Assembly: GCA_965216875.1 (NCBI GenBank)
Contig: OZ244207.1
Span: forward strand, 1,920,001-1,984,000
Direction: 5' to 3'
DNA length: 64,000 nucleotides
From: Rubripirellula sp.
GTDB taxonomy: Bacteria; Planctomycetota; Planctomycetia; Pirellulales; Pirellulaceae
Below are positions 1 to 64,000 of this stretch, piece after piece (positions within the stretch are counted from its first letter, which is position 1; each line of letters opens with the position of its first letter). Position numbers and translations under genes: made by a program. The notes under the pieces are model-generated. The model was not told where the DNA came from and made no database searches. It saw nothing but the letters and a program-made list of their open reading frames with translations.

Positions 1-734
1 AGGAATCGTTGCAGCTGTTGGAGAGCCTCAATAAACGCTTTGCCGCCGATCATCCTGCGGAAACGGAATTGCAGGCGCGGGTAGCGGCCTACCAGCTCGC
101 GGCGAAGATGCAGCTTTCGGCGCCAGAAGTGTCGGACCTGTCGCGCGAATCGGCGACCACTCACAAGGCGTATGGCACCGGTGACGAGAACCGACTGAAG
201 GCCGCCTACGCGCGGAATTGTTTGCTTGCTCGACGATTGCTCGAGCGAGGTGTTCGGTACGTCAACCTTTACTGTTCGTCACGCGCCTCTGGCGTTGACG
301 GGCTGCTTAACTGGGACGCGCACAAGACGCTCAAGGCAGATTACGAGCGTCATTGTCCGATCTTTGATCAACCAACCGCGGCGTTGTTGGCCGACTTGAA
401 AGCATCCGGTTTGCTGGAAGACACGCTGGTTTTGTGGACCACGGAATTCGGACGCATGCCGACGCATCAAGCCGGAACGGCGGGCCGCGATCACAACCCC
501 GATGGATTCACTTGCTGGATGATGGGAGCGGGGGTGAAGGGAGGCGTTTCCTACGGAGCGACGGACGAGTTTGGGCGTCGGGCTCAGGAGCATCCGACAA
601 CCGTATGGGATTTCTACGCGACGGTATTACACCTACTTGGCTTCGACCATGAAAAACTGACCTGGTACCACAACGGACTCGATCGCAGACTGACCGATGT
701 CCATGGCCACGTCATCGACAATGTCCTGGCGTAA
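1..734 (+). CDS. DUF1501 domain protein, 5'-truncated by window edge
   Basis: Motifs [36 protein letters not shown] and RRLTDVHG are typical of planctomycete DUF1501. Confidence 0.9.
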
Positions 735-740
735 CGCAGT

Positions 741-830
741 GTGAGCCGCTGGCCGTGAGGCCGCGGGCCCTTGTAGGCGCAGCTGGTGAATGCGATGAAG
801 GCCCGGCCGCTTACGCGATCGCGGCTCACG
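741..830. repeat. REP-like palindromic element, family A (gtgagccgctggccgtgaggc...ggccgcttacgcgatcgcggctcac)
   Basis: Terminal inverted arms; related copies at 17031, 17220 and, reversed, 45355-45444; lies between convergent genes. Confidence 0.8.
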
Positions 831-878
831 AGTGTTGCCTAGGCTGGTCTGGTGGAACCGTTCTTAGTGTCTGCAACA

Positions 879-2243
879 CTAATCTTCGGTCCCGAGCTGA
901 CGCTTCGGGTCGGCGATGCAATAGAGATGCTTGGAACCACGCAAGATCATTCGTCCATTGGCGACCGCGGGGGTTCCCCAAAAGACTTCATCGTCTTCAG
1001 TCACCTCGTTGACGCCGATCAGCTTTGTTCGTTCGGATGAAATGTCGAAGACGAACATCTGGCCACTGGCGCATTGAAAAAACAGCCGGTCGTCGGCAAT
1101 GACCGGAGAAGCGTAGTCGAGCGAGCCGAATCGATCGTTTCCCATCCTTCTTGCGCCACGCAAACGCAGCTGCTCGATGCGTTCGCCCGATTCGGAATCA
1201 AGCACCGACAGGACACCGCGAGAAACGACATAAACTCTGTCGTTGTGGAAGAGCGGCGAAGCGTAGGTTGCGTTGACCGACGACGTCCAAGCGAAAGACT
1301 TTGTCGATGCGGTTGGGTTGTCGAGGTCGATTGCTACCGTGCCTCCGCCTTGCCCGGTACTGGCAAACAGACGGTTCCCGCTGGCGAGTACGCAAGTGTA
1401 GGCCTGGGACGAGCCAATCGGCTCGCTGCGCCAAAGTCGCTTACCGTTGTTTGGATCGAGTCCCCAAATTTGGTTGGCGACCAACAATGCGACGTCCGTA
1501 CGATCGGAGGTGACTGGGACAAGCGTCGGCGTGGCCCATGTGCCATCAAGCTCCTTTGACTTGAACTGCCATTCTTGTTTGCCAGTCGCGGCATTGAAAC
1601 CGAAGATCGATTGACTCTCCGCAGACGCGGTCACAATGAGCGTTTGGTTGTGCAAGACAGGGCTCGATGACGATCCCCAGCGTGGCGGATCAGAGCCTTT
1701 GCCGACCTTTGCGTTCCAAAGTTTGTTCCCGTTCAGGTCAAACGTGTGAACGCCACTCTTGCCAAAGAAACAATAGATGCGTTGGCCGTCTGAGATGGGG
1801 GTGTGCGAAGCGTAGCCGTGAGACGAGACGCCTGATTGATCATAGAGGTCTTCCGGAAGTTCCGCAGCGACGGCTTTCGACCAAATGACGTCTCCGGATC
1901 GAAGGTCAATGCAGGTCAGGTTGCGTTTCAGGTTCTTGATGTCGCCAGGTGCTTCGCGGTCGAGGCCGTAACCAGAGTAGCTCGTCACGTAGACGCGGTC
2001 GTCAATGATGATGGGGCTTGAAGCGCCGGGACCTGGCAGCTCGGTTTTCCAAGCGACGTTCTCGGTGGCGGACCACTGGGCAGGGACACCTTGCGGGGAC
2101 TGGGCAACACCGCCGGCAGCTGGGCCGCGAAAGCGAGGCCACTGATCCGCCGAAGCGGTCTGCAGCAAGGTTGACGCCAACGCAATCGCCGCGATGACCG
2201 CATTGGAAATGGGATTTCGAATCGTTGTGGTGACCGATTTCAA
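879..2243 (-). CDS. PQQ-like beta-propeller repeat protein (BamB-like), secreted
   Basis: Signal peptide, WPRFRGP, WKTELPGPGASSP and repeated SSP/TP...W propeller blades. Confidence 0.88.
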   Translation of the reverse strand: MKSVTTTIRNPISNAVIAAIALASTLLQTASADQWPRFRGPAAGGVAQSPQGVPAQWSATENVAWKTELPGPGASSPIIIDDRVYVTSYSGYGLDREAPGDIKNLKRNLTCIDLRSGDVIWSKAVAAELPEDLYDQSGVSSHGYASHTPISDGQRIYCFFGKSGVHTFDLNGNKLWNAKVGKGSDPPRWGSSSSPVLHNQTLIVTASAESQSIFGFNAATGKQEWQFKSKELDGTWATPTLVPVTSDRTDVALLVANQIWGLDPNNGKRLWRSEPIGSSQAYTCVLASGNRLFASTGQGGGTVAIDLDNPTASTKSFAWTSSVNATYASPLFHNDRVYVVSRGVLSVLDSESGERIEQLRLRGARRMGNDRFGSLDYASPVIADDRLFFQCASGQMFVFDISSERTKLIGVNEVTEDDEVFWGTPAVANGRMILRGSKHLYCIADPKRQLGTED

Positions 2244-2319
2244 ACTGGCCTCAGATGTTCGCGTTCAACTTCTGCTAAATCATAGAGGCAGAATCAAGCG
2301 GAATGTCGATGCAGAGCCG

Positions 2320-2694
2320 CTAGTAGTCCTCGAGGGCGCGCTGGATTGCATCGAGCAGACGTTCGTTGTCGAGCGGTTTGGGTAGAACATCGAGCGCACC
2401 GGTGTCGAACGCGCGAGATTGGACACTTTCGTCGGCGAAAGCAGAAATAAAGACGATCGGGATCGCGTCTAACATTTCGGTCAGTCTGTCTTGCAGTTCC
2501 AGACCACTGAGGCCGGGTAAGTGAACGTCAAGAATCAGGCAGCTTGGACGGTCATCAACGGGCCGCTCAAGAAAGGCCTCGGCCGATTCATACGCATCAG
2601 CATCGTACCCGGCGGCGTGGATCAGCCGAGTGAGCGCTTTGCGAACGGATGGGTCGTCATCAACCACAGCGATGACGGCCTTGCCTTCATGCAT
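2320..2694 (-). CDS. Single-domain response regulator (FixJ-like receiver)
   Basis: VVDDD, CLILDVHLPGLSGLEL and KP motifs; start uncertain (2694 or 2742). Confidence 0.88.
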   Translation of the reverse strand: MHEGKAVIAVVDDDPSVRKALTRLIHAAGYDADAYESAEAFLERPVDDRPSCLILDVHLPGLSGLELQDRLTEMLDAIPIVFISAFADESVQSRAFDTGALDVLPKPLDNERLLDAIQRALEDY

Positions 2695-2948
2695 GAGGAC
2701 GTGTGAGTTGTCAGAGGGGGTAGCTGTCGACCCATTGGGCAAGGAACAGGCGAAGGGAACCTAGCATCCAAAGAGACGCACCGAGTATAGGCCTTCGAGT
2801 GTAGTGGGCTATTAGACTTTGGTCGTATGGGGTGTTGGCAGCGGATACGAAATGACACATTCGGATTCAGTCGCCGATCGAGTTCGGAGCGAAACTTTTT
2901 GAATTAGCGCGTTATCGGAGCCTGCGAGCGGACAATAACCTGTTGAAC

Positions 2949-3512
2949 ATGAACGACTCCACTCGCAACATCATCGAGCGCGTATTGGCGGGCGACCTGA
3001 GCCAGTATGGTGTCATCATCCGCACATTCGAGGCGGATGTTTTCAGGCTTGCTGCGCCGGTTTTGGGAAGCCGCAGCGCGGCCGAGGATGTGACACAGGA
3101 AGTTTTCATCACAGCCTACCGTCGGCTCGATTCGTTTGATCTGTCACAGCCGTTTCGCCCTTGGCTCTTGGGGATCGCTGCGAACTTGGTGCGGAACGAG
3201 ATTCGACGCCGTTTTCGCGAAGATCGTCGGATGGAAATGTACTCTCAATATCTTGACGCGATGACTTGTGGGGAATCTTCGCCCGAAGCCTCCGATGCCA
3301 TTGTCGACGCTCTCGGCAAGTGTCGGGAGCGTTTGGCAAAGACTGCGTCTGCCGCGATCCGTGGCCGTTACGAGGAAGGGCTTGGGCTCGAAGCGCTTGC
3401 TGATCGGTTGGAAAGATCGGTCACCGCAACCAGACAGCTCCTGTACCGGACCCGGCTGTCGCTTCGCGATTGCATCGAAGCGCAGCTTGCACCGGAGGGA
3501 GGGGACGGATGA
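2949..3512 (+). CDS. ECF RNA polymerase sigma-70 factor
   Basis: Region 2 AEDVTQEVF...FRPWLLGIAAN; region 4 HTH followed by LYRTRLSLRDCIE. Confidence 0.92.
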   Translation: MNDSTRNIIERVLAGDLSQYGVIIRTFEADVFRLAAPVLGSRSAAEDVTQEVFITAYRRLDSFDLSQPFRPWLLGIAANLVRNEIRRRFREDRRMEMYSQYLDAMTCGESSPEASDAIVDALGKCRERLAKTASAAIRGRYEEGLGLEALADRLERSVTATRQLLYRTRLSLRDCIEAQLAPEGGDG

Positions 3513-4927
3513 AGCGAATCGATGCACTCACCTTGATGTTGCTCGATGGAACGATCGAAGACGAAGCGCTGACGGAACTCGCTGAGCTCACGCAAACATC
3601 GGAGGGGCGGGAGTCTCTGGCGAAGCTGATGGAGCTTGAGTCGTACCTTCAGGCATCGGCTCAAGGTTCGGTCGCAAGTCAAGTGCTGGATCAAATTCAA
3701 AAAGAGCGTTGCGATCGAGTCGAGGCTGGCGTGATGCGGGCCGTTGGTGAACCCGATGGGGCAGTGCCGTCGGTTCGAACTCCTGGTCGGGCGAGTCGCG
3801 TTCTGCGGCTCTCTCTATTAGTTGTCAGCATCGCTGCTTGCCTCTTCTTCGTCCTCGTTCTGTTTGATCGTGGGGATCGCGAGGACGACTCGATCGCTCT
3901 TTTGAATTTGCATGGGGCCAACGTCACTCTTGTCGACGTTGGCGGAAGCCGTCGATTGATTCCTCCGAGCGACAAACCGATAGCGGTACTTAGGAATGAA
4001 ACGATCGAGACTTCCGAGACGCTCGAGTCAGCCGAAGTTCTGTACGCCGATGGAACGACGCTCCAACTGCATGGCGAAACCAGCATGCAATTGACGGAAA
4101 CCGCATTGGGAGCGAAGCAAATCACGATCCTGGCGGGCCTTGTCCAGGCGGATGTGACACCGCAACCGGATGGACGTCCGCTGCGAATTGTCACCCAAGC
4201 GGCGACGCTGGAGGTGTTGGGAACGACTCTGGGCGTCGAAGTCCGTCCAGCATCGACTCAGCTTGGCGTTGCAACGGGGCGTGTTGCAATGACGCGAAAG
4301 TCAGATGGTCAGCGGGTGGAAGTTGAGGCGGGGAAATTCGCGACGGCCACTGCGTCGACATCAGAGCCACTTCAAGCTCTGCCGTTTCCCGATTTGCCGC
4401 TCGATTGGTCGGAAGACTTCGAGAGTGGTCTCCCCGCCGGGTGGCGAACGGGCAAGATTGTCGAGCATTCCGGCAGCAGCGCGGTTTCGACCATGCAATC
4501 CGAACGGAGTGACAACGGGCATTTCGTGATGACCACACACAATGCGTGGCAAGAAGGTGATCACGCGTTATGCCGGATCAACGCCGACTCGGTTTTGCAC
4601 TTAAGATTCCGACAGAAGGCGTTTGCTCGAATCACCATTATGGTTGGCTCGCGGTCCTACCCGCCTGCGACAGGACGGACCGGTACCAATCTTTTCTACA
4701 CCAAGAAGGCTTGGAACGAGGATTTGGAAGTCGAGACGTGGAAGACGATTTCCGTGCCATTGAAAGAGGTCGCCTGGCAGATGAAGCAGGGTGTGAGAGT
4801 GAATGGAGCGGCGGACTTGCAGGGCCTCGCAGCCTACCTCATCCACGTTTCAACGATGGAAAAGGATGCTGGACTGGCAATTGACCGGATGTGGATCACC
4901 AACGAACCGAAGGAGCGTCAACCATGA
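3509..4927 (+). CDS. FecR-domain anti-sigma factor with C-terminal beta-sandwich-like extension
   Basis: ATGA overlap with sigma gene; one TM helix; FecR motifs YADGT, VLGT and VATGRV. Confidence 0.85.
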   Translation: MKRIDALTLMLLDGTIEDEALTELAELTQTSEGRESLAKLMELESYLQASAQGSVASQVLDQIQKERCDRVEAGVMRAVGEPDGAVPSVRTPGRASRVLRLSLLVVSIAACLFFVLVLFDRGDREDDSIALLNLHGANVTLVDVGGSRRLIPPSDKPIAVLRNETIETSETLESAEVLYADGTTLQLHGETSMQLTETALGAKQITILAGLVQADVTPQPDGRPLRIVTQAATLEVLGTTLGVEVRPASTQLGVATGRVAMTRKSDGQRVEVEAGKFATATASTSEPLQALPFPDLPLDWSEDFESGLPAGWRTGKIVEHSGSSAVSTMQSERSDNGHFVMTTHNAWQEGDHALCRINADSVLHLRFRQKAFARITIMVGSRSYPPATGRTGTNLFYTKKAWNEDLEVETWKTISVPLKEVAWQMKQGVRVNGAADLQGLAAYLIHVSTMEKDAGLAIDRMWITNEPKERQP

Positions 4928-7743
4928 TGTTCCATTGGAGACTCCAAACGTGTCTCTGTGCAGTCGTTTTGTTTGTGTGCGTCAACCAGCTTCAGGCGGA
5001 TGACGTCAATGCGCTGCTGCAGCAATACTGCATCGACTGCCACGGAGCACCGGATGAATCACCTGAAGCTGAGTTCAGCTTGTCTTACGAATTTGGCTCA
5101 ACGTCGCTTCACGAAACTGGACGCACCTTGAAGCGGGCGCTCGATGCGATCGAAGGGCATGAGATGCCTCCGGATGACAGCGAACAGATCACCGAAGATC
5201 ACCGCAGGCAACTGGCCGCCGGCATCAGGGAACTGCTGGCGATGCCGTCGGTAGGCGGCCAGCACGACCCAGGTACGCCAGTTCTGAGGCGGCTCACGAG
5301 GCTCGAATACAACAATACGGTCCGCGACTTGCTGGGACTGAAGACGGATGTCTTTATGTTTTCGGAGCGTTTGCCGTTTGAACGCGGACACTATCAACCG
5401 CAATCAAAGAGAATGCCCGATCGGGTCGCGATGGCGGCACGCGAATATGGTGCGAAGTACCCCGTGCTTCTGCGCGAGACAAGCATGCCGGGGGACAGTC
5501 GAGCCGAAAACGGTTTCACGAACCGTGGCGATGCTCAGAGCCTTTCCGCGGTCAGGTTGCAACAATACGTGCGCACCGCCGGAGAGATCGCGTTCCATCC
5601 CGACTTGCTTAGCCAAGCCGAACGAGCAGAGGAGCTTTTTCCCAACGCACGGTTCCGTCAACCGCCAACCGGAGCTTCGTCCAAATCGAAGCCGCTTTCG
5701 GGAAGCAGCCTTCAGCTGGCATCCAATGGCAATGTGGCGCGCTCTGCGGAGGGAAGCGCATCGAGCCTTGATGCGTTTCGAGAACGCATCGAATCAGCTT
5801 TCGCCGAAGACCGCGGGGGCGTCTTCAGTGGAGAAGAGTTAAGCAATACGAAGATTGCCGGGAAGGGAGGGATCGTTCGCATCGCGTACGGCAAGAACGC
5901 GATTCGGACGTTTGCGATCAATCCCAACGAAGATTGGTGGTTTGCTGCCTTCGCAACCGCGGACGAGAGTAGTGGCGACACGCTGCTGGCGAATTACAAG
6001 AAGGGACAGCGGCAGTATGAGTTGACCTTTCAATCAACCGCTGGTGGAAGATTTGAGGGCATTGCCGAAGTTGGATTGGTGCTTTTGAGTCGTCGTGGCC
6101 AGGAGGGGCAAGTGCGTTTGAAGGTGACCGAGGATGACGACGCGACCCAAGAATTGACGGTGCGACTTGATCCAGGTGCGGGGGTCGGTAATACGTTTGC
6201 TTCGTTTGCGGCGCGGCAGGGACATTCCATCAAGCGACTCTTGATCGACGGCAGCGCGTTCTCGGGTGACTATGTTCTGATCGACGATCTTGCGTTCATC
6301 ACCCGTGACGAGCCGAACCTTCAACCCTTGGTGCAGGCGGAAGCACCAATCGAAATTGAAGCCCCGGAAGAGGACTCAACACGAGAAGCAATCAATCGCG
6401 ACCTTGCAAAGCAAGCGGCCGAAATACGCATCCGTCACTTGATGCGACGTGCGTTTCGGCGACCCGTTGAAGACGCGGAAGTAGCGGTGTACCTCGGCAT
6501 CCACCGCGACGTGATGGAGCATGGAGGCAGCGATGAGAAAGCGATGCGAACTGCGATGCAAGCGATCCTTGCGTCGCCCAGCTTTCTCTATCTCGTTCCT
6601 CGAGAGAGCAGAGGCGATTCGGCCGCTCACGATGCGGTTGCGCCGGTCTCAGGCGACGAGCTTGCGTCTCGTTTGAGTTACTTTCTTTGGAGCAGCATGC
6701 CAGATGACGAACTCTTTGAGCTCGCCGATCAGGGAAGGCTTCAAGATGACGAGGTGCTCGAAGCTCAGGTTCGCCGAATGCTCAGCGACAAACGTTCGAT
6801 CGAGCTCTCGGAGAGTTTTTTCGTGCAGTGGTTGCGACTTCCGGAATTGTGGACAGCGCAACCCGACAGACGGCAATTCCCCGACTTCTATTCGGGAGCC
6901 TTGGGTAAGCGGACACTCGCTCAGGACATGTTTGGGGAGGTCTTGTTGCAGTTCCAAACGATGCTTGTCGAAGATCGACCGATTACTGAATTCCTCGACG
7001 CCGAATACACGTTCGTGAACGGCAAGCTGATGGAGTACTACGGTCGCAAGCCGGGCACGCTTAAGAGTTTTGGCGATGGTTCAGCGGTTTTTGGGGACGA
7101 TCAGAAGAGCGACAGAATTTGGAACCGCGTGAGAAAGTTTGACGGTCGTCGAGGTGGCATGCTAACAAGCCCTGCTGTGCTGACCCTGACCTCGTTTCCT
7201 CACCGGACCAGTTCCATTCGCCGCGGGGTTTGGGTGCTTGATACCGTGTTCAATCGGCACCCACCCGCTCCAAAGGTGGCTGTCGCTGACATTGATCAAC
7301 AAGACGAGTTTGCTTCGCTAACGACCCGCGAGAAGGTCCAGCGACATCGCCAGGATTCGGCGTGTGCGGTTTGTCATAATCGGATCGATCCGCCCGGTTT
7401 CGCGCTCGAGAACTTTGACGCCATCGGTCGGTGGCGAGACAGGGATGGAGACGAAGTGATTGACGCATCCGGTGAGTTGCCCGGACTAGGCAAATTCGAA
7501 ACGCCGAAGGAGTTTCGCGATCGATTGGTTTCGCAAAAACGCCGTTTCGTGCAGGGCTTTGCCGAGCATCTACTGAGCTACGCGTTGTCGCGGAAACTCG
7601 AATACCACGACGTCCCCGTTGTGGAGAGCATCGTCAACCGCACGATTGAAGACGACTATCGTCTCTCTCGTTTGATCCTGGAAATCGCGAAGAGCTATCC
7701 CTTTCGCCACGCGAGAGTGTCTGTGAATGAGAATGAAAACTAA
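4924..7743 (+). CDS. DUF1592/DUF1588/DUF1585/DUF1587/DUF1595 planctomycete cytochrome-c-like protein
   Basis: CIDCH, RRLTRLEYNNTVRDLLG, LASRLSYFLWSSMPD, CAVCH...DPPGFALENFDAIGRWR. Confidence 0.93.
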   Translation: MMFHWRLQTCLCAVVLFVCVNQLQADDVNALLQQYCIDCHGAPDESPEAEFSLSYEFGSTSLHETGRTLKRALDAIEGHEMPPDDSEQITEDHRRQLAAGIRELLAMPSVGGQHDPGTPVLRRLTRLEYNNTVRDLLGLKTDVFMFSERLPFERGHYQPQSKRMPDRVAMAAREYGAKYPVLLRETSMPGDSRAENGFTNRGDAQSLSAVRLQQYVRTAGEIAFHPDLLSQAERAEELFPNARFRQPPTGASSKSKPLSGSSLQLASNGNVARSAEGSASSLDAFRERIESAFAEDRGGVFSGEELSNTKIAGKGGIVRIAYGKNAIRTFAINPNEDWWFAAFATADESSGDTLLANYKKGQRQYELTFQSTAGGRFEGIAEVGLVLLSRRGQEGQVRLKVTEDDDATQELTVRLDPGAGVGNTFASFAARQGHSIKRLLIDGSAFSGDYVLIDDLAFITRDEPNLQPLVQAEAPIEIEAPEEDSTREAINRDLAKQAAEIRIRHLMRRAFRRPVEDAEVAVYLGIHRDVMEHGGSDEKAMRTAMQAILASPSFLYLVPRESRGDSAAHDAVAPVSGDELASRLSYFLWSSMPDDELFELADQGRLQDDEVLEAQVRRMLSDKRSIELSESFFVQWLRLPELWTAQPDRRQFPDFYSGALGKRTLAQDMFGEVLLQFQTMLVEDRPITEFLDAEYTFVNGKLMEYYGRKPGTLKSFGDGSAVFGDDQKSDRIWNRVRKFDGRRGGMLTSPAVLTLTSFPHRTSSIRRGVWVLDTVFNRHPPAPKVAVADIDQQDEFASLTTREKVQRHRQDSACAVCHNRIDPPGFALENFDAIGRWRDRDGDEVIDASGELPGLGKFETPKEFRDRLVSQKRRFVQGFAEHLLSYALSRKLEYHDVPVVESIVNRTIEDDYRLSRLILEIAKSYPFRHARVSVNENEN

Positions 7744-9034
7744 AACAACCGGATTCCGAAACCGTGCTTTGTCGCGTCGCACTTTGCTCCGGGGAACCGG
7801 TGTCGCTTTGGCGCTGCCCTGGCTTGACGCGATGCGGCCTGCGATTGCAGGTCCGAGGGGCGGCGAAACGCCGAAGCGTTTTGCTTGGGTCTACATTCCC
7901 AATGGAGTCGTCCAAGACGCGTGGCATCCGTCGAAGGTTGGAGCCGACTGGCAGATGACGCCATCGCTGGAGCCACTGGCTCCGTTCCGCGAGCAACTGA
8001 ACGTTTTCACCGGCCTTGATCGAGAGTTCCGCGGTGGCACCGGAGTGCACGCGCAAGCCGGGTGTTGTTGGCTAACGAGTTCGCCGCCGACACAGGCGCT
8101 CGATGGTGGGTTTCCCGTCAACACATCGCTTGATCAGCTGATCGCTCGGCAGGTTGGGCAAGACACGCTTTTGCCTTCGCTCGAACTTAGTTGCAATGAT
8201 CACGCCAACCAAAAAGAGACGCGGTACTTCGAAAATATTTCTTGGTATGGACCTGGCTATGCAGCCAGTGTTCAGAAAAGCCCGCGTCATGTATTCGATC
8301 GACTCTTCGGGAAACCTGATCCACGTGTCCAAAGTGTGTTGGATGCCGCATTGAGTGACGCGCGACGTCTGGAACAGACACTCGGCAGTGCTGACAAAGC
8401 GAGACTTGGTGAATACCTCGAGTCGGTACGTTCGGTGGAAAAACAGATTGAGAAGGCCCAGCGACACTCCTCAAATACGACACTGCTCCGGTTCGAGCGA
8501 CCAAGTGGCAAGCCAGATGATCGCGGCGAGTACCTGCGATTGATGATGGATCTGATTGTGATCGCCTTTCAGCAAGACCTTACGCGCGTTGCCACACTCG
8601 TCATCGATCCTGAACGCTGGGACACTCCGCGAATGTATCACGGCGTTTTCGAGAATGCCCAGAATCACCATGTCCTAACCCATACGAAGGGAGACGAGGC
8701 CAAAGAGAAGCTAAAGAAGATTGATCACTTCCATGTCTCACAGTTCGCCTATTTGTTGAAACGCATGAGCGAGATTTCCGAAGGTGAGGGGAGTTTGCTT
8801 GATAACTCTCTGCTGACGTTCGGCAGTGGTATGGGGAACGGAACGGTGCACGATTACAACGACCTGCCGATTTTGACTGCGGGCGGACTTGGCGGAGCGT
8901 TTAAAACGGGGCGACATCATCGCTTTGAAAAGACTCCGGTGGCGAATCTCTGGCTCACCGTCGCCCAATCGGCTGGGATCGAGACTGACGCATTCGCGGA
9001 CAGCTCCGGAAACCTCTCCGAGGTGGTCTCATGA
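7727..9034 (+). CDS. DUF1552 (HXXSHH) family protein
   Basis: SRRTLLRGTGVALALPWLDAM, YIPNG, EGSLLDNS; signature reads HVLTHT. Confidence 0.92.
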   Translation: MRMKTKTTGFRNRALSRRTLLRGTGVALALPWLDAMRPAIAGPRGGETPKRFAWVYIPNGVVQDAWHPSKVGADWQMTPSLEPLAPFREQLNVFTGLDREFRGGTGVHAQAGCCWLTSSPPTQALDGGFPVNTSLDQLIARQVGQDTLLPSLELSCNDHANQKETRYFENISWYGPGYAASVQKSPRHVFDRLFGKPDPRVQSVLDAALSDARRLEQTLGSADKARLGEYLESVRSVEKQIEKAQRHSSNTTLLRFERPSGKPDDRGEYLRLMMDLIVIAFQQDLTRVATLVIDPERWDTPRMYHGVFENAQNHHVLTHTKGDEAKEKLKKIDHFHVSQFAYLLKRMSEISEGEGSLLDNSLLTFGSGMGNGTVHDYNDLPILTAGGLGGAFKTGRHHRFEKTPVANLWLTVAQSAGIETDAFADSSGNLSEVVS

Positions 9035-9954
9035 GGCCGCTAGTTTGTTGTCTCACACTGTTGTTGCCAACAATCCTTTTTGCGGGACCGCCGGCGGCGG
9101 AACAGCAGGCCCTTGCGCACGCCATGGGTGACAAGGTTCAGCGATTTGAGATGTGGACGGATGATGATGGCAACGTCACGGGGCTGATTTTCATCAATCA
9201 CCAAACACTGACAGAGTCCGCCGGCGAGAGGCCAGGCATCACCGACGCCGACCTTCAGCAACTCGTTCAGTTTCCGAAGCTCGCTGCCGTCAGTTTCGAG
9301 GCTCAACCGATCGGGGACGCAGGACTTTCTGTCTTGAGTGAGTTTCCAAGTTTGAAGCAGGTCGGATTTCATTACATGGCGAAGGCCGAGGGAGCGGATG
9401 CTTCACCCGATTTCATCACCGCGATCGAAGGTATGCGCGACCTTGAAATCATCGAGATCAAGCACAACTTCAGGATGAAAGCGATTCACGTCGACAAGCT
9501 GCGGACACCGTTTCCGAAAGTCTGGCGGCTCGTGCTCGACACGCCGCTTACTGCCGAACAGACGATGCATATGATCCGACTTTGTCCGAACGTGACGGAG
9601 TTACAATTGCACCGCACCGATGTGACCGTCGAGCAGCTGGTAGAGATTGGCCGGTTGTTACCAAAGCTCGCCGTCTTTTGGCTCAAACCGAGACAGGGCG
9701 TTCAATCGGCGCACCTGGGAGCGCTACGCAGTTACTCGAGTTTGCGAGTTTTCAGCCCTCAGGTGGTCAAACGGCCTGTCACTTTTGCCGACGGTTGGTC
9801 GAGTCTGGGCGCACTTCCACATCTCGAGCGGATCGAGATTTCCGCAGCCGCACTCAAGTTGAATGCCGAGGCAATCAAGCAACTCCAGCAACAACGACCG
9901 GAACTTGCCGTCGAGACCCGTCTGACCCGATCCCGAAACTACCAAGGGCTTTGA
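9031..9954 (+). CDS. Secreted leucine-rich-repeat-like hypothetical protein
   Basis: Signal peptide; LRR-like segments (ITDADLQQLVQFPKL, IGDAGLSVLSEFPSL); ATGA overlap. Confidence 0.65.
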   Translation: MRPLVCCLTLLLPTILFAGPPAAEQQALAHAMGDKVQRFEMWTDDDGNVTGLIFINHQTLTESAGERPGITDADLQQLVQFPKLAAVSFEAQPIGDAGLSVLSEFPSLKQVGFHYMAKAEGADASPDFITAIEGMRDLEIIEIKHNFRMKAIHVDKLRTPFPKVWRLVLDTPLTAEQTMHMIRLCPNVTELQLHRTDVTVEQLVEIGRLLPKLAVFWLKPRQGVQSAHLGALRSYSSLRVFSPQVVKRPVTFADGWSSLGALPHLERIEISAAALKLNAEAIKQLQQQRPELAVETRLTRSRNYQGL

Positions 9955-9957
9955 GTC

Positions 9958-10842
9958 ATGAGGGAATTGCTGCGAGATGCTTTTGATCTGCACGTGCATT
10001 GTTCGCCCGACGTTGTGCCGCGCGCTCAGGATGTGTTTGATCTCGCTCAAGCTGCAAGCGAAGCGGGGATGGCGGGTGTCGGCCTGAAGGACCATACGAC
10101 GTCGACCGTAGGGCGGTGTCACACATTGAACCGCATGTATCCGAATGGTCCGCGTTTTTTTAGCTCGATTTCGCTGAATCCACCCGTCGGCGGTCTCAAT
10201 GTAAGTGCGGTTGAATCAGGTCTGTTGACTGGGGTCGACATCGTGTACTTCCCCACCTACTCGGCGGCTCATCATATCGACCAGCTCGGCGAAGAGGTTA
10301 CCCCGGTCCCGCATCCCATGGCGGGGGCACAGCGACTATCGGTCTTTGAAGATGACCACAACCTGACCGATGCGGCTCAGAGCATTGTTGAACTGATTGC
10401 ACAACACGACGCTGTCCTTGCGACGGGGCATCTCTCACCCAAAGAATGCCTTGCGTTGATTGAGTTCGCCAGCATGAAAGGAGTCACGCGAATGGTTGTC
10501 ACGCACGCTTCGCTGGCCGTACCGAACATGACGGTCGAGGATCAGCGGACCTGCGTTGCGCTTGGTGCACTGATCGAGCACTGTTTTCACGCAGTGACTG
10601 AGTGTTGCCCAAGAACGATCTCGCTTGAATCGATCGCGGACCAGATCCGTGTCGTTGGTGCCGAGCACGTGGTTTTGTCGTCTGACTTTGGGCAGACGCA
10701 AAACGGGCCACCAATCGAAGCTTTTGGCTTGCACGCAGAGCGTTTGCTTGGGTTGGGGTTTGGCGAGACCGAGTTGCGACGGATGTTGAGTGAGAACCCG
10801 CGCCGACTGATAACGGACCGAGGGAGGTCAAAGGGCAAATGA
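9958..10842 (+). CDS. DUF6282-like amidohydrolase/PHP-fold metalloprotein
   Basis: DLHVHCSPD, LKDH, ATGH, VTH and SSDFGQ metal-ligand motifs. Confidence 0.78.
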   Translation: MRELLRDAFDLHVHCSPDVVPRAQDVFDLAQAASEAGMAGVGLKDHTTSTVGRCHTLNRMYPNGPRFFSSISLNPPVGGLNVSAVESGLLTGVDIVYFPTYSAAHHIDQLGEEVTPVPHPMAGAQRLSVFEDDHNLTDAAQSIVELIAQHDAVLATGHLSPKECLALIEFASMKGVTRMVVTHASLAVPNMTVEDQRTCVALGALIEHCFHAVTECCPRTISLESIADQIRVVGAEHVVLSSDFGQTQNGPPIEAFGLHAERLLGLGFGETELRRMLSENPRRLITDRGRSKGK

Positions 10843-12359
10843 AGCGACGTGATTTTGTAAAGCATGCGGCACTCGCAACGATCGCAAGCCAAGTCAAGCT
10901 TGCCCAAGGCGAGCCAATCAAGGATCGCGACCATCGCGCTGCGCCAATGGTTGGTGTGCAGATTGCGCCGGTGTCGCTGTTGGATGAGGGGATCCCGCAG
11001 TGTCTCGATACACTTCAAGAGAAAGCTGGCGTCAATGCCGTCTTCATCTATTCGCAGACCTACCATGCGGGAATCAAACCAAAGAATGTTCTGGCGACCG
11101 ACCATGGTGTGCCCGTACGGGATTTTTTCAAGAGCGAGTTGCCGAATCTTTGGGTGCGCCATCGCGGAAATGCGTTCGCAGGCAAAGTCGTTCAGCATGA
11201 AAAGCCGAACGCGAATCTCGAATACGGTCGACGTGACCTGTTCGATGAAATTCAGAGACCCGCGGAAGCACGCGGGGTCAAGATCTACGCGAGGATTCTT
11301 GAAGCGGATGCCCGCCGGCAAGCTCGCATTCCTGGGTACGCCGATGTGCTCACGATCGATCATGAGGGTAAGCGGGGACACGGCCCATGCTGGAACAATC
11401 CGCATTACCGCGAGTGGGTTTACACAACGATTCGCGAATTGGTCTCAAACTACAGACTCGACGGGCTGCAGTATGGCGCGGAACGGACGGGGCCACTGTC
11501 ACACGTGCTCTATCGCGGAGTCACACCGACTTGTTTCTGTCAGCACTGCGTGGGTCGCAATCAAGAATTGGGTATCAATCCGACGCGTGCGAAAGAAGGC
11601 TATTCGAAACTCTATGACCTGATCAAATCGATCGAAACATCCGCCGTTGGAGGAAACCACCTAAGGGATCGTTCCAAGACGATTGATGGTGTGCTCTCTG
11701 CGGTGTTGCGGGTGATCTACCGCTATCCGGAAGTGTTGAGCTGGGACTATCAGTGGTTTCAATCCGACGAAGAGATTTGCTCTGAAGTTCATCGGATTGC
11801 GAAGAGTATTCGGCCTGACATCGATTCCGGGCGGCACGTTGATCATCAGCGTTCGAGCTGGGACTTTTTCTATCGTAGTGCGATGAGCTACGACCAGATG
11901 GCCAAAAACGCTGATTACATCAAGCCTATCGTATACCACGAATCAATGGGGCCGCGACTGCGCTCGTGGGTTCTCGATCGTGCGAAGGATCGCTTCCTGC
12001 ATGATCTCTCACTGCAACAATCGCTTCAGTTGTACTACAGCCTATTTGGTCATGACGCATCGAAGCAGCCCGGCGTTGAAGAACTCGACCGCAAGGGACT
12101 AGGGCCCGAGTATGTTTATCGCGAAGTGCTCCGCTGCAAGCAAACCGTGGGTGAACAAGCGAAGGTTTATGCGGGAATTGGAATCGACATTCCGTGGTAT
12201 TTGCCGCGTGGAATGGAGCGGCGGCCCAGCGACCACACGCAGCTCACAAATGCCGTGAGCCGCGCCTTTGACGCAGGAGCCGATGGAGTGCTGGCGTCAC
12301 GAGAGTACAACGAGATGCGGTTGTCCAGTCTAGAAGCATTCGGACAAGGCGTTGGTTGA
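10839..12359 (+). CDS. Tat-exported TIM-barrel, glycoside-hydrolase-like hypothetical protein
   Basis: MKRRDFVK Tat motif; CWNNPHYREW, YRLDGL, CFCQHC; GADGV terminal strand. Confidence 0.6.
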   Translation: MKRRDFVKHAALATIASQVKLAQGEPIKDRDHRAAPMVGVQIAPVSLLDEGIPQCLDTLQEKAGVNAVFIYSQTYHAGIKPKNVLATDHGVPVRDFFKSELPNLWVRHRGNAFAGKVVQHEKPNANLEYGRRDLFDEIQRPAEARGVKIYARILEADARRQARIPGYADVLTIDHEGKRGHGPCWNNPHYREWVYTTIRELVSNYRLDGLQYGAERTGPLSHVLYRGVTPTCFCQHCVGRNQELGINPTRAKEGYSKLYDLIKSIETSAVGGNHLRDRSKTIDGVLSAVLRVIYRYPEVLSWDYQWFQSDEEICSEVHRIAKSIRPDIDSGRHVDHQRSSWDFFYRSAMSYDQMAKNADYIKPIVYHESMGPRLRSWVLDRAKDRFLHDLSLQQSLQLYYSLFGHDASKQPGVEELDRKGLGPEYVYREVLRCKQTVGEQAKVYAGIGIDIPWYLPRGMERRPSDHTQLTNAVSRAFDAGADGVLASREYNEMRLSSLEAFGQGVG

Positions 12360-12474
12360 TGCCGAGCCTCCATTTGCCCAAGTCGGTCCCGAAAACCCAC
12401 GGCGAGCGGCATCCTTTGAGCGATGTGCGAAACACATTTCATGTCTACGTCAATGAGTTGTTGGAGCTAATTGC

Positions 12475-15400
12475 ATGATTCAGGTGGACTCACGCAGCTG
12501 GCTTCTCGGCTGGGCATTGAGCGCCGGGACAATCCTTTCCGGTGCAATCGTTTCCGGGACGGTTGTTGGCGAGGACCGTGGTTTGCTTCTGGATCGACTT
12601 GAATCCCATTGCGTTGAATGCCATAGCGACGACGTCACGGAAGGCGAATTCAACCTGCAGTCCCTTTTGGAATCAACGGCTGGTCCCGAGGAGGCAGCTC
12701 GAGCGTTGGAACGAATTCGCCGTCGAGTCGCAGCAGGAGAAATGCCGCCCGAAGAAGCGGAGAGTCTCAGTGAAGAGGACCGGAGCAATCTCGTAGTCTT
12801 GGTTGACGGCCAGCTTGAACATCTTTCGGAGCGTCTCCGTGACGATCCAGGTGACGTGGCAATGCCGCGTTTGGCGCCCTACGAATATCGCAACGTGATA
12901 CGCGACTTGAGCGGTGGCGTTGTCATCGCGGGCGGACGACTGCTCCCCAACGAAGGTGGCGCGGGCGAGGGATTTGCCAATGTCGGTTCGGCCCAGGTGA
13001 TGACCCCAACGCAATACGAAAAGTACATTGATGCGGCAAAGGACGTTCTCAGGCATTTGAGGACGTACCCAACGGCTGACGATCGAATTGGCAAAGTCTG
13101 GAAATCGTATCCGCGAGAGGCTGTCGATTCGCCCGTCGCGGCACGAAAAGAAGTCGTCGACGAGATCATTGCTTGGTACATCGGCCAACAACAGAAGTGG
13201 GGCGCTGAGCACCGCGAAGACCTTCAACAGAAGCTTGGGTTCGTGCACGCCGCCTATCTCGAGGCGGCATGGCATTTCCACCATCGCGATGACCGCGCCA
13301 CTGACATCGAAACGCATGCATCGGTTGCTGGCGAAGGCCCACTGTCCGAACGCGTCAAGTTGGCGCCGGCTGCAATGAAAAAGTGGTGCCAGATCCTTCA
13401 CAGCGACAGTGCAAGTTCGCCCCACGCGGAATGGGCTGCAAAGTGGAAAGAGCTGGCAAGCGAAAACGACTTGAAACCGGCCGAAGTAAGGAAACGCTGC
13501 GTTTCGATCGTTGCCGGAAACAATGACATCGTTGTGGAAACGGAAGATTATGCCCCGGCATATGAAATCAGCTTTCACGAAGCCAAAGAAGAAGTGCTCG
13601 AAGCGGCCAGGAGCCACGGACACTGGCCCTTTCGTATCGAGATCGGCGATGCCAAGGAGCTTTTTCTGGTGGTTACCGATGCAGGCGATGGCAATCGGGG
13701 CGAATACGCTGTTTGGCGAAATGGTCGGTTTGTGTTTCGCGATGGCAGCTCGAGGGCCTGGCAGGACGTCGTCACGATTCGTGGGGCGAGGAGCGGTAAA
13801 GAGTACGCATTCGGATTTGATGGCGAAAAGTCGAAGGTACTCAGCGACGACGCTGTGGGGGCAAAGCCTCCGGGAACGCTCAAATTTGCTGTGCCCGAAA
13901 ACGCGATCGTCTTCGAGGTTGAACTGACGCTCGATGAGAAGCGAACGAAGCTCGCCAGCATTCAGGCACTCGTGTTGAGGGAGAAGCCGGAATCGTCAAG
14001 TTACATCCCAGGGCGATTTGTGTTTGGCGGTAAGAAACGACCAATCACCGCGGGTGCCAAGCTCAAGCAGGCTCAAGAACGCGCACTTCGAAAACGCAAC
14101 CTCTCGGAAGCGAACAAGACAAAGATCGGCCTCAATGCCGAGCGAAACGTGTTCGCACTTTGGAACCGGTCGCCACTGGAGTCGATTGGTGGCCCATGGC
14201 CGAGCCAGGAAGCGGAAAAGTACGAAGCAAACTTTCCCTATCACTACACCGTTTCCGAGGTGCTGCTCAATGCAAGCGATGCGGATCTCGCCGAGTTAAG
14301 ACGACTGGAGGATCGACTTGCCTGCCTTGCCCGAGTGCCGGACGAAAGTCGCTTGCGCAGACAAGCCGAGAGTTTTGTCAGTCGTTTTGCAAGTCAGGCT
14401 TGGCGGCGAGACATCGCGCCGACGGAACGGCGGTCGCTAATGGCGTTGTACGACAATGCGCGTGGCCAGGGATTGAGCTTCGATCGTTCGGTCAAATCGT
14501 CGCTGCTCCTCGTGCTCTCCTCGCCGCATTTCCTTTACAAGCTCTATCCAACTGTTGGGCGAACCCGTGAAGTGTCCAACGTGGCGGTTGTACCGCTATC
14601 GAGTCAGGCGTTGGCGACGCGGCTGTCGTTCTTCTTATGGGGCAGTCTGCCGGATGAACGATTGCTTGAATTGGCTCGCGCCGACCAACTTGGCGATCTG
14701 GCAATCCTGAAACGCGAGGCTCAGCGCATGTTACACGACGGGCGTGGCCGATCGCTGGCCGCAGATTTTGGTGGCCAGCTGTGGGACTTTTCGGAATTCG
14801 GGACCTTCGATAACCCTGACCAGGACCGCTATCCAGAATTCATTCCCGCATTGCGGGCGGCGATGATCTTTGAAGTGGAGTATTTCTTAGCAGATCTGTT
14901 TCAAAACGATCGTCCACTCACGAACATCTTGAGCGCGGACTATACGTTTGCCAACGAGATTTTGGCCGCCCACTACGGACTTGATGTGGGGGAGCTCGAT
15001 GGAACTCAACGCGTTGGGCTGTCCCGCGACCGAGGCGGGTTAGCAACAATGGGCTTGTTCCTGACGAAGAAGTCGCTGCCGCTTCGAACGAGCCCCGTCC
15101 AGCGCGGCGTCTGGGTGATGGAGAACCTGTTGGGACGACAGCTACCCAATCCGCCCGCGGATGTTCCTGCACTTTCCGAAGATGACACCGATCAAGCTGG
15201 GTTGAGCATCCGCGAGCAGTTGGAACGCCATCGCGCTCAAGCGTCTTGCGCGAGTTGTCACGACAAGATCGACCCGCTTGGTCTCAGCCTCGAAAGCTTT
15301 GACGCAATTGGGCGCCAGAGAGATTCGCATCGCGATGGCTCGGCAATCGCGATAGAGGCACAATCGCATGATGGATATACGCTCCGTGGCAGTTCCAGCT

Positions 15401-15618
15401 TACAAGAGTACCTAGTGAAGCATCGAGACGAGTTTGTTGACCATTTTGTTCGCAAGCTCGTCGGATACGCACTTGGTAGGTCGGTTCAAATTGGTGACCG
15501 AGCACTAATGGATCGAATGCGCCAACGTCTTGAAAAGAACCAGTACCGCTTCTCGGTGCTGATTGACGAAATTGTCGTGAGTCCGCAATTCAGAATGAGG
15601 AGGTCACCGAGTGAATAG
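12475..15618 (+). CDS. DUF1592-family cytochrome-c-like protein with NPCBM-like insert
   Basis: CVECH, LATRLSFFLWGSLPD, RTSPVQRGVWV, CASCH; internal ELFLVVTDAGDGNRGEYAVW. Confidence 0.9.
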   Translation: MIQVDSRSWLLGWALSAGTILSGAIVSGTVVGEDRGLLLDRLESHCVECHSDDVTEGEFNLQSLLESTAGPEEAARALERIRRRVAAGEMPPEEAESLSEEDRSNLVVLVDGQLEHLSERLRDDPGDVAMPRLAPYEYRNVIRDLSGGVVIAGGRLLPNEGGAGEGFANVGSAQVMTPTQYEKYIDAAKDVLRHLRTYPTADDRIGKVWKSYPREAVDSPVAARKEVVDEIIAWYIGQQQKWGAEHREDLQQKLGFVHAAYLEAAWHFHHRDDRATDIETHASVAGEGPLSERVKLAPAAMKKWCQILHSDSASSPHAEWAAKWKELASENDLKPAEVRKRCVSIVAGNNDIVVETEDYAPAYEISFHEAKEEVLEAARSHGHWPFRIEIGDAKELFLVVTDAGDGNRGEYAVWRNGRFVFRDGSSRAWQDVVTIRGARSGKEYAFGFDGEKSKVLSDDAVGAKPPGTLKFAVPENAIVFEVELTLDEKRTKLASIQALVLREKPESSSYIPGRFVFGGKKRPITAGAKLKQAQERALRKRNLSEANKTKIGLNAERNVFALWNRSPLESIGGPWPSQEAEKYEANFPYHYTVSEVLLNASDADLAELRRLEDRLACLARVPDESRLRRQAESFVSRFASQAWRRDIAPTERRSLMALYDNARGQGLSFDRSVKSSLLLVLSSPHFLYKLYPTVGRTREVSNVAVVPLSSQALATRLSFFLWGSLPDERLLELARADQLGDLAILKREAQRMLHDGRGRSLAADFGGQLWDFSEFGTFDNPDQDRYPEFIPALRAAMIFEVEYFLADLFQNDRPLTNILSADYTFANEILAAHYGLDVGELDGTQRVGLSRDRGGLATMGLFLTKKSLPLRTSPVQRGVWVMENLLGRQLPNPPADVPALSEDDTDQAGLSIREQLERHRAQASCASCHDKIDPLGLSLESFDAIGRQRDSHRDGSAIAIEAQSHDGYTLRGSSSLQEYLVKHRDEFVDHFVRKLVGYALGRSVQIGDRALMDRMRQRLEKNQYRFSVLIDEIVVSPQFRMRRSPSE

Positions 15619-16927
15619 GTTTGCGAGAAGAACGGTTCTGCAAGGACTCGGCGCAACATTGACACTGCCGTGGATGGAATCATTGACTTGGGCGACGGAT
15701 CACCGGTCGTCTGAGAAGCCGCCCGTTCGGTTTGGGACTTTGGTGTTTGCGAACGGTGTTAATCCCTATCAATGGTGGGCCAAGGGCGAAGGCAAAGACA
15801 TGGAGCTGTCCTCGACGCTTCAGCCGCTTGCGCCACACAAATCTGACATTACGGTCCTGCAAGGTTTGCATGTGTTTAACAACACCAGTGGCCCGCATTG
15901 GCCGCTGTTTAGCAACATGCTTAGTGGGGCTCAGTTCAAGCCGACGCTTATGCCGGAGGGGGCTGAGTCGATCGATCAGGTCATCGCCCGGCGCAGCGGA
16001 CGGCAGACAGCCGTTCCCAGTCTTGTACTCGCGGTTGAGCCAGCCGAGAGCGGATTGCGAGGCGGCGTGCCCAGTATCTACTACGGCACGGTGAGCTGGA
16101 GTTCCAAAAAGACGCCGATCCCGCCCGAGATTTATCCACGCGCCGTGTTTGACCGACTGTTCGATACAAGTGGATTGCTTAGAGACCGTAGCGTGCTCGA
16201 TGCTGTGTTGGACCAGACGAAACGCATCGAGCACAATCTGTCGGGTGGCGATCGCCAGAAGCTTGATGAGTTCGCGACGAGTGTTCGAGAGTTGGAGAAA
16301 AGAATCGAGCGAGCTTCGTCCGATGCGCGTCTGGAGGGCTGGAGACCCTCTTTGGAAAGTCCTGACATGGTTCGTCCCCCAGAGTCGTTGCCACAGGACG
16401 TTCGTGATCACATGCTGATGATGCTCGATCTACTCCTGCTGGCATGGCGGATGGACAAGACCCGAGTCGCCACGTTGATCTTCAACCGTGACGTTTCTCA
16501 CATGAAGTTTGGTTTTCTTGATGGGGTTGTTAACGATCAGCTTCATGGGATTTCACATCACAAAGAAGATCCTCAAAAGCTCGCTTCGTACCAAAAGATC
16601 AATCGATTCCATGTCGAGCAACTGGCATACCTGCTGTCCCGTATGAAGAAGATCGATGAAGGCGGGGGGACGACACTGCTGGACAATGTCCTGCTACTGT
16701 TCGGTTCAAACATGTTCAACGGCGACAGTCATGACGGTCGTCAGCTGCCGCTTGTGCTCGCTGGACATGGTGGCGGGCAGATTGCGGGCGGTAAGGTTCT
16801 CGATGTTTCGCACGAGCCAGAGGAACAGCAGCGAGCGTGCAATCTCTATTTGTCGATTGCAAAGATGATGGGTGTTCCACTGACTCAGTTTGGTGACAGC
16901 GTCGGCCCTCTGGAAGGGCTTGTTTGA
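15611..16927 (+). CDS. DUF1552 (HXXSHH) family protein
   Basis: RRTVLQGLGATLTLPWMESL, HGISHH, TLLDN. Confidence 0.93.
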   Translation: MNRFARRTVLQGLGATLTLPWMESLTWATDHRSSEKPPVRFGTLVFANGVNPYQWWAKGEGKDMELSSTLQPLAPHKSDITVLQGLHVFNNTSGPHWPLFSNMLSGAQFKPTLMPEGAESIDQVIARRSGRQTAVPSLVLAVEPAESGLRGGVPSIYYGTVSWSSKKTPIPPEIYPRAVFDRLFDTSGLLRDRSVLDAVLDQTKRIEHNLSGGDRQKLDEFATSVRELEKRIERASSDARLEGWRPSLESPDMVRPPESLPQDVRDHMLMMLDLLLLAWRMDKTRVATLIFNRDVSHMKFGFLDGVVNDQLHGISHHKEDPQKLASYQKINRFHVEQLAYLLSRMKKIDEGGGTTLLDNVLLLFGSNMFNGDSHDGRQLPLVLAGHGGGQIAGGKVLDVSHEPEEQQRACNLYLSIAKMMGVPLTQFGDSVGPLEGLV

Positions 16928-17030
16928 TTCTCGGTTCGTTCGACGAACTGCTAATCAAAGAGTTGCGCTCGTTCGCACAATTGCGCAAGTTTGGCCAGTG
17001 AGTCGACTCCGGTTTTTTCCATCATTCGGC

Positions 17031-17400
17031 CCGTGAGCCGCTGGCCGTGAGGCCTCGGGCACCTACCGCCTCCGCGAACGTCGTTGCCCGCGTATCGTCG
17101 TGTGGAATGCCCGGCCGCTTACGCGATCGCGGCTCAATGGTGTGGACCTGCGGTCGTTCGAGTGCAAACGCAATCTGTAACGCTAGCCGCCGGTATTGCA
17201 TGCTCTGCTCAAGCAGTGCCCGTGAGCCGCTGGCCGTGAGGCGTCGGGCACCTACCGCATCCGCGAACGTCGTTGCCCAAATATCGTCGCGTAGAATGTC
17301 CGGCCGCTTACGCGATGGAGGCTCAATGGTGTGGATCTGCGGAAGTATTCGTTCGAGTGTAAACGCAATTGCAATCTGTAGCGCTCGTAGCCGGTATTCA
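17031..17400. repeat. Tandem duplication (period 189 bp) of a family-A REP element plus flank
   Basis: ccgtgagccgctggccgtgaggc at 17031 and 17220, with near-identical downstream sequence. Confidence 0.85.
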
Positions 17401-17550
17401 CACCCGTTACTGGGCAGGAGCAGGAGGAAGAGAGAACCACGGATCACACGAATCGCACGGATGGGATGAACCACCAAGTGAGCGGCAAGACGCTAGCCGT
17501 CGGTATTAACACTCGCTACTCGGCAGCTTTTCGTGCCGAGAGGGGCGCCA

Positions 17551-18804
17551 CTAGAATCTTGAGTTGAGGAAGTTGCGATGCATTTCGATTTCGCCTTGCG
17601 TTTGCGGTAGCTTGATCTTGCAGTTTGGCAGCTGCTTTTGGAGCTCTTTCGCGGCGGTGCCGTATTTGGCAACCTTCGTTCGAGAAAGGTCGAGCTCTTT
17701 GAGCGAAGTAAGCTTGTGGAAGTGAATCAGGCTTTGGTCGGAGATCGGGCCGCTGGCCCTGAGCGTTTCGAGATTCTCGAAGGACGTGATGACCGGGACC
17801 GATGCGTCCGTGAGTTTGCCGAGAGTGTAATAGGGAACGAGTTCGAGTGTTTGAAGATCGCCAAAATCCTTGAGATGCTCGATGTGTTCGTCGGTAAGCT
17901 GCCAATGGAGTGCGCCAAAGTGTTTCAAGTTGGGAAGCGTTGCTGCGTGTTGCAAAGCGTTGCCGGAGATTTGCTGGCTGCCAATCTTCAGCCGACGCAA
18001 GTTTTTCATCGTGCAAAGGGTGGCGTAACCGTCATCGGTAAAGTGGGTGTGATAGAGGGTAAGGCTTTCGAGGTGTTGGGCGGCAGCGAGCGCGTTTGCG
18101 TCGTCGTCTTTGGGCCATTGTTTTTGTTCCCGATCACCAACGGTCGTGCCGTTGATTCGGCAAACCAGCTTGAATGATCGCAGGTCTTCTAGTTGAGGCA
18201 GTGCGGCGAGCGATTCGGTCGTCACGAGGCCATCGAGTGACAGTTCGACAAGTCCAGAGGGCAAGGTCGCAATCTGTTCGGCCGTGTAAGGAGTTTCCTG
18301 GTTCAGCCAAAGCGTTTCGAGTTGCGTGAGTTTTCCAAGCAGTGCGTAGTCGTCGGGAGAACGGTTCGGGCCGTTGAGGCTGAGCGCACGTAGGTCGGGG
18401 AGATCTTGAAGCAGACGACCAAGGATTGCGAACCGCGATTTCTCGTCGTCGGTGTTCTCGGTGACAAAGACACGCTCGACGGTGTCGAACCAATGTGGCC
18501 CGAGCCGCTCGCGAAGCCAAATCGGACCCTTAGGCGCAAGCGGTACATTCGGGTCACTGTCGGGACCACGTATCTGCCAGTCGTACGACACTTGCCCCGA
18601 AACAGCCTCGATGGCTTCGACAGCCACTTTTTGTCGGTGCACACGATTGAAGACCAGTGCGAACCAAACTGCGGCGCAAGCGACCATGACGAGAAGGCCG
18701 CGAAGCGAGAAACGCAACCATTTCCGATCACGTTTGCCACCAACCTCATCTGGGGCAACTGCGGCGTTCATCGTGGCTTCGGCGGCATTTTGCGAGTCGC
18801 TCAA
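17551..18804 (-). CDS. Membrane-anchored leucine-rich repeat protein
   Basis: WLRFSLRGLL followed by TM helix; LRR units (LTQLETLWL, LTSLKELDLSRT). Confidence 0.82.
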   Translation of the reverse strand: MSDSQNAAEATMNAAVAPDEVGGKRDRKWLRFSLRGLLVMVACAAVWFALVFNRVHRQKVAVEAIEAVSGQVSYDWQIRGPDSDPNVPLAPKGPIWLRERLGPHWFDTVERVFVTENTDDEKSRFAILGRLLQDLPDLRALSLNGPNRSPDDYALLGKLTQLETLWLNQETPYTAEQIATLPSGLVELSLDGLVTTESLAALPQLEDLRSFKLVCRINGTTVGDREQKQWPKDDDANALAAAQHLESLTLYHTHFTDDGYATLCTMKNLRRLKIGSQQISGNALQHAATLPNLKHFGALHWQLTDEHIEHLKDFGDLQTLELVPYYTLGKLTDASVPVITSFENLETLRASGPISDQSLIHFHKLTSLKELDLSRTKVAKYGTAAKELQKQLPNCKIKLPQTQGEIEMHRNFLNSRF

Positions 18805-18814
18805 CTCTTCGGCG

Positions 18815-20767
18815 TCACTCGTTGATGATCAAGCCGCGCGCCCGCAACATCCGCTGTTCGGCACATTGGCGGCAATTTGCATGGCGGTCACAGCAAAAAC
18901 GACTCGCGAAAAGGAGTGACGCCGAGAGCGATTTCATCTCTTTTGATTGAGGACGATTGGAAGAAGTTTTCGGCGTGAACTCGTACGAATCGAGAAACTT
19001 GTCCTTGGATTCGCCTTCGATTTCTTCGTCCGCTGGTCGGTGTGTGAAGCGGCCATCCATCATCGTGTAGTCGACGCCAATCTCAGCGATTTCAGTCGGC
19101 TTGACGTCAAAGGGATTGTTGTCGAGCACGACGATGTCGGCGAGCTTGCCAACTTCGAGGCTGCCGATCTTGTCATCCATGGCCAGTTGCCAGGCGGCGT
19201 CAATCGTGACAGCGCGAATCGCTTGCTGGACCGTCAGCGGTGTACGGGTTTCCGGAAATGGCTTCGACTCGCCAGGACGCGTCGGGTCCATCAGAGTTGA
19301 AGCGCCTTCGACACAGAACAGCGGAGCTTGCATGGTCGGCTGGGTGCTTGGCACATCGGCCGCGAGACTCACCCTGACGCCATCGCCTGGAAGTTCGGTG
19401 TAGAGTCCAAATTGGGATTCCGTACGGTCGCGTCCGAGCAAACGATAGGCGTCTTCGCGTTGATTCGACCAATCGTTGTAGAAGTTGGGGGTCGCGTTGG
19501 CCGGAATCTTGTATTCGACGACACGTTTGTAGTCGTCGGGGTGGATCCAAGTGAAATGGTGAATCGCGTTTCGCTGGTCAAAACCAGCTTCTTTTGCTGC
19601 GACGCAGGCGTCGACTGCGGCGCGGCCGGTGGCACTTCCGTCGGTATGAATGATCGCATTCAATCCCGCTTTGTTCGCAGAGAGGGTGACATCCATGATG
19701 GTTTCTGGATTGATGTTGAATGCCCCGTTCTTTCCGGTTGTGTAGGGCTCGAGGTGAGGCGAGACCTGGGCGTTCCAATTGCCATCGGGATGAATCTTGA
19801 CGAAGTCGCAGCGAATCATGTCCCCCTGGTATTTCTGTTGCATCCGCGAAGCGAAGGCGACAAATTTCTGAGGGTCTGCTTTGGCATTCTTGAAGAACGG
19901 AAGAGCCTGGACTCGCAACTTGAGTGTGCCCGCTTGTTCGAGTTCACTCAGCAATTCGAGCGACGCTTCAAAGTCGCGTTCCATGCCACCGTGGGTGTCT
20001 TTCACATTGGGCGTCACGATGCCAGGATTCAGAATCGTGGTTGTTCCATTTTGGGCAGCGATCGTAAAGAGCTGCTCACAGCTTTGGCGGACCATTGTTT
20101 CGGCGTCCCACGCGCCCATATCGATGTAGGCCTGCATCCACTGGATTTCGATTGCCGCGCCCAGCGGATTCCCTTCGTCGTCGCGAACCCAGTAGGTGAC
20201 ACCCGGCAACGTATCGGGCGTCTCTTTGGTGATGTTGGCTGCCTTGAGTGCCGCCGAATTGAGCCACGCGTCGTGAATGGTGAAGTCCAGCAGAATCGCG
20301 GGGCGATTGGGAACGACAGTGTCGAGCTCTTTCGCGGTGGGATGCCCACCTAGCTTGTCGGCAACCCAGCCGATTCCGCGGATCACCTTTTCATCGGGAT
20401 GGGCTTCGGCGTACTCCTTGATCAGCCTGAGCGTTTCGGCTTTGTCTTTGGCGTCATAAAGGTTGACGCCAAGTGCCGTCCAGCTTGAAGCAATCAAGTG
20501 ATCGTGTGCACTGACGAAACCGGGCATCACCGTTTTGCCAGAGCAGTCGATGACATTGGTCGAGTCGCCGATGTGCCGCTTTACATCGTCTGCAGTTCCA
20601 ACAAAAAGGATCTTGTTGGCTTTGACCGCGACCGCTTCCGCCCAAGGCTGAGATTCGTCAACCGTGTAGACCTTGCCACCGGTAAAGACGGTGTCGGCAA
20701 TCTGGGCAACGACCGGTGTAGCGGACAAACAGACCATTAGTAGGGCGAGTAGGCTCACGCGCGACAT
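18815..20767 (-). CDS. Amidohydrolase 3 (YtcJ-like), secreted
   Basis: ADTVFTGGKVYTVD, PGFVSAHDH, HDAWLNSAAL, GSLEVGKLADIVVLD; signal peptide. Confidence 0.88.
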   Translation of the reverse strand: MSRVSLLALLMVCLSATPVVAQIADTVFTGGKVYTVDESQPWAEAVAVKANKILFVGTADDVKRHIGDSTNVIDCSGKTVMPGFVSAHDHLIASSWTALGVNLYDAKDKAETLRLIKEYAEAHPDEKVIRGIGWVADKLGGHPTAKELDTVVPNRPAILLDFTIHDAWLNSAALKAANITKETPDTLPGVTYWVRDDEGNPLGAAIEIQWMQAYIDMGAWDAETMVRQSCEQLFTIAAQNGTTTILNPGIVTPNVKDTHGGMERDFEASLELLSELEQAGTLKLRVQALPFFKNAKADPQKFVAFASRMQQKYQGDMIRCDFVKIHPDGNWNAQVSPHLEPYTTGKNGAFNINPETIMDVTLSANKAGLNAIIHTDGSATGRAAVDACVAAKEAGFDQRNAIHHFTWIHPDDYKRVVEYKIPANATPNFYNDWSNQREDAYRLLGRDRTESQFGLYTELPGDGVRVSLAADVPSTQPTMQAPLFCVEGASTLMDPTRPGESKPFPETRTPLTVQQAIRAVTIDAAWQLAMDDKIGSLEVGKLADIVVLDNNPFDVKPTEIAEIGVDYTMMDGRFTHRPADEEIEGESKDKFLDSYEFTPKTSSNRPQSKEMKSLSASLLFASRFCCDRHANCRQCAEQRMLRARGLIINE

Positions 20768-20894
20768 CGGTCGACACTCCGTAGAAAAGGCTTGCGGTCT
20801 CGAGAGGGTCACGAGATTGATACCGAGTGGGCATTGAACGTACAAATGATCGTACCCTGTTTCGTATCATGATGCGACTTTTGGGATGCGCATT

Positions 20895-21000
20895 CCACCT
20901 TCTGGCGAAGGTAGCTACGGTCAGCAGTGTTCGTAGTACCGAGCTTTAGCCAGGTAGCCGGGTAGGCCGGATCAAGGAGCGACAGCGACTCGGATCCGGC
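20895..21000. repeat. Two GTAG-type REP elements (family B, reversed, 20895-20918; family D, 20962-21000)
   Basis: ccaccttctggcgaaggtagctac; gtaggccggatc...gatccggc (related copy at 34611-34645). Confidence 0.7.
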
Positions 21001-21168
21001 AGTCAGAGCCAAGGCATCGGGGTCGCTCACTCAGCGGGTGCTCGGCAGCTTGTAAGCGTTTCGCTCAATGGGTCCCCAGACTGTGCCCTTACGGTCATGC
21101 ATGCGCAGAGTGGTTACAATGTGCGTACTCTCTTGTTGAAAAAGATACTCGGTTCGATCGATTTGTTC

Positions 21169-21660
21169 ATGCAGTGGCCTCCCTTGCCAGATTACGGTTG
21201 CATTCTTCGCTGGCCTGAAGACGGTCAAGCCTTCATTCATCCCGAGGATGTTGCCGTTGCGACGCGCTGTTTTCCGAGTGGTCGCGTGTTGCGTCGCGAG
21301 GCGTTCGATGGGGTTTACTATCACTACAGCTACGGTGCACTGCGGTTTCGCTTGCGGCCGATGATGTGGTTGCCCGTGCGAAGCGAAGGGTTCGACGTGG
21401 GCGATACGGTCGAAACGACGGGGGTTGGTTTCGAACGCGAGCTGTTTGTTGCTCAGGTTTGGGGGATGCATTACGTTCCCCGCAAAGGATGCATCTTGTA
21501 CCGCTTGCGACGGCGGGACACGAACGTTCCGAACTTGTTTCATGCCGATCAAATCCGCTTGCTGTCGGACAAATCCAAGGTTCGCGACGGTGACATCGGG
21601 TACCCCGAGCCGAAGTGGAACGGTGATCAAACCGATCGTCTGGAAGGTGTGGAGCTTTAG
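21169..21660 (+). CDS. Conserved hypothetical protein (DUF6960-like)
   Basis: WPEDG..FIHPED and FDVGDTVE motifs; family recalled from memory, not searched. Confidence 0.6.
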   Translation: MQWPPLPDYGCILRWPEDGQAFIHPEDVAVATRCFPSGRVLRREAFDGVYYHYSYGALRFRLRPMMWLPVRSEGFDVGDTVETTGVGFERELFVAQVWGMHYVPRKGCILYRLRRRDTNVPNLFHADQIRLLSDKSKVRDGDIGYPEPKWNGDQTDRLEGVEL

Positions 21661-21741
21661 GCCCGGCAGCGGTAGAATCGGCGGCGAACTAATGTCCCGC
21701 CTGCGTCGCTCGCATTCTCACTTCTCGCTCGTTTCGCCACC

Positions 21742-22893
21742 ATGTCAAAGCTCAACGCTGCCGTTGTCGGCACAGGTTTCATCGGTCCCGTTCACGTCGA
21801 AGCCTTGCAGCGTGCTGGCGTCACGGTCACTGGCATTCTTGGGTCGCGTCCCGAGAAGTCCACGGCAGCTCAGCAGACGCTCGGCTTGGAAAAGGCGTAC
21901 GGGTCGCTCGACGAGCTGTTGTCCGATGATTCTGTCGATGTGGTTCATGTGACGTCGCCCAACCAGCATCACTTTGCTCAAGTGACGGCGGCCATCGAGT
22001 CGGGCAAACACGTCCTGTGTGAAAAGCCGCTTGCGATGACGCCCGACGAATCAGCAAAGCTTGTCGAGCTGGCGGATGCGAAAGGGATCGCCGCTGGTGT
22101 CAACTACAACATCCGCTACTACCCGCTTTGCATCGAGGCGGCACGGCGCGTTGCCAGTGGGAAATCGGGACGCGTTTTTCATGTCACGGGCAGCTATGTT
22201 CAAGATTGGTTGTTCCACCCCAGTGATTTCAATTGGCGGGTGCTGAAAGAGGAAGGCGGAGCGTTGCGTGCGGTCGCCGACATTGGGACGCATTGGCTCG
22301 ACCTGATTCAACACGTCGTGGGGCAAAAGGTGGTTTCGGTCTGTGCCGATTTGGGAACCGTTTTCGCCGAGCGGACGCGACCGCTCGGTGGCGTCGAAAC
22401 CTTTTCAGGCAAGGTCAACGCCGATCAAGCAACGGAGACGGTTGCAGTCGATACGGAAGATTTTGGCAGCGCGATGCTCGAATTCGCCGACGGTTGTCGC
22501 GGCACCCTGTTTGTCTCGCAAGTCACCGCGGGACGCAAGAATTGTTTACGATTCGAAATCGCAGCGGGCAACGAATCGCTCGCTTGGAACAGCGAAACGC
22601 CCAATGAGATTTGGCTGGGGCAGCGTGACACGCCCAATCAGGTGTTACTGAAAGACCCGGCGCTTGTCGATTCAACAGCAGCGAGCGCGATGTCCTATCC
22701 GGGCGGGCACAACGAGGGCTTCCCGGATACTTTCAAGCAACTGTTTGTTGACTTCTATCGCGCGATCGAGACCGGCAGCTACAAGGACTCGCCGACATTC
22801 CCCACATTTGCTGATGGGCACCACGAGATCTTGGTTTGCGATGCAATCTTGAAGAGTCATCAACAACGCAAGTGGGTGAGCGTCGATGTCTGA
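21742..22893 (+). CDS. Gfo/Idh/MocA family oxidoreductase
   Basis: VVGTGFIG, HVLCEKPLA, DIGTHWLD. Confidence 0.93.
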   Translation: MSKLNAAVVGTGFIGPVHVEALQRAGVTVTGILGSRPEKSTAAQQTLGLEKAYGSLDELLSDDSVDVVHVTSPNQHHFAQVTAAIESGKHVLCEKPLAMTPDESAKLVELADAKGIAAGVNYNIRYYPLCIEAARRVASGKSGRVFHVTGSYVQDWLFHPSDFNWRVLKEEGGALRAVADIGTHWLDLIQHVVGQKVVSVCADLGTVFAERTRPLGGVETFSGKVNADQATETVAVDTEDFGSAMLEFADGCRGTLFVSQVTAGRKNCLRFEIAAGNESLAWNSETPNEIWLGQRDTPNQVLLKDPALVDSTAASAMSYPGGHNEGFPDTFKQLFVDFYRAIETGSYKDSPTFPTFADGHHEILVCDAILKSHQQRKWVSVDV

Positions 22894-23278
22894 GCCGACG
22901 CGTGTCAAGCAAGTGATCGTGATGCGTCACGATTTGAAAATGCGGCGTGGAAAACAGATCGCCCAAGGATCACACGCATCGATGGCGTTTCTGAGTCGGC
23001 GGTTGCAGCAGAAGGGAACGCTTGCCCTAGACGACTTTGACGATGCGAAACGAGAGTGGATCGAAAGCGGTTTCGCCAAGATTTGTTGCCGCGTCGATAG
23101 CGAAGAAGAGTTGTTAGCGATTCGCGACGCTGCAGATCAAGCGGGGCTCGAAGTCCACTTGATCACCGATAGTGGCAAGACCGAATTTCATGGAGTGCCC
23201 ACCAACACCTGCTTAGCGATTGGCCCCGACACCGTCGAAAGAATCGACGCAATCACCGCCGATCTGAAACTGCTTTGA
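22886..23278 (+). CDS. pth2: Peptidyl-tRNA hydrolase, Pth2 type
   Basis: KQVIVMRHDLKMRRGKQIAQGSHAS, DSGKTEF, TCLAIGP. Confidence 0.92.
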   Translation: MSEPTRVKQVIVMRHDLKMRRGKQIAQGSHASMAFLSRRLQQKGTLALDDFDDAKREWIESGFAKICCRVDSEEELLAIRDAADQAGLEVHLITDSGKTEFHGVPTNTCLAIGPDTVERIDAITADLKLL

Positions 23279-23872
23279 GAGTTTGTAGGGTGTGTGCTTG
23301 CACGCACCACGGTCAAAGTTGGTTTGGCAAACATTGGTGCGTGCAAGCACGGCACCCTACGGGTTCATTCGTGGACTTTCTGTTCCAACCGTTGGACCAA
23401 ACGTGTCTACACGCCAGTGACAATGTAATACGACAAGTCGGTCAAGCACTGTGCGAGGGCCGATGGGAACGGGTTATGTTGAGCGTGGGAATATGAATTG
23501 GTTCCTCTTGCCCAGTCAGATTTCCGGCTTGCGGATGGACTGGGCGCATCATCGTTGGATTGGCGGATTCACACGATCAAAACATACTCCTCACAGGGCA
23601 CTTTTCGGGGGAATTGATTCGATGGCATGCACTTATCTTTGGCAAGCTCCTGCATTGACGTTTCTTGGTGGTCCAGTCAGCCGCGAAGGTTTGGTTGACC
23701 GAGTAACACTCTTCTAAGTTGCAAACGCGGTGCGTCTGCATTGCATCCATTGATGCCACTCTCAGTGGCTCATGGGATTTCCGCTTTGATTTCTTGATAG
23801 CAGTATGCGGTCGCTGATTCGGCAGCGGTTGCTGATGGGGCCGTGCTGCGCACCTTTTCTGGAGACTCGACA

Positions 23873-24850
23873 ATGAGTTTTAGGTTTTTGTTCGCGGTGT
23901 TCGTGCTGGCTGCGTCGGCCAGGTTTGCGGACCCAATCTCGGCGCAGTCCATCACGTTGCAGACACCAACAGGCATTGGTTCGTCCAGCATCGTTAAGGG
24001 CACGCTGAACGCAGGCTACACCGCGTCGGACGCATTTGACGAAACCGATAGCGGCGATTTCGGTTCTGACGCACACGCCAATCGTTCGATCCAAGGGTTC
24101 CCGATGGCTAGCACTAGTGTTGCAGCCGAATCAAGTGGCGATGTGCTGCCTTTGGAGGTGACATCCACAAGCAATACGCTGATTGGATGGTCTGTTTTTG
24201 ATCCCTCTTCGATCTCTGCCGTTGGCTTGCAGAACAATGGAATGGCCGGTCCCCTTGCTTCGACCAATGCGCACGGACGGTATCAAGTCAATGGTCCTGC
24301 CGGGGGCCTTGCGCCTGATGAGGTGCTGATCCTTTACGGCACGTACAACGTTTCGACGTTTGCTGCCGGGGGTGATGCCGGTCTGCTGACTTTCGGAGGG
24401 CCGCCTAGCTGTTCGGTCGTACTCGAGGGCCCGGGAACGATCCTGAATGCTTCCTCGGACATGCCGATGATCACTGGACAAGTGCACGATGTGCTCAATG
24501 GAGTCACCACCAATCTCATGCTTTTTGGTGCCAGCAGCACATCGGGAACTTGGTCTCGTATCGTCGCTGATGGTCAAGGGTTTACGTGTGCCAGCAACAC
24601 GAGCGTATCACATCAGGGCGACGCGATTGCATTCTTGGCTGGCTCGGAAGGTGCCAATGGAATCGCAACGGGCACCGTTTCGTTCAATGTGATGGTTCGA
24701 AATTTGAGCACCAACCCACTGCCGAATATGACGACGGTGGATGAATTCGGCGAAGGTCCTCCCGGTGGTGGAGATCCTGGTGGAGATCCTGGTGGAGATC
24801 CTGGTGGCGGTGGATCAGGCAACCCGTACTACGACGAGTATGGACCCTAG
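23873..24850 (+). CDS. Secreted Ser/Thr/Gly-rich hypothetical protein with C-terminal (GGDP)3 repeat
   Basis: SD ggaga at 23861; signal peptide; ggtggagatcct x3 at 24767-24802. Confidence 0.75.
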   Translation: MSFRFLFAVFVLAASARFADPISAQSITLQTPTGIGSSSIVKGTLNAGYTASDAFDETDSGDFGSDAHANRSIQGFPMASTSVAAESSGDVLPLEVTSTSNTLIGWSVFDPSSISAVGLQNNGMAGPLASTNAHGRYQVNGPAGGLAPDEVLILYGTYNVSTFAAGGDAGLLTFGGPPSCSVVLEGPGTILNASSDMPMITGQVHDVLNGVTTNLMLFGASSTSGTWSRIVADGQGFTCASNTSVSHQGDAIAFLAGSEGANGIATGTVSFNVMVRNLSTNPLPNMTTVDEFGEGPPGGGDPGGDPGGDPGGGGSGNPYYDEYGP

Positions 24851-24876
24851 TTGACGCCTCGAATCTTGATTCGATC

Positions 24877-24908
24877 GTTCCCACGGTACTCAGTGCCGTG
24901 GGAACTTT
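24877..24908 (+). terminator. Putative intrinsic terminator / REP-like hairpin
   Basis: gttcccacggtac-tca-gtgccgtgggaac followed by a short T run. Confidence 0.55.
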
Positions 24909-25024
24909 CCTTGACCTAAGCACCGCCGATCCGAACCTGCTCTGAGAGTTTGTAGGGTGTGCTTGCACGCACCATGGTCAAAGTTGGTTTGGCAAACATT
25001 GGTGCGTGCAAGCACGGCACCCTA

Positions 25025-26488
25025 CTATCTTGCGTCTTGTGCCCAGTCCTTGGTGTGGACGCCGCTGCGGATGCGCCATTCACGTAATTCATCGAGTAGC
25101 CGTTTCTTGTGCGCGATGGCGGTGGGGTCGTCCCATAAGTTGGACAGTTCGTCGGGGTCGGCGACGAGATCGTAGAGCTGTCCATCGGGCTGATCGAGGT
25201 AATGCACAAGCTTGTGCGTTTGGTCTCGAACCATCGTCATGAACTCGGTACCGGTAAGCACGGCGTCTTTGACCTGCTCACAGTAAACGTATTCACGGCC
25301 CGAGAAGTCCGCATCGGGTTCAAGGGCGGGCGACAACGTGGTCGCTTCCCAGTCATCCGGAACGTCGATCTTTGCCCAATCGAGGATGGTCGGACCGAGG
25401 TCCATCTGCTGGACCAACCGATCGACTTGGCGGGCAGCCCCGAAACGCTGCGGAGCCCAAACGATGAGAGGAACACGTGTGATCTGTTCAAACATCGTCC
25501 ACTTTTGGCTGTGTCCATGGTCCGAAAGGCAATCGCCGTGGTCGCTGGTGAAAATCACGATCGAGTTTTCGAGGTAGCCGTTGGTTTCGAGCGCCGACAT
25601 GATCTCGCCAACTTTTTCGTCGACCATGGTGACGTTGGCAAGATAGAACGCGCGTTGCCGATGACGCTGCTCGTGCGTTGGATTCAGATCCATCACCACC
25701 GAGTCATGATCAACATCTTGGTTGTGCTGTCGAAGTTCTTTCAGCGCGGCCGGTTGGGCGGCGAGTTCTTCGGCGGTGACTGGCAGAAGTGGAAGGTCAC
25801 GATTCAAGTAAGGTTCGGTGTAGCGGGGCACCGGGTCGTAAGGTGGATGGGGGCCTGGGAATCCGATCTGCAGAAAGAGCGGTTTCATTTTGGGTTTGTT
25901 GTTGATCCACCACGTCGCCATGTCGCCGACGAAAAAGTCGGGATGAGTCTCCTCGGGTAGTTCCCAGTGAAAGGCTCCGAGCGCCGAGCGGTAATCGTCG
26001 CGTTTGCGATAGAACTCACGTTGCTGCTTGACCAGTCCACGATAGCGCAGCGCCCGATCCCATTCGTCGAAGAAGTACCGGCCTTCGAGGTAGCGGTCCT
26101 TGTTCTCAACGACAAAGCGTTCGTGAAACCCGAGTTCCGTTTGGAAAGGCCACGTGTGCATCTTGCCGATGTTGGTGCAGTAGTAACCTGAATCGTTCAG
26201 CAGTTCGATCCAGCTTCGCCGCCATCGATCCGCATTTTTCAAGATTCCGGTCGTGTGCGGGTAGTAGCCTTTGAAAAGGCTCGCCCGCGCCGCGGCGCAG
26301 GATGCAGCGGTCACATGACACTGAGTGAAGCTGATGCCTTCGGTGACAAGTCGGTCGAGGTTGGGCGTGTCGACGTGCGGGTAGCCCAACGCAGCGATCG
26401 TGTCGAATCGCTGCTGGTCAGTGATGATGAAAATGATGTTGGGGCGATCATCGTTTTCGCCAAAGGGATTGGGCTTTTGCTCGCGCAT
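25025..26488 (-). CDS. Sulfatase (formylglycine-dependent S1 family, choline-sulfatase-like)
   Basis: RPNIIFIITDQQR, CAAARAS, GKMH, PHPPY, SDHGD, LYDLVADPDE. Confidence 0.92.
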   Translation of the reverse strand: MREQKPNPFGENDDRPNIIFIITDQQRFDTIAALGYPHVDTPNLDRLVTEGISFTQCHVTAASCAAARASLFKGYYPHTTGILKNADRWRRSWIELLNDSGYYCTNIGKMHTWPFQTELGFHERFVVENKDRYLEGRYFFDEWDRALRYRGLVKQQREFYRKRDDYRSALGAFHWELPEETHPDFFVGDMATWWINNKPKMKPLFLQIGFPGPHPPYDPVPRYTEPYLNRDLPLLPVTAEELAAQPAALKELRQHNQDVDHDSVVMDLNPTHEQRHRQRAFYLANVTMVDEKVGEIMSALETNGYLENSIVIFTSDHGDCLSDHGHSQKWTMFEQITRVPLIVWAPQRFGAARQVDRLVQQMDLGPTILDWAKIDVPDDWEATTLSPALEPDADFSGREYVYCEQVKDAVLTGTEFMTMVRDQTHKLVHYLDQPDGQLYDLVADPDELSNLWDDPTAIAHKKRLLDELREWRIRSGVHTKDWAQDAR

Positions 26489-26630
26489 CGTTTTGCTGGC
26501 TGAGTTTGGAATGATTTGCAAGCAACAAAATACCAGTCCGCTGGCCAGCATCGTAGGGCGCCTGCTTGTACGCACCGCGACCACAAATAGAGATCAACCG
26601 CGTTTGCCTCCCAGCCGCTCCCATGGTGGT

Positions 26631-27337
26631 GGAACCGCAGATTGATGCAGATGAACACAGATGGAGGTAATTGGCGACGAGACAAATAGAGTCCTTTTTC
26701 ACATTAGGTGGGCCGGGTCGTTCTCGATTTCTCATCTCGATCTACGTCGATTTGAGTTCATCTGCGGTTTCCATTTCTTGGCGCTCCCGTGGTCGAGGAA
26801 CCGCAGATTGACGCAGATGAACGCAGATGGAGGTGGTTGGTGACGAGACGAATAGGGTCATTGTCAAAGAGGTGGGCCGGGTGGTTTTCCAGTTTTCATC
26901 TTCATTTGCGTTGATGTGTGTTTATCAGCGGTTTCCCTTTCTGCCCTCTCTGGGTGTGGTGGAACCGCAGATTGACGCAGATGAACGCAGATGGAGGTGC
27001 TTGGTGACGAGACGGATAGAGTTAATGTCCGAGAGGTGGGCCGGGTGGTTTTCCAGTTCTCATCTTCATCTGCGTTGACGTGTGTTTATCTGTGGTCTCC
27101 TTTTCTGGCCTCTCTAGGTGTTGTGGAACCGCAGATTGACGCAGATGAACACAGATGGAGGTGGTTGGCGACGAGACGAACAGCGTCATTACCAGAGAGG
27201 TGCCGGGTGGTTTTCCAGTTTTCATCTTTATCTGCGTTGATGTGTGTTCATCTGCGGTTTTCCCTTCTTGGCGTTCCAGTAGTGGTGGAATCGCAGCTTG
27301 ACGCCCATGAACGCAGCTGGAGGTCATTTGGTGTCGA
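26631..27337. repeat. Tandem array of ~164-bp imperfect-hairpin units (4 full, 1 partial)
   Basis: ggaaccgcagattga.gcagatgaac.cagatggagg at 26631, 26797, 26961, 27125, degenerate at 27287; each full unit ends in a near reverse complement. Confidence 0.9.
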
Positions 27338-27573
27338 TTTGAGTACTGCCGTGAACGCGGTGCAGGTCGGCGGATGAGAAACGCATACCCCTCCGTTCAA
27401 AAAGCGGCACGACGAACCGCTTGGTTTGGCAAAAATGACCTGGAAATGGGGGGCCCCTTTTGAGTAGGGTCCGGCGAGTCAGTGGATTTCGGCGGTAGCA
27501 AAGGTGAAATTTGCTCGCCGGAGCCTGCCATCATCATGAATACCTCAGCGCGGTCGAGTCACGGAGGACAGTC

Positions 27574-28917
27574 GTGCAAACGCTTAAAACAGCGGCCATC
27601 GTCGTTTTACTAATGACGATTATTTATGGCGCCTACGTTTCACTCACCACACCCCCTGAACCACTTCCACCTGAAGTGGAGGGCATGTTGGTGATGACCG
27701 AGGACGATGCGTTCTCGATTGACGACGGTTTGCCTGGTTCGCTTCCCGGCTTGGACGCGGGACAGCCAGCGGGGGCCGATTCGCTTTCGTCGCTTGATTT
27801 GCCGTCTATCGGTGAGCCTTCGGTTGGACCAGCGGCAATGTTGCCGATGGCTTCTGAAAACGAAAACGCGGTTGTCGGCACACTCAGCGATCATTCCGCA
27901 TCACTGGTTGGCGGAAACGATCCTCAGCCGAGCGATCTGGCCGCTGGAGCCTTTGCGTCCTCGCCAGTTCCTTCTGCTGACGTACCGTCGGCCGATGTGG
28001 CACCCAAGGCCGCGCTCGCAGCACCGAGTGTGGACGTCGCCGTTGGCGGTGCTGACGATGATTATCCAAGCACAGGAAAAGAGTTTGCGTTGCCTGACAT
28101 GAAGGGCATGGATGTCAAATTTCAGACCGCTTCGTCGGTAAAGCCATCACTGCCGAATCTCGAAGGGACACCGTTGCCGGGGATCGCTCCGGTCGAATCG
28201 GCTGCTTCGGCAAGTCAATTCAACGCGGGTGTCGCCAACGCGATTCGCACCGCCGATGCTCAGTTTGCACAAGACAAAATGAAAGAGGCGCTTGCCACAC
28301 TAAGTCTCTTTTACCACTCACCAAGTCTGTCGGGCGAACAGCGCAGCGATTTGTTGTCGCGGCTCGACCCGCTTGCTCGCGAGGTGGTCTACTCGAAACG
28401 CCATCTGCTCGAGCAACCTTATCGCGTCGGCCAAAGTGAAACGTTGATGCAAGTCGCAGCTCGCTTCGAAGTCCCCTGGCAGCTGTTAGCAAACATCAAT
28501 CAGATCAAAGACCCGGTGACTGTGTTGCCGGGAACTGAATTGAAAGTGGTTCGTGGACCCTTCCGAGCGGAGGTGAACCTCGAGCAGCAGGAGTTGACCC
28601 TTTTCTTGGGTGATCTTTACGCCGGACGTTTTCCAGTCGCTGTTGGTAGCGATCCTGCACCGCGTCCAGGAACCTTTACGGTCCAGGACAAGCAGACTGC
28701 TCGCACGTATTACGATCCAAGCGGGTCACCAGTTCCGGCGGGGAGTGCGGATAACCCGTACGGCGACGTTTGGATCGACCTTGGCGGCCAGCTTTGCATC
28801 CACGGAAGCCCAAGCACCACGCGTCCAAACGACAAGGGATGCATCAGTTTGGCGGGCGACTTGGCCACCGACTTGTACGGCATTTTGTCCCAGGGTTCTT
28901 CTGTCACGATTCGTTAG
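27574..28917 (+). CDS. LysM + YkuD L,D-transpeptidase domain protein
   Basis: SD ggagg + GTG; TM anchor; LysM (YRVGQSETLMQVA...LANINQI); FPVAVG, IHG...KGCI. Confidence 0.85.
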   Translation: MQTLKTAAIVVLLMTIIYGAYVSLTTPPEPLPPEVEGMLVMTEDDAFSIDDGLPGSLPGLDAGQPAGADSLSSLDLPSIGEPSVGPAAMLPMASENENAVVGTLSDHSASLVGGNDPQPSDLAAGAFASSPVPSADVPSADVAPKAALAAPSVDVAVGGADDDYPSTGKEFALPDMKGMDVKFQTASSVKPSLPNLEGTPLPGIAPVESAASASQFNAGVANAIRTADAQFAQDKMKEALATLSLFYHSPSLSGEQRSDLLSRLDPLAREVVYSKRHLLEQPYRVGQSETLMQVAARFEVPWQLLANINQIKDPVTVLPGTELKVVRGPFRAEVNLEQQELTLFLGDLYAGRFPVAVGSDPAPRPGTFTVQDKQTARTYYDPSGSPVPAGSADNPYGDVWIDLGGQLCIHGSPSTTRPNDKGCISLAGDLATDLYGILSQGSSVTIR

Positions 28918-28996
28918 TTAAGAATGTTGGGCGAGGCGTTCCGTTTGGGAACGCCGATTCCCAGCAAACGACTCTTATCCGACGGACCTGACGAAC

Positions 28997-29554
28997 ATGT
29001 CGTACGATCGCGACGCCCTTTTGGAATTGATTCAAAGCGAGGCACTTCAGCGAGGCCAATTCACGCTGGCAAGCGGAAAACAGGCCTCGTACTACCTCGA
29101 TTGCCGAAAGATCACGCTCCACCCGAAAGGTGCCAACGTGATTGCCGCTGGCATGATCGACGTGATTCAATCGCTGGGCGATCTTCCCGATGCGGTTGGT
29201 GGCATGGCGATTGGTGCTGACCCGATCACGGCCTCGATCATCACGCTGGCCGGTCAGCGTGATTTGCCAATGAAGGGTTTCATGGTTCGCAAAGAACCCA
29301 AGGGACACGGAACTGGCAAACAGGTCGAAGGTCCCGTTGAACCAGGTCAGCGCGTTGTGATCGTCGAAGACGTGATCACCAGCGGTGGCAGCGCGTTGAA
29401 AGCAGTCGACGCGGCTCGCGAGTTTGGACTTGAGGTCGACTGCGTTGTCGCCATCATCGATCGTTTGGCTGGCGGCGAAGAAGCATTCAAAGCAAAGGGT
29501 TTGCCGCTGCACACCCTGACCACGATTCGCGATTTCGGAATCGAACCCGAATAG
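28997..29554 (+). CDS. pyrE: Orotate phosphoribosyltransferase
   Basis: FTLASGKQASYYLDCR, VRKEPKGHGT, VVIVEDVITSGGS. Confidence 0.96.
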   Translation: MSYDRDALLELIQSEALQRGQFTLASGKQASYYLDCRKITLHPKGANVIAAGMIDVIQSLGDLPDAVGGMAIGADPITASIITLAGQRDLPMKGFMVRKEPKGHGTGKQVEGPVEPGQRVVIVEDVITSGGSALKAVDAAREFGLEVDCVVAIIDRLAGGEEAFKAKGLPLHTLTTIRDFGIEPE

Positions 29555-29580
29555 AGATCGCCAACAGGAGTGAACCACGG

Positions 29581-30249
29581 ATGGAAACATCGCTCCACCA
29601 GCAATTGAAACTTTGCTACGCCGCCGACGTTACCGATACCGAGGTGATGGTTGGCCGCTATCGGATTGATGCGGTTCGCGAAGACGAACTTGTTGAAGTG
29701 CAATGTGCGTCCCTTTCGGCGATTCGCGACAAGTGCCGAAACTTACTCAAACGACACCAGTTGCGGGTCGTCAAGCCAGTGATCGCTCGCACGCGCATCG
29801 TCAAAATCAAAGCCGCCGATGGTCCCGTGCTGTCGCGGCGTTTTAGTCCGAAACGCGGGACGCCGATCGATGTTTTCGAAGACCTGATCTATTTCACCAA
29901 CGTCTTCCCACATCCGAATTTGACCATCGAAATCCCGTCGGTCATCATCGAGCAGTTTCGGATCCCTTCCAAGAAGAAGCGTCGGCGGTGGCGCGACAAA
30001 GGATACAAGGTGCATGATGTGTGCCTTGAGTCGATTGAGCAGCACGTCGAATTGAAGACGCCCGAGGATTTGTGGGATCTGGTGGGCTACGAGACCAATG
30101 GTGAGCCGTTCAATACAGCTGACCTTGCAAAAACGATCGATCGACCACGTTGGGTGGCCCAGAAAGTGGCCTATGTATTGCGCAACACCGGTGCGATCGA
30201 AGCATCGGGGCGGGATCGCAGCGGGGTTGTTTACCGCCGCGCAGCGTGA
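29581..30249 (+). CDS. Hypothetical protein, possible PD-(D/E)XK nuclease fold with C-terminal wHTH
   Basis: ETSLHQQLK, RIDAV...VEVQ; C-terminal FNTADLAK...AQKVAYVLR. Confidence 0.6.
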   Translation: METSLHQQLKLCYAADVTDTEVMVGRYRIDAVREDELVEVQCASLSAIRDKCRNLLKRHQLRVVKPVIARTRIVKIKAADGPVLSRRFSPKRGTPIDVFEDLIYFTNVFPHPNLTIEIPSVIIEQFRIPSKKKRRRWRDKGYKVHDVCLESIEQHVELKTPEDLWDLVGYETNGEPFNTADLAKTIDRPRWVAQKVAYVLRNTGAIEASGRDRSGVVYRRAA

Positions 30250-30260
30250 AAGTCTTTCGG

Positions 30261-30653
30261 TCAGTTGTCCGACTGCGGCCTCAGGTGCCCAAACTTCTTG
30301 GCAATCTCCCGTTCTCTCACTTGGATGATCCGTTTGCCTCTTTTGATAACGTCATTTGCCGTCATTCCATGGACGCGGTTGCGGACGCCATAGTCTTGGT
30401 CAGCGGCATCTTGCTTGTTACCAACTGCACGCGATTCCTTCGCGATCTCGGTAAGCCCGGTCTCGAAAGCGGCAAGTTCGTCGCTCGAAAGCGTTGCTTT
30501 GATTTTGGTTAGTGATGCTTGATAGGTCTTAGGCGTGGTGGCATCGATTCGCTCAGCTCGAAAGAAGATGTACCCGATCAAGCCAATCGTGCCGAACGTG
30601 ACTGCAAAGATCGCTTTGTATTCTCGGGGGAGCTCAAGAGGATTCAGGCTCAT
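30261..30653 (-). CDS. Small membrane-anchored hypothetical protein
   Basis: One TM helix; fills the gap between neighbouring genes. Confidence 0.6.
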   Translation of the reverse strand: MSLNPLELPREYKAIFAVTFGTIGLIGYIFFRAERIDATTPKTYQASLTKIKATLSSDELAAFETGLTEIAKESRAVGNKQDAADQDYGVRNRVHGMTANDVIKRGKRIIQVREREIAKKFGHLRPQSDN

Positions 30654-30845
30654 CGGGCGTTCCTATGTAGGGGCAATTTCATCGCCCGATTCTATCGGTG
30701 CCTGGTTTGTCGCAAGGTTTTTTCGCGGAAGCTTCGCTCAACACACACGTTTGGATCACGCAATCTTGCCGCCGGCTTAACAAAACCCGCTGAGTCGTTG
30801 TGCGCGCTTGGTAGACCGGAGTAGGCAGGTGGTGCAGCCGGCGCT

Positions 30846-31616
30846 CTACGGCCAAAACCATTTGGGCACAATTTGGTTGTCGCCGTAGGCTGAACTCGCC
30901 CAGGCATCGGATGCCCATTGCTTGGTGCCGTCGCGACCGTGCAAGGCGATGGCGTCGATTTCATTCCAGCCCGGCACGTTGGCGCTATCGAGATAGATTT
31001 TGATGCGTCGTGTTCGTGTCGACGGCGCGATGGGAACGATCGAACTTCCCATTGCCACGGTGGCCGGCGTCGGATCTTTACCTTTCCAAAGCTCTCGCTC
31101 AATGCCCGCCGCATTGACGCTGCAGATGCGCCGCAAGGCACCAGGGTTGTAGGTTTCGACCACCTCGACCTTGACCAATTGGGTTGCTCTGGGGAATTCC
31201 GCGATGATCCATTCCTGACCACCATCTTGGCTGGCGGAAGCCCAGGCGGTCGCGCGATCACCGGCTGCTGGCGTGTTGGGCGGCCCGAGCACCTGTCGGA
31301 TGCTCCAGCTTGTTCGTGCCCCACCGGTCCGAATCGCGATCTCTTCGAGCATTTGAGTGTGGTCGCGATACCAAGTCATCAGGATCGCAGCGAGAACACA
31401 GATCCAGAAGAGGTCGCGCAAATACAGACGAGGGCGACAACGCCACAGGAATGAGATCGTTCGACGGGGGAAACTGCGCGACGGTTTTGCACGATCAGGT
31501 TTCGGGGGCTGTTCCGTCGAGGCCGGCTCCTGAGGCGAGGGTTCGAGTGGGATTTCAACTGAGATTTGGGCCGGGGTTTCGACGTCGTTCGGCTCGTGCG
31601 TCTTGCTACCGTTCAT
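30846..31616 (-). CDS. Membrane protein with galactose-binding/discoidin-like domain
   Basis: TM helix; GPPN..GD..TAW, EWI, ETYNPG, WNEIDAI jelly-roll pattern. Confidence 0.7.
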   Translation of the reverse strand: MNGSKTHEPNDVETPAQISVEIPLEPSPQEPASTEQPPKPDRAKPSRSFPRRTISFLWRCRPRLYLRDLFWICVLAAILMTWYRDHTQMLEEIAIRTGGARTSWSIRQVLGPPNTPAAGDRATAWASASQDGGQEWIIAEFPRATQLVKVEVVETYNPGALRRICSVNAAGIERELWKGKDPTPATVAMGSSIVPIAPSTRTRRIKIYLDSANVPGWNEIDAIALHGRDGTKQWASDAWASSAYGDNQIVPKWFWP

Positions 31617-31889
31617 CGCATTCTTGGTGGGAGTGGGATGGCGATTGGTGACGATGCCCCAGGCGAATTGCGGCCGCTGCGATTGTTCCACGCGTTGTAA
31701 ACGGAACGCAAGAATTGCGGATTTCGGTTTTCTTGTTCGACGTGTCGGAATTCGCTCGCCAGACTCCATTTAAAAGGTAAGTAGGTAGTTGGTGCAAATA
31801 TTTGCGTTCCGTTGTCAGTTCCTTACCAAGTCTTGCCGTTGTTGCCTAGGGTTTGGTAAGAGCTGTCATTCAACTCGGAGGCAAGCGAC

Positions 31890-32135
31890 ATGACGGCCCA
31901 GCAACAGCTTTCACACAACGCTCGGATCATTAAAAACATCCGCTCGGTGCTTAGCGTTCATCAAGATCTCTGCCCCTATGCGTCGGGCATCGAGGTCTCT
32001 TTCCAGGACAGTGCTCTGGTGGTTCAAGGCGACCTGCCCAGTGCCGACTTGAAGAGCGCCCTGGTTGCCGCGATTCGTCAGGCGGGCGTCCTCTGTCGGG
32101 TCAACAACCTGGTTCAGGTGCGTCAGGCGGCCTAA
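31890..32135 (+). CDS. Small BON-like domain protein
   Basis: SD ggagg; VVQG...AGV..VNNLVQV pattern. Confidence 0.6.
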   Translation: MTAQQQLSHNARIIKNIRSVLSVHQDLCPYASGIEVSFQDSALVVQGDLPSADLKSALVAAIRQAGVLCRVNNLVQVRQAA

Positions 32136-32137
32136 GC

Positions 32138-33025
32138 CTATTTGCGTTTCTCGCAGAATTCGCTGATTGCAGCGAGCTGTCGTTGGTGCTGCTGTTGATC
32201 CTGCGCTTTGACTTCGGCCGAAAGCACCCCTTCCATCGTTTCACTGGCTCGTTTGGCCAACCGCTCGTCTTCGGTATCGGCGGTCTCCTTCAATTGCGGT
32301 AACACCTTCTTTGCGAGTGAGCCGTACGTTGCAAGCGCACCGGCTGCGTTTAAACGCACCCAGTTTTCGTCATCGTTCAGCATCGACGCGACGCGGTGCA
32401 TCGACTCTTCACAGTGCGGGTCCAGGCTCGCGAGTCGCCCGCAGGCCCAACCGCGGACGGAAGTGTCCGTGCTCGATAACGCTTCGGCGTAGCGAGCCTT
32501 GAGTTCGGAGAGCTCGATCACGTCGACGCCCTCGGGAATCTCCAACTGACTCAGTTGAATGGTGTCGCCGATGTAGACGTACATGATTGGGTGCTTGGGC
32601 CAGACGTTGTGTCCTTTGTCACTTTTGGAAAGGTGCCCCGCGATTCCACCGACGAGGTGCAGGTGCCAGTTGTAAGCAACCGTCTTTTCCTGATTGAACG
32701 TTGACGTCTCGGTTGGGCCAGGGCGTATCACGATCTCGAGTTTGTCCGAGGTCACCTTCGCATATTCTTGCAACGCCTCGTTCAGCGCGATGGTGTCGCC
32801 TCGAAAGAAGAACTTTTCATTCCCATTGACCCAGAACCGGTAGACGCGATGAGTGTTGTTGAGCACGTCGATCAGGCCGGGATGCCCTTCGTAGTTCACG
32901 CCGTTGACCGGTTTGTTGCCGAGTTCCTCTTCGCCTAGGCCCCATAGCGGAGGCAAGGCAATGGAGAACGCAAACAGACATGCAAGCGAGGGGCGATGCA
33001 GAGCAGCAGGACTGAGTGTCGACAT
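32138..33025 (-). CDS. Secreted HEAT-repeat protein
   Basis: SVRGWACGRL, DDENWVRLNAAGAL. Confidence 0.75.
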   Translation of the reverse strand: MSTLSPAALHRPSLACLFAFSIALPPLWGLGEEELGNKPVNGVNYEGHPGLIDVLNNTHRVYRFWVNGNEKFFFRGDTIALNEALQEYAKVTSDKLEIVIRPGPTETSTFNQEKTVAYNWHLHLVGGIAGHLSKSDKGHNVWPKHPIMYVYIGDTIQLSQLEIPEGVDVIELSELKARYAEALSSTDTSVRGWACGRLASLDPHCEESMHRVASMLNDDENWVRLNAAGALATYGSLAKKVLPQLKETADTEDERLAKRASETMEGVLSAEVKAQDQQQHQRQLAAISEFCEKRK

Positions 33026-33108
33026 CAGGGTCTCTCACGCGGGGAAGCTGTCGTTTTTCGGTGAGCCGAACACGTTAGTGTCGGGCCCCGATATGGGTTG
33101 GCACTTTG

Positions 33109-33132
33109 GTAGCTACGCTCGCCAGAGCGTGG
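33109..33132 (+). repeat. Family-B GTAG REP
   Basis: gtagctacgctcgccagagcgtgg, identical to the copy at 53141. Confidence 0.8.
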
Positions 33133-33334
33133 AGGAGGTCAAACAACCCCGACCTCTTTTGCGCAAAGTTCGCCATAACATGAAATCCATTGTATCGCCC
33201 TCGATGGGCGCATCGGCGGCGAACAAATTCACCGTTGATATGTGGTAAAACGATTCTCTTCGGTGTTTGTTAGGTGAGAATCAGAGTTTGTTCTCGAGTT
33301 GGTTTTGTCCTGCTTTGTTGAGAGACCGCCCCCA

Positions 33335-34570
33335 ATGAGTTGTCGCACCCTTGTTTTTGCCGTCGTGGTTTGGGGCTTGGTCCCGCTTGGTGTGCTCGAT
33401 GCAGGCGAGCCGGAACCACGTTGGTGGAAAGGCAACCTGCACACCCACTCGCTTTGGAGCGATGGCGACGACTTTCCCGAAATGATCGCGGATTGGTATC
33501 GCAGCCACGGATACAACTTCCTCGCCCTTTCGGATCACAACGTCCTCAGCGAAGGCATTCGCTGGATGCCAGTGAAGGAAGTCGTTCGGCGTGCCGACGA
33601 CAAGGCACTTGAGAAATACGTTGCACGGTTCGGCCAATCGTGGGTCGAGACACGTGGAGAGCAGGGGAGTAATGACTATCAAGTGCGGCTAAAACCGCTC
33701 GTCGAATTTCGCGCGTTGCTCGAACGCAGTGACGAGTTCATCATGATTCAAGGCGAAGAGATCAGCGATCGCGCCGAGGGCAAGCCAGTCCACATCAACG
33801 CGTCGAACGTCGCAGACGTAATTGAACCGGCGGGTGGTGCAACCGTTCGCGAAGCGATGCAGAACAACCTGCGGGCGATCATCGAGCATGAAAAAGAACA
33901 TGGCCGCCAAGTCCTGCCGCACTTGAACCATCCCAATTTTGGCTATGCCGTCACAGCCGACGACCTTGCAGCCGTCGTTGCCGAACGGTTTTTCGAAGTC
34001 TACAACGGCCACCCCGGCGTCAATCATTTGGGTGACGATGACCATCCCTCAGTCGAACGTATCTGGGATCTGGTCAACGCGATCCGCCGAACCGATATCA
34101 GTGTTCCGCCGATGATGGGGATCGCCACCGATGACAGCCACGAATACCACGGCAAACCAGGGTCGCGACCCGGGCGCGGTTGGGTGATGGTGCGAAGCAA
34201 GTTCCTGACACCCGAGCACTTGATTCGTGCGATGAAGGCCGGCGATTTTTATGCGTCAAGTGGCGTGACCTTGAAGGACGTCCATTTCAACTCCACGACG
34301 CGCGAGCTGGCCCTGGAAATCGATGCGGACAAAGGAGCAAGCTACCGTACCGACTTTATTGCGACCCTCAAGAAACAACCGCAGTCCACAGCGGATGTGG
34401 ATCGGATCGGTGTCGTCGTTGATTCGCAAACGGGGCTTTCACCAAAATACAAGCTCAAGTCCGATCAACTCTACGTGCGCGCCGTTGTCTACAGCGACGC
34501 TCCGCCGACCGACCCTTCCTTTAAAGGTCAAGTTCAACAAGCGTGGACACAACCTGTTGGTTGGCGCTAA
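33335..34570 (+). CDS. PHP-domain metallohydrolase, secreted
   Basis: KGNLHTHSLWSDG, SDHN, NHP, EVYNG, DDSH. Confidence 0.88.
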   Translation: MSCRTLVFAVVVWGLVPLGVLDAGEPEPRWWKGNLHTHSLWSDGDDFPEMIADWYRSHGYNFLALSDHNVLSEGIRWMPVKEVVRRADDKALEKYVARFGQSWVETRGEQGSNDYQVRLKPLVEFRALLERSDEFIMIQGEEISDRAEGKPVHINASNVADVIEPAGGATVREAMQNNLRAIIEHEKEHGRQVLPHLNHPNFGYAVTADDLAAVVAERFFEVYNGHPGVNHLGDDDHPSVERIWDLVNAIRRTDISVPPMMGIATDDSHEYHGKPGSRPGRGWVMVRSKFLTPEHLIRAMKAGDFYASSGVTLKDVHFNSTTRELALEIDADKGASYRTDFIATLKKQPQSTADVDRIGVVVDSQTGLSPKYKLKSDQLYVRAVVYSDAPPTDPSFKGQVQQAWTQPVGWR

Positions 34571-34671
34571 ACGGCCATCGGTCTAAATCCGTTAAGACTG
34601 CAACGTGTTGCCCGGATCAAGGAGCGACTGCGACAGGGATCTGGCATGGTCGCCCTGCGCGTCAAACGTTG

Positions 34672-35445
34672 CTAAAGGTTCGTGAGGTACTGAACCCCTG
34701 CGGTGATCTCTTCGAGGCTTGAGTTGTCTCGCCCGACCACGTAGCGGCCGCGGTACTGAACGTCTTCGAGCATCCCGATCAGCTCAGGGAAATCCGCGGT
34801 GCCTTGCCCGAGCGGAACCGACAGCCCGCGACCAGCGGCGAGGTCCAAAACGCCGTCAACTGCGCAGACCAGCTGGATCCTCTCTCTTAATGCGGCCAAC
34901 GACTCTTGGACGTTCAGCCGGTTGATGATCAATTGACCTGGATTGAAAGCAACCGCGATGAACCCATCGTCGCTTGTTGATAGCAAGCTACTGAGAACTT
35001 CGCCTTCTTCAGTTCCAGTCTCAGCGGCAAGGAAGGCGCCGACCTTCGCTCCGTAGCGTCCCAGGTCGTCAATGACGGTCTGAATCGAGTCCCAAGCAGG
35101 TGTATCGGAGGGGGGGATCATTCCGATTTGATTGACGACGACAGGGGCCCCCAACCGGTAAGCCAGATGCATCGTTTGCTTGGTCGCGTCGACACGGCGG
35201 TCCAGGTCCTGCGGGTTGTCGTAGCCACGACGGGTTTGAAAGCGTAACGCAGCAACCTTCAGCCCCAAGTCATCGAGCATTTTTCGCAATTGTCGCAGTC
35301 CTGTGTCCGACAATTGAGAAGGGTGGATCTCGGTGCGCGCATTGAGATGGACGGAGGTGGCACCCATTTGGGCGGCCGCCTGAAGGGCCTGCCGGAGAGG
35401 CAGTTTCATCGAATCGGTTCGCACCCCGATGTTCAATTGAGCCAA
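34672..35445 (-). CDS. Sugar phosphate isomerase/epimerase (xylose isomerase-like TIM barrel)
   Basis: AAETG, VPLGQGTADF; several usual metal ligands look degenerate. Confidence 0.75.
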   Translation of the reverse strand: MAQLNIGVRTDSMKLPLRQALQAAAQMGATSVHLNARTEIHPSQLSDTGLRQLRKMLDDLGLKVAALRFQTRRGYDNPQDLDRRVDATKQTMHLAYRLGAPVVVNQIGMIPPSDTPAWDSIQTVIDDLGRYGAKVGAFLAAETGTEEGEVLSSLLSTSDDGFIAVAFNPGQLIINRLNVQESLAALRERIQLVCAVDGVLDLAAGRGLSVPLGQGTADFPELIGMLEDVQYRGRYVVGRDNSSLEEITAGVQYLTNL

Positions 35446-35576
35446 GATTGTTGTCCCGACGAGTGATCATGTTGCCAACTAATCGCAAAACGCCCCGAAT
35501 TCGCCCAGCGGTGATGCGACCGTTGAGCTTGGCGTTTGCGGGGCGCATCTTAAGGCGTGGCGCGAGATCCGCAAAC

Positions 35577-38360
35577 ATGGCGGCTTTGGGCCGGTTGGCC
35601 ATTTTGGCGTTGTGTTTGGTTTTCGGCGTCGACGCCTCGGCTCAGCGCAAAAAGGAAACGCCCCAGGTCGATGAGATCACCGGCTTGCAGGGCGTCCACT
35701 GGGATTTTGGCCGCGACACCGATGCAAATTCCAACAAGTGGCCCGACGGTTGGCAGCGCCACGCGGGTGTTGGTTACCCGCTGTACGTTGACATCAAGAT
35801 CGCGCCTCGCGATCCCGAGATCGAAAAGCAATTCAAAAAGCTTGATACGGCCTTCATCCGCTCATGGCCAACAATTCGCAAGCAGTTCCCTGACCTTCCC
35901 GCGTCCCCGCCCGCGTTTCCCGACTCGATGGTCGATCGAATGATTGACCGGTTCTTGCGCGTCGAGCTTGATGGGGGACAGGCGAAGGTCCAGACGACTC
36001 AGGTCAAAGTCAGCCGCTTGTACCAATATCGCTTCACTTGTGACATCATGACGCAAGGATTGCGACACGACACGGCGTTTGCCGAACTGGTGTTCTTGGA
36101 CGAAACGGGGCAAGTCGTTGCGAGCTATCCGACCAAGCATGTTGGCGGCACGAGTGATTGGACGACCGTCGCGGTGGATCGGCTACAGCCACCGGTCGAA
36201 GCGGTTTCGATGTTGGCTCGATTGAATGTGCAACGCTCCGAAGAAGGGCTCGAGGACATCAAGGGAGTCATCGGGTTCGACAATGTTCGGATTGATCAAT
36301 ACCCGCAATTGCAAGTGGCGACCGACGATCCGCTTGGCGTCTATGTGGTGGGGCAACCGATCGAAGCGACAGCGCGTGTGATGGGGTTGCCGATTGGCGC
36401 GTCCAAGGTGCGTTTTCGACTCTATTCGAGCGAACATGAACTGGTTGCCCAACGCGTGGTTTCGGTGGTCCGGCCACGCGAGCCGCGGAACGATTTGCCG
36501 GCGTCGAGCAACAAGGAATCAATCAGTTCGGAATTGAGTTGGCGTGTTCCGCGACTCGATCCGGGCTACTATCGGGTGACCGCCGCACTCGAAGGCAACG
36601 ACACCGTCTCGCTTGCGACCGATTCGACGCTCGCCGTCGTCGATCGGCTCGTTGATGGGCCTCCGCATGGTTCGTTTGGCTGGACACTCCCCAAAGGGAA
36701 TCAAGGGATCGATCCGCGCGAGATTGCGCCTTGGCTGGCAAAACTGGGCGTGGCCTGGGTCAAGTATCCCTGTTGGCTCGCGCCAACCGATAATGCGTCT
36801 GCCGAGGATGTGGCGACGATCTTTAGCAAGCTACAAGATTCCGGCATCCAAACGGTCGGGATGCTCGACCTGCCGCCAACCGACCAGGTTCCCAACTACA
36901 ACCTGCGAGGTCGTCGCGACTTGGTTGCCGCTCAGTTGTTTCGAGATATCGCCGTTTGGCAACCGCTTCTCGAACCAGTGATGACCCGGCTGACGCTCAA
37001 GGTGCGGACCTGGCAATTAGGTGGCGACCGTGACCACAGCTTCTTGGGGCGGCCACGACTGCGCGACTCGATTCGACAAATTTCAACCGGCTTGCAGGGG
37101 TTTGGGCAACCGATCGATGTTGCCATTTCCTGGCCTTGGCTCGAAGAAGAGCTGGGGCCTGGCGAATCCTCTTGGCAGGCGATTTGTCGAAGTAGCGACC
37201 CACCGCTCGGAGCGGACGAACTGGATGCTTACCTGACGCTGGGTGAAACGGGCTCGCGCGCTGAGGGGCCAAGGACCTGGCTTCTGCTCGACCCGGCTTC
37301 CAAGACGGGGTACGACCGCGAAGCGCGGATTCGGGATCTGGTACTGCGTATGGCCACCGTGCGAAGCCATCGTGTGCAAGCAGCATTTGTGAGTCGACCA
37401 CGCGACCCAGAACACGGTCTGTTGCGGCCAGACGGACGCCCCGATGATCTGCTGCTTCCTTGGCGAACGACTTCGCGGTTGATCGGAAACTTGCGTCACG
37501 TTGGTTCGCTGCAGCTACGCAGCGGTGCACAGAACCAGGTTTTTGCGGGCAGCGATCGCGCCGTGCTGATGGTCTGGTCGGCCGAGCCAACCGAAGAAGT
37601 CATCTACCTGGGTAAAGAAGTCAGCGCGGTTGACGTTTGGGGACGCGTCACCAAGCTCAAGAATGAACAACAAAACGGTCAGACGGTTCAACGCGTCAAG
37701 ATCGGACGTACGCCCACGTTCATTGTCGGCGCCGACCCAACCTTGTTGGCGTTTCGCATGTCTGTCGCCTTGGACCGATCAAGTCTGGACAGTTTGCTCG
37801 GCCAAGTCCAAAAACTCGGCGTGACATTCACCAATCCCACGCGAGATGGTCTGGCTGGGGAAATGGCCGTCGTGCAGCCGCAGTCGTGGACCATCCAACG
37901 TGGACGTCGAGGATGGGAAGCACTCGGCGGTCGCAATCAGACACAGAAGTTCAATGTGATTCTGGGCAACAGCACGACGATTGGGCGTTACGAGATTCCG
38001 ATCCGATTCGAATTACAAACTGTCCCGAACAAACGCATCACCGTTTATCGCTGGGTGAACGTCGGGCCAGAAGGTCTTGATCTCAAGGTCGACACACGAC
38101 TCCAAGCCGGCGACGAACTTCGCGTCCGAGTCGAGATGACCAATCGGTCTCTGCGAACGCAACAATACGACTGTATGCTGTTCCCACCGGGCGAACGCCA
38201 GTACCAACGCCGGTTCATCAAGATCAAGCCGGGCGAAACGATTCGCACGACGTTCTATTGGGCCAACGGTAGCGAGCTCATTGGGAAACGCATGTTGTTA
38301 CGCGCCGTCGAGCAAGAAGGACGGCGCGTCGTCAACTATGCCATCGATGTCAATCGATAG
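35577..38360 (+). CDS. Large secreted hypothetical protein (CBM-like, GH-like barrel and Ig-like segments)
   Basis: Signal-like N-terminus; long uninterrupted ORF; start uncertain (35448-35577). Confidence 0.7.
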   Translation: MAALGRLAILALCLVFGVDASAQRKKETPQVDEITGLQGVHWDFGRDTDANSNKWPDGWQRHAGVGYPLYVDIKIAPRDPEIEKQFKKLDTAFIRSWPTIRKQFPDLPASPPAFPDSMVDRMIDRFLRVELDGGQAKVQTTQVKVSRLYQYRFTCDIMTQGLRHDTAFAELVFLDETGQVVASYPTKHVGGTSDWTTVAVDRLQPPVEAVSMLARLNVQRSEEGLEDIKGVIGFDNVRIDQYPQLQVATDDPLGVYVVGQPIEATARVMGLPIGASKVRFRLYSSEHELVAQRVVSVVRPREPRNDLPASSNKESISSELSWRVPRLDPGYYRVTAALEGNDTVSLATDSTLAVVDRLVDGPPHGSFGWTLPKGNQGIDPREIAPWLAKLGVAWVKYPCWLAPTDNASAEDVATIFSKLQDSGIQTVGMLDLPPTDQVPNYNLRGRRDLVAAQLFRDIAVWQPLLEPVMTRLTLKVRTWQLGGDRDHSFLGRPRLRDSIRQISTGLQGFGQPIDVAISWPWLEEELGPGESSWQAICRSSDPPLGADELDAYLTLGETGSRAEGPRTWLLLDPASKTGYDREARIRDLVLRMATVRSHRVQAAFVSRPRDPEHGLLRPDGRPDDLLLPWRTTSRLIGNLRHVGSLQLRSGAQNQVFAGSDRAVLMVWSAEPTEEVIYLGKEVSAVDVWGRVTKLKNEQQNGQTVQRVKIGRTPTFIVGADPTLLAFRMSVALDRSSLDSLLGQVQKLGVTFTNPTRDGLAGEMAVVQPQSWTIQRGRRGWEALGGRNQTQKFNVILGNSTTIGRYEIPIRFELQTVPNKRITVYRWVNVGPEGLDLKVDTRLQAGDELRVRVEMTNRSLRTQQYDCMLFPPGERQYQRRFIKIKPGETIRTTFYWANGSELIGKRMLLRAVEQEGRRVVNYAIDVNR

Positions 38361-40128
38361 CGACTTGCTTGGTAATCCAGTCGCCAACCGTTTTGAGTGC
38401 GATGGGGGCGATCGTCTCCTCGATCGTCCCATACTCACTGACGGCGCCCGTTTCGGCCGTCTGCAAAAGATGGTTGAGGTCTTCCAGTGGAACCACGGTC
38501 ACCTGTTCGTTGCCTCCCGAAAGCACCGAAGCCTTGATGCCGGCGAGATTGTCGTCGCAGGCGACTTGAAGGTCCTTTTTGCCGCAAATTGCCAGGACGG
38601 GACAGGCGACTTTCTTAAGTGCTGGGGCAGGGTCAATTGCAAGAAGCTCGCGAAACCAAGGGCTGGTCACCATTTTGACTTGCTGGTCAGCACTCTGGCC
38701 CATCTTCTCGGCCGCTTCACGCTGATCCTTCGGCAATTGCTCGATCGCATCGTTGATGATCGCTTTGATTTGTTCCTGAAGGTCTGAAGCGTCACCCTGC
38801 TGCAACACGAGATCGAAGATTTTGGTCTGCGTTTCCCGTTGGCGATCGAGCGCTTCTTGGTCGGCCCCCATGACTTTCAAAATATCAGTCCCCTGTTGTG
38901 TGAGCAGCTGTTTCATTGGCACGCCTACCCCAGCGAGCATCACGATGAAGGCCACGTCGTCATCTTTGGATGCAATCTGTGGCGCGAGGATGCCGCCTTC
39001 GCTGTGTCCAACCAGCCCGACACGATTGGCGTCGATCTCTTCCCGTGTGCGCAGAAAGTCAAAGGCTGCTTGAGCATCCGATTCGAGATCGGTGACGGTT
39101 GCTTTTGAGAATCGGCCTTCTGACTTCCCGACACCCCGATCGTCGTATCGCAGGACAGCAATTCCTGCTCGAGTCAGATGATCGGCCCAGACCAGGAATG
39201 GCCGATGCCCCATGATCGCTTCGTCACGGTCTTGAGGTCCAGAACCGGTGATCATCACCACGGCCGGGTGAGGACCTTTTGATTTGGGAAGGGTGAGTGT
39301 GCCGGCAAGTGAGATGTCGGCGCCCTGGTTTTTGAACGTGACGTCGATTGATTCGTACGGAAAGGGTGGCTTGGGATCTTGCGGTCGGCTCGTGTCTGGC
39401 GTTTTCTCCAGCCGACGCATCGTCAGGTCAACGTTGGTCCCCCCCTGCTTCCACGTCCCGACGATTTCGGAACCGTCATCGCTGAGCTTGCCCTCGTAAC
39501 TTCCGCCAATTTTTTTGATCTCTAGTTTGACTGTCTTGTCGTCAAGTGAGATCGCGTTGATCGGAATGTTGAGTGCGTTTTGGTCGAGGCTGTCCATCGT
39601 GCCCGTGAGCGTGTCCCCATCCTCTTTGATTTTCATCAAGATCCTGAGTTGAAACGCTTGGACTTGCAGCGAGCCTTGCCATGCGCCGGCAAGTCCCTCG
39701 CCGGGCACTCCCTTGCTAGGCGTTTCACCTTCTTTTTCGGTTCGCTTGCCGCGATTCAGCTCAAAGGGGAACGTCGCGCCCGACTGGGTAAAGTCGCCCG
39801 AGATTTTCTTTCCATCTTCGGAACATTCGCCCTGAAATTTCGGGTCACCCGGAATGCCCTCGAGTGTGAACGAAACCTTTTTCCCATCTTGGGAGAGATC
39901 GCCAAGTTTGAAGCCACGCAAACCCTGGACCGGGATGTCGATCGTTCCTTGCAGAGCATCTTCGTTCGATTCCAAGTCGATCTTGATACCGAGTTTTGTG
40001 CCTGGCAGCGCGATGTGGCCATCCCAATGACCGGCAATGGTTGGATTGGAATTGTCCCCGCGGACGAGCGCGGGTGGAGCACAAAAGGCACTGGCGGCAA
40101 CGAGGCCAACGAGGAGGAGAGATCGCAT
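38350..40128 (-). CDS. Secreted alpha/beta hydrolase with duplicated N-terminal beta domains
   Basis: ITGSGPQDRDE, YDDRGVG, GHSEGG nucleophile, KDLQV, LNHL. Confidence 0.9.
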   Translation of the reverse strand: MRSLLLVGLVAASAFCAPPALVRGDNSNPTIAGHWDGHIALPGTKLGIKIDLESNEDALQGTIDIPVQGLRGFKLGDLSQDGKKVSFTLEGIPGDPKFQGECSEDGKKISGDFTQSGATFPFELNRGKRTEKEGETPSKGVPGEGLAGAWQGSLQVQAFQLRILMKIKEDGDTLTGTMDSLDQNALNIPINAISLDDKTVKLEIKKIGGSYEGKLSDDGSEIVGTWKQGGTNVDLTMRRLEKTPDTSRPQDPKPPFPYESIDVTFKNQGADISLAGTLTLPKSKGPHPAVVMITGSGPQDRDEAIMGHRPFLVWADHLTRAGIAVLRYDDRGVGKSEGRFSKATVTDLESDAQAAFDFLRTREEIDANRVGLVGHSEGGILAPQIASKDDDVAFIVMLAGVGVPMKQLLTQQGTDILKVMGADQEALDRQRETQTKIFDLVLQQGDASDLQEQIKAIINDAIEQLPKDQREAAEKMGQSADQQVKMVTSPWFRELLAIDPAPALKKVACPVLAICGKKDLQVACDDNLAGIKASVLSGGNEQVTVVPLEDLNHLLQTAETGAVSEYGTIEETIAPIALKTVGDWITKQVAID

Positions 40129-40310
40129 ACGAGGTTTCCCAGTTGTTTTGAAGGACGAGTTCAGTCGTTGAACTAGTGACCGTCCATTCGACATTTCTTA
40201 CAAGATCTTGCCAATCATCTGTCCCGGCCCAAAAACCGCAAGTCCGGGGCGCGCCCCGTTTATTCGCTGAGCGGCAAGACGCTAGACACCTCAGCATGCG
40301 TTCTAATACT

Positions 40311-40334
40311 CTCCCGCAAGCGGGAGGGTGATTG
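40311..40334. repeat. Left arm of a 24-bp perfect inverted repeat with 45166-45189 (family-E REP-like)
   Basis: ctcccgcaagcgggagggtgattg. Confidence 0.75.
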
Positions 40335-40401
40335 CTGGAACGCACGTCGCCAGTTCAACTTGCTTGACGTGGGTGATCGCGGCGGGAAACAAGAGGGCAA
40401 T

Positions 40402-40980
40402 GTGACCGAAATCGACTCAGAGAGACTTGCACAGATTGAGCGAATCAACGTGATAGGCACGTCCGGCAGTGGCAAGTCGACGTTTGGCCGGCAACTGGGC
40501 GCGACGCTCGGTATCCCGTTCATCGAAATGGACAGCGTTTATTGGGGCAAGAGTTGGACAGAACCTTCCGATGACGTATTCATCCCGCAGATCAAGGAGA
40601 TCACGGAGCGTTCTCGCTGGGTGCTTGACGGCAATTACTCTCGAACCACACCGGTCAAATGGCGTTTGGTCCAGTTGGTCGTTTGGCTTGACATGTCGTT
40701 TGCCCGAACCATCACACGTGTCACATCGCGAAGTTTGAAACGGTCGCTCGACGATACCGAGATATGGCCCGGCACCGGCAATCGAGAAACGTTTGGGAGG
40801 GCGTTTCTCTCACGAGAGTCGGTCATTCTTTGGGCGATCACGAGCTACCGGCGAAACCGTCAACGATATGCGATGATGATGAACGCAGAAGAGTATCGCC
40901 ACATATGGTTTGTGCGATTGAAGTCGCCCCGTGAAGTCGAGGCCTTCCTTCAGTCCGCCCAAGAGGCTGCTGAGATATGA
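40402..40980 (+). CDS. P-loop kinase (adenylate kinase / topology modulation protein-like)
   Basis: GTSGSGKST, WVLDGNY. Confidence 0.85.
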   Translation: MTEIDSERLAQIERINVIGTSGSGKSTFGRQLGATLGIPFIEMDSVYWGKSWTEPSDDVFIPQIKEITERSRWVLDGNYSRTTPVKWRLVQLVVWLDMSFARTITRVTSRSLKRSLDDTEIWPGTGNRETFGRAFLSRESVILWAITSYRRNRQRYAMMMNAEEYRHIWFVRLKSPREVEAFLQSAQEAAEI

Positions 40981-41022
40981 AATGCTGCGTAGGTGCGTTA
41001 TGTTTAGATTGTTGGATCGAAG

Positions 41023-41691
41023 ATGCTAAGTCGACTTAACGAAGCTGGCGGTACGACGTTGGTCCTTGCCGAGGGCGATGACCTCAGTTCCGTTCCCACT
41101 TCGCATCGGGACCTGATTAACAATTCGATCCGCCAGGCCTTTTGCGACCCAATGCAGTACTTTGCGACGATCGCAGAACGCATTCAGATTGCGAGCTTGC
41201 AAAGGTATCTCGGCAGGTTTGTTGCAGACGGAAATTGGTCGCTGGTGTTGGCAGACACCTACATGGTCGAGCGCGCTACGATTGCTGCGTTTCAGTGGTT
41301 TCACGCGGATCAACGCTCTTGCATGTTTGGTCTGCCAACCGGGGATTGTGATGACGTGCGCTTCGCGCCCATTTACGAGCTCTTTTCGTTGGTGCATTGG
41401 GAATCGGTTGGATTCGGCGGAGGGATCGTGCCGTATCGTGACCATCTCGCCGTCGCCGATTACTCCGCGGCGTCAATAAACCCCGCATTTCCTGCTGATT
41501 CCACGACCGTGTTTGGTACCTCTGCGTGCGGTGATATGATGGTCTGCAACGCTTCAGGTGATGCCGGGTATTTGTCTCACGACCAGGGAACGTCCTACGT
41601 TGTCGGTTCGTTATCTGAAATGCTTGATTGGGTCTTCGGCGAGCTCATCCGGGGGCGGACGCCAGAGATGGACCCCGTTCGGTACCGATAG
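41023..41691 (+). CDS. Hypothetical protein, C-terminus SMI1/KNR4 (SUKH)-like
   Basis: FG...GDMMVC...HD...SLSEMLD pattern. Confidence 0.5.
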   Translation: MLSRLNEAGGTTLVLAEGDDLSSVPTSHRDLINNSIRQAFCDPMQYFATIAERIQIASLQRYLGRFVADGNWSLVLADTYMVERATIAAFQWFHADQRSCMFGLPTGDCDDVRFAPIYELFSLVHWESVGFGGGIVPYRDHLAVADYSAASINPAFPADSTTVFGTSACGDMMVCNASGDAGYLSHDQGTSYVVGSLSEMLDWVFGELIRGRTPEMDPVRYR

Positions 41692-41760
41692 TTAGCGTTT
41701 CGCAGATGACATGCGCCTGGGGCGTTGGTGTGTTGTCGGCGTCTTTCGAGCGAGGTTAGG

Positions 41761-42189
41761 ATGAGTCCGCTAGCGACAATTGATGCGGTAGTCGAAGTCA
41801 CTCCATGGGATGATTTGCAGTATTGGCCCGACGCCGAGATCGATTGGTATTTCGTTGACGATCGCACTCCGTTTCGGTTTCGTGTTGCCGGCCAAATCAT
41901 TATTGATGGGATGTTCATTGGTCTGCACGGGCCCGTGCAAAGCGGCCCCGAACGATATTCAAATCTCCTTTGCAGCATTACCATTCGAGACATGGCAGAC
42001 TGGCGCACTGAATCGGAAGGTAGCGCAAACTTCAAGGTGGCGCCGACCGTTGTGAAACGCGCAGACGATTATGATCCTGCGATTCACGGTGGCTTTCCGT
42101 TCTACAGACACCCGGAAGGACTTCGCGCAAAGGGGTTTCCGCGGAGTTCCCGATTTGCCGGCGTCTCGGTCGTCTGTAGCCCTGGTTGA
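41761..42189 (+). CDS. Hypothetical protein
   Basis: ATG with purine-rich upstream sequence, within a co-oriented run. Confidence 0.55.
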   Translation: MSPLATIDAVVEVTPWDDLQYWPDAEIDWYFVDDRTPFRFRVAGQIIIDGMFIGLHGPVQSGPERYSNLLCSITIRDMADWRTESEGSANFKVAPTVVKRADDYDPAIHGGFPFYRHPEGLRAKGFPRSSRFAGVSVVCSPG

Positions 42190-42356
42190 GCGAGCCAAAA
42201 CGCTGACCGCGTTATCGGCATTAGGGAATGTCGTGAAGAAGGCATGCGCCAATGGACGAGAGCGGTTTTGTTGTGGTACGCTTCTCTCACTTCCTGATGT
42301 GGAGATCACATTGGCGGAGTTCTTGATCTCCGATGGCAGGCGGCTCGATCGATTCT

Positions 42357-43106
42357 ATGTTTGGCTGGTTTAAAGCGCGGTGCCCCGTCGATGTCGCTGC
42401 AAAGCAGTGGATTGAAAACCGTCTCCATTGGCTTTCGGATCAGTTTGGTCGGCACACTTTCACACGCCGCGCCGTCATCCTGCCGACAAATGAATTCTTT
42501 CCCGATCCGATGGATGGGACCGAAGCGAGCGTTCGGAATCTGTTGGACCAGGTATGCCGGTACATGGAGGTCGACCCAAGGCTTGTGGCGCTTGAGATCT
42601 TTACCAATACGAACGAGCTTTGGTTGGTCAACGACGATGGCAAGTACCTTCCCACGGGGGCAGCGGGCCTTTACGAGCAGCGGGTTGGGAAAACGATCAT
42701 TCACATCGAAACATCGGAGTTGATGAACCTTCCCGGGCTTGTGGGCACGATGGCCCATGAGCTAGCTCACCTGCGGTTGATCGGCGAAGGGCGAGTGACG
42801 GGGCACGAATTCGACAATGAACTGCTCACCGATTTAACGGCCGTCTTTCATGGGTTTGGCATTTTCCTCGGTAATTCGCCGCGAAATTGGGATAGCCAAT
42901 ACAGCCGTTGGCCGGGAACGGAGCTCAAACGCCCCGAATACATGACGCTGCCGATGTTCGCCTATGCACTCGCTCATGCGGCTTGGTTTCGCGGGCAACG
43001 CAAACCAGACTGGTACCCGTTTTTATCCTTCGATCTCAAGCCTTGTTTCAAACAGGGATTGCGTTACTTGATCGAGTCAGAAGACTCCATATTTCATCCT
43101 GGATGA
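42357..43106 (+). CDS. Hypothetical zincin-like protein (HEXXH)
   Basis: AAGLY, AHELAHLRL, NELLTDL. Confidence 0.7.
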   Translation: MFGWFKARCPVDVAAKQWIENRLHWLSDQFGRHTFTRRAVILPTNEFFPDPMDGTEASVRNLLDQVCRYMEVDPRLVALEIFTNTNELWLVNDDGKYLPTGAAGLYEQRVGKTIIHIETSELMNLPGLVGTMAHELAHLRLIGEGRVTGHEFDNELLTDLTAVFHGFGIFLGNSPRNWDSQYSRWPGTELKRPEYMTLPMFAYALAHAAWFRGQRKPDWYPFLSFDLKPCFKQGLRYLIESEDSIFHPG

Positions 43107-43140
43107 CGCGGCCTAACCCCTTTTTCCGAACAAACAAAAA

Positions 43141-43572
43141 ATGCTGCAGCTGGTTCTTTTCTTCGTGGTTGCGTTTCCCTTTGCTTGGCTCGTGTCGGAG
43201 TTCTATGAAAACCGGAGAGTTCGAATCGGGCTCGGCGTTTGTTCGCTCGCAATGTCATTTGGTGTCGCGTGGCTCGTTGGTTCGCTCGACCGGCTTGGAT
43301 CCAATATCTACTTTTCCGAAGCGACGAAGGATCTGATACAAAACACGATTGTCGAACTTGAGAACGAGCGTACCGACATTGTGCTGAGGGAGTTGAAGGT
43401 CCTCCGCACCGATTTTCGACCGACCTACGAGACACGCGACGAATATGATGTTTTGGTCGACCGATACATCCACGCGATCGCTGCGTCCCCGATCGAGCAT
43501 GAAGGCGGTGATCCGCTCTGGTCCCACGAGCATGTTGAGCCGACAAGCGGTGATGATGGAAGCTCGCGTTGA
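43141..43572 (+). CDS. Two-TM hypothetical membrane protein
   Basis: Two hydrophobic N-terminal segments. Confidence 0.65.
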   Translation: MLQLVLFFVVAFPFAWLVSEFYENRRVRIGLGVCSLAMSFGVAWLVGSLDRLGSNIYFSEATKDLIQNTIVELENERTDIVLRELKVLRTDFRPTYETRDEYDVLVDRYIHAIAASPIEHEGGDPLWSHEHVEPTSGDDGSSR

Positions 43573-43719
43573 ACCGAAAGCGGCGGCGAGTTTCCTTAGG
43601 TCAGGTGTGCAGTGTTGAATCAGAGTTCCAACAATTGGGGGCTACAGAGATGGTTGATTCCGATTCACCGAGAGCCCAATTGCATCGGCAGAACACGCTA
43701 GATTGGGAGGCTGGTCCAA

Positions 43720-44301
43720 GTGAAGAAGGATGAGGCCATTGACCGATTACGCGACGGTGGCGGTCGATTTGGCAAGCAACCCTACAAGACGGTTGCGCTG
43801 GTGTGTGGGGTCGTCTGGTCGATCGTTGTCGCGATGATTGCGATACCGATCGCTTGCCTGTGTGTCCTACTTCTACTAGCGCCCTTCTTTCTTTGCGAGC
43901 GACTAGGAAAGTTCCGATGGCTTCCGTTGACGTCTGCGGTGCATTTGGTGGCCGTCGTGTTGATCGCAAACGTTCTATTCGGAGCAACGATTGCGATTTG
44001 TGTCGGTGTCCTGATCTTGGGGAACTTGCTTTCGACGCTCTCGATCTTTCCGCGGCCGCGCGTGTTGCGCGCGGTTTGCAACGCAGTCGACAATTTGCAA
44101 GGGCCGATGGGCAAGAAACTGTTTTACCGACGCATTCGAGTTCACAATGTGACGTCAGAATACTGCGATCTCGAGCTTGAATTGCGTGAATTCACGATCC
44201 CACCGCTATCTGAATGTTGTCGGGTCTACGACGCCTCCGGAATGGTTGGAGAGATTCCGATCGACGAGTACCCCTATCCGTGCCCTAATCCGTTTATCTA
44301 A
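43720..44301 (+). CDS. Hypothetical membrane protein
   Basis: 3-4 hydrophobic segments; GTG start. Confidence 0.55.
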   Translation: MKKDEAIDRLRDGGGRFGKQPYKTVALVCGVVWSIVVAMIAIPIACLCVLLLLAPFFLCERLGKFRWLPLTSAVHLVAVVLIANVLFGATIAICVGVLILGNLLSTLSIFPRPRVLRAVCNAVDNLQGPMGKKLFYRRIRVHNVTSEYCDLELELREFTIPPLSECCRVYDASGMVGEIPIDEYPYPCPNPFI

Positions 44302-44456
44302 ACACTTGGCAGATGGCCAACTGTTTGCCTCTTAGTCGTGGCTGCGGAAAGGGAACTACTGGGGAATTCAGAGTGAGTACTGATTCAGTGATTGTCTTTG
44401 TTGGTGAGGGTGGCCAGACTTGTACGGTGAACTACTCCCTTGCGCGGAAACAAACC

Positions 44457-44984
44457 ATGCGATACGCATCCACTCTTTTGGCGATCCTATTTTTCGGCAG
44501 TCACGCCGATGCTCAACTCATTGTGGTCAAGGGCAAGCACATGACGGTTGAGGTGGCATCGGATGTCCCGCCGGAACTGCGCGGTGATGTGACGCTGTCA
44601 TTCAGAGCCCTCGATACGTTCTTTGACGGTGGTTCGCAGGGAGCGGATTTCCGAATCAATGGCCAGAGCAAGTTGCTGCTCTTCTTTCCGCATGTTAGAT
44701 ATTGGACGGCTGACGCACGGGAGAAACAGACGCAACCGGTCGGCGTGCTCAAAAGGCGCGACGGAAAGCAAGTGCTCGTGGAGATCAAGCCGAGTTCGAA
44801 GTTCAATTCGCGGGTCGCCGACTTGATTGACGCTGACGTTTCCTCCGGCAGTCATTCCGCTGAAGAGGTCGCGACGCTCAAACGCGTGGCGAAGAGCGTT
44901 CGAAAGCGGACGGTGCTCAAAGAGATCGCCGATCGTATGGACCCCAGCACGGGCGAGCTCAAGAAGGTCGACCCGTCTGATTGA
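44457..44984 (+). CDS. Secreted hypothetical protein
   Basis: Signal peptide MRYASTLLAILFFGSHADA. Confidence 0.65.
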   Translation: MRYASTLLAILFFGSHADAQLIVVKGKHMTVEVASDVPPELRGDVTLSFRALDTFFDGGSQGADFRINGQSKLLLFFPHVRYWTADAREKQTQPVGVLKRRDGKQVLVEIKPSSKFNSRVADLIDADVSSGSHSAEEVATLKRVAKSVRKRTVLKEIADRMDPSTGELKKVDPSD

Positions 44985-45036
44985 GATCAGCGGTGAAGAG
45001 GCTGGTCGTGTGGTCGTGGCATCGCCGGGCTAGGTC

Positions 45037-45444
45037 GTAGCTACCTTCGCCAGAAGGTGGATTGGTAGCGTGGTTGCCTTCCACTTGGTCCACGCATTGC
45101 GCGAGAATCGTTTTGGTTGGTGTGTCACGAGGTAAAGTGCTTGCTCAGGTTAACGCGAGCTCCAACAATCACCCTCCCGCTTGCGGGAGGGTCGGACGCA
45201 AAGTCCGGGGAGGGAGTGGTCGATACAGAATAAACCCTCTCCGGGCCTTAGAGCCCGACTCTCCCAAGGGAGAGTGTTAGCATATGTAGCACTAACGCTA
45301 CGGATTGCAATTGTGCTTCCACTAGCAGAAATCCCGGACCGAGTTCACGCTAAATGAGCCGCGATCGAGTAAGCGGCCGGGCCTTGGTCGCCTTCACACT
45401 CGCGGCGCGTCGGCAAGGCCCGAGGCCTGACGGCCAGCGGCTCA
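45037..45444. repeat. Cluster of REP-like elements (family B 45037-45060; family E 45166-~45277; family A reversed 45355-45444)
   Basis: Sequence matches to other copies in the window; lies between convergent genes. Confidence 0.75.
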
Positions 45445-45502
45445 GGCACGCAGCCCACGCTCTGCGAGCGTGGGCGCATCGTTGTTGCCGCTCGGTTTTT
45501 CG

Positions 45503-47014
45503 CTACACGTCTGAGCCGGCGGGCACTTCGAAGCCGGAACGGTATTCTCGGGAAAGCATTTCGTTGGCTTTGTCGTTGTTGGTGAACTTCTCGGACTTGG
45601 CATCAAACTTGAGCATCGGTCCGAGGGCCAGTGGCGTGGCGCCCAAGTCGACCCCATTCGACTCGAGATGCGAGACGGTTCGTTCGAGCGTCAGTGCGTT
45701 GTCGTCCAGGCTCTTGATCCCCGAAATCGCCTCTGCGATCTCGGATGGCTTCGCGCGATTCTGTTCGCCGAGGTAGTAGGAGATGTTCCCCAGGTGACTT
45801 ACCGCTGCCGAAAGGTGACCGCACATCGCGTCGGCATTGAGCGAACTGTAGTCACGTGACACGCAGGCATCGATAAAGTTTTTGAAGTGCGCGTCGCCGA
45901 CACCGCTGGTCTTGAACTCGTAGGTCAATTTCATGTCCTTGTCGAAGACGCGACAGTAGTCGTAGCGCGTTTGGGCAACATAGCCTTTGGTGCCATAGAA
46001 AATGACGCCAATCTTGTTGCCGCGGCCTTTGCCAAACATCGCGTCGACTTCGGGACCAGCTGATTGCGAGACGTCCAAGCCGCGAGTTTCAAAGACGATG
46101 CACTTATCGCCGTAATCGTAAATCGAGACTTCGGTGTTTGCGGTGTCGCCGGCGTCAACGTACTTGGGGTCTTTGCGCTCGGCCTGATAACCAAGTCTGC
46201 CACCGTAACTGATCACCGAATCGGGATGGCGATCGAGGCCGAGGCCCCAGCGTGCGATATCGGTCTGATGAGGTCCTTGGTTGCCGAGGTCACCGTTGCC
46301 GTAGTGGCGTTGCCAGTGCCAATCGTAATGGAACTTTGCTCGCGTCAACTTGGGGTCGGTATAGGTCGCCGGGCCGCTCCAGAGATTAAAGTCGACATGG
46401 CCGGGAATCTCGTAGTCCCCTTTGGCCCCAATCGATTTGCGTCGCTTGTAACAGAGGCCACGTGCAAACTTGACGTCGCCGATGCCGCCATCAGCGATGA
46501 ATTTGACGGCTTCCTGGCAGGCGCTACTGCTGCGGCTTTGCGTGCCCGTTTGGAACATGCGGCCGTACTTCTTTGCCGCTTCGACCAGTGCGCGGCCCTC
46601 GTGAATATTGTGACTGATCGGCTTTTCAATGTAGACGTCTTTGCCAGCTTGCATTGCCCAGACGCCCATCAATGCGTGCCAGTGGTTGGGCGTTGCGCAG
46701 GTGAGGATATCGATCCCCTTCATGTCGAGTGCTCGACGAACATCTTTAAAGACCTCGGGACGACTGCCCTGCAGGTCAGCGATCTTGTCGGCGCGACTTT
46801 GCCCGACCTTTTCGTCAATGTCGACGATCGCCCGAATCTCCGTTCGCGAGTCTTTGTTGAAACCGCGAATGTGCTCGCCACCACGGCTGTTGACACCCGC
46901 GATGCAAACTCCAAGTTTTTCGTTGGGACTTTGAGCGTGTGAAGTGCGAAGTGAGGCGGCAGCGAGAGCGGCTGCGGATGCAGCCGTGAATTGACGGCGA
47001 TTGAGTTTCGACAT
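45503..47014 (-). CDS. Tat-exported Gfo/Idh/MocA oxidoreductase
   Basis: LNRRQF Tat motif; ATPNHWH, YIEKP, GNQGPHQTD. Confidence 0.92.
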   Translation of the reverse strand: MSKLNRRQFTAASAAALAAASLRTSHAQSPNEKLGVCIAGVNSRGGEHIRGFNKDSRTEIRAIVDIDEKVGQSRADKIADLQGSRPEVFKDVRRALDMKGIDILTCATPNHWHALMGVWAMQAGKDVYIEKPISHNIHEGRALVEAAKKYGRMFQTGTQSRSSSACQEAVKFIADGGIGDVKFARGLCYKRRKSIGAKGDYEIPGHVDFNLWSGPATYTDPKLTRAKFHYDWHWQRHYGNGDLGNQGPHQTDIARWGLGLDRHPDSVISYGGRLGYQAERKDPKYVDAGDTANTEVSIYDYGDKCIVFETRGLDVSQSAGPEVDAMFGKGRGNKIGVIFYGTKGYVAQTRYDYCRVFDKDMKLTYEFKTSGVGDAHFKNFIDACVSRDYSSLNADAMCGHLSAAVSHLGNISYYLGEQNRAKPSEIAEAISGIKSLDDNALTLERTVSHLESNGVDLGATPLALGPMLKFDAKSEKFTNNDKANEMLSREYRSGFEVPAGSDV

Positions 47015-47269
47015 GTGTGGTGAGTTCCCAGAACGGGTTGGGGGGAAGGCAAGTTGGAGGCCACATTATGGTGGTTCAACGAGCGGGTGTGTCAAGCGCC
47101 GCGACCGGTTGGTCATCTTCGTCTTCGACGAGGACCAAATAGCACGAAAAAAGGGCCGCTGAAGAGATGCACGAATGACGCGATTTGCACGAATCGAAGA
47201 GTGCCACGGCAAAGAAGGGCAGTGCCAAGGGTGTCTTTGCGAGGAAAGGCACGAATCGAGCGTGGCGGC

Positions 47270-48388
47270 TCACATTTTGCGTCGGACGCTGAATTCGGCG
47301 ATGGCCACAAGCGACTGCTTCGCTTCGCTCTCTTCGAGTCCCGACAAACTCGCCAACGCCTTTTCGCGATATTCTTCGGCTCGCCGACGGGTGTACTCCT
47401 TGGCGTCGCTTTGCGCCAGTAGGTCACGCACTTGCTCAAGCCGGCCCTCGGCTGGGCCCTGCAGGATCGACAGCAGCTTTTCTTTGTCGTTGCCGCCTGA
47501 AGTTTCAAGCAATCGAATCAGAGGCAACGTCATCTTGCCCTGTTGAAGATCCGTTCCGAGCGTCTTGCCAACGGTGTCGTCGTCTCCCCAGAGGTCGAGA
47601 TAGTCATCGGCAATTTGGAAAGCGATACCAACGGCATCGCCAAACGTCGCGAGGTTCGTGGCGGTCGATTCATTGGCGCCGGCGTATTGGGCACCCAGTC
47701 CACAAGCAACACGGCACAACTCGGCTGTCTTGCCGCGAATCATTTCGACGTAGCTTTCTTCGTCGAGGTCGTGCACATCGCGCGAGAGGATCTGACGCAT
47801 CTCGCCTTCGCAAACCAGTCGCGAGGCTTCACCGATTTGGCGGCATGCTTCGGTCGACGACAATGTTGCAGCTAAGCGAAAACTCTGAGCAAACAAGTAG
47901 TCGCCGAGCAGGATGCTGGTGTGGTTGTCCCACCGCGCGTTGACCGTTGGCACATGGCGACGCGTCTCTGCTTCGTCCAGCACGTCGTCATGGATGAGTG
48001 TTGCCGTATGAACCATCTCGATGACCGTACCCAAGACGACATGGTCTTCGGTGACTTTTCCGGAAGCGGCGGCCGAGAGTAACAACATTGCCGGACGCAA
48101 TCGTTTGCCGCCAAGCTGCGTGCCGTGACGCAGCAGCGGAACGAGTGATTCGTAGGGGCTTTGCAGTTCGCTGTTCAGGCGACGTTCGACCGCAGCAAGC
48201 GGCTTCAATATCGGTGCGTAAAGCTGAGCGAGCTTTTCACGTGCGTCACCAGAGACACGACGCTCGGATTCATGAGATTCATTGGCGACACGACGATCCG
48301 ATTCGGTTCGCGTTTGATAAGGATGAGCAGTTGAGGTCGAATCCATCTCGAGATCCAAAGTGATCTTCGTCAAATCGAGCCGTCGCAT
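47270..48388 (-). CDS. Polyprenyl diphosphate synthase (IspB/HepT-like)
   Basis: GGKRLRP, HDDVLD..RR, FQIADDYLD, GKMTLP. Confidence 0.93.
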   Translation of the reverse strand: MRRLDLTKITLDLEMDSTSTAHPYQTRTESDRRVANESHESERRVSGDAREKLAQLYAPILKPLAAVERRLNSELQSPYESLVPLLRHGTQLGGKRLRPAMLLLSAAASGKVTEDHVVLGTVIEMVHTATLIHDDVLDEAETRRHVPTVNARWDNHTSILLGDYLFAQSFRLAATLSSTEACRQIGEASRLVCEGEMRQILSRDVHDLDEESYVEMIRGKTAELCRVACGLGAQYAGANESTATNLATFGDAVGIAFQIADDYLDLWGDDDTVGKTLGTDLQQGKMTLPLIRLLETSGGNDKEKLLSILQGPAEGRLEQVRDLLAQSDAKEYTRRRAEEYREKALASLSGLEESEAKQSLVAIAEFSVRRKM

Positions 48389-48676
48389 GATTGGGGTGCC
48401 AACGGCGCGGATTGAACGTCAGTATTAGGTCGTCCAGGCAAAGCTTGGTGACGCCGGTCGCCTGGCAAGACCGTCCATTCGACGCGAATTTGCCATCAAC
48501 CGAGTTTTGTCTGGGCTGATTACAGCCGATTAACCGTTTTTTCACACCCCCACGTAACGGTGGCAGCAGCAAAAACGGCTGGGAATCATCTCCAAAATGG
48601 AGTTCGTGAGGCTGCTAAGGAGTGCAAACCCCCCTTGAGCCCACGAAACGGACCATCCACAAGCCCAGCAAATGGA

Positions 48677-49153
48677 TCACCCCTCCCGTTTGAATGTCCC
48701 CGATTTTCCGCCCGATTTTTCCAGCAGCAACACCGGCCCGATCGAAACCTCGCGATCGACCGACTTGACCATGTCATAGACGGTCAGGCAACCGACTGAG
48801 GCCGCGGTCATGGCTTCCATTTCCACGCCGGTCTTTCCCGTAGTCGCCACAGTGACGACGCACCGCAGCGTTTCCGACTCGGGCCAATCGAATTCGACCT
48901 CGACCGATTCAATCGGGATCGAGTGGCAAAGCGGAATCAGTTGCTGAGTGAGCTTGGTTGCGGAAATGGCCGCAAGTCGCGCAACGGCAAGCACGTCGCC
49001 CTTCTTGGTGCCGCCCTCACGAATCATCTCTGCGGTTGCGGCCAACATGCTGACATTGCCTGAGGCGACGGCTCGTCGAGCTGTGGAAGCTTTGGCGGAG
49101 ACGTCGACCATCCGCGCGTTGCCGGCCGAGTCAAAGTGAGTGGAGTCAGACAT
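48677..49153 (-). CDS. moaC: Cyclic pyranopterin monophosphate synthase MoaC
   Basis: MVDVSAK, LIPLCH, TGVEMEA, YDMVKSVD, KSGGKSG. Confidence 0.97.
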   Translation of the reverse strand: MSDSTHFDSAGNARMVDVSAKASTARRAVASGNVSMLAATAEMIREGGTKKGDVLAVARLAAISATKLTQQLIPLCHSIPIESVEVEFDWPESETLRCVVTVATTGKTGVEMEAMTAASVGCLTVYDMVKSVDREVSIGPVLLLEKSGGKSGTFKREG

Positions 49154-49182
49154 GCGTGTGATTCTAATCGCCTTCGTAAACG

Positions 49183-49219
49183 AAAAAAGGCGTCTCGTAC
49201 TGCGGGGTACGAGACGCCT
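49183..49219 (-). terminator. Intrinsic terminator
   Basis: 13-bp perfect stem aggcgtctcgtac/gtacgagacgcct with A6 on + (U-tract on -), downstream of the HTH-REC gene. Confidence 0.85.
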
Positions 49220-49279
49220 GTTCGACGAGGCATTCAGGATCTTTGTCGTGAAACGCCAGAGTGTCTCTGGCAGTTTCGA

Positions 49280-49852
49280 CTAGACCAGCTCTTTCTTGGC
49301 ACCGACGAGCGTTCGGAGACGTTCGGCCAACAGGTGGGCGTCAAACGGCTTCTTGAACGTTTCGTTGATGCTGCTGCGATCGAAGCTCATTGGTTGGCCA
49401 TCATCTGGCAGCAACGCAATGAGGATGATATCGGTAAAGTCGATGTTCTTGCGCAGGTTTTGGCAAATCTGCACCGCTTCGATCTTACCGATCGAGAAGT
49501 CGACGATGATACAATCGGGGTTGAAGCTTTCAGCTTGGATTCCCGCCTCGAAGCCGCTGGCAGCAACAGCCACCTTGAACGCCTTTTCTGGGGGAAGCTC
49601 GCGCTTCAGGTTTTCGATGAGCACTTGGTCTTGGGCGACGATCAGGCATTTAGCCATTGCTTCGTCTTCCAAGTCACCCAAGGGCATGCCGTGCTCTTTG
49701 AGAAACTTGATCAAGTATTCTCGTGGAATACGGCGGTCCTGTGATCCAGGAATGCGGTAGCCTTTCAAGCGCCCCGAATCGAACCATTTGCTTACGGTTC
49801 GGGGTGCTACTTTACAGATCTTGGCGACCTGTCCAGTTGTGAAGACCTTCAT
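49280..49852 (-). CDS. Excisionase/MerR-like HTH + atypical receiver domain regulator
   Basis: MKVFTTGQVAKICKVAPRTVSKWFDSGRLKGYRIPGSQDRRIP; receiver lacks the usual acidic pair (IVAQD); SD ggag. Confidence 0.88.
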   Translation of the reverse strand: MKVFTTGQVAKICKVAPRTVSKWFDSGRLKGYRIPGSQDRRIPREYLIKFLKEHGMPLGDLEDEAMAKCLIVAQDQVLIENLKRELPPEKAFKVAVAASGFEAGIQAESFNPDCIIVDFSIGKIEAVQICQNLRKNIDFTDIILIALLPDDGQPMSFDRSSINETFKKPFDAHLLAERLRTLVGAKKELV

Positions 49853-49869
49853 ATTAGGTTCTCCATAAC

Positions 49870-50580
49870 GCCTCGTTGAATATTCCCTCGAACAATGGTG
49901 CGTCGGTAACCATTGCTCTAGCGGCCCTTCGTCGTTGATCCTCGGCGACACACTCAACCGGTCCTGATCGGCTGTGTTTTGCAGTGATGTGGGTCACGAC
50001 AAAACGGGTGCTGTGAAGTTCTACGCTGGGTCGGGGCCAGCCGGTTTGCATCTTGCGACGCTCTCCGAACGGGTTTTTCTCGCGGTTTGGTTATTAAACG
50101 TGACACAAAGTCATGTGGGTGCATGACCGTCGGGGGTAGATGCTGCGAATCTCCGGCGGACAATGCCCAACGCTCCCTCACTCGATACGCGTCATGCGTT
50201 TGAGTCAGGATCGTTCGGCTATGCTCGCCGAGTCGCTGCCGGTCGCCAGCGAACAGTTAGAAACTGATCGCAGACGCTCAGATGCGTATCCCAGAATCCC
50301 CCCTGGGTGAACTTTGGTCGAGAATCGCCACCGGTTCGCCTTTCTTTCAGCACTTTCGTGCCTCTGGTCTGGCGAACCCGATTCGTGAGACCTCCGTCCG
50401 AGAGTTAGTGTCGAGAAAAACCGGGCTAACTCTTTAGTGCGTTTGAATGCGAACAAGCACTATCAACGGTTTTCGCGCACCCTGTCGCTCTGCTTGTCGC
50501 ATTCAAAACGGTCTGCCGAAACGGAAATCCCCGTGATTCCCAGACAATTGGACGCCTTGGGCCCTCACTAGAGTGCCCTC
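49870..50580. ncRNA. Candidate structured leader or ncRNA (unassigned)
   Basis: Several stems, e.g. 50440-50459/50491-50510 and 50333-50340/50371-50378; no credible CDS. Confidence 0.35.
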
Positions 50581-50758
50581 GCGGGTGGTGGAAAAGTTGG
50601 AAAACTTTTTTTCGGGAAAGCTTCGCGACTCCGTTTTCCCTGGGTGATCGACGCATACCCAACGACTAGTATTCGACCGCAAATCCAGCACGTTCGTTGT
50701 TTTCACTAAAGACGTCACGCGGTGGTCGTATGAGGGCGCCGGTGTGTGAGCTGGCGGC

Positions 50759-50829
50759 GTAGCTACCTTCGCCAGAAGGTGCTTGGTAGTCCGTCTTCCA
50801 CCGCACCACGCTCTGGCGAGCGTAGCTAC
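50759..50829. repeat. Inverted pair of family-B GTAG REPs
   Basis: gtagctaccttcgccagaaggtg ... ccacgctctggcgagcgtagctac. Confidence 0.8.
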
Positions 50830-50936
50830 ATCAAGCGCAATCGCGCGCTTGCGTTGCGATGCATCTTTCGCGACGGGCCGAGAAGGAGTAACGTTCGGAC
50901 TGTTGCTGTTCCTTTCAACGCTTTCAAGGTGATCCC

Positions 50937-52007
50937 ATGGACGAAACCTCGCGCAGCTTCTTCCGCAAAGCAATTGAGACACCGAGCCCGTCAGGTTTTG
51001 AAGAGTTTATCCAGCAACTTGTGCGAGATTACATCACTCCGCATGCAAGCGATGTGCAAACCGATATCCATGGCAATGTGATCGCGACGGCTGGTGATCC
51101 CAGCGGGCCACGCTTGATGTTCGCCGGTCACTGCGACCAAATCGGAATGCTCGTCAACCATATCGACGACAACGGGTTCTTGTACGCCAAGACCATCGGC
51201 GGATGGGACCCCCAGCAATTGATTGGCCAAGCGATGACAGTGTGGACCGAGAAAGGTCCCTTGGCTGCATCGATCAGTCGAAAGCCGATCCACTTGCTTA
51301 GCCCCGCCGAGCGAAAGCAAGTGGTGGAACTGGATCAACTTTGGCTCGATATCGGTGCCAAGAACAAAGCGGATGCGGCGCAGCGTGTTTCGGTTGGTGA
51401 TCCGGTAACCCTCGAACTGAAAATGCGTGAGCTGCTAGGCGGCTTGGTCAGCGGCCCGGGTATGGATAACAAGTCGGGAATGTGGACCGTCGTTGAAGCT
51501 CTGCGCCGAGCGGTGGCAGCAAACGACCCGCTGCAGTGCCACTTGCACAGCGTGACAACTGTACAGGAAGAGATTGGGCTCCGCGGTGCAAAGACCGCTG
51601 CGGGAAGTATCAATCCTGATGTTGCGATTGCCGTCGACGTCACGCACGCCTCCGATTGCCCAACGATTGATAAAAACGTGCACGGCGACATCTCGGTCGG
51701 CGGCGGACCGGTGATCTACCGTGGACCCAACATCAATCGAAAGGTTTCGGCTCGGCTAATCGAGCTGTGCGAAACAAACTCGATCCCCTTCCAATTGGCT
51801 GCGGTCGGTCGGGCAACGTCCAATGATGCCAACGTGCTACAGATTCACGGCGGCGGCGTCGCAACAGGCCTCGTCGCTGTTCCCAATCGCTATATGCATT
51901 CAGCGGTCGAAGTGATCTCGACGGACGACATTGACCATGTTGCCCAGCTTCTGTCACTGTTCGCCCAATCGCTTAGCCCGAGCGACGATTTCACGCCAAG
52001 CATTTAG
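50937..52007 (+). CDS. M42 family aminopeptidase
   Basis: SPSGFE, AGHCD, DNK, QEEIGLRGA, DVT, YMHS. Confidence 0.93.
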   Translation: MDETSRSFFRKAIETPSPSGFEEFIQQLVRDYITPHASDVQTDIHGNVIATAGDPSGPRLMFAGHCDQIGMLVNHIDDNGFLYAKTIGGWDPQQLIGQAMTVWTEKGPLAASISRKPIHLLSPAERKQVVELDQLWLDIGAKNKADAAQRVSVGDPVTLELKMRELLGGLVSGPGMDNKSGMWTVVEALRRAVAANDPLQCHLHSVTTVQEEIGLRGAKTAAGSINPDVAIAVDVTHASDCPTIDKNVHGDISVGGGPVIYRGPNINRKVSARLIELCETNSIPFQLAAVGRATSNDANVLQIHGGGVATGLVAVPNRYMHSAVEVISTDDIDHVAQLLSLFAQSLSPSDDFTPSI

Positions 52008-52212
52008 TCTCGGCAAAAACCTGCTGCCCTTTTTGTTTTGGGCCCTTCAATGCGTGAGAAATCTGGCGAAAGGCCGGGCTGTGATCGCGTCCACGCGATT
52101 CCAACCGTTGCTGGTGAGAAACGTGTAAGATAGTTGGGTCGAGACCGTGTTGATGAGGAAGGGGCGCGGACAAAACTCTCATCAACCACTACCAACTAAG
52201 GTGCGCAACACG

Positions 52213-53109
52213 ATGGCAAAAGTACTTCTTGTCGAAGATAGCCCCACCCAGGCTGTGGAAATTCGCATGTTGTTGGAAGAGGGGGCGCACGAGGTCAGGC
52301 ATGTTGCCAACGGGAAAGTGGCCTTGGCGACGCTCGCCGAAGAAATGCTTGACTTGGTTGTCACCGACCTGGAAATGCCCGAAGTCAACGGGCTGCAATT
52401 GGTCGAGGCGATGCGGCTTGACTACCCGCATATCCCCGCCGTGCTGGTGACCGCACGTGGCAGCGAGGATCTTGCCAGTGAGGCGCTTCAAAAAGGAGCG
52501 GCTGGGTATGTTCCCAAGAACCACCTGCAATCTCTGCTCAACGACACGATCACCGATGTGCTAGGAGTCATACGCACCGACGCCAGTTTCGCGAAACTGA
52601 TTTCGATGCTCAAGAAGAACGTCTTCGTTTTCGACATGCCCAACGATGCCGATCTTATTTCGCCACTGGTCGGACTGTTGATGCAAGTCGTTTCCGGGAT
52701 GGAACTGTTGGGTGGAACCGACATGGTACGTCTTGGTGTTGCAGTCGAACACGCGCTGATGAACGCAATGTACCGTGGCAACCTGGAACTCGGTCCTTCG
52801 GTCACGCCAGCGCACCGGGCAATCATTTACGACGATGCCACCAGTGACTTGATCGAACGCCGGAAAACCCAGTCGCCATATATGGAACGATCGGTCCATG
52901 TTGAAGCGATCGCGTCGGCGGATGAGATTCGCATCTTGGTCCGGGACCAGGGCAAGGGCTTCGATTTGAACAAAGTCCCGGACGCCGTCACCGCCGATTC
53001 GCTCGATTCCGAATCGGGTCGGGGCCTGCTGTTGATGAAGAGTTTCAGCGATGAGCTGATCTTCAACGATCAAGGTAACGAAGTGACCATCATCAAAAAG
53101 GTGCGCTGA
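52213..53109 (+). CDS. Response regulator with C-terminal RsbW-like HATPase domain
   Basis: LLVEDS, VTDLEMP, NAMYRGN, RDQGKGFD, GRGLLLM. Confidence 0.9.
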   Translation: MAKVLLVEDSPTQAVEIRMLLEEGAHEVRHVANGKVALATLAEEMLDLVVTDLEMPEVNGLQLVEAMRLDYPHIPAVLVTARGSEDLASEALQKGAAGYVPKNHLQSLLNDTITDVLGVIRTDASFAKLISMLKKNVFVFDMPNDADLISPLVGLLMQVVSGMELLGGTDMVRLGVAVEHALMNAMYRGNLELGPSVTPAHRAIIYDDATSDLIERRKTQSPYMERSVHVEAIASADEIRILVRDQGKGFDLNKVPDAVTADSLDSESGRGLLLMKSFSDELIFNDQGNEVTIIKKVR

Positions 53110-53132
53110 GCGAAGGCGCAATTCAGACCGAC

Positions 53133-53467
53133 AAGAGCCCGTAGCTACGCTCGCCAGAGCGTGGTCCATCGGATCGCGTCGATGGACAGTCCCACCGTCT
53201 GGCGACGGTAGCTACGTTGGGAGTTCAAGAGCCCGTAGCTACGCTCGCCAGAGCGCGGTTTTGTTGCTGGCATCGTCCGCGTATGCCCCACCGTCTGGCG
53301 ACGGTAGCTACGTTGGAGTTCGATAGCTCGTAGCTACGCTCGCCAGAGCGTGGTCCATCGGATCGCGTCGATGGACAGTCCCACCGTCTGGCGACGGTAG
53401 CTACGTTGGAGTTCAATAGCTCGTAGCTACGCTCGTCAGAGCGTGGTTCTGTTGCTGGCATCGTCCT
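53133..53467. repeat. BIME-like array of 7 alternating family-B GTAG REPs
   Basis: Forward copies at 53141, 53235, 53330, 53423; reverse copies ending 53215, 53311, 53404; internal linkers alternate A-B-A-B. Confidence 0.9.
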
Positions 53468-53571
53468 GCAAAACCGGCCTGGATGTCCAAAACGGCTCGC
53501 TGCGTTAGGATACGTGCTGCGGCCAAACCACGCCGCAGCCACGGTTCTTCCCAAATAAGGACATTTACGGA

Positions 53572-55611
53572 ATGCGGCTCCTTCCCCTCTTTCTATTGGC
53601 AGTGATCGCTGTCACCTCTGGATCGGCAGCCTTTGCACAAGACTCAGCCGAAACCTCCACCAAGATTTCCGGAATCGACCAGTCGCTGTTTAGTGAGTCC
53701 GTCGACCCTGGTGACAACTTTTACACCTACGCCAACCAGAAATGGCTCGATGCCACCGAGATCCCATCGGACAAATCGAATTATGGCGTTTTCAATATGC
53801 TCGCCGATTCGGCGCGCGAAAGTGTGAGGGAACTGATCGAGACGGCCGCCAACCAAGAGAGCGAGCCCGATTCGGCTGCCCAAAAAGTGGGTGACCTCTA
53901 TGAGTCGGTCCTGAATGTGGACGGGCGAAATGAAGCGGGCATTTCTCCGATCCGAAGCCTTTTGATCGTCATCAACAACGTGACCTCTCGCCGAACTGCC
54001 GCTGCCGCGATGGGGACGTTGCAACGTAGCGGAGTCTACGGCCCGCTAGACGGATCCGTCGGCATCGATACCAAGAAGAGTGACCAATACGCAATCTATC
54101 TGACTCAAGGTGGCTTGACGCTTCCCGATCGCGACTACTACCTCGAAGACGACGAGCGGTATGTCAAGTTGCGTGGCGAATTGAAAGCGTACATTGCCGA
54201 CATGCTTGGGGAACTTGGCGTTGATGACCCAGCGGGTGCGGCCGAAGCGATCTTCAATATTGAATCGCAACTCGCCCAGTCGCAGTGGACCAAGACCAAG
54301 AATCGAGATCCCAACGCGACTTACAACCTGCACACGGTTGACGAGATCACCGAGCGTCTGGACGGATTCGACTGGGCGGCCTTCTCTGACACGACGGGCT
54401 ATTCGGGTAATGAGTCGTTCATCGTCAAACAGCCCTCCTTTGCGGGTGACTTTGCCAAACTCTTTGCATCCGTTGATGTCGAAACCTGGAAAAACTACAT
54501 GCGGTTTCGTGTCATCGACGCCTATGCTTCGAGCTTGTCCGAATCACTCGAGCAAAAACACTTTGCCTTCCACAGCACGGCGATCTCTGGCATCAGCGAG
54601 CAAAAGGAACTTTGGAAACGCGGCGTCGATGTTACCGGTAGCGTTCTGGGCGAACTCGTCGGACAACTTTACGTCGAAAAGAACTTCAAGCCAGCTGCCA
54701 AAGCGCGGATGCTCGAATTGGTCGAGAACCTCAAAAAAGCGTTCGCTGCTCGCATCAAGACACGCGAGTGGATGGGAGAAGGGACCAAAAAAGAGGCGCT
54801 CAAAAAGCTTGAGCTGTTCACAGCCAAGATTGCCTATCCCGACAAGTGGAAAGACTATTCCAATCTCCGCATCGAATCGGATTTGCCGTCGGTCAACCTT
54901 ATCGCCGCTGCTGAATTCGAATACTCACGTGACCTCGCTAAGTTGGGCGGTCCGATCGATCGCACCGAATGGTTGATGACGCCGCAAACGGTCAACGCCT
55001 ACTACTACCCGCCAATGAACGAGATCGTGTTTCCGGCGGCGATTTTGCAGCCACCCTTTTTCAACATCGCTGCGGACGACGCAGTCAACTACGGCGGCAT
55101 CGGTGCCGTGATCGGTCACGAACTCAGTCACGGATTCGACGACAAAGGAAGCCAATACGATGGCAAGGGGAATCTTCGCAAATGGTGGACGGAAGAAGAC
55201 CGGGCCGAGTTTGAGAGTCGGTCCAAGGCGCTCGTCGAACAATACAACCTATTCGAACCACTCGAAGGCAGCTTCGTAAACGGTGAATTCACACTCGGGG
55301 AAAACATTGGTGACCTCGGCGGACTCAATGTTGCCTACGAAGCCTACAAGATCTCGCTTGGTGGCGAACCAGCGCCTGTGATTGATGGTTTGACCGGTGA
55401 CCAACGCTTTTTCTTGAATTGGTCCCAAATCTGGCGCAGGTTGTACCGGAAATCGGAAATGCTCAAGCGTTTGGTTGATGACCCGCACAGCCCAAGTGAG
55501 TTTCGCGTCAACGGCATCGTGCGAAACATGGACGCTTGGTACGAAGCGTTCGGAATTAAGCCGAGCAGCAAGTTGTTCCTTCCGCCAGATCAGCGTGTGC
55601 GAATCTGGTAA
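53572..55611 (+). CDS. M13 family metallopeptidase (PepO/neprilysin-like), secreted
   Basis: VNAYY, HELSHGFDD, GENIGD, DPHSP. Confidence 0.96.
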   Translation: MRLLPLFLLAVIAVTSGSAAFAQDSAETSTKISGIDQSLFSESVDPGDNFYTYANQKWLDATEIPSDKSNYGVFNMLADSARESVRELIETAANQESEPDSAAQKVGDLYESVLNVDGRNEAGISPIRSLLIVINNVTSRRTAAAAMGTLQRSGVYGPLDGSVGIDTKKSDQYAIYLTQGGLTLPDRDYYLEDDERYVKLRGELKAYIADMLGELGVDDPAGAAEAIFNIESQLAQSQWTKTKNRDPNATYNLHTVDEITERLDGFDWAAFSDTTGYSGNESFIVKQPSFAGDFAKLFASVDVETWKNYMRFRVIDAYASSLSESLEQKHFAFHSTAISGISEQKELWKRGVDVTGSVLGELVGQLYVEKNFKPAAKARMLELVENLKKAFAARIKTREWMGEGTKKEALKKLELFTAKIAYPDKWKDYSNLRIESDLPSVNLIAAAEFEYSRDLAKLGGPIDRTEWLMTPQTVNAYYYPPMNEIVFPAAILQPPFFNIAADDAVNYGGIGAVIGHELSHGFDDKGSQYDGKGNLRKWWTEEDRAEFESRSKALVEQYNLFEPLEGSFVNGEFTLGENIGDLGGLNVAYEAYKISLGGEPAPVIDGLTGDQRFFLNWSQIWRRLYRKSEMLKRLVDDPHSPSEFRVNGIVRNMDAWYEAFGIKPSSKLFLPPDQRVRIW

Positions 55612-55634
55612 CCGAGGTCGATGGGGAAGCGAAG

Positions 55635-57053
55635 ATGATTGAAACCAAAAAGGCAACGGACGTTCGCGTTCGAGATGTTTCGCTGCACTACTTGCCAGTC
55701 GAAATGCGAATGCCCTTGAAGTTTGGCAAAGAGTCGGTCAAGTCAGTGACCTGTGCTCGAGTTGCTGTGACGGTCGAGGATCAATCGGGTCGCAGTGCAA
55801 CTGGTTGGGGCGAGACGCCGTTGTCAGTCACTTGGGCATGGCCATCGGCGACGCTCTCGTACGCTCAGCGCTACGAAGCAATGACCCAGTTCTGCCATTG
55901 GCTTGCCGAAGCCTGGGCCAATTCACAAGCATCGGGGCATCCGATCGAGATTGGCCACTTCGTGATCAACGAATCGCTGCCGAAGATGCTCGACCAATTC
56001 AATGCTGACCGCGGCGAGGATGGCATTCCGCATCTAGCCGCGTTGATCGTGTTGAGCGCTTTTGACATTGCGACGCACGACGCCTACGGAAATCTTCATG
56101 ACGTCGACATCTACGAAACTTACAACTCCGAGTACATGAACCTGGATCTGGATAGCTTCCTGACTCCAGCCGAGCACACCGACATATGCTTCAAGGGGAA
56201 GTATCCGGCCGACTACATGGTCGCCCACGCTCCCACCGAGATGCCCGTTTGGCACCTCGTTGGCGGGCTTGATCCACTCGATGATCGCGACATCACGGGG
56301 GATGTTCCGGATGATGACTACCCGGTCACGCTCCGAGACTGGATCGATCGGGACGGACTCAAATGTTTGAAGATCAAACTCCGAGGCAACGATGAAGTCT
56401 GGGATTACCACCGCTTGATCGAGATTGGGAAGATGTCGATCGAAACCGGAGTCACTTCTCTGTCAGCCGACTTCAATTGCACGGTGACCGACCCGCAATA
56501 CGTCAACGGCATCCTTGATCGTGTCATCACCGAACACCCTGCGATCTCGGAATTGGTCCTCTACGTCGAACAGCCGTTTCCTTACGACTTGGAAAAGAAC
56601 CAAATCGACGTAAGCAGTGTCTCGGCGCGCAAACCGCTGTTCCTGGACGAGAGTGCTCATGATTGGCGTTTTGTCGCGCTGGGGCGAAAGCTTGGTTGGA
56701 GCGGTGTCGCGCTGAAGACTTGCAAGACACAGACCGGGGCATTGCTGAGTATGTGTTGGGCCAAAGCGCACGGCATGCCATTGATGGTTCAAGACCTTAC
56801 CAATCCGATGCTCGCGCAAATCCCGCACGTTCGTCTGGCCGCTCACGCCGGCACGATCATGGGGGTCGAGTCGAATGGGATGCAATTCTATCCCGCGGCT
56901 TCGGCGCCCGAAGAACAGGTGCATCCGGGGATTTATTGTCGGCGAAACGGAGTGCTCGACCTGTCGACGCTTCATGGACCGGGATTCGGTTATCGCGTCG
57001 GCGAAATGGTTCGCGAACTCCCCCATGGTGAAGCATTCCATCGCGCCCCGTAG
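55635..57053 (+). CDS. Mandelate racemase/muconate lactonizing (enolase superfamily) enzyme
   Basis: GWGE, KIKL, ADFN, YVEQP, LDES. Confidence 0.88.
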   Translation: MIETKKATDVRVRDVSLHYLPVEMRMPLKFGKESVKSVTCARVAVTVEDQSGRSATGWGETPLSVTWAWPSATLSYAQRYEAMTQFCHWLAEAWANSQASGHPIEIGHFVINESLPKMLDQFNADRGEDGIPHLAALIVLSAFDIATHDAYGNLHDVDIYETYNSEYMNLDLDSFLTPAEHTDICFKGKYPADYMVAHAPTEMPVWHLVGGLDPLDDRDITGDVPDDDYPVTLRDWIDRDGLKCLKIKLRGNDEVWDYHRLIEIGKMSIETGVTSLSADFNCTVTDPQYVNGILDRVITEHPAISELVLYVEQPFPYDLEKNQIDVSSVSARKPLFLDESAHDWRFVALGRKLGWSGVALKTCKTQTGALLSMCWAKAHGMPLMVQDLTNPMLAQIPHVRLAAHAGTIMGVESNGMQFYPAASAPEEQVHPGIYCRRNGVLDLSTLHGPGFGYRVGEMVRELPHGEAFHRAP

Positions 57054-57108
57054 GTGTGGCGAGGATTTATGCACCCGTAGCAACGCTCGCCAGAATGCCG
57101 AGCTTCAA

Positions 57109-57178
57109 CATCGTCGCCTTTCGCTCCGCGAAAGTTGCGCCCGAAAACGCTACTTTCGCGGAGCGAAAGGCGACGATG
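57109..57178. repeat. Perfect 27-bp inverted repeat between convergent genes (REP-like, possible bidirectional terminator)
   Basis: catcgtcgcctttcgctccgcgaaagt / actttcgcggagcgaaaggcgacgatg. Confidence 0.85.
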
Positions 57179-57215
57179 GTTTTTGTGGCGTCGACAGAGA
57201 ATGCTCGCGTCATTT

Positions 57216-58124
57216 CTATTTGGCGTGCAAAAACATCCCGCACGAAGCTTGGACGTCGAATCCGACCCTCGGAATGACGCGAACGCGTGAGTTGGGGAGT
57301 CGACGGCGATAGACCTCGGCGCAACGTTCGATCACCGATTCGTTCGGTTCGCGTCCGTGTCGTACAGGATCAAGCGGGTTGTAACGCACGATGTTGATGT
57401 GCACCATCAATTTGCGGTTTTCAATCTCGTCGCAGATCGCGTGCACATCTTCGATGCGATCATTCTCACCTTCGATGAACGCGTAGTGAAGCTTGCAGAT
57501 CTTGTAGGTCGCGCGCTGATAGCTGGCCAACCGGTCCAACGCGTCACCATAGTGCATTGCCTTGGGAAGCCACTTGCGTCGAAATGCGTTTTCAACGCTG
57601 TAGATCGAATAATAGATCTCGGGGTGGTAGGTGAGGAAGATGTCCTCGAGCCTTCGATCACCGAGTGTTTTGGGCATAATCGTCGAAACGAGGTAGCGCG
57701 GGCGCACATTAAGGTGTTTGGCGCGCGCCGCGAGTCCGCCCAGAATCTCATCGGCGGAATCCAAAACGACTCGGCTTGCGAGTGCCTCGCCGCGTGCCAT
57801 GAAATTGAAGTGGACCGATTCCGCAGTTGGCGTCTCGGTTGCGTAGTAGTCAAGCACCACGTCTGCTTGATGCAGTAATTCGGTAACGCTCACATCGCGG
57901 GTTTGCGTCTGTTTGCTCGCGGTCAGGTGACACATTCGGCAACCGCGGTCACACCCAGTTTGCGAGGAAAGGTAAACTACGAAATAATCCTCGCGTCGGC
58001 GAACGTACCGCGCTTCGATACTGCCAACGTCGGCTGCAAACTCCCAATTGACTGAGGCGTCTTGTTCGCTGACAAAACGGCGTGCGTCTTCCAAGTCGGC
58101 CATCGAATCCGAAACGTGCGTCAT
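57216..58124 (-). CDS. Atypical RlmN/Cfr-family radical SAM protein
   Basis: YLSSQTGCDRGCRMC, NFMARGEAL, IEGEND, NIVRYNP, GFDVQASCGMF; SD ggaga upstream of 58124. Confidence 0.88.
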   Translation of the reverse strand: MTHVSDSMADLEDARRFVSEQDASVNWEFAADVGSIEARYVRRREDYFVVYLSSQTGCDRGCRMCHLTASKQTQTRDVSVTELLHQADVVLDYYATETPTAESVHFNFMARGEALASRVVLDSADEILGGLAARAKHLNVRPRYLVSTIMPKTLGDRRLEDIFLTYHPEIYYSIYSVENAFRRKWLPKAMHYGDALDRLASYQRATYKICKLHYAFIEGENDRIEDVHAICDEIENRKLMVHINIVRYNPLDPVRHGREPNESVIERCAEVYRRRLPNSRVRVIPRVGFDVQASCGMFLHAK

Positions 58125-58162
58125 CCCAATCTCCCAATGCGAAACACTTGTCACAAGATAGT

Positions 58163-58966
58163 GTGGTGCGACTAAAACGACAAACTGTCAGCGACTCGGT
58201 TCGGCATCAAGTGCTTGAGGGGGCGCTTGCGCGATTGGTGCAGGTGCAGACGAGCCATCCTTACGTCTTGCGGGGTGGCATGTTGTTGCGGCACTGGTTC
58301 ACCACGGTCGAGCGTCCCTCGACCGATATCGATTTGGTTTCACTCGACGAATTCGACGTCCAACGTGCGACGGAGGCACTCACGCCGTTGCTGCATGTGG
58401 ACCGGATCGATGACGGTGTTCAATTCGACACCGAGCGATGGCGAGTGCAACCGATTTGGATGGATACCGATTTTCCTGGGATCAGAATGATCGCATTGGC
58501 CACAGTCGACGCCCAACAGGTTGCATTCAGCGTTGACATTACGTTCGGTGAATCGCTGGTGCCGGAGCCGATGTTCGAGAAGCTTGAATCAGCCGCTGCG
58601 GGCCCGATCGAAATCCTGGCTTGTCGGCCCGAAGCGATCTTGGCTCGCAAACTGCAAGCGTTGAGCGATATGGCACTGCAACATTGGCGACCCAAAGACC
58701 TCAACGACATTTGGCATTTGCTTGAGTCGCGGCAACTTGATCGCCGTGACGTCGTCGATGCCATCCATTATTCATTCAACAGTCGAGGGTCGAGTGCCGG
58801 CGCCGCCCGCGATATGTTTGGGGAAGACTCTTGGTGGAAAACCCAGACCGCGAAGGCGCGATGGCGTGACTTTTGTGTTGCCAACCGGCATTGCGCCGGC
58901 ACCGCGTTGTCGCAAATCGTATCGGATGTCGCCCAGCAACTTGTGCCAGTACTAGGACAACTTTGA
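58163..58966 (+). CDS. AbiEii/AbiGii-family nucleotidyltransferase
   Basis: LRGG...RPSTDIDL, VDITFGE, EAILARK, RPKDLND; start uncertain. Confidence 0.85.
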   Translation: MVRLKRQTVSDSVRHQVLEGALARLVQVQTSHPYVLRGGMLLRHWFTTVERPSTDIDLVSLDEFDVQRATEALTPLLHVDRIDDGVQFDTERWRVQPIWMDTDFPGIRMIALATVDAQQVAFSVDITFGESLVPEPMFEKLESAAAGPIEILACRPEAILARKLQALSDMALQHWRPKDLNDIWHLLESRQLDRRDVVDAIHYSFNSRGSSAGAARDMFGEDSWWKTQTAKARWRDFCVANRHCAGTALSQIVSDVAQQLVPVLGQL

Positions 58967-60447
58967 TGCCATCTGCAGAGCAACAGGCTTTGGTCGCCGC
59001 CATCAATGAACAGCCAGACGACGATACGCCGCGTCTGATTTATGCCGACTGGCTCGAGGAATCTGGCGACCTTAATCGGGCTGAGTTCATTCGCGTTCAG
59101 ATCGCAATTGCCAAGCTTGAACACTGGGATTCGGAGTTTCTGCCGCTGTACGTGCGCGAAAAGACGCTCACGAAGAAGTGTGGCAAGCAGTGGCGAAGCG
59201 AGCTGCCAATCATTCCAGGTGTCGAGTGGGGAAGCTTTCGTCGGGGCATGATGGCGACAGCCACGATCATTGAGTCAGCGACGCTTTCAACCAAGGCAGA
59301 CCAAGCTCGCGAGCACGCGCCTCTGGAAGCACTCACCATCGGTTGGCCCGATTCTCGGCGCAGTTTTGATGATCCCGCTCCGATTCCTGGAATTCGTGAA
59401 CTGCATATTCACGAGGCACCCTACCTCGGACCTGAAGACATCTCGATGCTCGCCTGGTCGCCGATTCTTGGTGGCATCGAAACACTTGCGATTGGAGATT
59501 CGAATTTAGGTTCGGATGGCGTGCGACGGTTGCTCGAGGGCACCGGGCTCGCGTTCCTCAAAAGGTTGCGACTGTTCAACAACGCGATTGGCAATGAAGG
59601 ACTCGATGCGATTTTGGGAGCGTTTGCCGGTTTGGAGGAGCTTGATTTGTCGGAACCGGACAGCTACGGGCGGTACGAAGAGGATCCTGCAATCAACGCC
59701 GATGGTATGCGTGCACTCGCCGACTGGCCGCAAATGAAATCGCTCCGCCGTCTTGCGATTTCCGGGAATGCGATCGGGTCGGAGGGGCTTTACGCGCTCG
59801 TTCAATCGGAACACCTGGGGAACCTCAAAGAACTGGTCGCTCGCAACACCGACCTGTCGGGTTCGTCAATGGAAGCCTTTACGCGCGCAAACCGAGACAT
59901 CAAGTTCGAGTTCATCGATGTCGGCGAGAACTACATCACTGACGTCGGAGCTCAATTCATCTCGCTCGGGGAAAGCCTCGACCAGCTCAAGGGGCTTCGC
60001 GTTGATCGGTGCGAAATTGATCGTATTGGGGGACTGGCTTTGGCCGATTCCGCAATGGTCCACTCGCTCACCAAGCTCGATTGCAACGACAACTTGCTCG
60101 GGGACGAGCCCGTTGTAGCACTCATCGAACGAGACCCTGCTCAGCTGAGCACCTTGCAACTTGCAAACAACGGGTTGGGCAGAGCAGCGGTCGAAGCGAT
60201 TGTAAAGAGTGACTGTGGCGCGCGACTGCAGGCACTCGACCTCCGCGGCAACCGACTTGTCGACGATGACGTAACGCCCATATTCGAGGCGGGGGCGCTG
60301 CCAGGGCTGCTTGCAATGCGACTCGGTTCGAACCGAATGAACCATCCCGAAAAGATCGTCGAGACCGATCTCGGAAAACGACTTCTCGACGCGGCCGACT
60401 ACGACCCGGCATCTGCTGTCCCCTTTTTCGCTCCCTATGACCTATGA
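58966..60447 (+). CDS. TIGR02996 domain + RI-like leucine-rich repeat protein
   Basis: PDDDTPRLIYADWLEE.GD..RAEFIRVQ, FRRGM, then ~28-aa LRRs (LxLxxNxIGxxG); TGATG overlap with upstream gene. Confidence 0.92.
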   Translation: MPSAEQQALVAAINEQPDDDTPRLIYADWLEESGDLNRAEFIRVQIAIAKLEHWDSEFLPLYVREKTLTKKCGKQWRSELPIIPGVEWGSFRRGMMATATIIESATLSTKADQAREHAPLEALTIGWPDSRRSFDDPAPIPGIRELHIHEAPYLGPEDISMLAWSPILGGIETLAIGDSNLGSDGVRRLLEGTGLAFLKRLRLFNNAIGNEGLDAILGAFAGLEELDLSEPDSYGRYEEDPAINADGMRALADWPQMKSLRRLAISGNAIGSEGLYALVQSEHLGNLKELVARNTDLSGSSMEAFTRANRDIKFEFIDVGENYITDVGAQFISLGESLDQLKGLRVDRCEIDRIGGLALADSAMVHSLTKLDCNDNLLGDEPVVALIERDPAQLSTLQLANNGLGRAAVEAIVKSDCGARLQALDLRGNRLVDDDVTPIFEAGALPGLLAMRLGSNRMNHPEKIVETDLGKRLLDAADYDPASAVPFFAPYDL

Positions 60448-60472
60448 ACCGCTTGCTTGGTCAAGCTAGTTG

Positions 60473-61285
60473 ATGACTGACCGCGCCTACTTAAACCATC
60501 GCGTCGCGTTTGCCGTTGGGACGGGGCGATGCGGGACGACCCTGCTTTGCGAACTCTTGCGACAAGAGCCATCAGTCGCGTCGTCGCATGAGCGCGCTCG
60601 ACTGCGCACGAACTTTCATATGTTCTGCAAATGGCACGGGATCGAAGTCGATCCCGAGGGATTCTTGCGGGCGAGACAACGCGAAATTGAAAGCGACTTT
60701 GAATCGCATCAGCACTCGTTTGAAAGTAGCGCTCTACTGTCGCACTCGATCGACGAGCTTGCCGATCGGTTTGCGGCAAAGTTTATCTGGCTCGTGCGCC
60801 ATCCGGCAGCGACTGTTGCGTCGTTTGCGGCGCGGGGGTGGTTCCGAGAAATTCAGTCACGGAGCAACCCACATTTGCCGCCTACCTACGAAGGACGCGA
60901 TGGCGAAAAGGCGCGTCACTTTTTTGGACGCATCATTCCCAATGGCGATGAATTCACCACGTTCGAGAAGATGACGCCGATTGGGCGCATCGCATGGTTC
61001 TGGCAAGCAAGGAACCGCGCGATTTCAGAGCAACTTCAGCGGCTTCCGCGATCGCAGTGGAAGCTGCAGAGAATCGAAGATCTCGATTTCCAAGCGTACC
61101 GCGAACTTACAGAGTTCATCGGATTCACTCCGAGTCTCAGCGAAGCGACGTTTGAGCAACTGGCATCCGCCAAAATCAATACAGGGCCCGAGCCAACAAC
61201 GGTTGATGCATGGAGCGAACAGGAAAAGGCGGAGTTCGAAGGGCAAGTCGCGGCGATGTCCGAGACACTGGCCTACAGTCTGTAA
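60473..61285 (+). CDS. Sulfotransferase family protein
   Basis: GTGRCGTT (5'-PSB loop); LVRHPAATVAS (3'-PB motif). Confidence 0.8.
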   Translation: MTDRAYLNHRVAFAVGTGRCGTTLLCELLRQEPSVASSHERARLRTNFHMFCKWHGIEVDPEGFLRARQREIESDFESHQHSFESSALLSHSIDELADRFAAKFIWLVRHPAATVASFAARGWFREIQSRSNPHLPPTYEGRDGEKARHFFGRIIPNGDEFTTFEKMTPIGRIAWFWQARNRAISEQLQRLPRSQWKLQRIEDLDFQAYRELTEFIGFTPSLSEATFEQLASAKINTGPEPTTVDAWSEQEKAEFEGQVAAMSETLAYSL

Positions 61286-61297
61286 TGTCGTCGAACC

Positions 61298-61418
61298 GTA
61301 GGGTGTGTGCTTGCACGCACCAAGACACTCAGGTGAAGGCCGCGGAGCGGCGAAGAGTGTGTTCCCACGGGGACCGTGGGAACAAGGTTGATGTAGGGTG
61401 TGTGCTTGCACGCACCAA
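61298..61418. repeat. Two direct family-C REP arms flanking a gttcccacgg/ccgtgggaac hairpin
   Basis: gtagggtgtgtgcttgcacgcaccaa at 61298 and 61393. Confidence 0.8.
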
Positions 61419-61423
61419 CTCGG

Positions 61424-63340
61424 CTAGAGCGCGGCTGGCTTGTCTGTTTCGCTTTCGATCGGAACGATCCGTCTGCCGTCGGCGGGAATTCCAATTCGCT
61501 CACGCAGCTCGGCCTGCAGTCGCGCGCCTTCCAATTTCAAGTATTGAATGCGTGCAAGATTTCGCCGTTCCGAAAGAGGATGCGTCGCGCTGACGATCTG
61601 TAGCGCCGTGTTGTTTGAAGGCAAAAGCTCTTGAGCTGCCTTGGTTTCGGCCAGATTCACTTTCAGACGATTGAACAGACTTTGAATCGCGCTATCGCGA
61701 TGTTCGGCGTCTTCTGTTTGCTCATCGCTTGAATTGGACCTCGCTGCTTCCTGAGCCCATTCGAGTGTCATTTCCCAATCGAGGTTCTTCCGGCCGGTGG
61801 CATTCGCAGAAGGACGCACATCGGCGGCGGTTGAGTCATTCGCTGGCGACGATGGTGTTGCAGGTTGAGCAACCGGCTGAGGTTTCGACTCGATTAGGTT
61901 GATCAAACGCTTGACATCAGCGTGCAGAGCGGCGACTTCTTCCCGCAATTGATTCAGCGACGCGTCATTGCCCTTTTGGGGCCGGACGCTGGATTCCTTG
62001 GGAGACTCGGTAGCTTTCTTTGCCGAAACGATAGAGATGTCGTTGATCACGCGAGGGCAATAGTCTTCGGCGACGCAGACAACGACGAGTGCTGTGCGTT
62101 CATCCAGGTTTCCACGCAGGATGACCGATGAGTTCAATTCCCTAACAACGATTTCATCGTTGGGGAAGAGTTCATCGATTGCCGCTTTGAGTCGACGAAA
62201 AGCATCCGAGACCGGTTCTTCTGCCGCGTTGGACCTGACCTCATCGCTTCGGCCTCCGGCGAATTTTCCCATCAACAAGAGATTGGTTTGGGAGCCACGC
62301 GAGGTGACGCGCGCATTGTCAACTTTGATACCAGGAACTTTGGCAACGGCCTCAAGTACCGAGGGCACCTGTTTGGCGTCCCTGACGACGATTGCGATTT
62401 CAAAGACATCCTCAGTGAGCGAGATGTCCTGCACTTCGCCATCGAACGAATCCTTCACAGCCTTTTCGAGCTGTTGCAGCCTGCCCATGAAACTGTCGTA
62501 GTATTCATAGGCGGTCAGTTGGATATCAAAATCAGTTTCAGGATCGATTGCCACTGGTTTGGGTGGCTGAGGCACGCGGGCAACCAACGTGGGTTTGATG
62601 AGCACGACAAGCGACTGGTCGACGCGTGTGTGCGCCTGGAGACCGATCGTTTGATCGGGGTGAATGCTCAGCATCGTCTCAATGTCGATAACGTCAATCG
62701 AAGGGAAATCGACTCCATCAATAACGCGTTTTCGATCTTTGCTTATCGACGACTGATCAATTCGCAAACTCAGTTGAATTTCATCACCAACCAGTTCGGG
62801 TAAGCAATTAAGAGAGAGTCCGATCTCCTGGTCCCGCATCTTCCCTTTCTCGGTGTCATCTGGAACGCTTACGACTTGGCCAACTTGAATGCGGGCTGGT
62901 ACGCCTGCCAGGGTCATCACCTTGGGCCGCGAGAGGACGGTCGCAATTCCTTCAGGAGTTGTCAGTTTTTTCAATACGCGTCCGGTGGCATCTGCGCCTC
63001 CTACCAACACCGACGACTGCCCCGGTTCGCCATCAGGCAGTGCTTCTTTCAAGACGCGAGCCAACTCGGCGCTCTTGCCTGCGTTGGATTCGATAATGGC
63101 CATGTCGATATGGATCATCGGTTTGGTCAAATCGCCCGCCGCCAACTGCGGGGCCGGAACCACTTTGGCGACCGGGATCGCTTTGGCGGCCGGAGGTGGC
63201 GCTGGAATTGCCACCGTTTTCGGTCTGGCTTTGAGAGCTTTCAATGACGGAACTTGGGCGAGTACCAAGTCGGGTGTCGCCAACATCATCCACGCGATCG
63301 CGATGGTAATCGTCGAGCTAACATTCAAACGTTTCATCAT
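61424..63340 (-). CDS. Secreted protein with secretin-like domain and downstream BON-like domain
   Basis: VLSRPKVMTLAGVPARIQVG, GLSLNCLP, LVVLIKP; VILRG...VINDI; SD aggag; ATGA overlap. Confidence 0.7.
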   Translation of the reverse strand: MMKRLNVSSTITIAIAWMMLATPDLVLAQVPSLKALKARPKTVAIPAPPPAAKAIPVAKVVPAPQLAAGDLTKPMIHIDMAIIESNAGKSAELARVLKEALPDGEPGQSSVLVGGADATGRVLKKLTTPEGIATVLSRPKVMTLAGVPARIQVGQVVSVPDDTEKGKMRDQEIGLSLNCLPELVGDEIQLSLRIDQSSISKDRKRVIDGVDFPSIDVIDIETMLSIHPDQTIGLQAHTRVDQSLVVLIKPTLVARVPQPPKPVAIDPETDFDIQLTAYEYYDSFMGRLQQLEKAVKDSFDGEVQDISLTEDVFEIAIVVRDAKQVPSVLEAVAKVPGIKVDNARVTSRGSQTNLLLMGKFAGGRSDEVRSNAAEEPVSDAFRRLKAAIDELFPNDEIVVRELNSSVILRGNLDERTALVVVCVAEDYCPRVINDISIVSAKKATESPKESSVRPQKGNDASLNQLREEVAALHADVKRLINLIESKPQPVAQPATPSSPANDSTAADVRPSANATGRKNLDWEMTLEWAQEAARSNSSDEQTEDAEHRDSAIQSLFNRLKVNLAETKAAQELLPSNNTALQIVSATHPLSERRNLARIQYLKLEGARLQAELRERIGIPADGRRIVPIESETDKPAAL

Positions 63341-64000
63341 TCCCACTCCTTTGATTGCTTCGATTTGAACACTTCGAACTGTTTTGAAATTTGTTGAGAA
63401 CGTCGCTGAATGGATTCAGCAGCGTTGTTGAGTTGAGCGTCGCTGTGGCCGTCCAACAGAGCGGTCAATCTGGCGATGTCCTGGTTCATCCGTTCGATCT
63501 GTTCATCAAGAGAACTTGGCGAGGCTGGGGTTTGAGCGCCTGCCCATGCGGAACTGGCAAGCTCGTCAGCCTCCGCTGGCCAGTACCGCACCACCGGCGC
63601 TGCCACCATCACGCCGCCAAAACCAAGGACGACCAGGAGTGTGAATGCGAGCCTGCGGACCAAATTCCAGTGTGATGGGATTGCTTGCGCGCTCACCAGT
63701 TCTTCGACCCTGCGGATGAGGACCGCCGCGTTACCCGTCGCTGGCGCTGCTGCCACTCGTGGAGCCGCGTGCCGGCTTGCCATACTGATCTCGGCGACTC
63801 GCGTGAGCGTTTCGGCCAGGCGATGTCTGGCAACGCCTTGTCCAACTGCCCACCGATCGCTCAAGAACTCAGCGCTCTGTTCGATGCGTCGTGACGCGCA
63901 CCAATTCAAAGGCTGCAGCGGAAAGAGGCGACAAAGGACGCGTGCCAGCGACATCCAAAAAAGATCGGCTCGAACAATGTGCGCTACTTCATGACCGATC
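63337..64000 (-). CDS. M56 (BlaR1/MecR1) family metallopeptidase, 5'-truncated by window edge
   Basis: Reading upstream of the listed ORF gives IGHEVAHIVRAD; also EFLSDRWAV and LIRRVEEL. Confidence 0.88.
   Translation of the reverse strand, partial: IGHEVAHIVRADLFWMSLARVLCRLFPLQPLNWCASRRIEQSAEFLSDRWAVGQGVARHRLAETLTRVAEISMASRHAAPRVAAAPATGNAAVLIRRVEELVSAQAIPSHWNLVRRLAFTLLVVLGFGGVMVAAPVVRYWPAEADELASSAWAGAQTPASPSSLDEQIERMNQDIARLTALLDGHSDAQLNNAAESIQRRSQQISKQFEVFKSKQSKEWE

Follow-up and report, generated by a model that had tools for sequence, protein, structure and literature searches.

An RlmN/Cfr-like radical SAM family with tyrosine at the resolving-cysteine position and a candidate conflict cassette around one of its cellular clades

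The window gene and its protein

Escherichia coli RlmN is the methyl synthase for m2A2503 and m2A37, and Cfr is the m8A2503 resistance methylase. The chemistry of both enzymes is taught as requiring two cysteines, and the resolution of the adduct has been debated for a decade. According to the accessible parts of two sources, the second Cys deprotonates the cross-linked carbon, and mutants, among them C118A RlmN and C105A Cfr, fail to resolve the cross-link (PMC9692996; bioRxiv 2026.02.27.707579). The first of them also reports that losing the resolving Cys blocks turnover of RlmN and Cfr. In Cfr the C-beta of Ala105 lies 3.6 Å from C8, and the N-terminal HhH2 domain contacts the RNA backbone (bioRxiv 2026.02.27.707579).

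We analyzed a gene within a stretch of 64,000 nucleotides of a Rubripirellula sp. genome (contig OZ244207.1), here referred to as the window. Its product, here named the Tyr enzyme, resembles RlmN and Cfr and carries Tyr at the resolving position. Its features and those of three adjacent genes are listed in Table 1.

Table 1. Features of the Tyr enzyme gene and its neighbours (positions in the window)
Feature	Position	Strand	Basis
Tyr enzyme: RlmN/Cfr-like radical SAM, 302 aa, PHROG 27142	57216..58124	-	profile matches, fold
Tyr51 codon (RlmN C118 / Cfr C105 position)	57972..57974	-	sequence and alignments
CX3CX2C cluster motif (C58, C62, C65)	57930..57953	-	sequence
MARGEA, residues 109-114 (family MARGEP; RlmN MGMGEP)	57783..57800	-	sequence and alignment
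Cys295, methyl-accepting Cys (RlmN C355 / Cfr C338)	57240..57242	-	alignment
Shine-Dalgarno-like GGGAG, 6 nt before the ATG at 58124	58131..58135	-	read from sequence
AbiEii/DUF1814-type nucleotidyltransferase (NTase), divergent from the Tyr enzyme	58166..58966	+	PDLC02319 2.7e-49; start codon inferred
TIGR02996 domain and ribonuclease-inhibitor-like LRR protein, 493 aa	58966..60447	+	start overlaps NTase stop
Sulfotransferase-fold protein, fourth cassette gene	60470..61285	+	PF13469, 33 bits, cut-off 27

The frame of the Tyr enzyme is open throughout. Within its 302 residues Y51 stands seven residues N-terminal to C58 (YLSSQTGC...DRGCRMC), and C295 lies inside DVQASCGMF. The preliminary description of this DNA had reported an intact CX3CX2C motif, an intact C-terminal methyl-accepting Cys and a Tyr seven residues before the first cluster Cys, and our reading agrees with it in all three respects, including the position of the codon. 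Its estimate of about 300 residues with almost no N-terminal domain was accurate too: the first cluster Cys is residue 58, versus 129 in the RlmN of the host, so that about 70 N-terminal residues, which form the helical RNA-binding domain, are missing, with the beta-extension kept. In the family a median of 40 residues precedes Y51, versus 121 before the equivalent Cys of the host RlmN. A search for fused long forms at E<=1e-40 among 7,999 candidates gave none, which is weak evidence.

The predicted model (pLDDT 94) matched the RlmN-tRNA complex 5HR7 best (Z 29.0, rmsd 2.7 Å, 280 residues aligned), and the first entry outside RlmN/Cfr followed at Z 17.4. The partial TIM barrel of radical SAM enzymes, the beta-extension and CX3CX2C are all present in sequence and model. 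RlmN and Cfr profiles scored the Tyr enzyme at 58-63 bits, with cut-offs of 290-550. The host genome carries a single canonical RlmN elsewhere (391 bits) with Cys at the C118 site (SICVSSQVGC). Among five other genomes with the cassette described below, three held an RlmN above the cut-off and two held sub-cut-off or partial RlmN-like genes.

The GC3 of the Tyr enzyme gene equals that of the flanking host genes, and a promoter scan gave nothing scoring above shuffled sequence. Compared with seven kin, the window copy showed dN values of 0.22-0.33 and dS values from 1.7 to saturated, with a dN/dS of approximately 0.1-0.15 or lower; judged by these ratios, the gene is under purifying selection.

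Tyrosine at the resolving position and the surrounding pocket

An alignment with RlmN and Cfr, which the preliminary description had proposed, placed Y51 without gaps on A118 of the RlmN C118A chain and on Cfr C105 (phmmer against solved chains). Further pairs, from the solved RlmN/Cfr chains and a profile alignment to the host RlmN, were E37 with E105/E91, M109 with M176/M155 and C295 with C355/C338. On the basis of the gap-free alignment and the same strand position, Tyr51 is assigned to the C118 site.

Tyr was found here in all 120 nearest homologues, in 147 of 147 non-gap rows of 151 representatives (35-69% identity) and in 188 of 188 copies cut from loci; these three sets overlap. At 50% identity 317 clusters score E<=1e-30, and the analysis covered the best 150 of them. 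The methyl-accepting Cys is kept in 149 of 150 non-gap rows and the activating Glu in 147 of 147, and the window copy carries every family-invariant residue of the 151-representative alignment. The preliminary description had considered two cases that would deprive the Tyr of meaning. The first, a Tyr unique to a decaying copy, fails on this invariance. The second, another Cys taking the resolving role, fails as well, since 21 of the 144 members with all four conserved Cys have no Cys besides the three cluster ligands and the methyl acceptor; a substitute Cys is therefore excluded for the family as a whole. As candidates, C210 and C231 are conserved among near homologues only (104/120 and 120/120, respectively), and C231 was ruled out as a family-wide resolving Cys by its presence in 36 of 151 representatives. 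The early remark that MGMGEP reads MARGEA is true of the window copy, but its P->A change is uninformative: the consensus of the family reads MARGEP, with P in 107 of 151 representatives and A in 29, which leaves G->A and M->R as the changes that carry information.

The accessible part of bioRxiv 2025.09.18.677109 names 15 Cfr residues within 5 Å of A2503. At these Cfr/RlmN pocket positions the Tyr family retains only the Met and the methyl-Cys. Residues conserved in its own pocket are V41 (145/147), R43 (141/147), N107 (125/150), R286 (140/150), V287 (145/150) and S294 (147/150), and R111 is conserved as well. The equivalent of R344 (RlmN) or R327 (Cfr) is lost, and the median net charge of the family is 0. 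Judging from the alignments, the whole base-binding pocket has been rebuilt.

The methyl-loading and radical core is whole (E37, CX3CX2C, M109, G112-E113, S147, S173, N249, C295). E91, S189, S212, C338 and the cluster Cys, given as essential for Cfr in the accessible text of PMC2836569, all have counterparts. By analogy with RlmN and Cfr, methylation of C295 and formation of the methylene radical are likely. We infer from these sequence patterns that the first half of the RlmN mechanism is intact, that the pocket has been refitted to another base position and that Tyr was selected for a role, beyond mere tolerance.

Distribution of the family and the four-gene cassette

The preliminary description had also suggested a survey of homologues and their neighbourhoods, phages included. 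It gave an invariant Tyr in what is mostly a jumbo-phage and megaplasmid family, with a cassette in one cellular clade. Twenty-one phage records matched at 39-54%; they represent 16 phages with genomes of 207-357 kb, whose hosts are Pseudomonas, Caulobacter and Brevundimonas. The cultured phages 201phi2-1, Phabio, Psa21 and CcrColossus carry the Tyr enzyme, so its biology is open to study now. Large plasmids gave at least 8 matches at 41-48% among the 20 listed of 186. Confirmed stretches with the Tyr enzyme numbered 108 from viral contigs and 346 from metagenomes, and 80 of each were kept. The enzyme is rare in cells: it was found in 0 of 400 other genomes of the phylum sample, 1 of 60 relatives, 3 of 182 genomes of a Myxococcota class and 15 of 151 of a Gemmataceae-family sample. 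Taxon names of homologue sources are MAG titles and source labels.

No partner gene was conserved across the phage neighbourhoods. RtcB lies about 1 kb from the Tyr enzyme gene in one Pseudomonas-phage lineage, a CCA-adding enzyme about 2 kb from it in a Caulobacter/Brevundimonas phage lineage, and SpoU near it in locus L046. Other lineages have DNA ligase, RecA/UvsY, SbcC, dCMP deaminase or ThyX as neighbours. A tRNA fell inside the fetched flank of 23 of 90 viral/plasmid loci (a redundant set). Of 39 records searched, 31 contained tRNAs, within 8 kb of the Tyr enzyme gene in 10 of the 31, a count made solely on records that carry the gene. Jumbo phages are tRNA-rich in general according to the accessible part of a survey (PMC7824862), whose main text, as far as accessible, contains neither 'radical SAM' nor 'Cfr'. 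Because of this general richness, the 10 in 31 and the DNA-metabolism neighbours of other lineages, the phage tRNA link is weak.

Some loci showed peculiarities. CUA-anticodon (amber-reading) tRNAs were located about 2 kb from the gene in the phage loci L081, L082 and L094. In a small-genome lineage (L020, L021, L149, L152, L161, L162; one MAG titled Ca. Saccharibacteria) the gene lies next to a response regulator in convergent orientation and to one or two genes for tRNA-Ser, one of them called with anticodon ACT. The copy at L023:5959-7127 is apparently frameshifted, for which a sequencing error is possible. Additionally, two phages carry short RlmN-like enzymes that are 23% identical to the Tyr enzyme, lack the N-terminal domain and end in CGMF. 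That of Tunturiibacter phage Tunturi_5 (L238:3914-4912) keeps Cys at the C118 site; in that of Klebsiella phage 05F01 (L239:3878-4807) this site is Val, with a Cys three positions further on, and Leu replaces the conserved Met. The range of RlmN variants in phages seems to extend beyond the Tyr family, and, as these short enzymes without Tyr indicate, the N-terminal domain can be lost independently of Tyr.

In the window the Tyr enzyme gene is divergent from an operon of NTase, LRR and sulfotransferase genes. The catalytic GG..DxD and KxxD motifs of the NTase are invariant. PADLOC gave no match for the Tyr enzyme, the LRR protein or the sulfotransferase and thus covers the cassette through the NTase only; the sulfotransferase-fold protein had no match among PDB sequences. 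No AbiEi match was present among the four genes. The LRR protein is therefore taken as the probable antitoxin or sensor, by its fold resemblance to ribonuclease inhibitor.

The close clade comprised 49 partly redundant loci (>=57% identity, window included), some of which were used to build the profiles. Five were too short; in 38 of the 44 informative loci the NTase is adjacent and divergent, with the Tyr enzyme as the gene upstream of it, and in six it is absent, one of these having an NTase 4 kb away and one having little upstream DNA. The LRR gene follows the NTase in 30 loci and is absent in 2; behind the LRR gene comes the sulfotransferase gene in 12 loci, and 8 loci long enough to show it lack it. 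Locus L016 (genome G498, flagged unpublished) is counted once in each of the tallies of 38, 30 and 12 and supplied one row of the NTase profile and one of the LRR profile; none of the conclusions rests on it alone. All 30 dereplicated cassette copies fell into one 35-row clade (FastTree support 100) amid mostly viral and unassigned rows. Since a single, very long outgroup branch sets the root, capture from a phage is a suggestion only. In a genome of the same genus the upstream M13-enolase pair is kept, and the 12 kb that follow contain none of the cassette genes. We regard the four-gene cassette around this cellular clade as new here and as a candidate conflict or defence system.

The cassette varies in several details. 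The window sulfotransferase is approximately 15-30 residues shorter at its end than seven aligned homologues and stops just before a repeat. REP-like short palindromic repeats lie on both sides of the cassette (57097-57179 and 61332-61417), each with about 300 BLAST matches in the genome. The cassette grows by duplication, with three tandem LRR genes in L113 (2320-7016) and two NTase-LRR pairs in L117 (3292-7888). In some Myxococcota, e.g. G751 (L214, L224), a single genome has as many as 5 NTase paralogues, most of them with an LRR gene. In L140, L202/L255 and L250 a sulfotransferase-fold gene directly follows the NTase and LRR is lacking, so the two may be alternative partners. NTase and LRR genes are apparently frameshifted in L222, L228 and L123, possibly by sequencing error. 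By eye, TTG(A/C)A(A/T)...GAGAAT recurs before the Tyr enzyme and TACACT, on the opposite strand, a few bases before the NTase start in cassette loci such as L117, L119, L124 and L136. This pattern suggests back-to-back promoters and a leaderless NTase mRNA; neither element is evident in the window copy.

Furthermore, co-occurrence was assessed at genome level. The Tyr enzyme and the NTase clade mark exactly the same 15 of 151 genomes in the Gemmataceae-family sample; without the seed genome these are the same 14 of 150, with a nominal Fisher p of 6e-20 that is overstated because kin genomes are not independent. In some of the 15 both genes are unlinked, on different contigs and with other DNA beside the Tyr enzyme, and one (G816) has only weak matches for both. 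Conversely, among 21 NTase-clade matches in this sample the Tyr enzyme lies within 1.5 kb of 9 and not of 9 others, the remaining 3 being on stretches too short to tell; 18 of the 21 have an adjacent LRR gene. Among 61 relatives both genes occur in the same 2, and six others have distant NTases with ordinary AbiEi. In the 182 Myxococcota genomes the 3 with the Tyr enzyme hold the 3 strongest NTase matches, and 5 more have weaker NTase matches without it. Pooled, the cellular Tyr enzyme always comes with the NTase (20/20), and the NTase lacks it in 5 of 25. The NTase was found in 0 of 27 phage records, so the Tyr enzyme would work without it. Plasmids gave distant NTase matches only (2 of 4), and cellular family members outside the cassette clade a distant NTase at most (1 of 5).

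Possible functions and comparison with known systems

Our tentative preference, at somewhat less than an even chance, is for an active radical enzyme that works through its methyl-Cys on an RNA nucleobase held in a new position, probably in tRNA, and uses Tyr as base. The Tyr enzyme would then represent a separate family of class-A (RlmN-type) radical SAM enzymes with catalytic activity. By homology, one SAM would methylate C295, a second would yield the 5'-dA radical, and the Cys-CH2 radical would add to an sp2 carbon of a nucleobase. Since the 3.6 Å gap in Cfr is too tight for a Tyr ring, the base would have to sit elsewhere (another site or another base), held in the pocket rebuilt with invariant Arg, Tyr and Asn residues. 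The phenol of Tyr51 could act as proton acceptor or radical relay, freeing the methylated product. The substrate would most likely be tRNA or an RNA loop resembling it, bound by an enzyme that lacks the N-terminal domain. In jumbo phages the Tyr enzyme would act alone, probably modifying tRNA during conflict over translation. Planctomycetes and Myxococcota may have acquired one clade and built it into a conflict cassette beside an NTase toxin of the tRNA-3'-end type, the LRR protein and often the sulfotransferase. The tRNA substrate, Tyr as base or relay and the conflict function are what we infer from this context.

In favour of RNA turnover are the 5HR7 match, the invariance of Tyr, purifying selection, the kept Cfr-essential residues and the remodelled, conserved pocket. 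Phage copies in tRNA arrays or near RtcB, the CCA-adding enzyme or SpoU in several lineages, and the NTase co-occurrence (15/15 of 151, 2/2 of 61 and 3/3 enzyme genomes of 182) point the same way. The partner NTase family (MenT-type) modifies and blocks tRNA CCA ends according to the accessible part of bioRxiv 2026.01.19.700257. On the other side, loss of the resolving Cys stops RlmN and Cfr (PMC9692996, accessible part), and no case of an RlmN-type adduct resolved by Tyr came up in the literature searched on RlmN/Cfr and the resolving Cys. The family has lost the R344/R327 equivalent and the N-terminal domain that binds RNA, and its median net charge is zero. In addition, the phage records lack the NTase and the co-occurring genomes may be kin.

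The same radical chemistry might serve a non-RNA substrate, namely DNA, a free nucleotide or NTase product, or a protein, which we consider unlikely but a serious contender. The conserved arginines would then contact phosphates, and the product might be something other than a simple methyl group. The missing RNA-binding domain, the almost entirely changed pocket and the DNA-metabolism neighbours in several phage lineages fit this reading, as does the presence in one cassette of an NTase, a sulfotransferase and a methylase, all three of them group-transfer enzymes, which resembles a small tailoring pathway. However, the NTase is missing from 27 of 27 phage records, which speaks against a shared pathway intermediate, the nearest folds are RNA enzymes and several lineages show a tRNA or RNA-repair context.

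A suicide trap, in which the Cys295-CH2-base adduct permanently blocks or shields tRNA or rRNA for want of a resolving Cys, appears rather unlikely. It would agree with the cross-linked C118A RlmN and C105A Cfr, the 21 of 144 members without a substitute Cys and the linkage to a translation-toxin family. Yet mere loss of the Cys would do for a trap and Tyr is fixed in every member, suggesting a positive role; jumbo phages rely on host translation; and the promoter-like elements of many cassettes, conserved by eye, fit steady expression. The Cys change belongs to a concerted rebuild, not to a simple loss, and the trap is therefore not favoured. Of the three readings in the preliminary description (RNA trapping, resolution through Tyr or another residue, a different substrate), a different substrate or site gains support from the rebuilt pocket.

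Improbable, in our estimate, is a cassette acting as a restriction-modification-like system on tRNA, in which the mark of the Tyr enzyme would decide whether the NTase poisons a tRNA. The mark would be a novel methyl-nucleoside or a permanent protein-CH2-RNA adduct, made by a one-Cys/Tyr radical mechanism. Orphan phage copies would mark the phages' own tRNAs; phages carry orphan DNA methylases.

It is quite improbable that the protein binds RNA or uses SAM without group transfer, as a dominant-negative competitor of the host RlmN or as a SAM sink. Inactive RlmN variants are dominant negatives that block A2503 methylation (accessible part of PMC5062987), a precedent for such a competitor, and the Tyr ring could fill the base pocket. 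Against it stand the invariance of the methyl-Cys and of its activating Glu and the loss of the very domain by which a competitor would have to bind RNA. Decaying or neutral RlmN paralogy, to which the terminal branch of the window copy (0.42, longer than its sisters) might point, has a negligible probability and is ruled out by Tyr invariance, the low dN/dS, the intact frame and the presence of all conserved residues.

A large natural family that keeps the methyl-Cys and has Tyr fixed at the resolving site makes the two-Cys rule directly testable, and it should reveal either a new way of resolving the adduct, a hitherto undescribed RNA modification or a naturally occurring covalent trap for RNA. 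Together with the toxin-linked cassette, it points to new enzyme chemistry in phage-host conflict. In the accessible literature searched, with subscription papers and supplements outside the search, no description of the Tyr in an RlmN-like phage family or of the cassette was found, nor any paper on TIGR02996.

The cassette resembles the AbiE and MenAT DUF1814 systems in its NTase, which matches PF08843, PADLOC AbiEii and PDB 9HLO (1e-9) and keeps the catalytic motifs. It differs in lacking AbiEi/MenA, in place of which the cassette has the LRR protein, the sulfotransferase-fold protein and the radical SAM enzyme. Distant NTase homologues (22-27%) do have AbiEi (6/6).

The Tyr enzyme itself is a member of the uncharacterised PHROG 27142, with a full-length match (369 bits, E 5.9e-110; TM 0.92; e.g. 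phage 201phi2-1 gp434, UniProt B3FJU2). This family is annotated only as 'Fe-S-cluster redox domain-containing', and its phage members are without the NTase cassette. With RlmN (3RFA, 5HR6/5HR7; TIGR00048) the Tyr enzyme shares the fold, CX3CX2C, E105, M176, GE and the methyl-accepting C355. It differs in C118->Tyr, loss of R344, SLH->SLY, MGMGEP->MARGEP and the absent N-terminal helical domain, at an identity of 19-24% and a TIGR00048 score of 61.4 bits (cut-off 290), and the host has a separate true RlmN. Cfr (9P0P; NF000424/TIGR04432) is the best sequence match among solved structures (4.8e-14) and shares RYNP and a mobile, non-housekeeping distribution. In contrast to Cfr, C105 is Tyr, the pocket determinants Y97, W101, S103, S151, Q329 and F330 are all replaced, the N-terminal domain is absent, NF000424 scores 63 bits (cut-off 530) and there is no sign of drug resistance. 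Class A radical SAM methylases use two catalytic cysteines in the two-Cys mechanism, whereas the Tyr enzyme has one; it may act like class A up to the cross-link and is not a standard member. The Tyr enzyme lies outside RlmN and Cfr and, by analogy, probably works like both up to the cross-link.

Follow-up and report, generated by a model that had tools for sequence, protein, structure and literature searches.

A rare four-gene unit of Planctomycetota and Myxococcota pairs an AbiEii/MenT-type nucleotidyltransferase with a TIGR02996-LRR protein

The window analysed here, a stretch of 64,000 nucleotides from Rubripirellula sp. (GCA_965216875.1 OZ244207.1:1920001-1984000), carries a compact block of four genes. 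An RlmN/Cfr-like radical SAM enzyme of 302 aa, recognized by profile, alignment and fold comparison, is encoded on the minus strand (57216..58124). The plus strand encodes an AbiEii/MenT-type (DUF1814) nucleotidyltransferase (NTase; 58163/58166..58966, 266-267 aa; PF08843, PADLOC AbiEii), a 493-aa protein in which a TIGR02996 head (residues 6-49) is joined to an RI-like LRR solenoid (58966..60447; TIGR02996, LRR_6), and a Sulfotransfer_3-family protein of 270 aa (60473..61285). Translation and profile matches place all four ORFs where the original prediction had put them, and the layout it described also holds: the start of the LRR gene overlaps the NTase stop by 1 bp (TGATG at 58964-58968), a 25-bp gap precedes the ATG of the sulfotransferase gene, and the radical SAM gene starts divergently from the NTase gene across an intergenic gap (58125..58162) of 38 bp (41 bp if the GTG at 58166 is the NTase start), where ~40 bp had been claimed. 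In 45 related pairs, this gap spans -27 to 306 bp, with a median of 65 and start codons as called here; common regulation of the two genes is putative. One public contig, which may represent the source sample itself, spans 57149-61384 with zero letter differences.

The block had further been described as bounded by REP hairpins. The repeats exist, as a REP-like hairpin at 57109..57178 and a REP-like repeat pair (61298/61393) at 61298..61418, but they hit the genome 141 and 161 times, respectively, and therefore do not mark the block; their reading as the boundaries of an insertion was rejected on the same grounds. Two composite REP sites at other places in the genome account for the read joints 57178->61297. 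A recent foreign origin of the module is unsupported, with flat GC and codon scores at the 10th-66th percentile, and no recurring mobile-element genes were found among the flanks. In a PADLOC check, the NTase matches AbiEii (PDLC02319, E 3e-49), and the flanks give no defence-island signal, with 10 matches among 136 flanking proteins from 40 loci (a count over flanks only, made without a control set), mostly to generic kinase, protease, E1 and repeat domains, and with no match for either flanking gene of the window.

Co-occurrence of the four genes across Planctomycetota and Myxococcota, on which the prediction depended, is borne out, and we regard them as confirmed to be a genuine rare unit of these phyla, of which no description was found in the literature searched. 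In the radical SAM clade to which the window belongs, the NTase is present in 38 of 44 loci, the NTase together with the TIGR02996-LRR protein in 35, and all four genes in 20, compared with NTase linkage in none of the 61 loci lying outside it; because the genomes are related, these counts are not independent events. Exceptions run in both directions: of the 43 clade loci whose flanks are long enough, 5 do not include the NTase, and of the 26 NTase-anchored loci, 6 have no radical SAM gene next to the NTase. At the genome level, all 24 genomes of one family (251 genomes) that encode the radical SAM enzyme also encode the NTase, itself found in 25, and all 10 with the sulfotransferase have both. 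Four genomes with a lone radical SAM gene carry the NTase elsewhere, and in the genome G363 the genes are scattered over three places, as radical SAM plus sulfatase, NTase plus sulfotransferase, and NTase plus LRR. The unit is patchy and rare (2/201 in the window organism's own family, 1/301 in a phylum sample). The four genes are inherited together, with the NTase and the TIGR02996 protein tightly linked.

A plain toxin-antitoxin or addiction pair, in which the LRR protein neutralizes the NTase by binding while the radical SAM enzyme and the sulfotransferase are passengers of a cassette moved as a block and mechanistically unconnected with it, would agree with the NTase-LRR link being the tightest (distance correlation 0.94, compared with 0.81-0.90 for other pairs), with NTase-LRR pairs that have no radical SAM gene nearby (L092, L093 and L103), and with the radical SAM gene standing alone in the 61 loci outside the clade. 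Against this reading, which we consider improbable, co-retention at the genome level (24/24; 10/10) persists where the genes are not adjacent, the genes are laid out divergently in both phyla, with outer flanking genes that all vary, and those flanks are devoid of recurring mobile-element genes.

The NTase scores 91.4 bits against PF08843 (AbiEii; cut-off 22.5) and matches the AbiEii structure 9HLO (E 2e-23). It shares the family and the catalytic residues of AbiE (S. agalactiae, 9HLO) and of the type VII toxin-antitoxin systems MenAT1 and MenAT3 (TakA-TglT): the GG, DxD, K and KDxxD residues (G38, G39, D55, D57, K163, D179 and D182) are invariant in 34 module sequences, and the motifs, intact as predicted, align with G50-G51, D67, D69, K188 and D192 of S. 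agalactiae AbiEii, residue numbers being counted by hand on the alignment. Unlike AbiE and MenAT, the module contains no AbiEi or MenA gene, the partner being the downstream TIGR02996-LRR protein; it links two further enzymes; its NTases form their own clade; and the phosphoacceptor of those systems (T65/S78/T39) is Ala in most module NTases. No AbiEi-type antitoxin lies upstream of the NTase in the window, as stated in the prediction, and a custom AbiEi profile found none in the module loci searched. Nor does a cognate AbiEi elsewhere explain the orphan gene, at least for two of the types sought: AbiEi_4 had zero matches genome-wide with a profile that gave matches in control genomes, and the sole AbiEi_2 match lies 1.4 Mb off with its own adjacent NTase, so that a distant cognate of either type was rejected. 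AbiEi_1 and AbiEi_3 also had zero genome-wide matches, but with these the control genomes were equally silent.

The phosphoacceptor site of 64 module NTases is occupied by Ala in 56, Val in 5, Thr in 2 and Ile in 1, so that the family mostly lacks a phosphoacceptor; the window NTase has Ser53 there, two positions ahead of the first catalytic Asp, and the AbiEi-paired NTases of related genomes have Thr in 13 of 13. In a tree that excluded P0329 and in which L201, entered as a 54-aa fragment, has a meaningless placement, the module NTases form a clade separate from the AbiEi-paired ones; the viral contigs searched yielded no module NTase. Given the missing cognate AbiEi and the predominance of Ala at the phosphoacceptor site, the unit, as judged from sequence, is not an AbiE system.

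What accompanies the NTase is the TIGR02996-LRR protein. Of 26 NTase-anchored loci, 24 have the LRR gene directly 3' of the NTase gene, and in 32 of 33 pairs the NTase stop and LRR start share 1 or 4 bp; the two genes are duplicated jointly in L110 and L038, the LRR gene is tripled in L027, L030 and L125, and in L176 the sulfotransferase gene directly follows the NTase gene, without an LRR gene. Furthermore, in a distant NTase family of 143 proteins, TIGR02996 is fused exactly at the module NTase/LRR gene junction (head found in 114/120; HHalign 99.0%), with the end of the alignment at fusion residue 303 and the first residue of the head helix at 306. The model of a fusion protein (pTM 0.93 across all 390 residues) is predicted to fold most like TglT/MenT3 (Z 17.1) and MenT4 (Z 16.7), a likeness to MenAT, with weak TPR-like hairpin matches only (Z <=5.8) for the head, residues 303-353. 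Neither Ser nor Thr occupies the phosphoacceptor site in any of the 114 fusion proteins (of 120) in which the motif was found. Overlap, joint duplication and natural fusion strongly support a dedicated NTase-TIGR02996 partnership. Conceivably, the LRR gene could instead be adjacent by chance or local hitchhiking, the NTase being an orphan under other control, as TIGR02996 genes abound in such bacteria (15 matches in the window's genome; 35,031 clusters in a representative library). Yet the module LRR proteins form one alignable family with common inserts, nearly always start on the NTase stop and have, in the distant clade, a fused counterpart of their head; with the linkage counts, this makes chance adjacency extremely improbable and already nearly refuted.

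The LRR protein of the window scores 71.9 bits against TIGR02996 (cut-off 29.05) and 41.9 bits against LRR_6. It is the fastest-changing part of the unit, with 36% identity, compared with 65% for the radical SAM enzyme. No paper naming TIGR02996 was found in the literature library searched, and a 140-aa N-terminal extension of some myxobacterial LRR proteins gave zero matches. LRR_6 repeats alongside a putative RNA-acting enzyme give the protein what we take to be a likeness to ribonuclease inhibitor-type LRR proteins, from which it differs in being bacterial and in having a TIGR02996 head cap, and its inhibitory role is putative. In 16 of 54 module LRR proteins, the C terminus carries an acidic tip, [DE]x0-2[ILV]P[FW], of the same type as that of SSB, given as MDFDDDIPF for E. 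coli in PMC7913777; unlike SSB, its carriers here have no OB fold. Another 24 of the 54 lack both the tip and a strongly acidic end, and the tail of the window protein is a degenerate, non-terminal form of its relatives' tip; in the window's genome, SSB alone ends in the motif. Sulfation of a loop that by eye is Tyr-rich was dropped as a candidate, the loop being Tyr-rich also where there is no sulfotransferase.

The radical SAM enzyme resembles the class A radical SAM RNA methylases RlmN and Cfr in its fold (Foldseek against 3RFA, E 1.9e-16, TM 0.74), its cluster cysteines (CxxxCxxC at 58/62/65) and the equivalents of E105, M176 and the methyl-carrier C355 (Glu37, Met109 and Cys295), C295 and E37 being invariant in 85 sequences aligned to 3RF9. 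By contrast, it scores only 61 bits against TIGR00048 RlmN, far below the cut-off of 290, gives no match to the N-terminal helical domain (RlmN_N, PF21016) that true RlmN matches, and has Tyr51 at the position of the resolving cysteine (C118/C105), standing opposite C118 in the alignment with wild-type RlmN and opposite A in that with the C118A chains. Tyr occupies this position in 85 of 85 sequences and in 117 of 119 homologs, the other 2 having no motif match. A review (PMC9692996) terms the resolving cysteine indispensable for release of the protein-RNA crosslink; the chemistry of this RlmN-like family, which is naturally devoid of it, must therefore differ. A separate canonical RlmN is encoded in the window's genome. 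The closest relatives of the module enzyme come from jumbo phages (nucleus-forming and others), plasmids and Patescibacteria.

The sulfotransferase, placed in brackets in the original prediction, proves, in a quick radical SAM tree, to be an old part of the unit. It scores 33.1 bits against Sulfotransfer_3 (cut-off 27), which 23 of 25 aligned sulfotransferases match at E<=0.01; by sequence, it matched no solved structure. Its mean identity across four-gene loci is 60%, and in 8 related loci, the window not among them, a CxPxR sulfatase gene comes next, lending indirect support to a putative sulfuryl transfer activity. Taken together, the alignments show catalytic residues conserved in all three enzymes.

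The well-conserved radical SAM enzyme and sulfotransferase also fit a metabolic or modification pathway. In such a non-toxic pathway, the NTase, radical SAM enzyme, sulfotransferase and sulfatase would work one after another on a single substrate (a nucleotide, an RNA end or a small metabolite), and the TIGR02996-LRR protein, as a scaffold or a substrate adaptor, would activate the NTase and direct it to its target instead of inhibiting it. Consistent with this, three or four of the enzymes are retained even when scattered, as in G363; the radical SAM gene outside the clade adjoins nucleotide-metabolism genes, namely MazG (L071), dCTP deaminase (L075), dCMP deaminase (L147, L162) and, two genes away, thymidylate synthase (L166); the radical SAM enzyme has no RlmN N-terminal domain; defence-island context is absent; and an unplaced 200-230-aa protein sits in the upstream slot in 7/7 fusion loci and in L115, L117 and L197. 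This protein (cl154) has no convincing matches in Pfam, NCBIfam or PDB, and in Atlas it falls into unnamed clusters only, mainly actinobacterial. A linear pathway, however, would be broken in a 24-row planctomycete subclade that retains the other three genes and in which the sulfotransferase was not found; the characterized proteins closest to the NTase are toxins that target tRNA; and patchy spread and LRR multiplication suit conflict better than metabolism. We view this pathway as possible, if on the unlikely side.

The original interpretation is partly supported: the genes co-occur, the NTase and TIGR02996 protein form a dedicated pair, and no free cognate AbiEi was found, but the REP hairpins are uninformative, and a neutralizing or sensing LRR protein, a toxic NTase, an RNA target and defence against phage are putative. 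We propose, with a confidence balanced about evenly between right and wrong, that the unit is a conflict system for toxin control, probably directed against phages, whose toxin targets tRNA and is gated by the LRR protein. In it, a dedicated TIGR02996-LRR partner would replace the usual AbiEi/phosphorylation switch of an AbiEii/MenT-type NTase. In the first and best supported step, the TIGR02996 head would dock on the C-terminal helices of the NTase, because in the fused relatives the head comes after those helices, and either the LRR body or the acidic tail would hold the enzyme off. Release would need a trigger, for which the likeliest candidate is a phage protein that binds the LRR or the SSB-like tail; the freed NTase would then extend tRNA 3' ends, stopping translation. 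In the same response, the radical SAM enzyme, probably from phages or plasmids, may act on an adenine nucleotide or RNA, and the sulfotransferase, with the sulfatase in some myxobacteria, may put a reversible mark on some substrate. The trigger and these two enzymes are the weakest steps. A works-like model, and no more than that, is CapRel-SJ46 (PMC9712102), a fused toxin-antitoxin and phage sensor: it, too, combines a tRNA-modifying toxin with an inhibitor that is the sensor domain, attached or as a partner, and a fused form exists among the module relatives as well, but its toxin family (toxSAS) and sensor are unrelated to the module, for which trigger and autoinhibition are putative.

The Ser53 of the window NTase, the degenerate LRR tail and flanks that are not defence islands count against the conflict reading. 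According to a study of AbiEii (10.64898/2026.01.19.700257), the T65A variant still blocks translation and is itself partly inhibited in vitro through binding alone, which speaks for the conflict reading; in vivo, however, its toxicity is ~100-fold lower, and AbiEi did not neutralize it, so a family that bears Ala may be weakly toxic or not toxic at all. No protection against 32 coliphages was seen with S. agalactiae AbiE.

A bolder version, which we rate a long shot, is an LRR-guarded immune complex in which the SSB-like tip would plug the tRNA site of the NTase and bait replication proteins, of phage or host, that recognize SSB tips, so that pulling the tip away would shut down translation. 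The Cys-to-Tyr radical SAM enzyme, from jumbo phages, would resolve the adduct via Tyr (new chemistry) or trap RNA covalently, and sulfation/desulfation would replace phosphorylation as the reset. If so, TIGR02996 would be a general effector-docking head, helping to explain its expansion and its phage copies.

Through this module, TIGR02996, whose sequences fall into ~35,000 clusters, gains a partner that can for the first time be put to the test. The module also singles out a conserved family of RlmN-like enzymes, naturally without the crosslink-releasing cysteine, that occurs in jumbo phages as well. Finally, the unit points to control of AbiEii/MenT toxins without a phosphorylation switch.

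The block at window positions 57216-61285 is a real four-gene unit. A radical SAM gene (57216-58124, minus strand) stands divergently to plus-strand genes for an AbiEii/MenT-type nucleotidyltransferase (NTase; 58163 or 58166 to 58966), a TIGR02996-LRR protein (58966-60447) and a sulfotransferase (60473-61285). The layout described in the original prediction is confirmed throughout: four genes, a TGATG overlap, a gap of 25 bp and a divergent gap of ~40 bp. One public contig spans the whole block with zero letter differences. The hairpins reported at its ends exist too, but they belong to REP-like repeats that recur genome-wide (141 and 161 hits) and are not specific to the block. Another REP-like repeat is clustered at 53136-53452, with several copies ~94 bp apart. 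The GC content and codon use of the block are ordinary for this genome, and the labels carried by its homologs point to a planctomycete host.

Scanning genome contigs with the radical-SAM alignment yielded 67 loci (one duplicate excluded). A quick tree of 114 rows puts the window's gene in a clade of 62 rows (SH-aLRT support 100). Among the 44 loci counted to this clade, by placement in it or, for fragments, with it, 38 contain the NTase, 35 the NTase and LRR, and 20 all four genes; the 6 loci lacking the NTase include one ended early by the contig end. Neither NTase nor LRR was found in the 61 loci outside the clade (22 genomic, 39 viral). In metagenome loci anchored on the NTase (39 retrieved, 38 analysed, one weak hit left out), the LRR gene lies directly downstream in 24, and a divergent radical SAM gene is found in 20, of the 26 with enough flank. 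By record title the loci belong to Planctomycetota and Myxococcota, the two phyla in which the original prediction asked for a co-occurrence test; the few bins titled Alcaligenaceae or Proteobacteria are placed by the tree among rows of these two phyla. The outer flanking genes differ between loci. In L027, L038, L050, L053, L085 and L112, module genes are broken across frames, through assembly error or decay.

The unit is rare, occurring in 2 of 201 genomes of the window's family and, in a phylum sample, in 1 of 301, the window's own; a same-genus genome (97% complete) keeps the left flanking genes, with a different gene at the unit's place. In 251 genomes from the family of genome G359, whose locus L030 is titled Gemmataceae, the radical SAM gene is present in 24, the module-type NTase (called at E<=1e-50, a threshold that we set) in 25 and the sulfotransferase in 10. 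These sets are nested, all 10 sulfotransferase genomes falling among the 24 and all 24 among the 25, which we read as co-retention and not as 24 independent events, because the genomes are kin and several were used in profile building. Each of the 4 genomes with a solitary radical-SAM gene encodes the module NTase elsewhere, with a TIGR02996-LRR gene following it at 5 of 6 places.

The modelled radical-SAM structure (pLDDT 92.7) has RlmN as its top match, and the enzyme keeps equivalents of RlmN E105, M176 and C355 (residue numbers counted on the alignment). It is nevertheless not RlmN: it has Tyr51 at the place of C118 and lacks the RlmN N-terminal domain, and a canonical RlmN is encoded elsewhere in the genome. 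The tyrosine is invariant in 85 sequences, phage ones included; a review describes C118/C105 as indispensable to resolve the covalent protein-RNA intermediate (PMC9692996). Relatives (39-54% identity) come from 21 phage records of 207-357 kb, some of them duplicates, including 201phi2-1, Psa21, Phabio and CcrColossus, and also from 39 viral loci, megaplasmids and Patescibacteria. Term look-ups of RlmN and radical SAM in the main text of a jumbo-phage survey gave no match (PMC7824862). The quick tree places the module clade among the phage/viral, megaplasmid and Patescibacteria rows, a pattern suggesting that the gene may have been captured from mobile elements. Among its neighbours there are genes for RtcB (8 viral loci), MazG, thymidylate synthase and deaminases of dCTP and dCMP, which makes free nucleotides and RNA equally plausible as substrate. 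A pathway of non-toxic modification might be served by such an enzyme, and to this reading we give roughly one chance in four.

The NTase is the only AbiEii family match in the window's genome (PF08843, 91 bits; PADLOC, E 3e-49), but the unit is not AbiE, the phosphoacceptor position being mostly Ala in the module family. In AbiE, according to the portions consulted of two reports, AbiEi binds AbiEii and brings about its auto-phosphorylation at T65 (10.64898/2026.01.19.700257; PMC11375011), which aligns two residues N-terminal to the first catalytic Asp. The equivalent is Ala in 56 of 64 module NTases (near full-length, motif found by script) and Ser/Thr in 0 of 114 NTase-TIGR02996 fusion proteins with a motif match, whereas all 13 conventional NTases from related genomes have Thr there, 12 of them lying downstream of a gene that matches AbiEi_4. 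The window NTase, with Ser, is an exception in its family. As described in the same source, AbiEii T65A is active but much weaker, and AbiEi fails to neutralise it in vivo (10.64898/2026.01.19.700257); by analogy, this behaviour would cut both ways for reading the Ala-bearing family as a toxin. A second antitoxin-NTase pair, AbiEi_2 with a weak NTP_transf_8/DUF2204 match, lies at G000:C1:560507-562722 in the window's genome.

Judged from sequence, the NTase and the TIGR02996 protein are partners. In 32 of 33 full-length pairs the two genes share 1 or 4 bp, and they are duplicated together in L110 and L038; the LRR gene alone is in triplicate in L027, L030 and L125. Moreover, a distant second NTase family (143 proteins; L023:1477-2649, L204-L210, P0244-P0363), separate from the module NTases and present in 7 of 251 genomes, carries a TIGR02996 head at the C-terminus in 114 of the 120 listed. 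The fusion-family profile matches the module NTase with 99.0% probability, the alignment reaching residue 303 and the head starting at 306, so that the junction in the fused protein corresponds to the point of gene overlap in the window. The predicted fusion model (pLDDT 94, pTM 0.93) suggests a fixed packing of NTase and head; the folds closest to it are TglT/MenT3 and MenT4, and matches of the head are limited to TPR-like hairpins with middling Z. In a quick tree that includes one mis-cut row, the module NTases, those paired with AbiEi and the fusion proteins each form a group of their own (support 96, 100 and 100).

Upstream of the fusion gene, all 7 loci retrieved encode cl154, an unannotated family of 200-230 aa (L115:5258-5950; L197:2316-3020; L177:2307-3002), as a gene or fused domain. 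Since cl154 also precedes NTase-LRR in L115, L117 and L197, the upstream place is taken by either radical SAM or cl154. The family has two FExH-like motifs and an LSR motif; its Atlas neighbours are unnamed clusters, mainly actinobacterial.

Proteins P0364-P0377 are very long (mostly 1,000-3,700 aa), contain as many as 13 TIGR02996-like stretches and have few matches in Pfam; they are possibly phage polyvalent proteins. The LRR proteins of L058, L059, L062, L121 and L123 share poly-Asp tails and a conserved ~140-aa N-terminal domain for which Pfam and NCBIfam searches gave no match. Four consecutive genes at G000:C1:7556343-7560982 may be a MoxR-type ternary system: the first is AAA-ATPase-like, the next encodes 490 aa, and the last two are TIGR02996 genes, of which one looks WGR-like at its N-terminus by eye.

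Myxobacterial branches and several planctomycete ones carry the sulfotransferase, and one subclade of the radical-SAM tree (24 rows) gave no match for it; hence, it is probably an old member of the unit, lost once. Across 22 four-gene loci, mean identity is 65% for radical SAM, 60% for the sulfotransferase, 41% for the NTase and 36% for the LRR protein. Were the unit a plain toxin-antitoxin pair, the overlapping, jointly duplicated NTase and LRR genes would form it and the two better-conserved enzymes would be passengers, a reading that we consider improbable. The sulfotransferase gene is followed in 8 of 26 loci by a gene for a sulfatase whose CxPxR motif is intact, as is the radical SAM gene in L091. 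In two alphaproteobacterial bins that fall outside the clade (L068:7876-8661 and L070), radical SAM is convergent with a distant, sulfotransferase-like gene (Pfam E 0.0018); the two may have become associated a second time.

The unit is apparently undescribed. A full-text literature search, with supplements and most subscription journals outside its scope, returned no paper for TIGR02996 or for AbiEii with leucine-rich repeat and Planctomycetes, and no description of the unit in titles or abstracts, although supplementary domain-architecture tables could list it; nor is it described in the parts consulted of PMC8195603, PMC3113570 and 10.64898/2026.10.19.760177. PADLOC matches among flanking proteins are few (10 of 136 in 40 loci, mostly generic domains; a raw count with no control set), which argues against a defence reading. 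Adjoining the closest four-gene locus, L028:7975-9569 holds an SPFH/Band 7 gene and, after it, a reverse transcriptase scoring with retron RT models.

Some of the module LRR proteins have C-termini that resemble the acidic tip of SSB, a hub for partner proteins according to the part consulted of PMC7913777. Of the 54 distinct C-termini compared, 16 end in [DE]x0-2[ILV]P[FW], and a further 14 have at least 6 D/E among the last ten residues; the window protein's own tail is a degenerate form. Of ~5,300 proteins called by script in the window's genome, SSB alone has such a tip and 17 have such acidic ends, and the tip was found in 0 of 150 general TIGR02996 representatives, many of them probably fragments. 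We infer that the tail could act as bait or plug. Taken as a whole, the unit is best read, at about even odds, as a conflict system in which the LRR protein would gate an AbiEii/MenT-type toxin.
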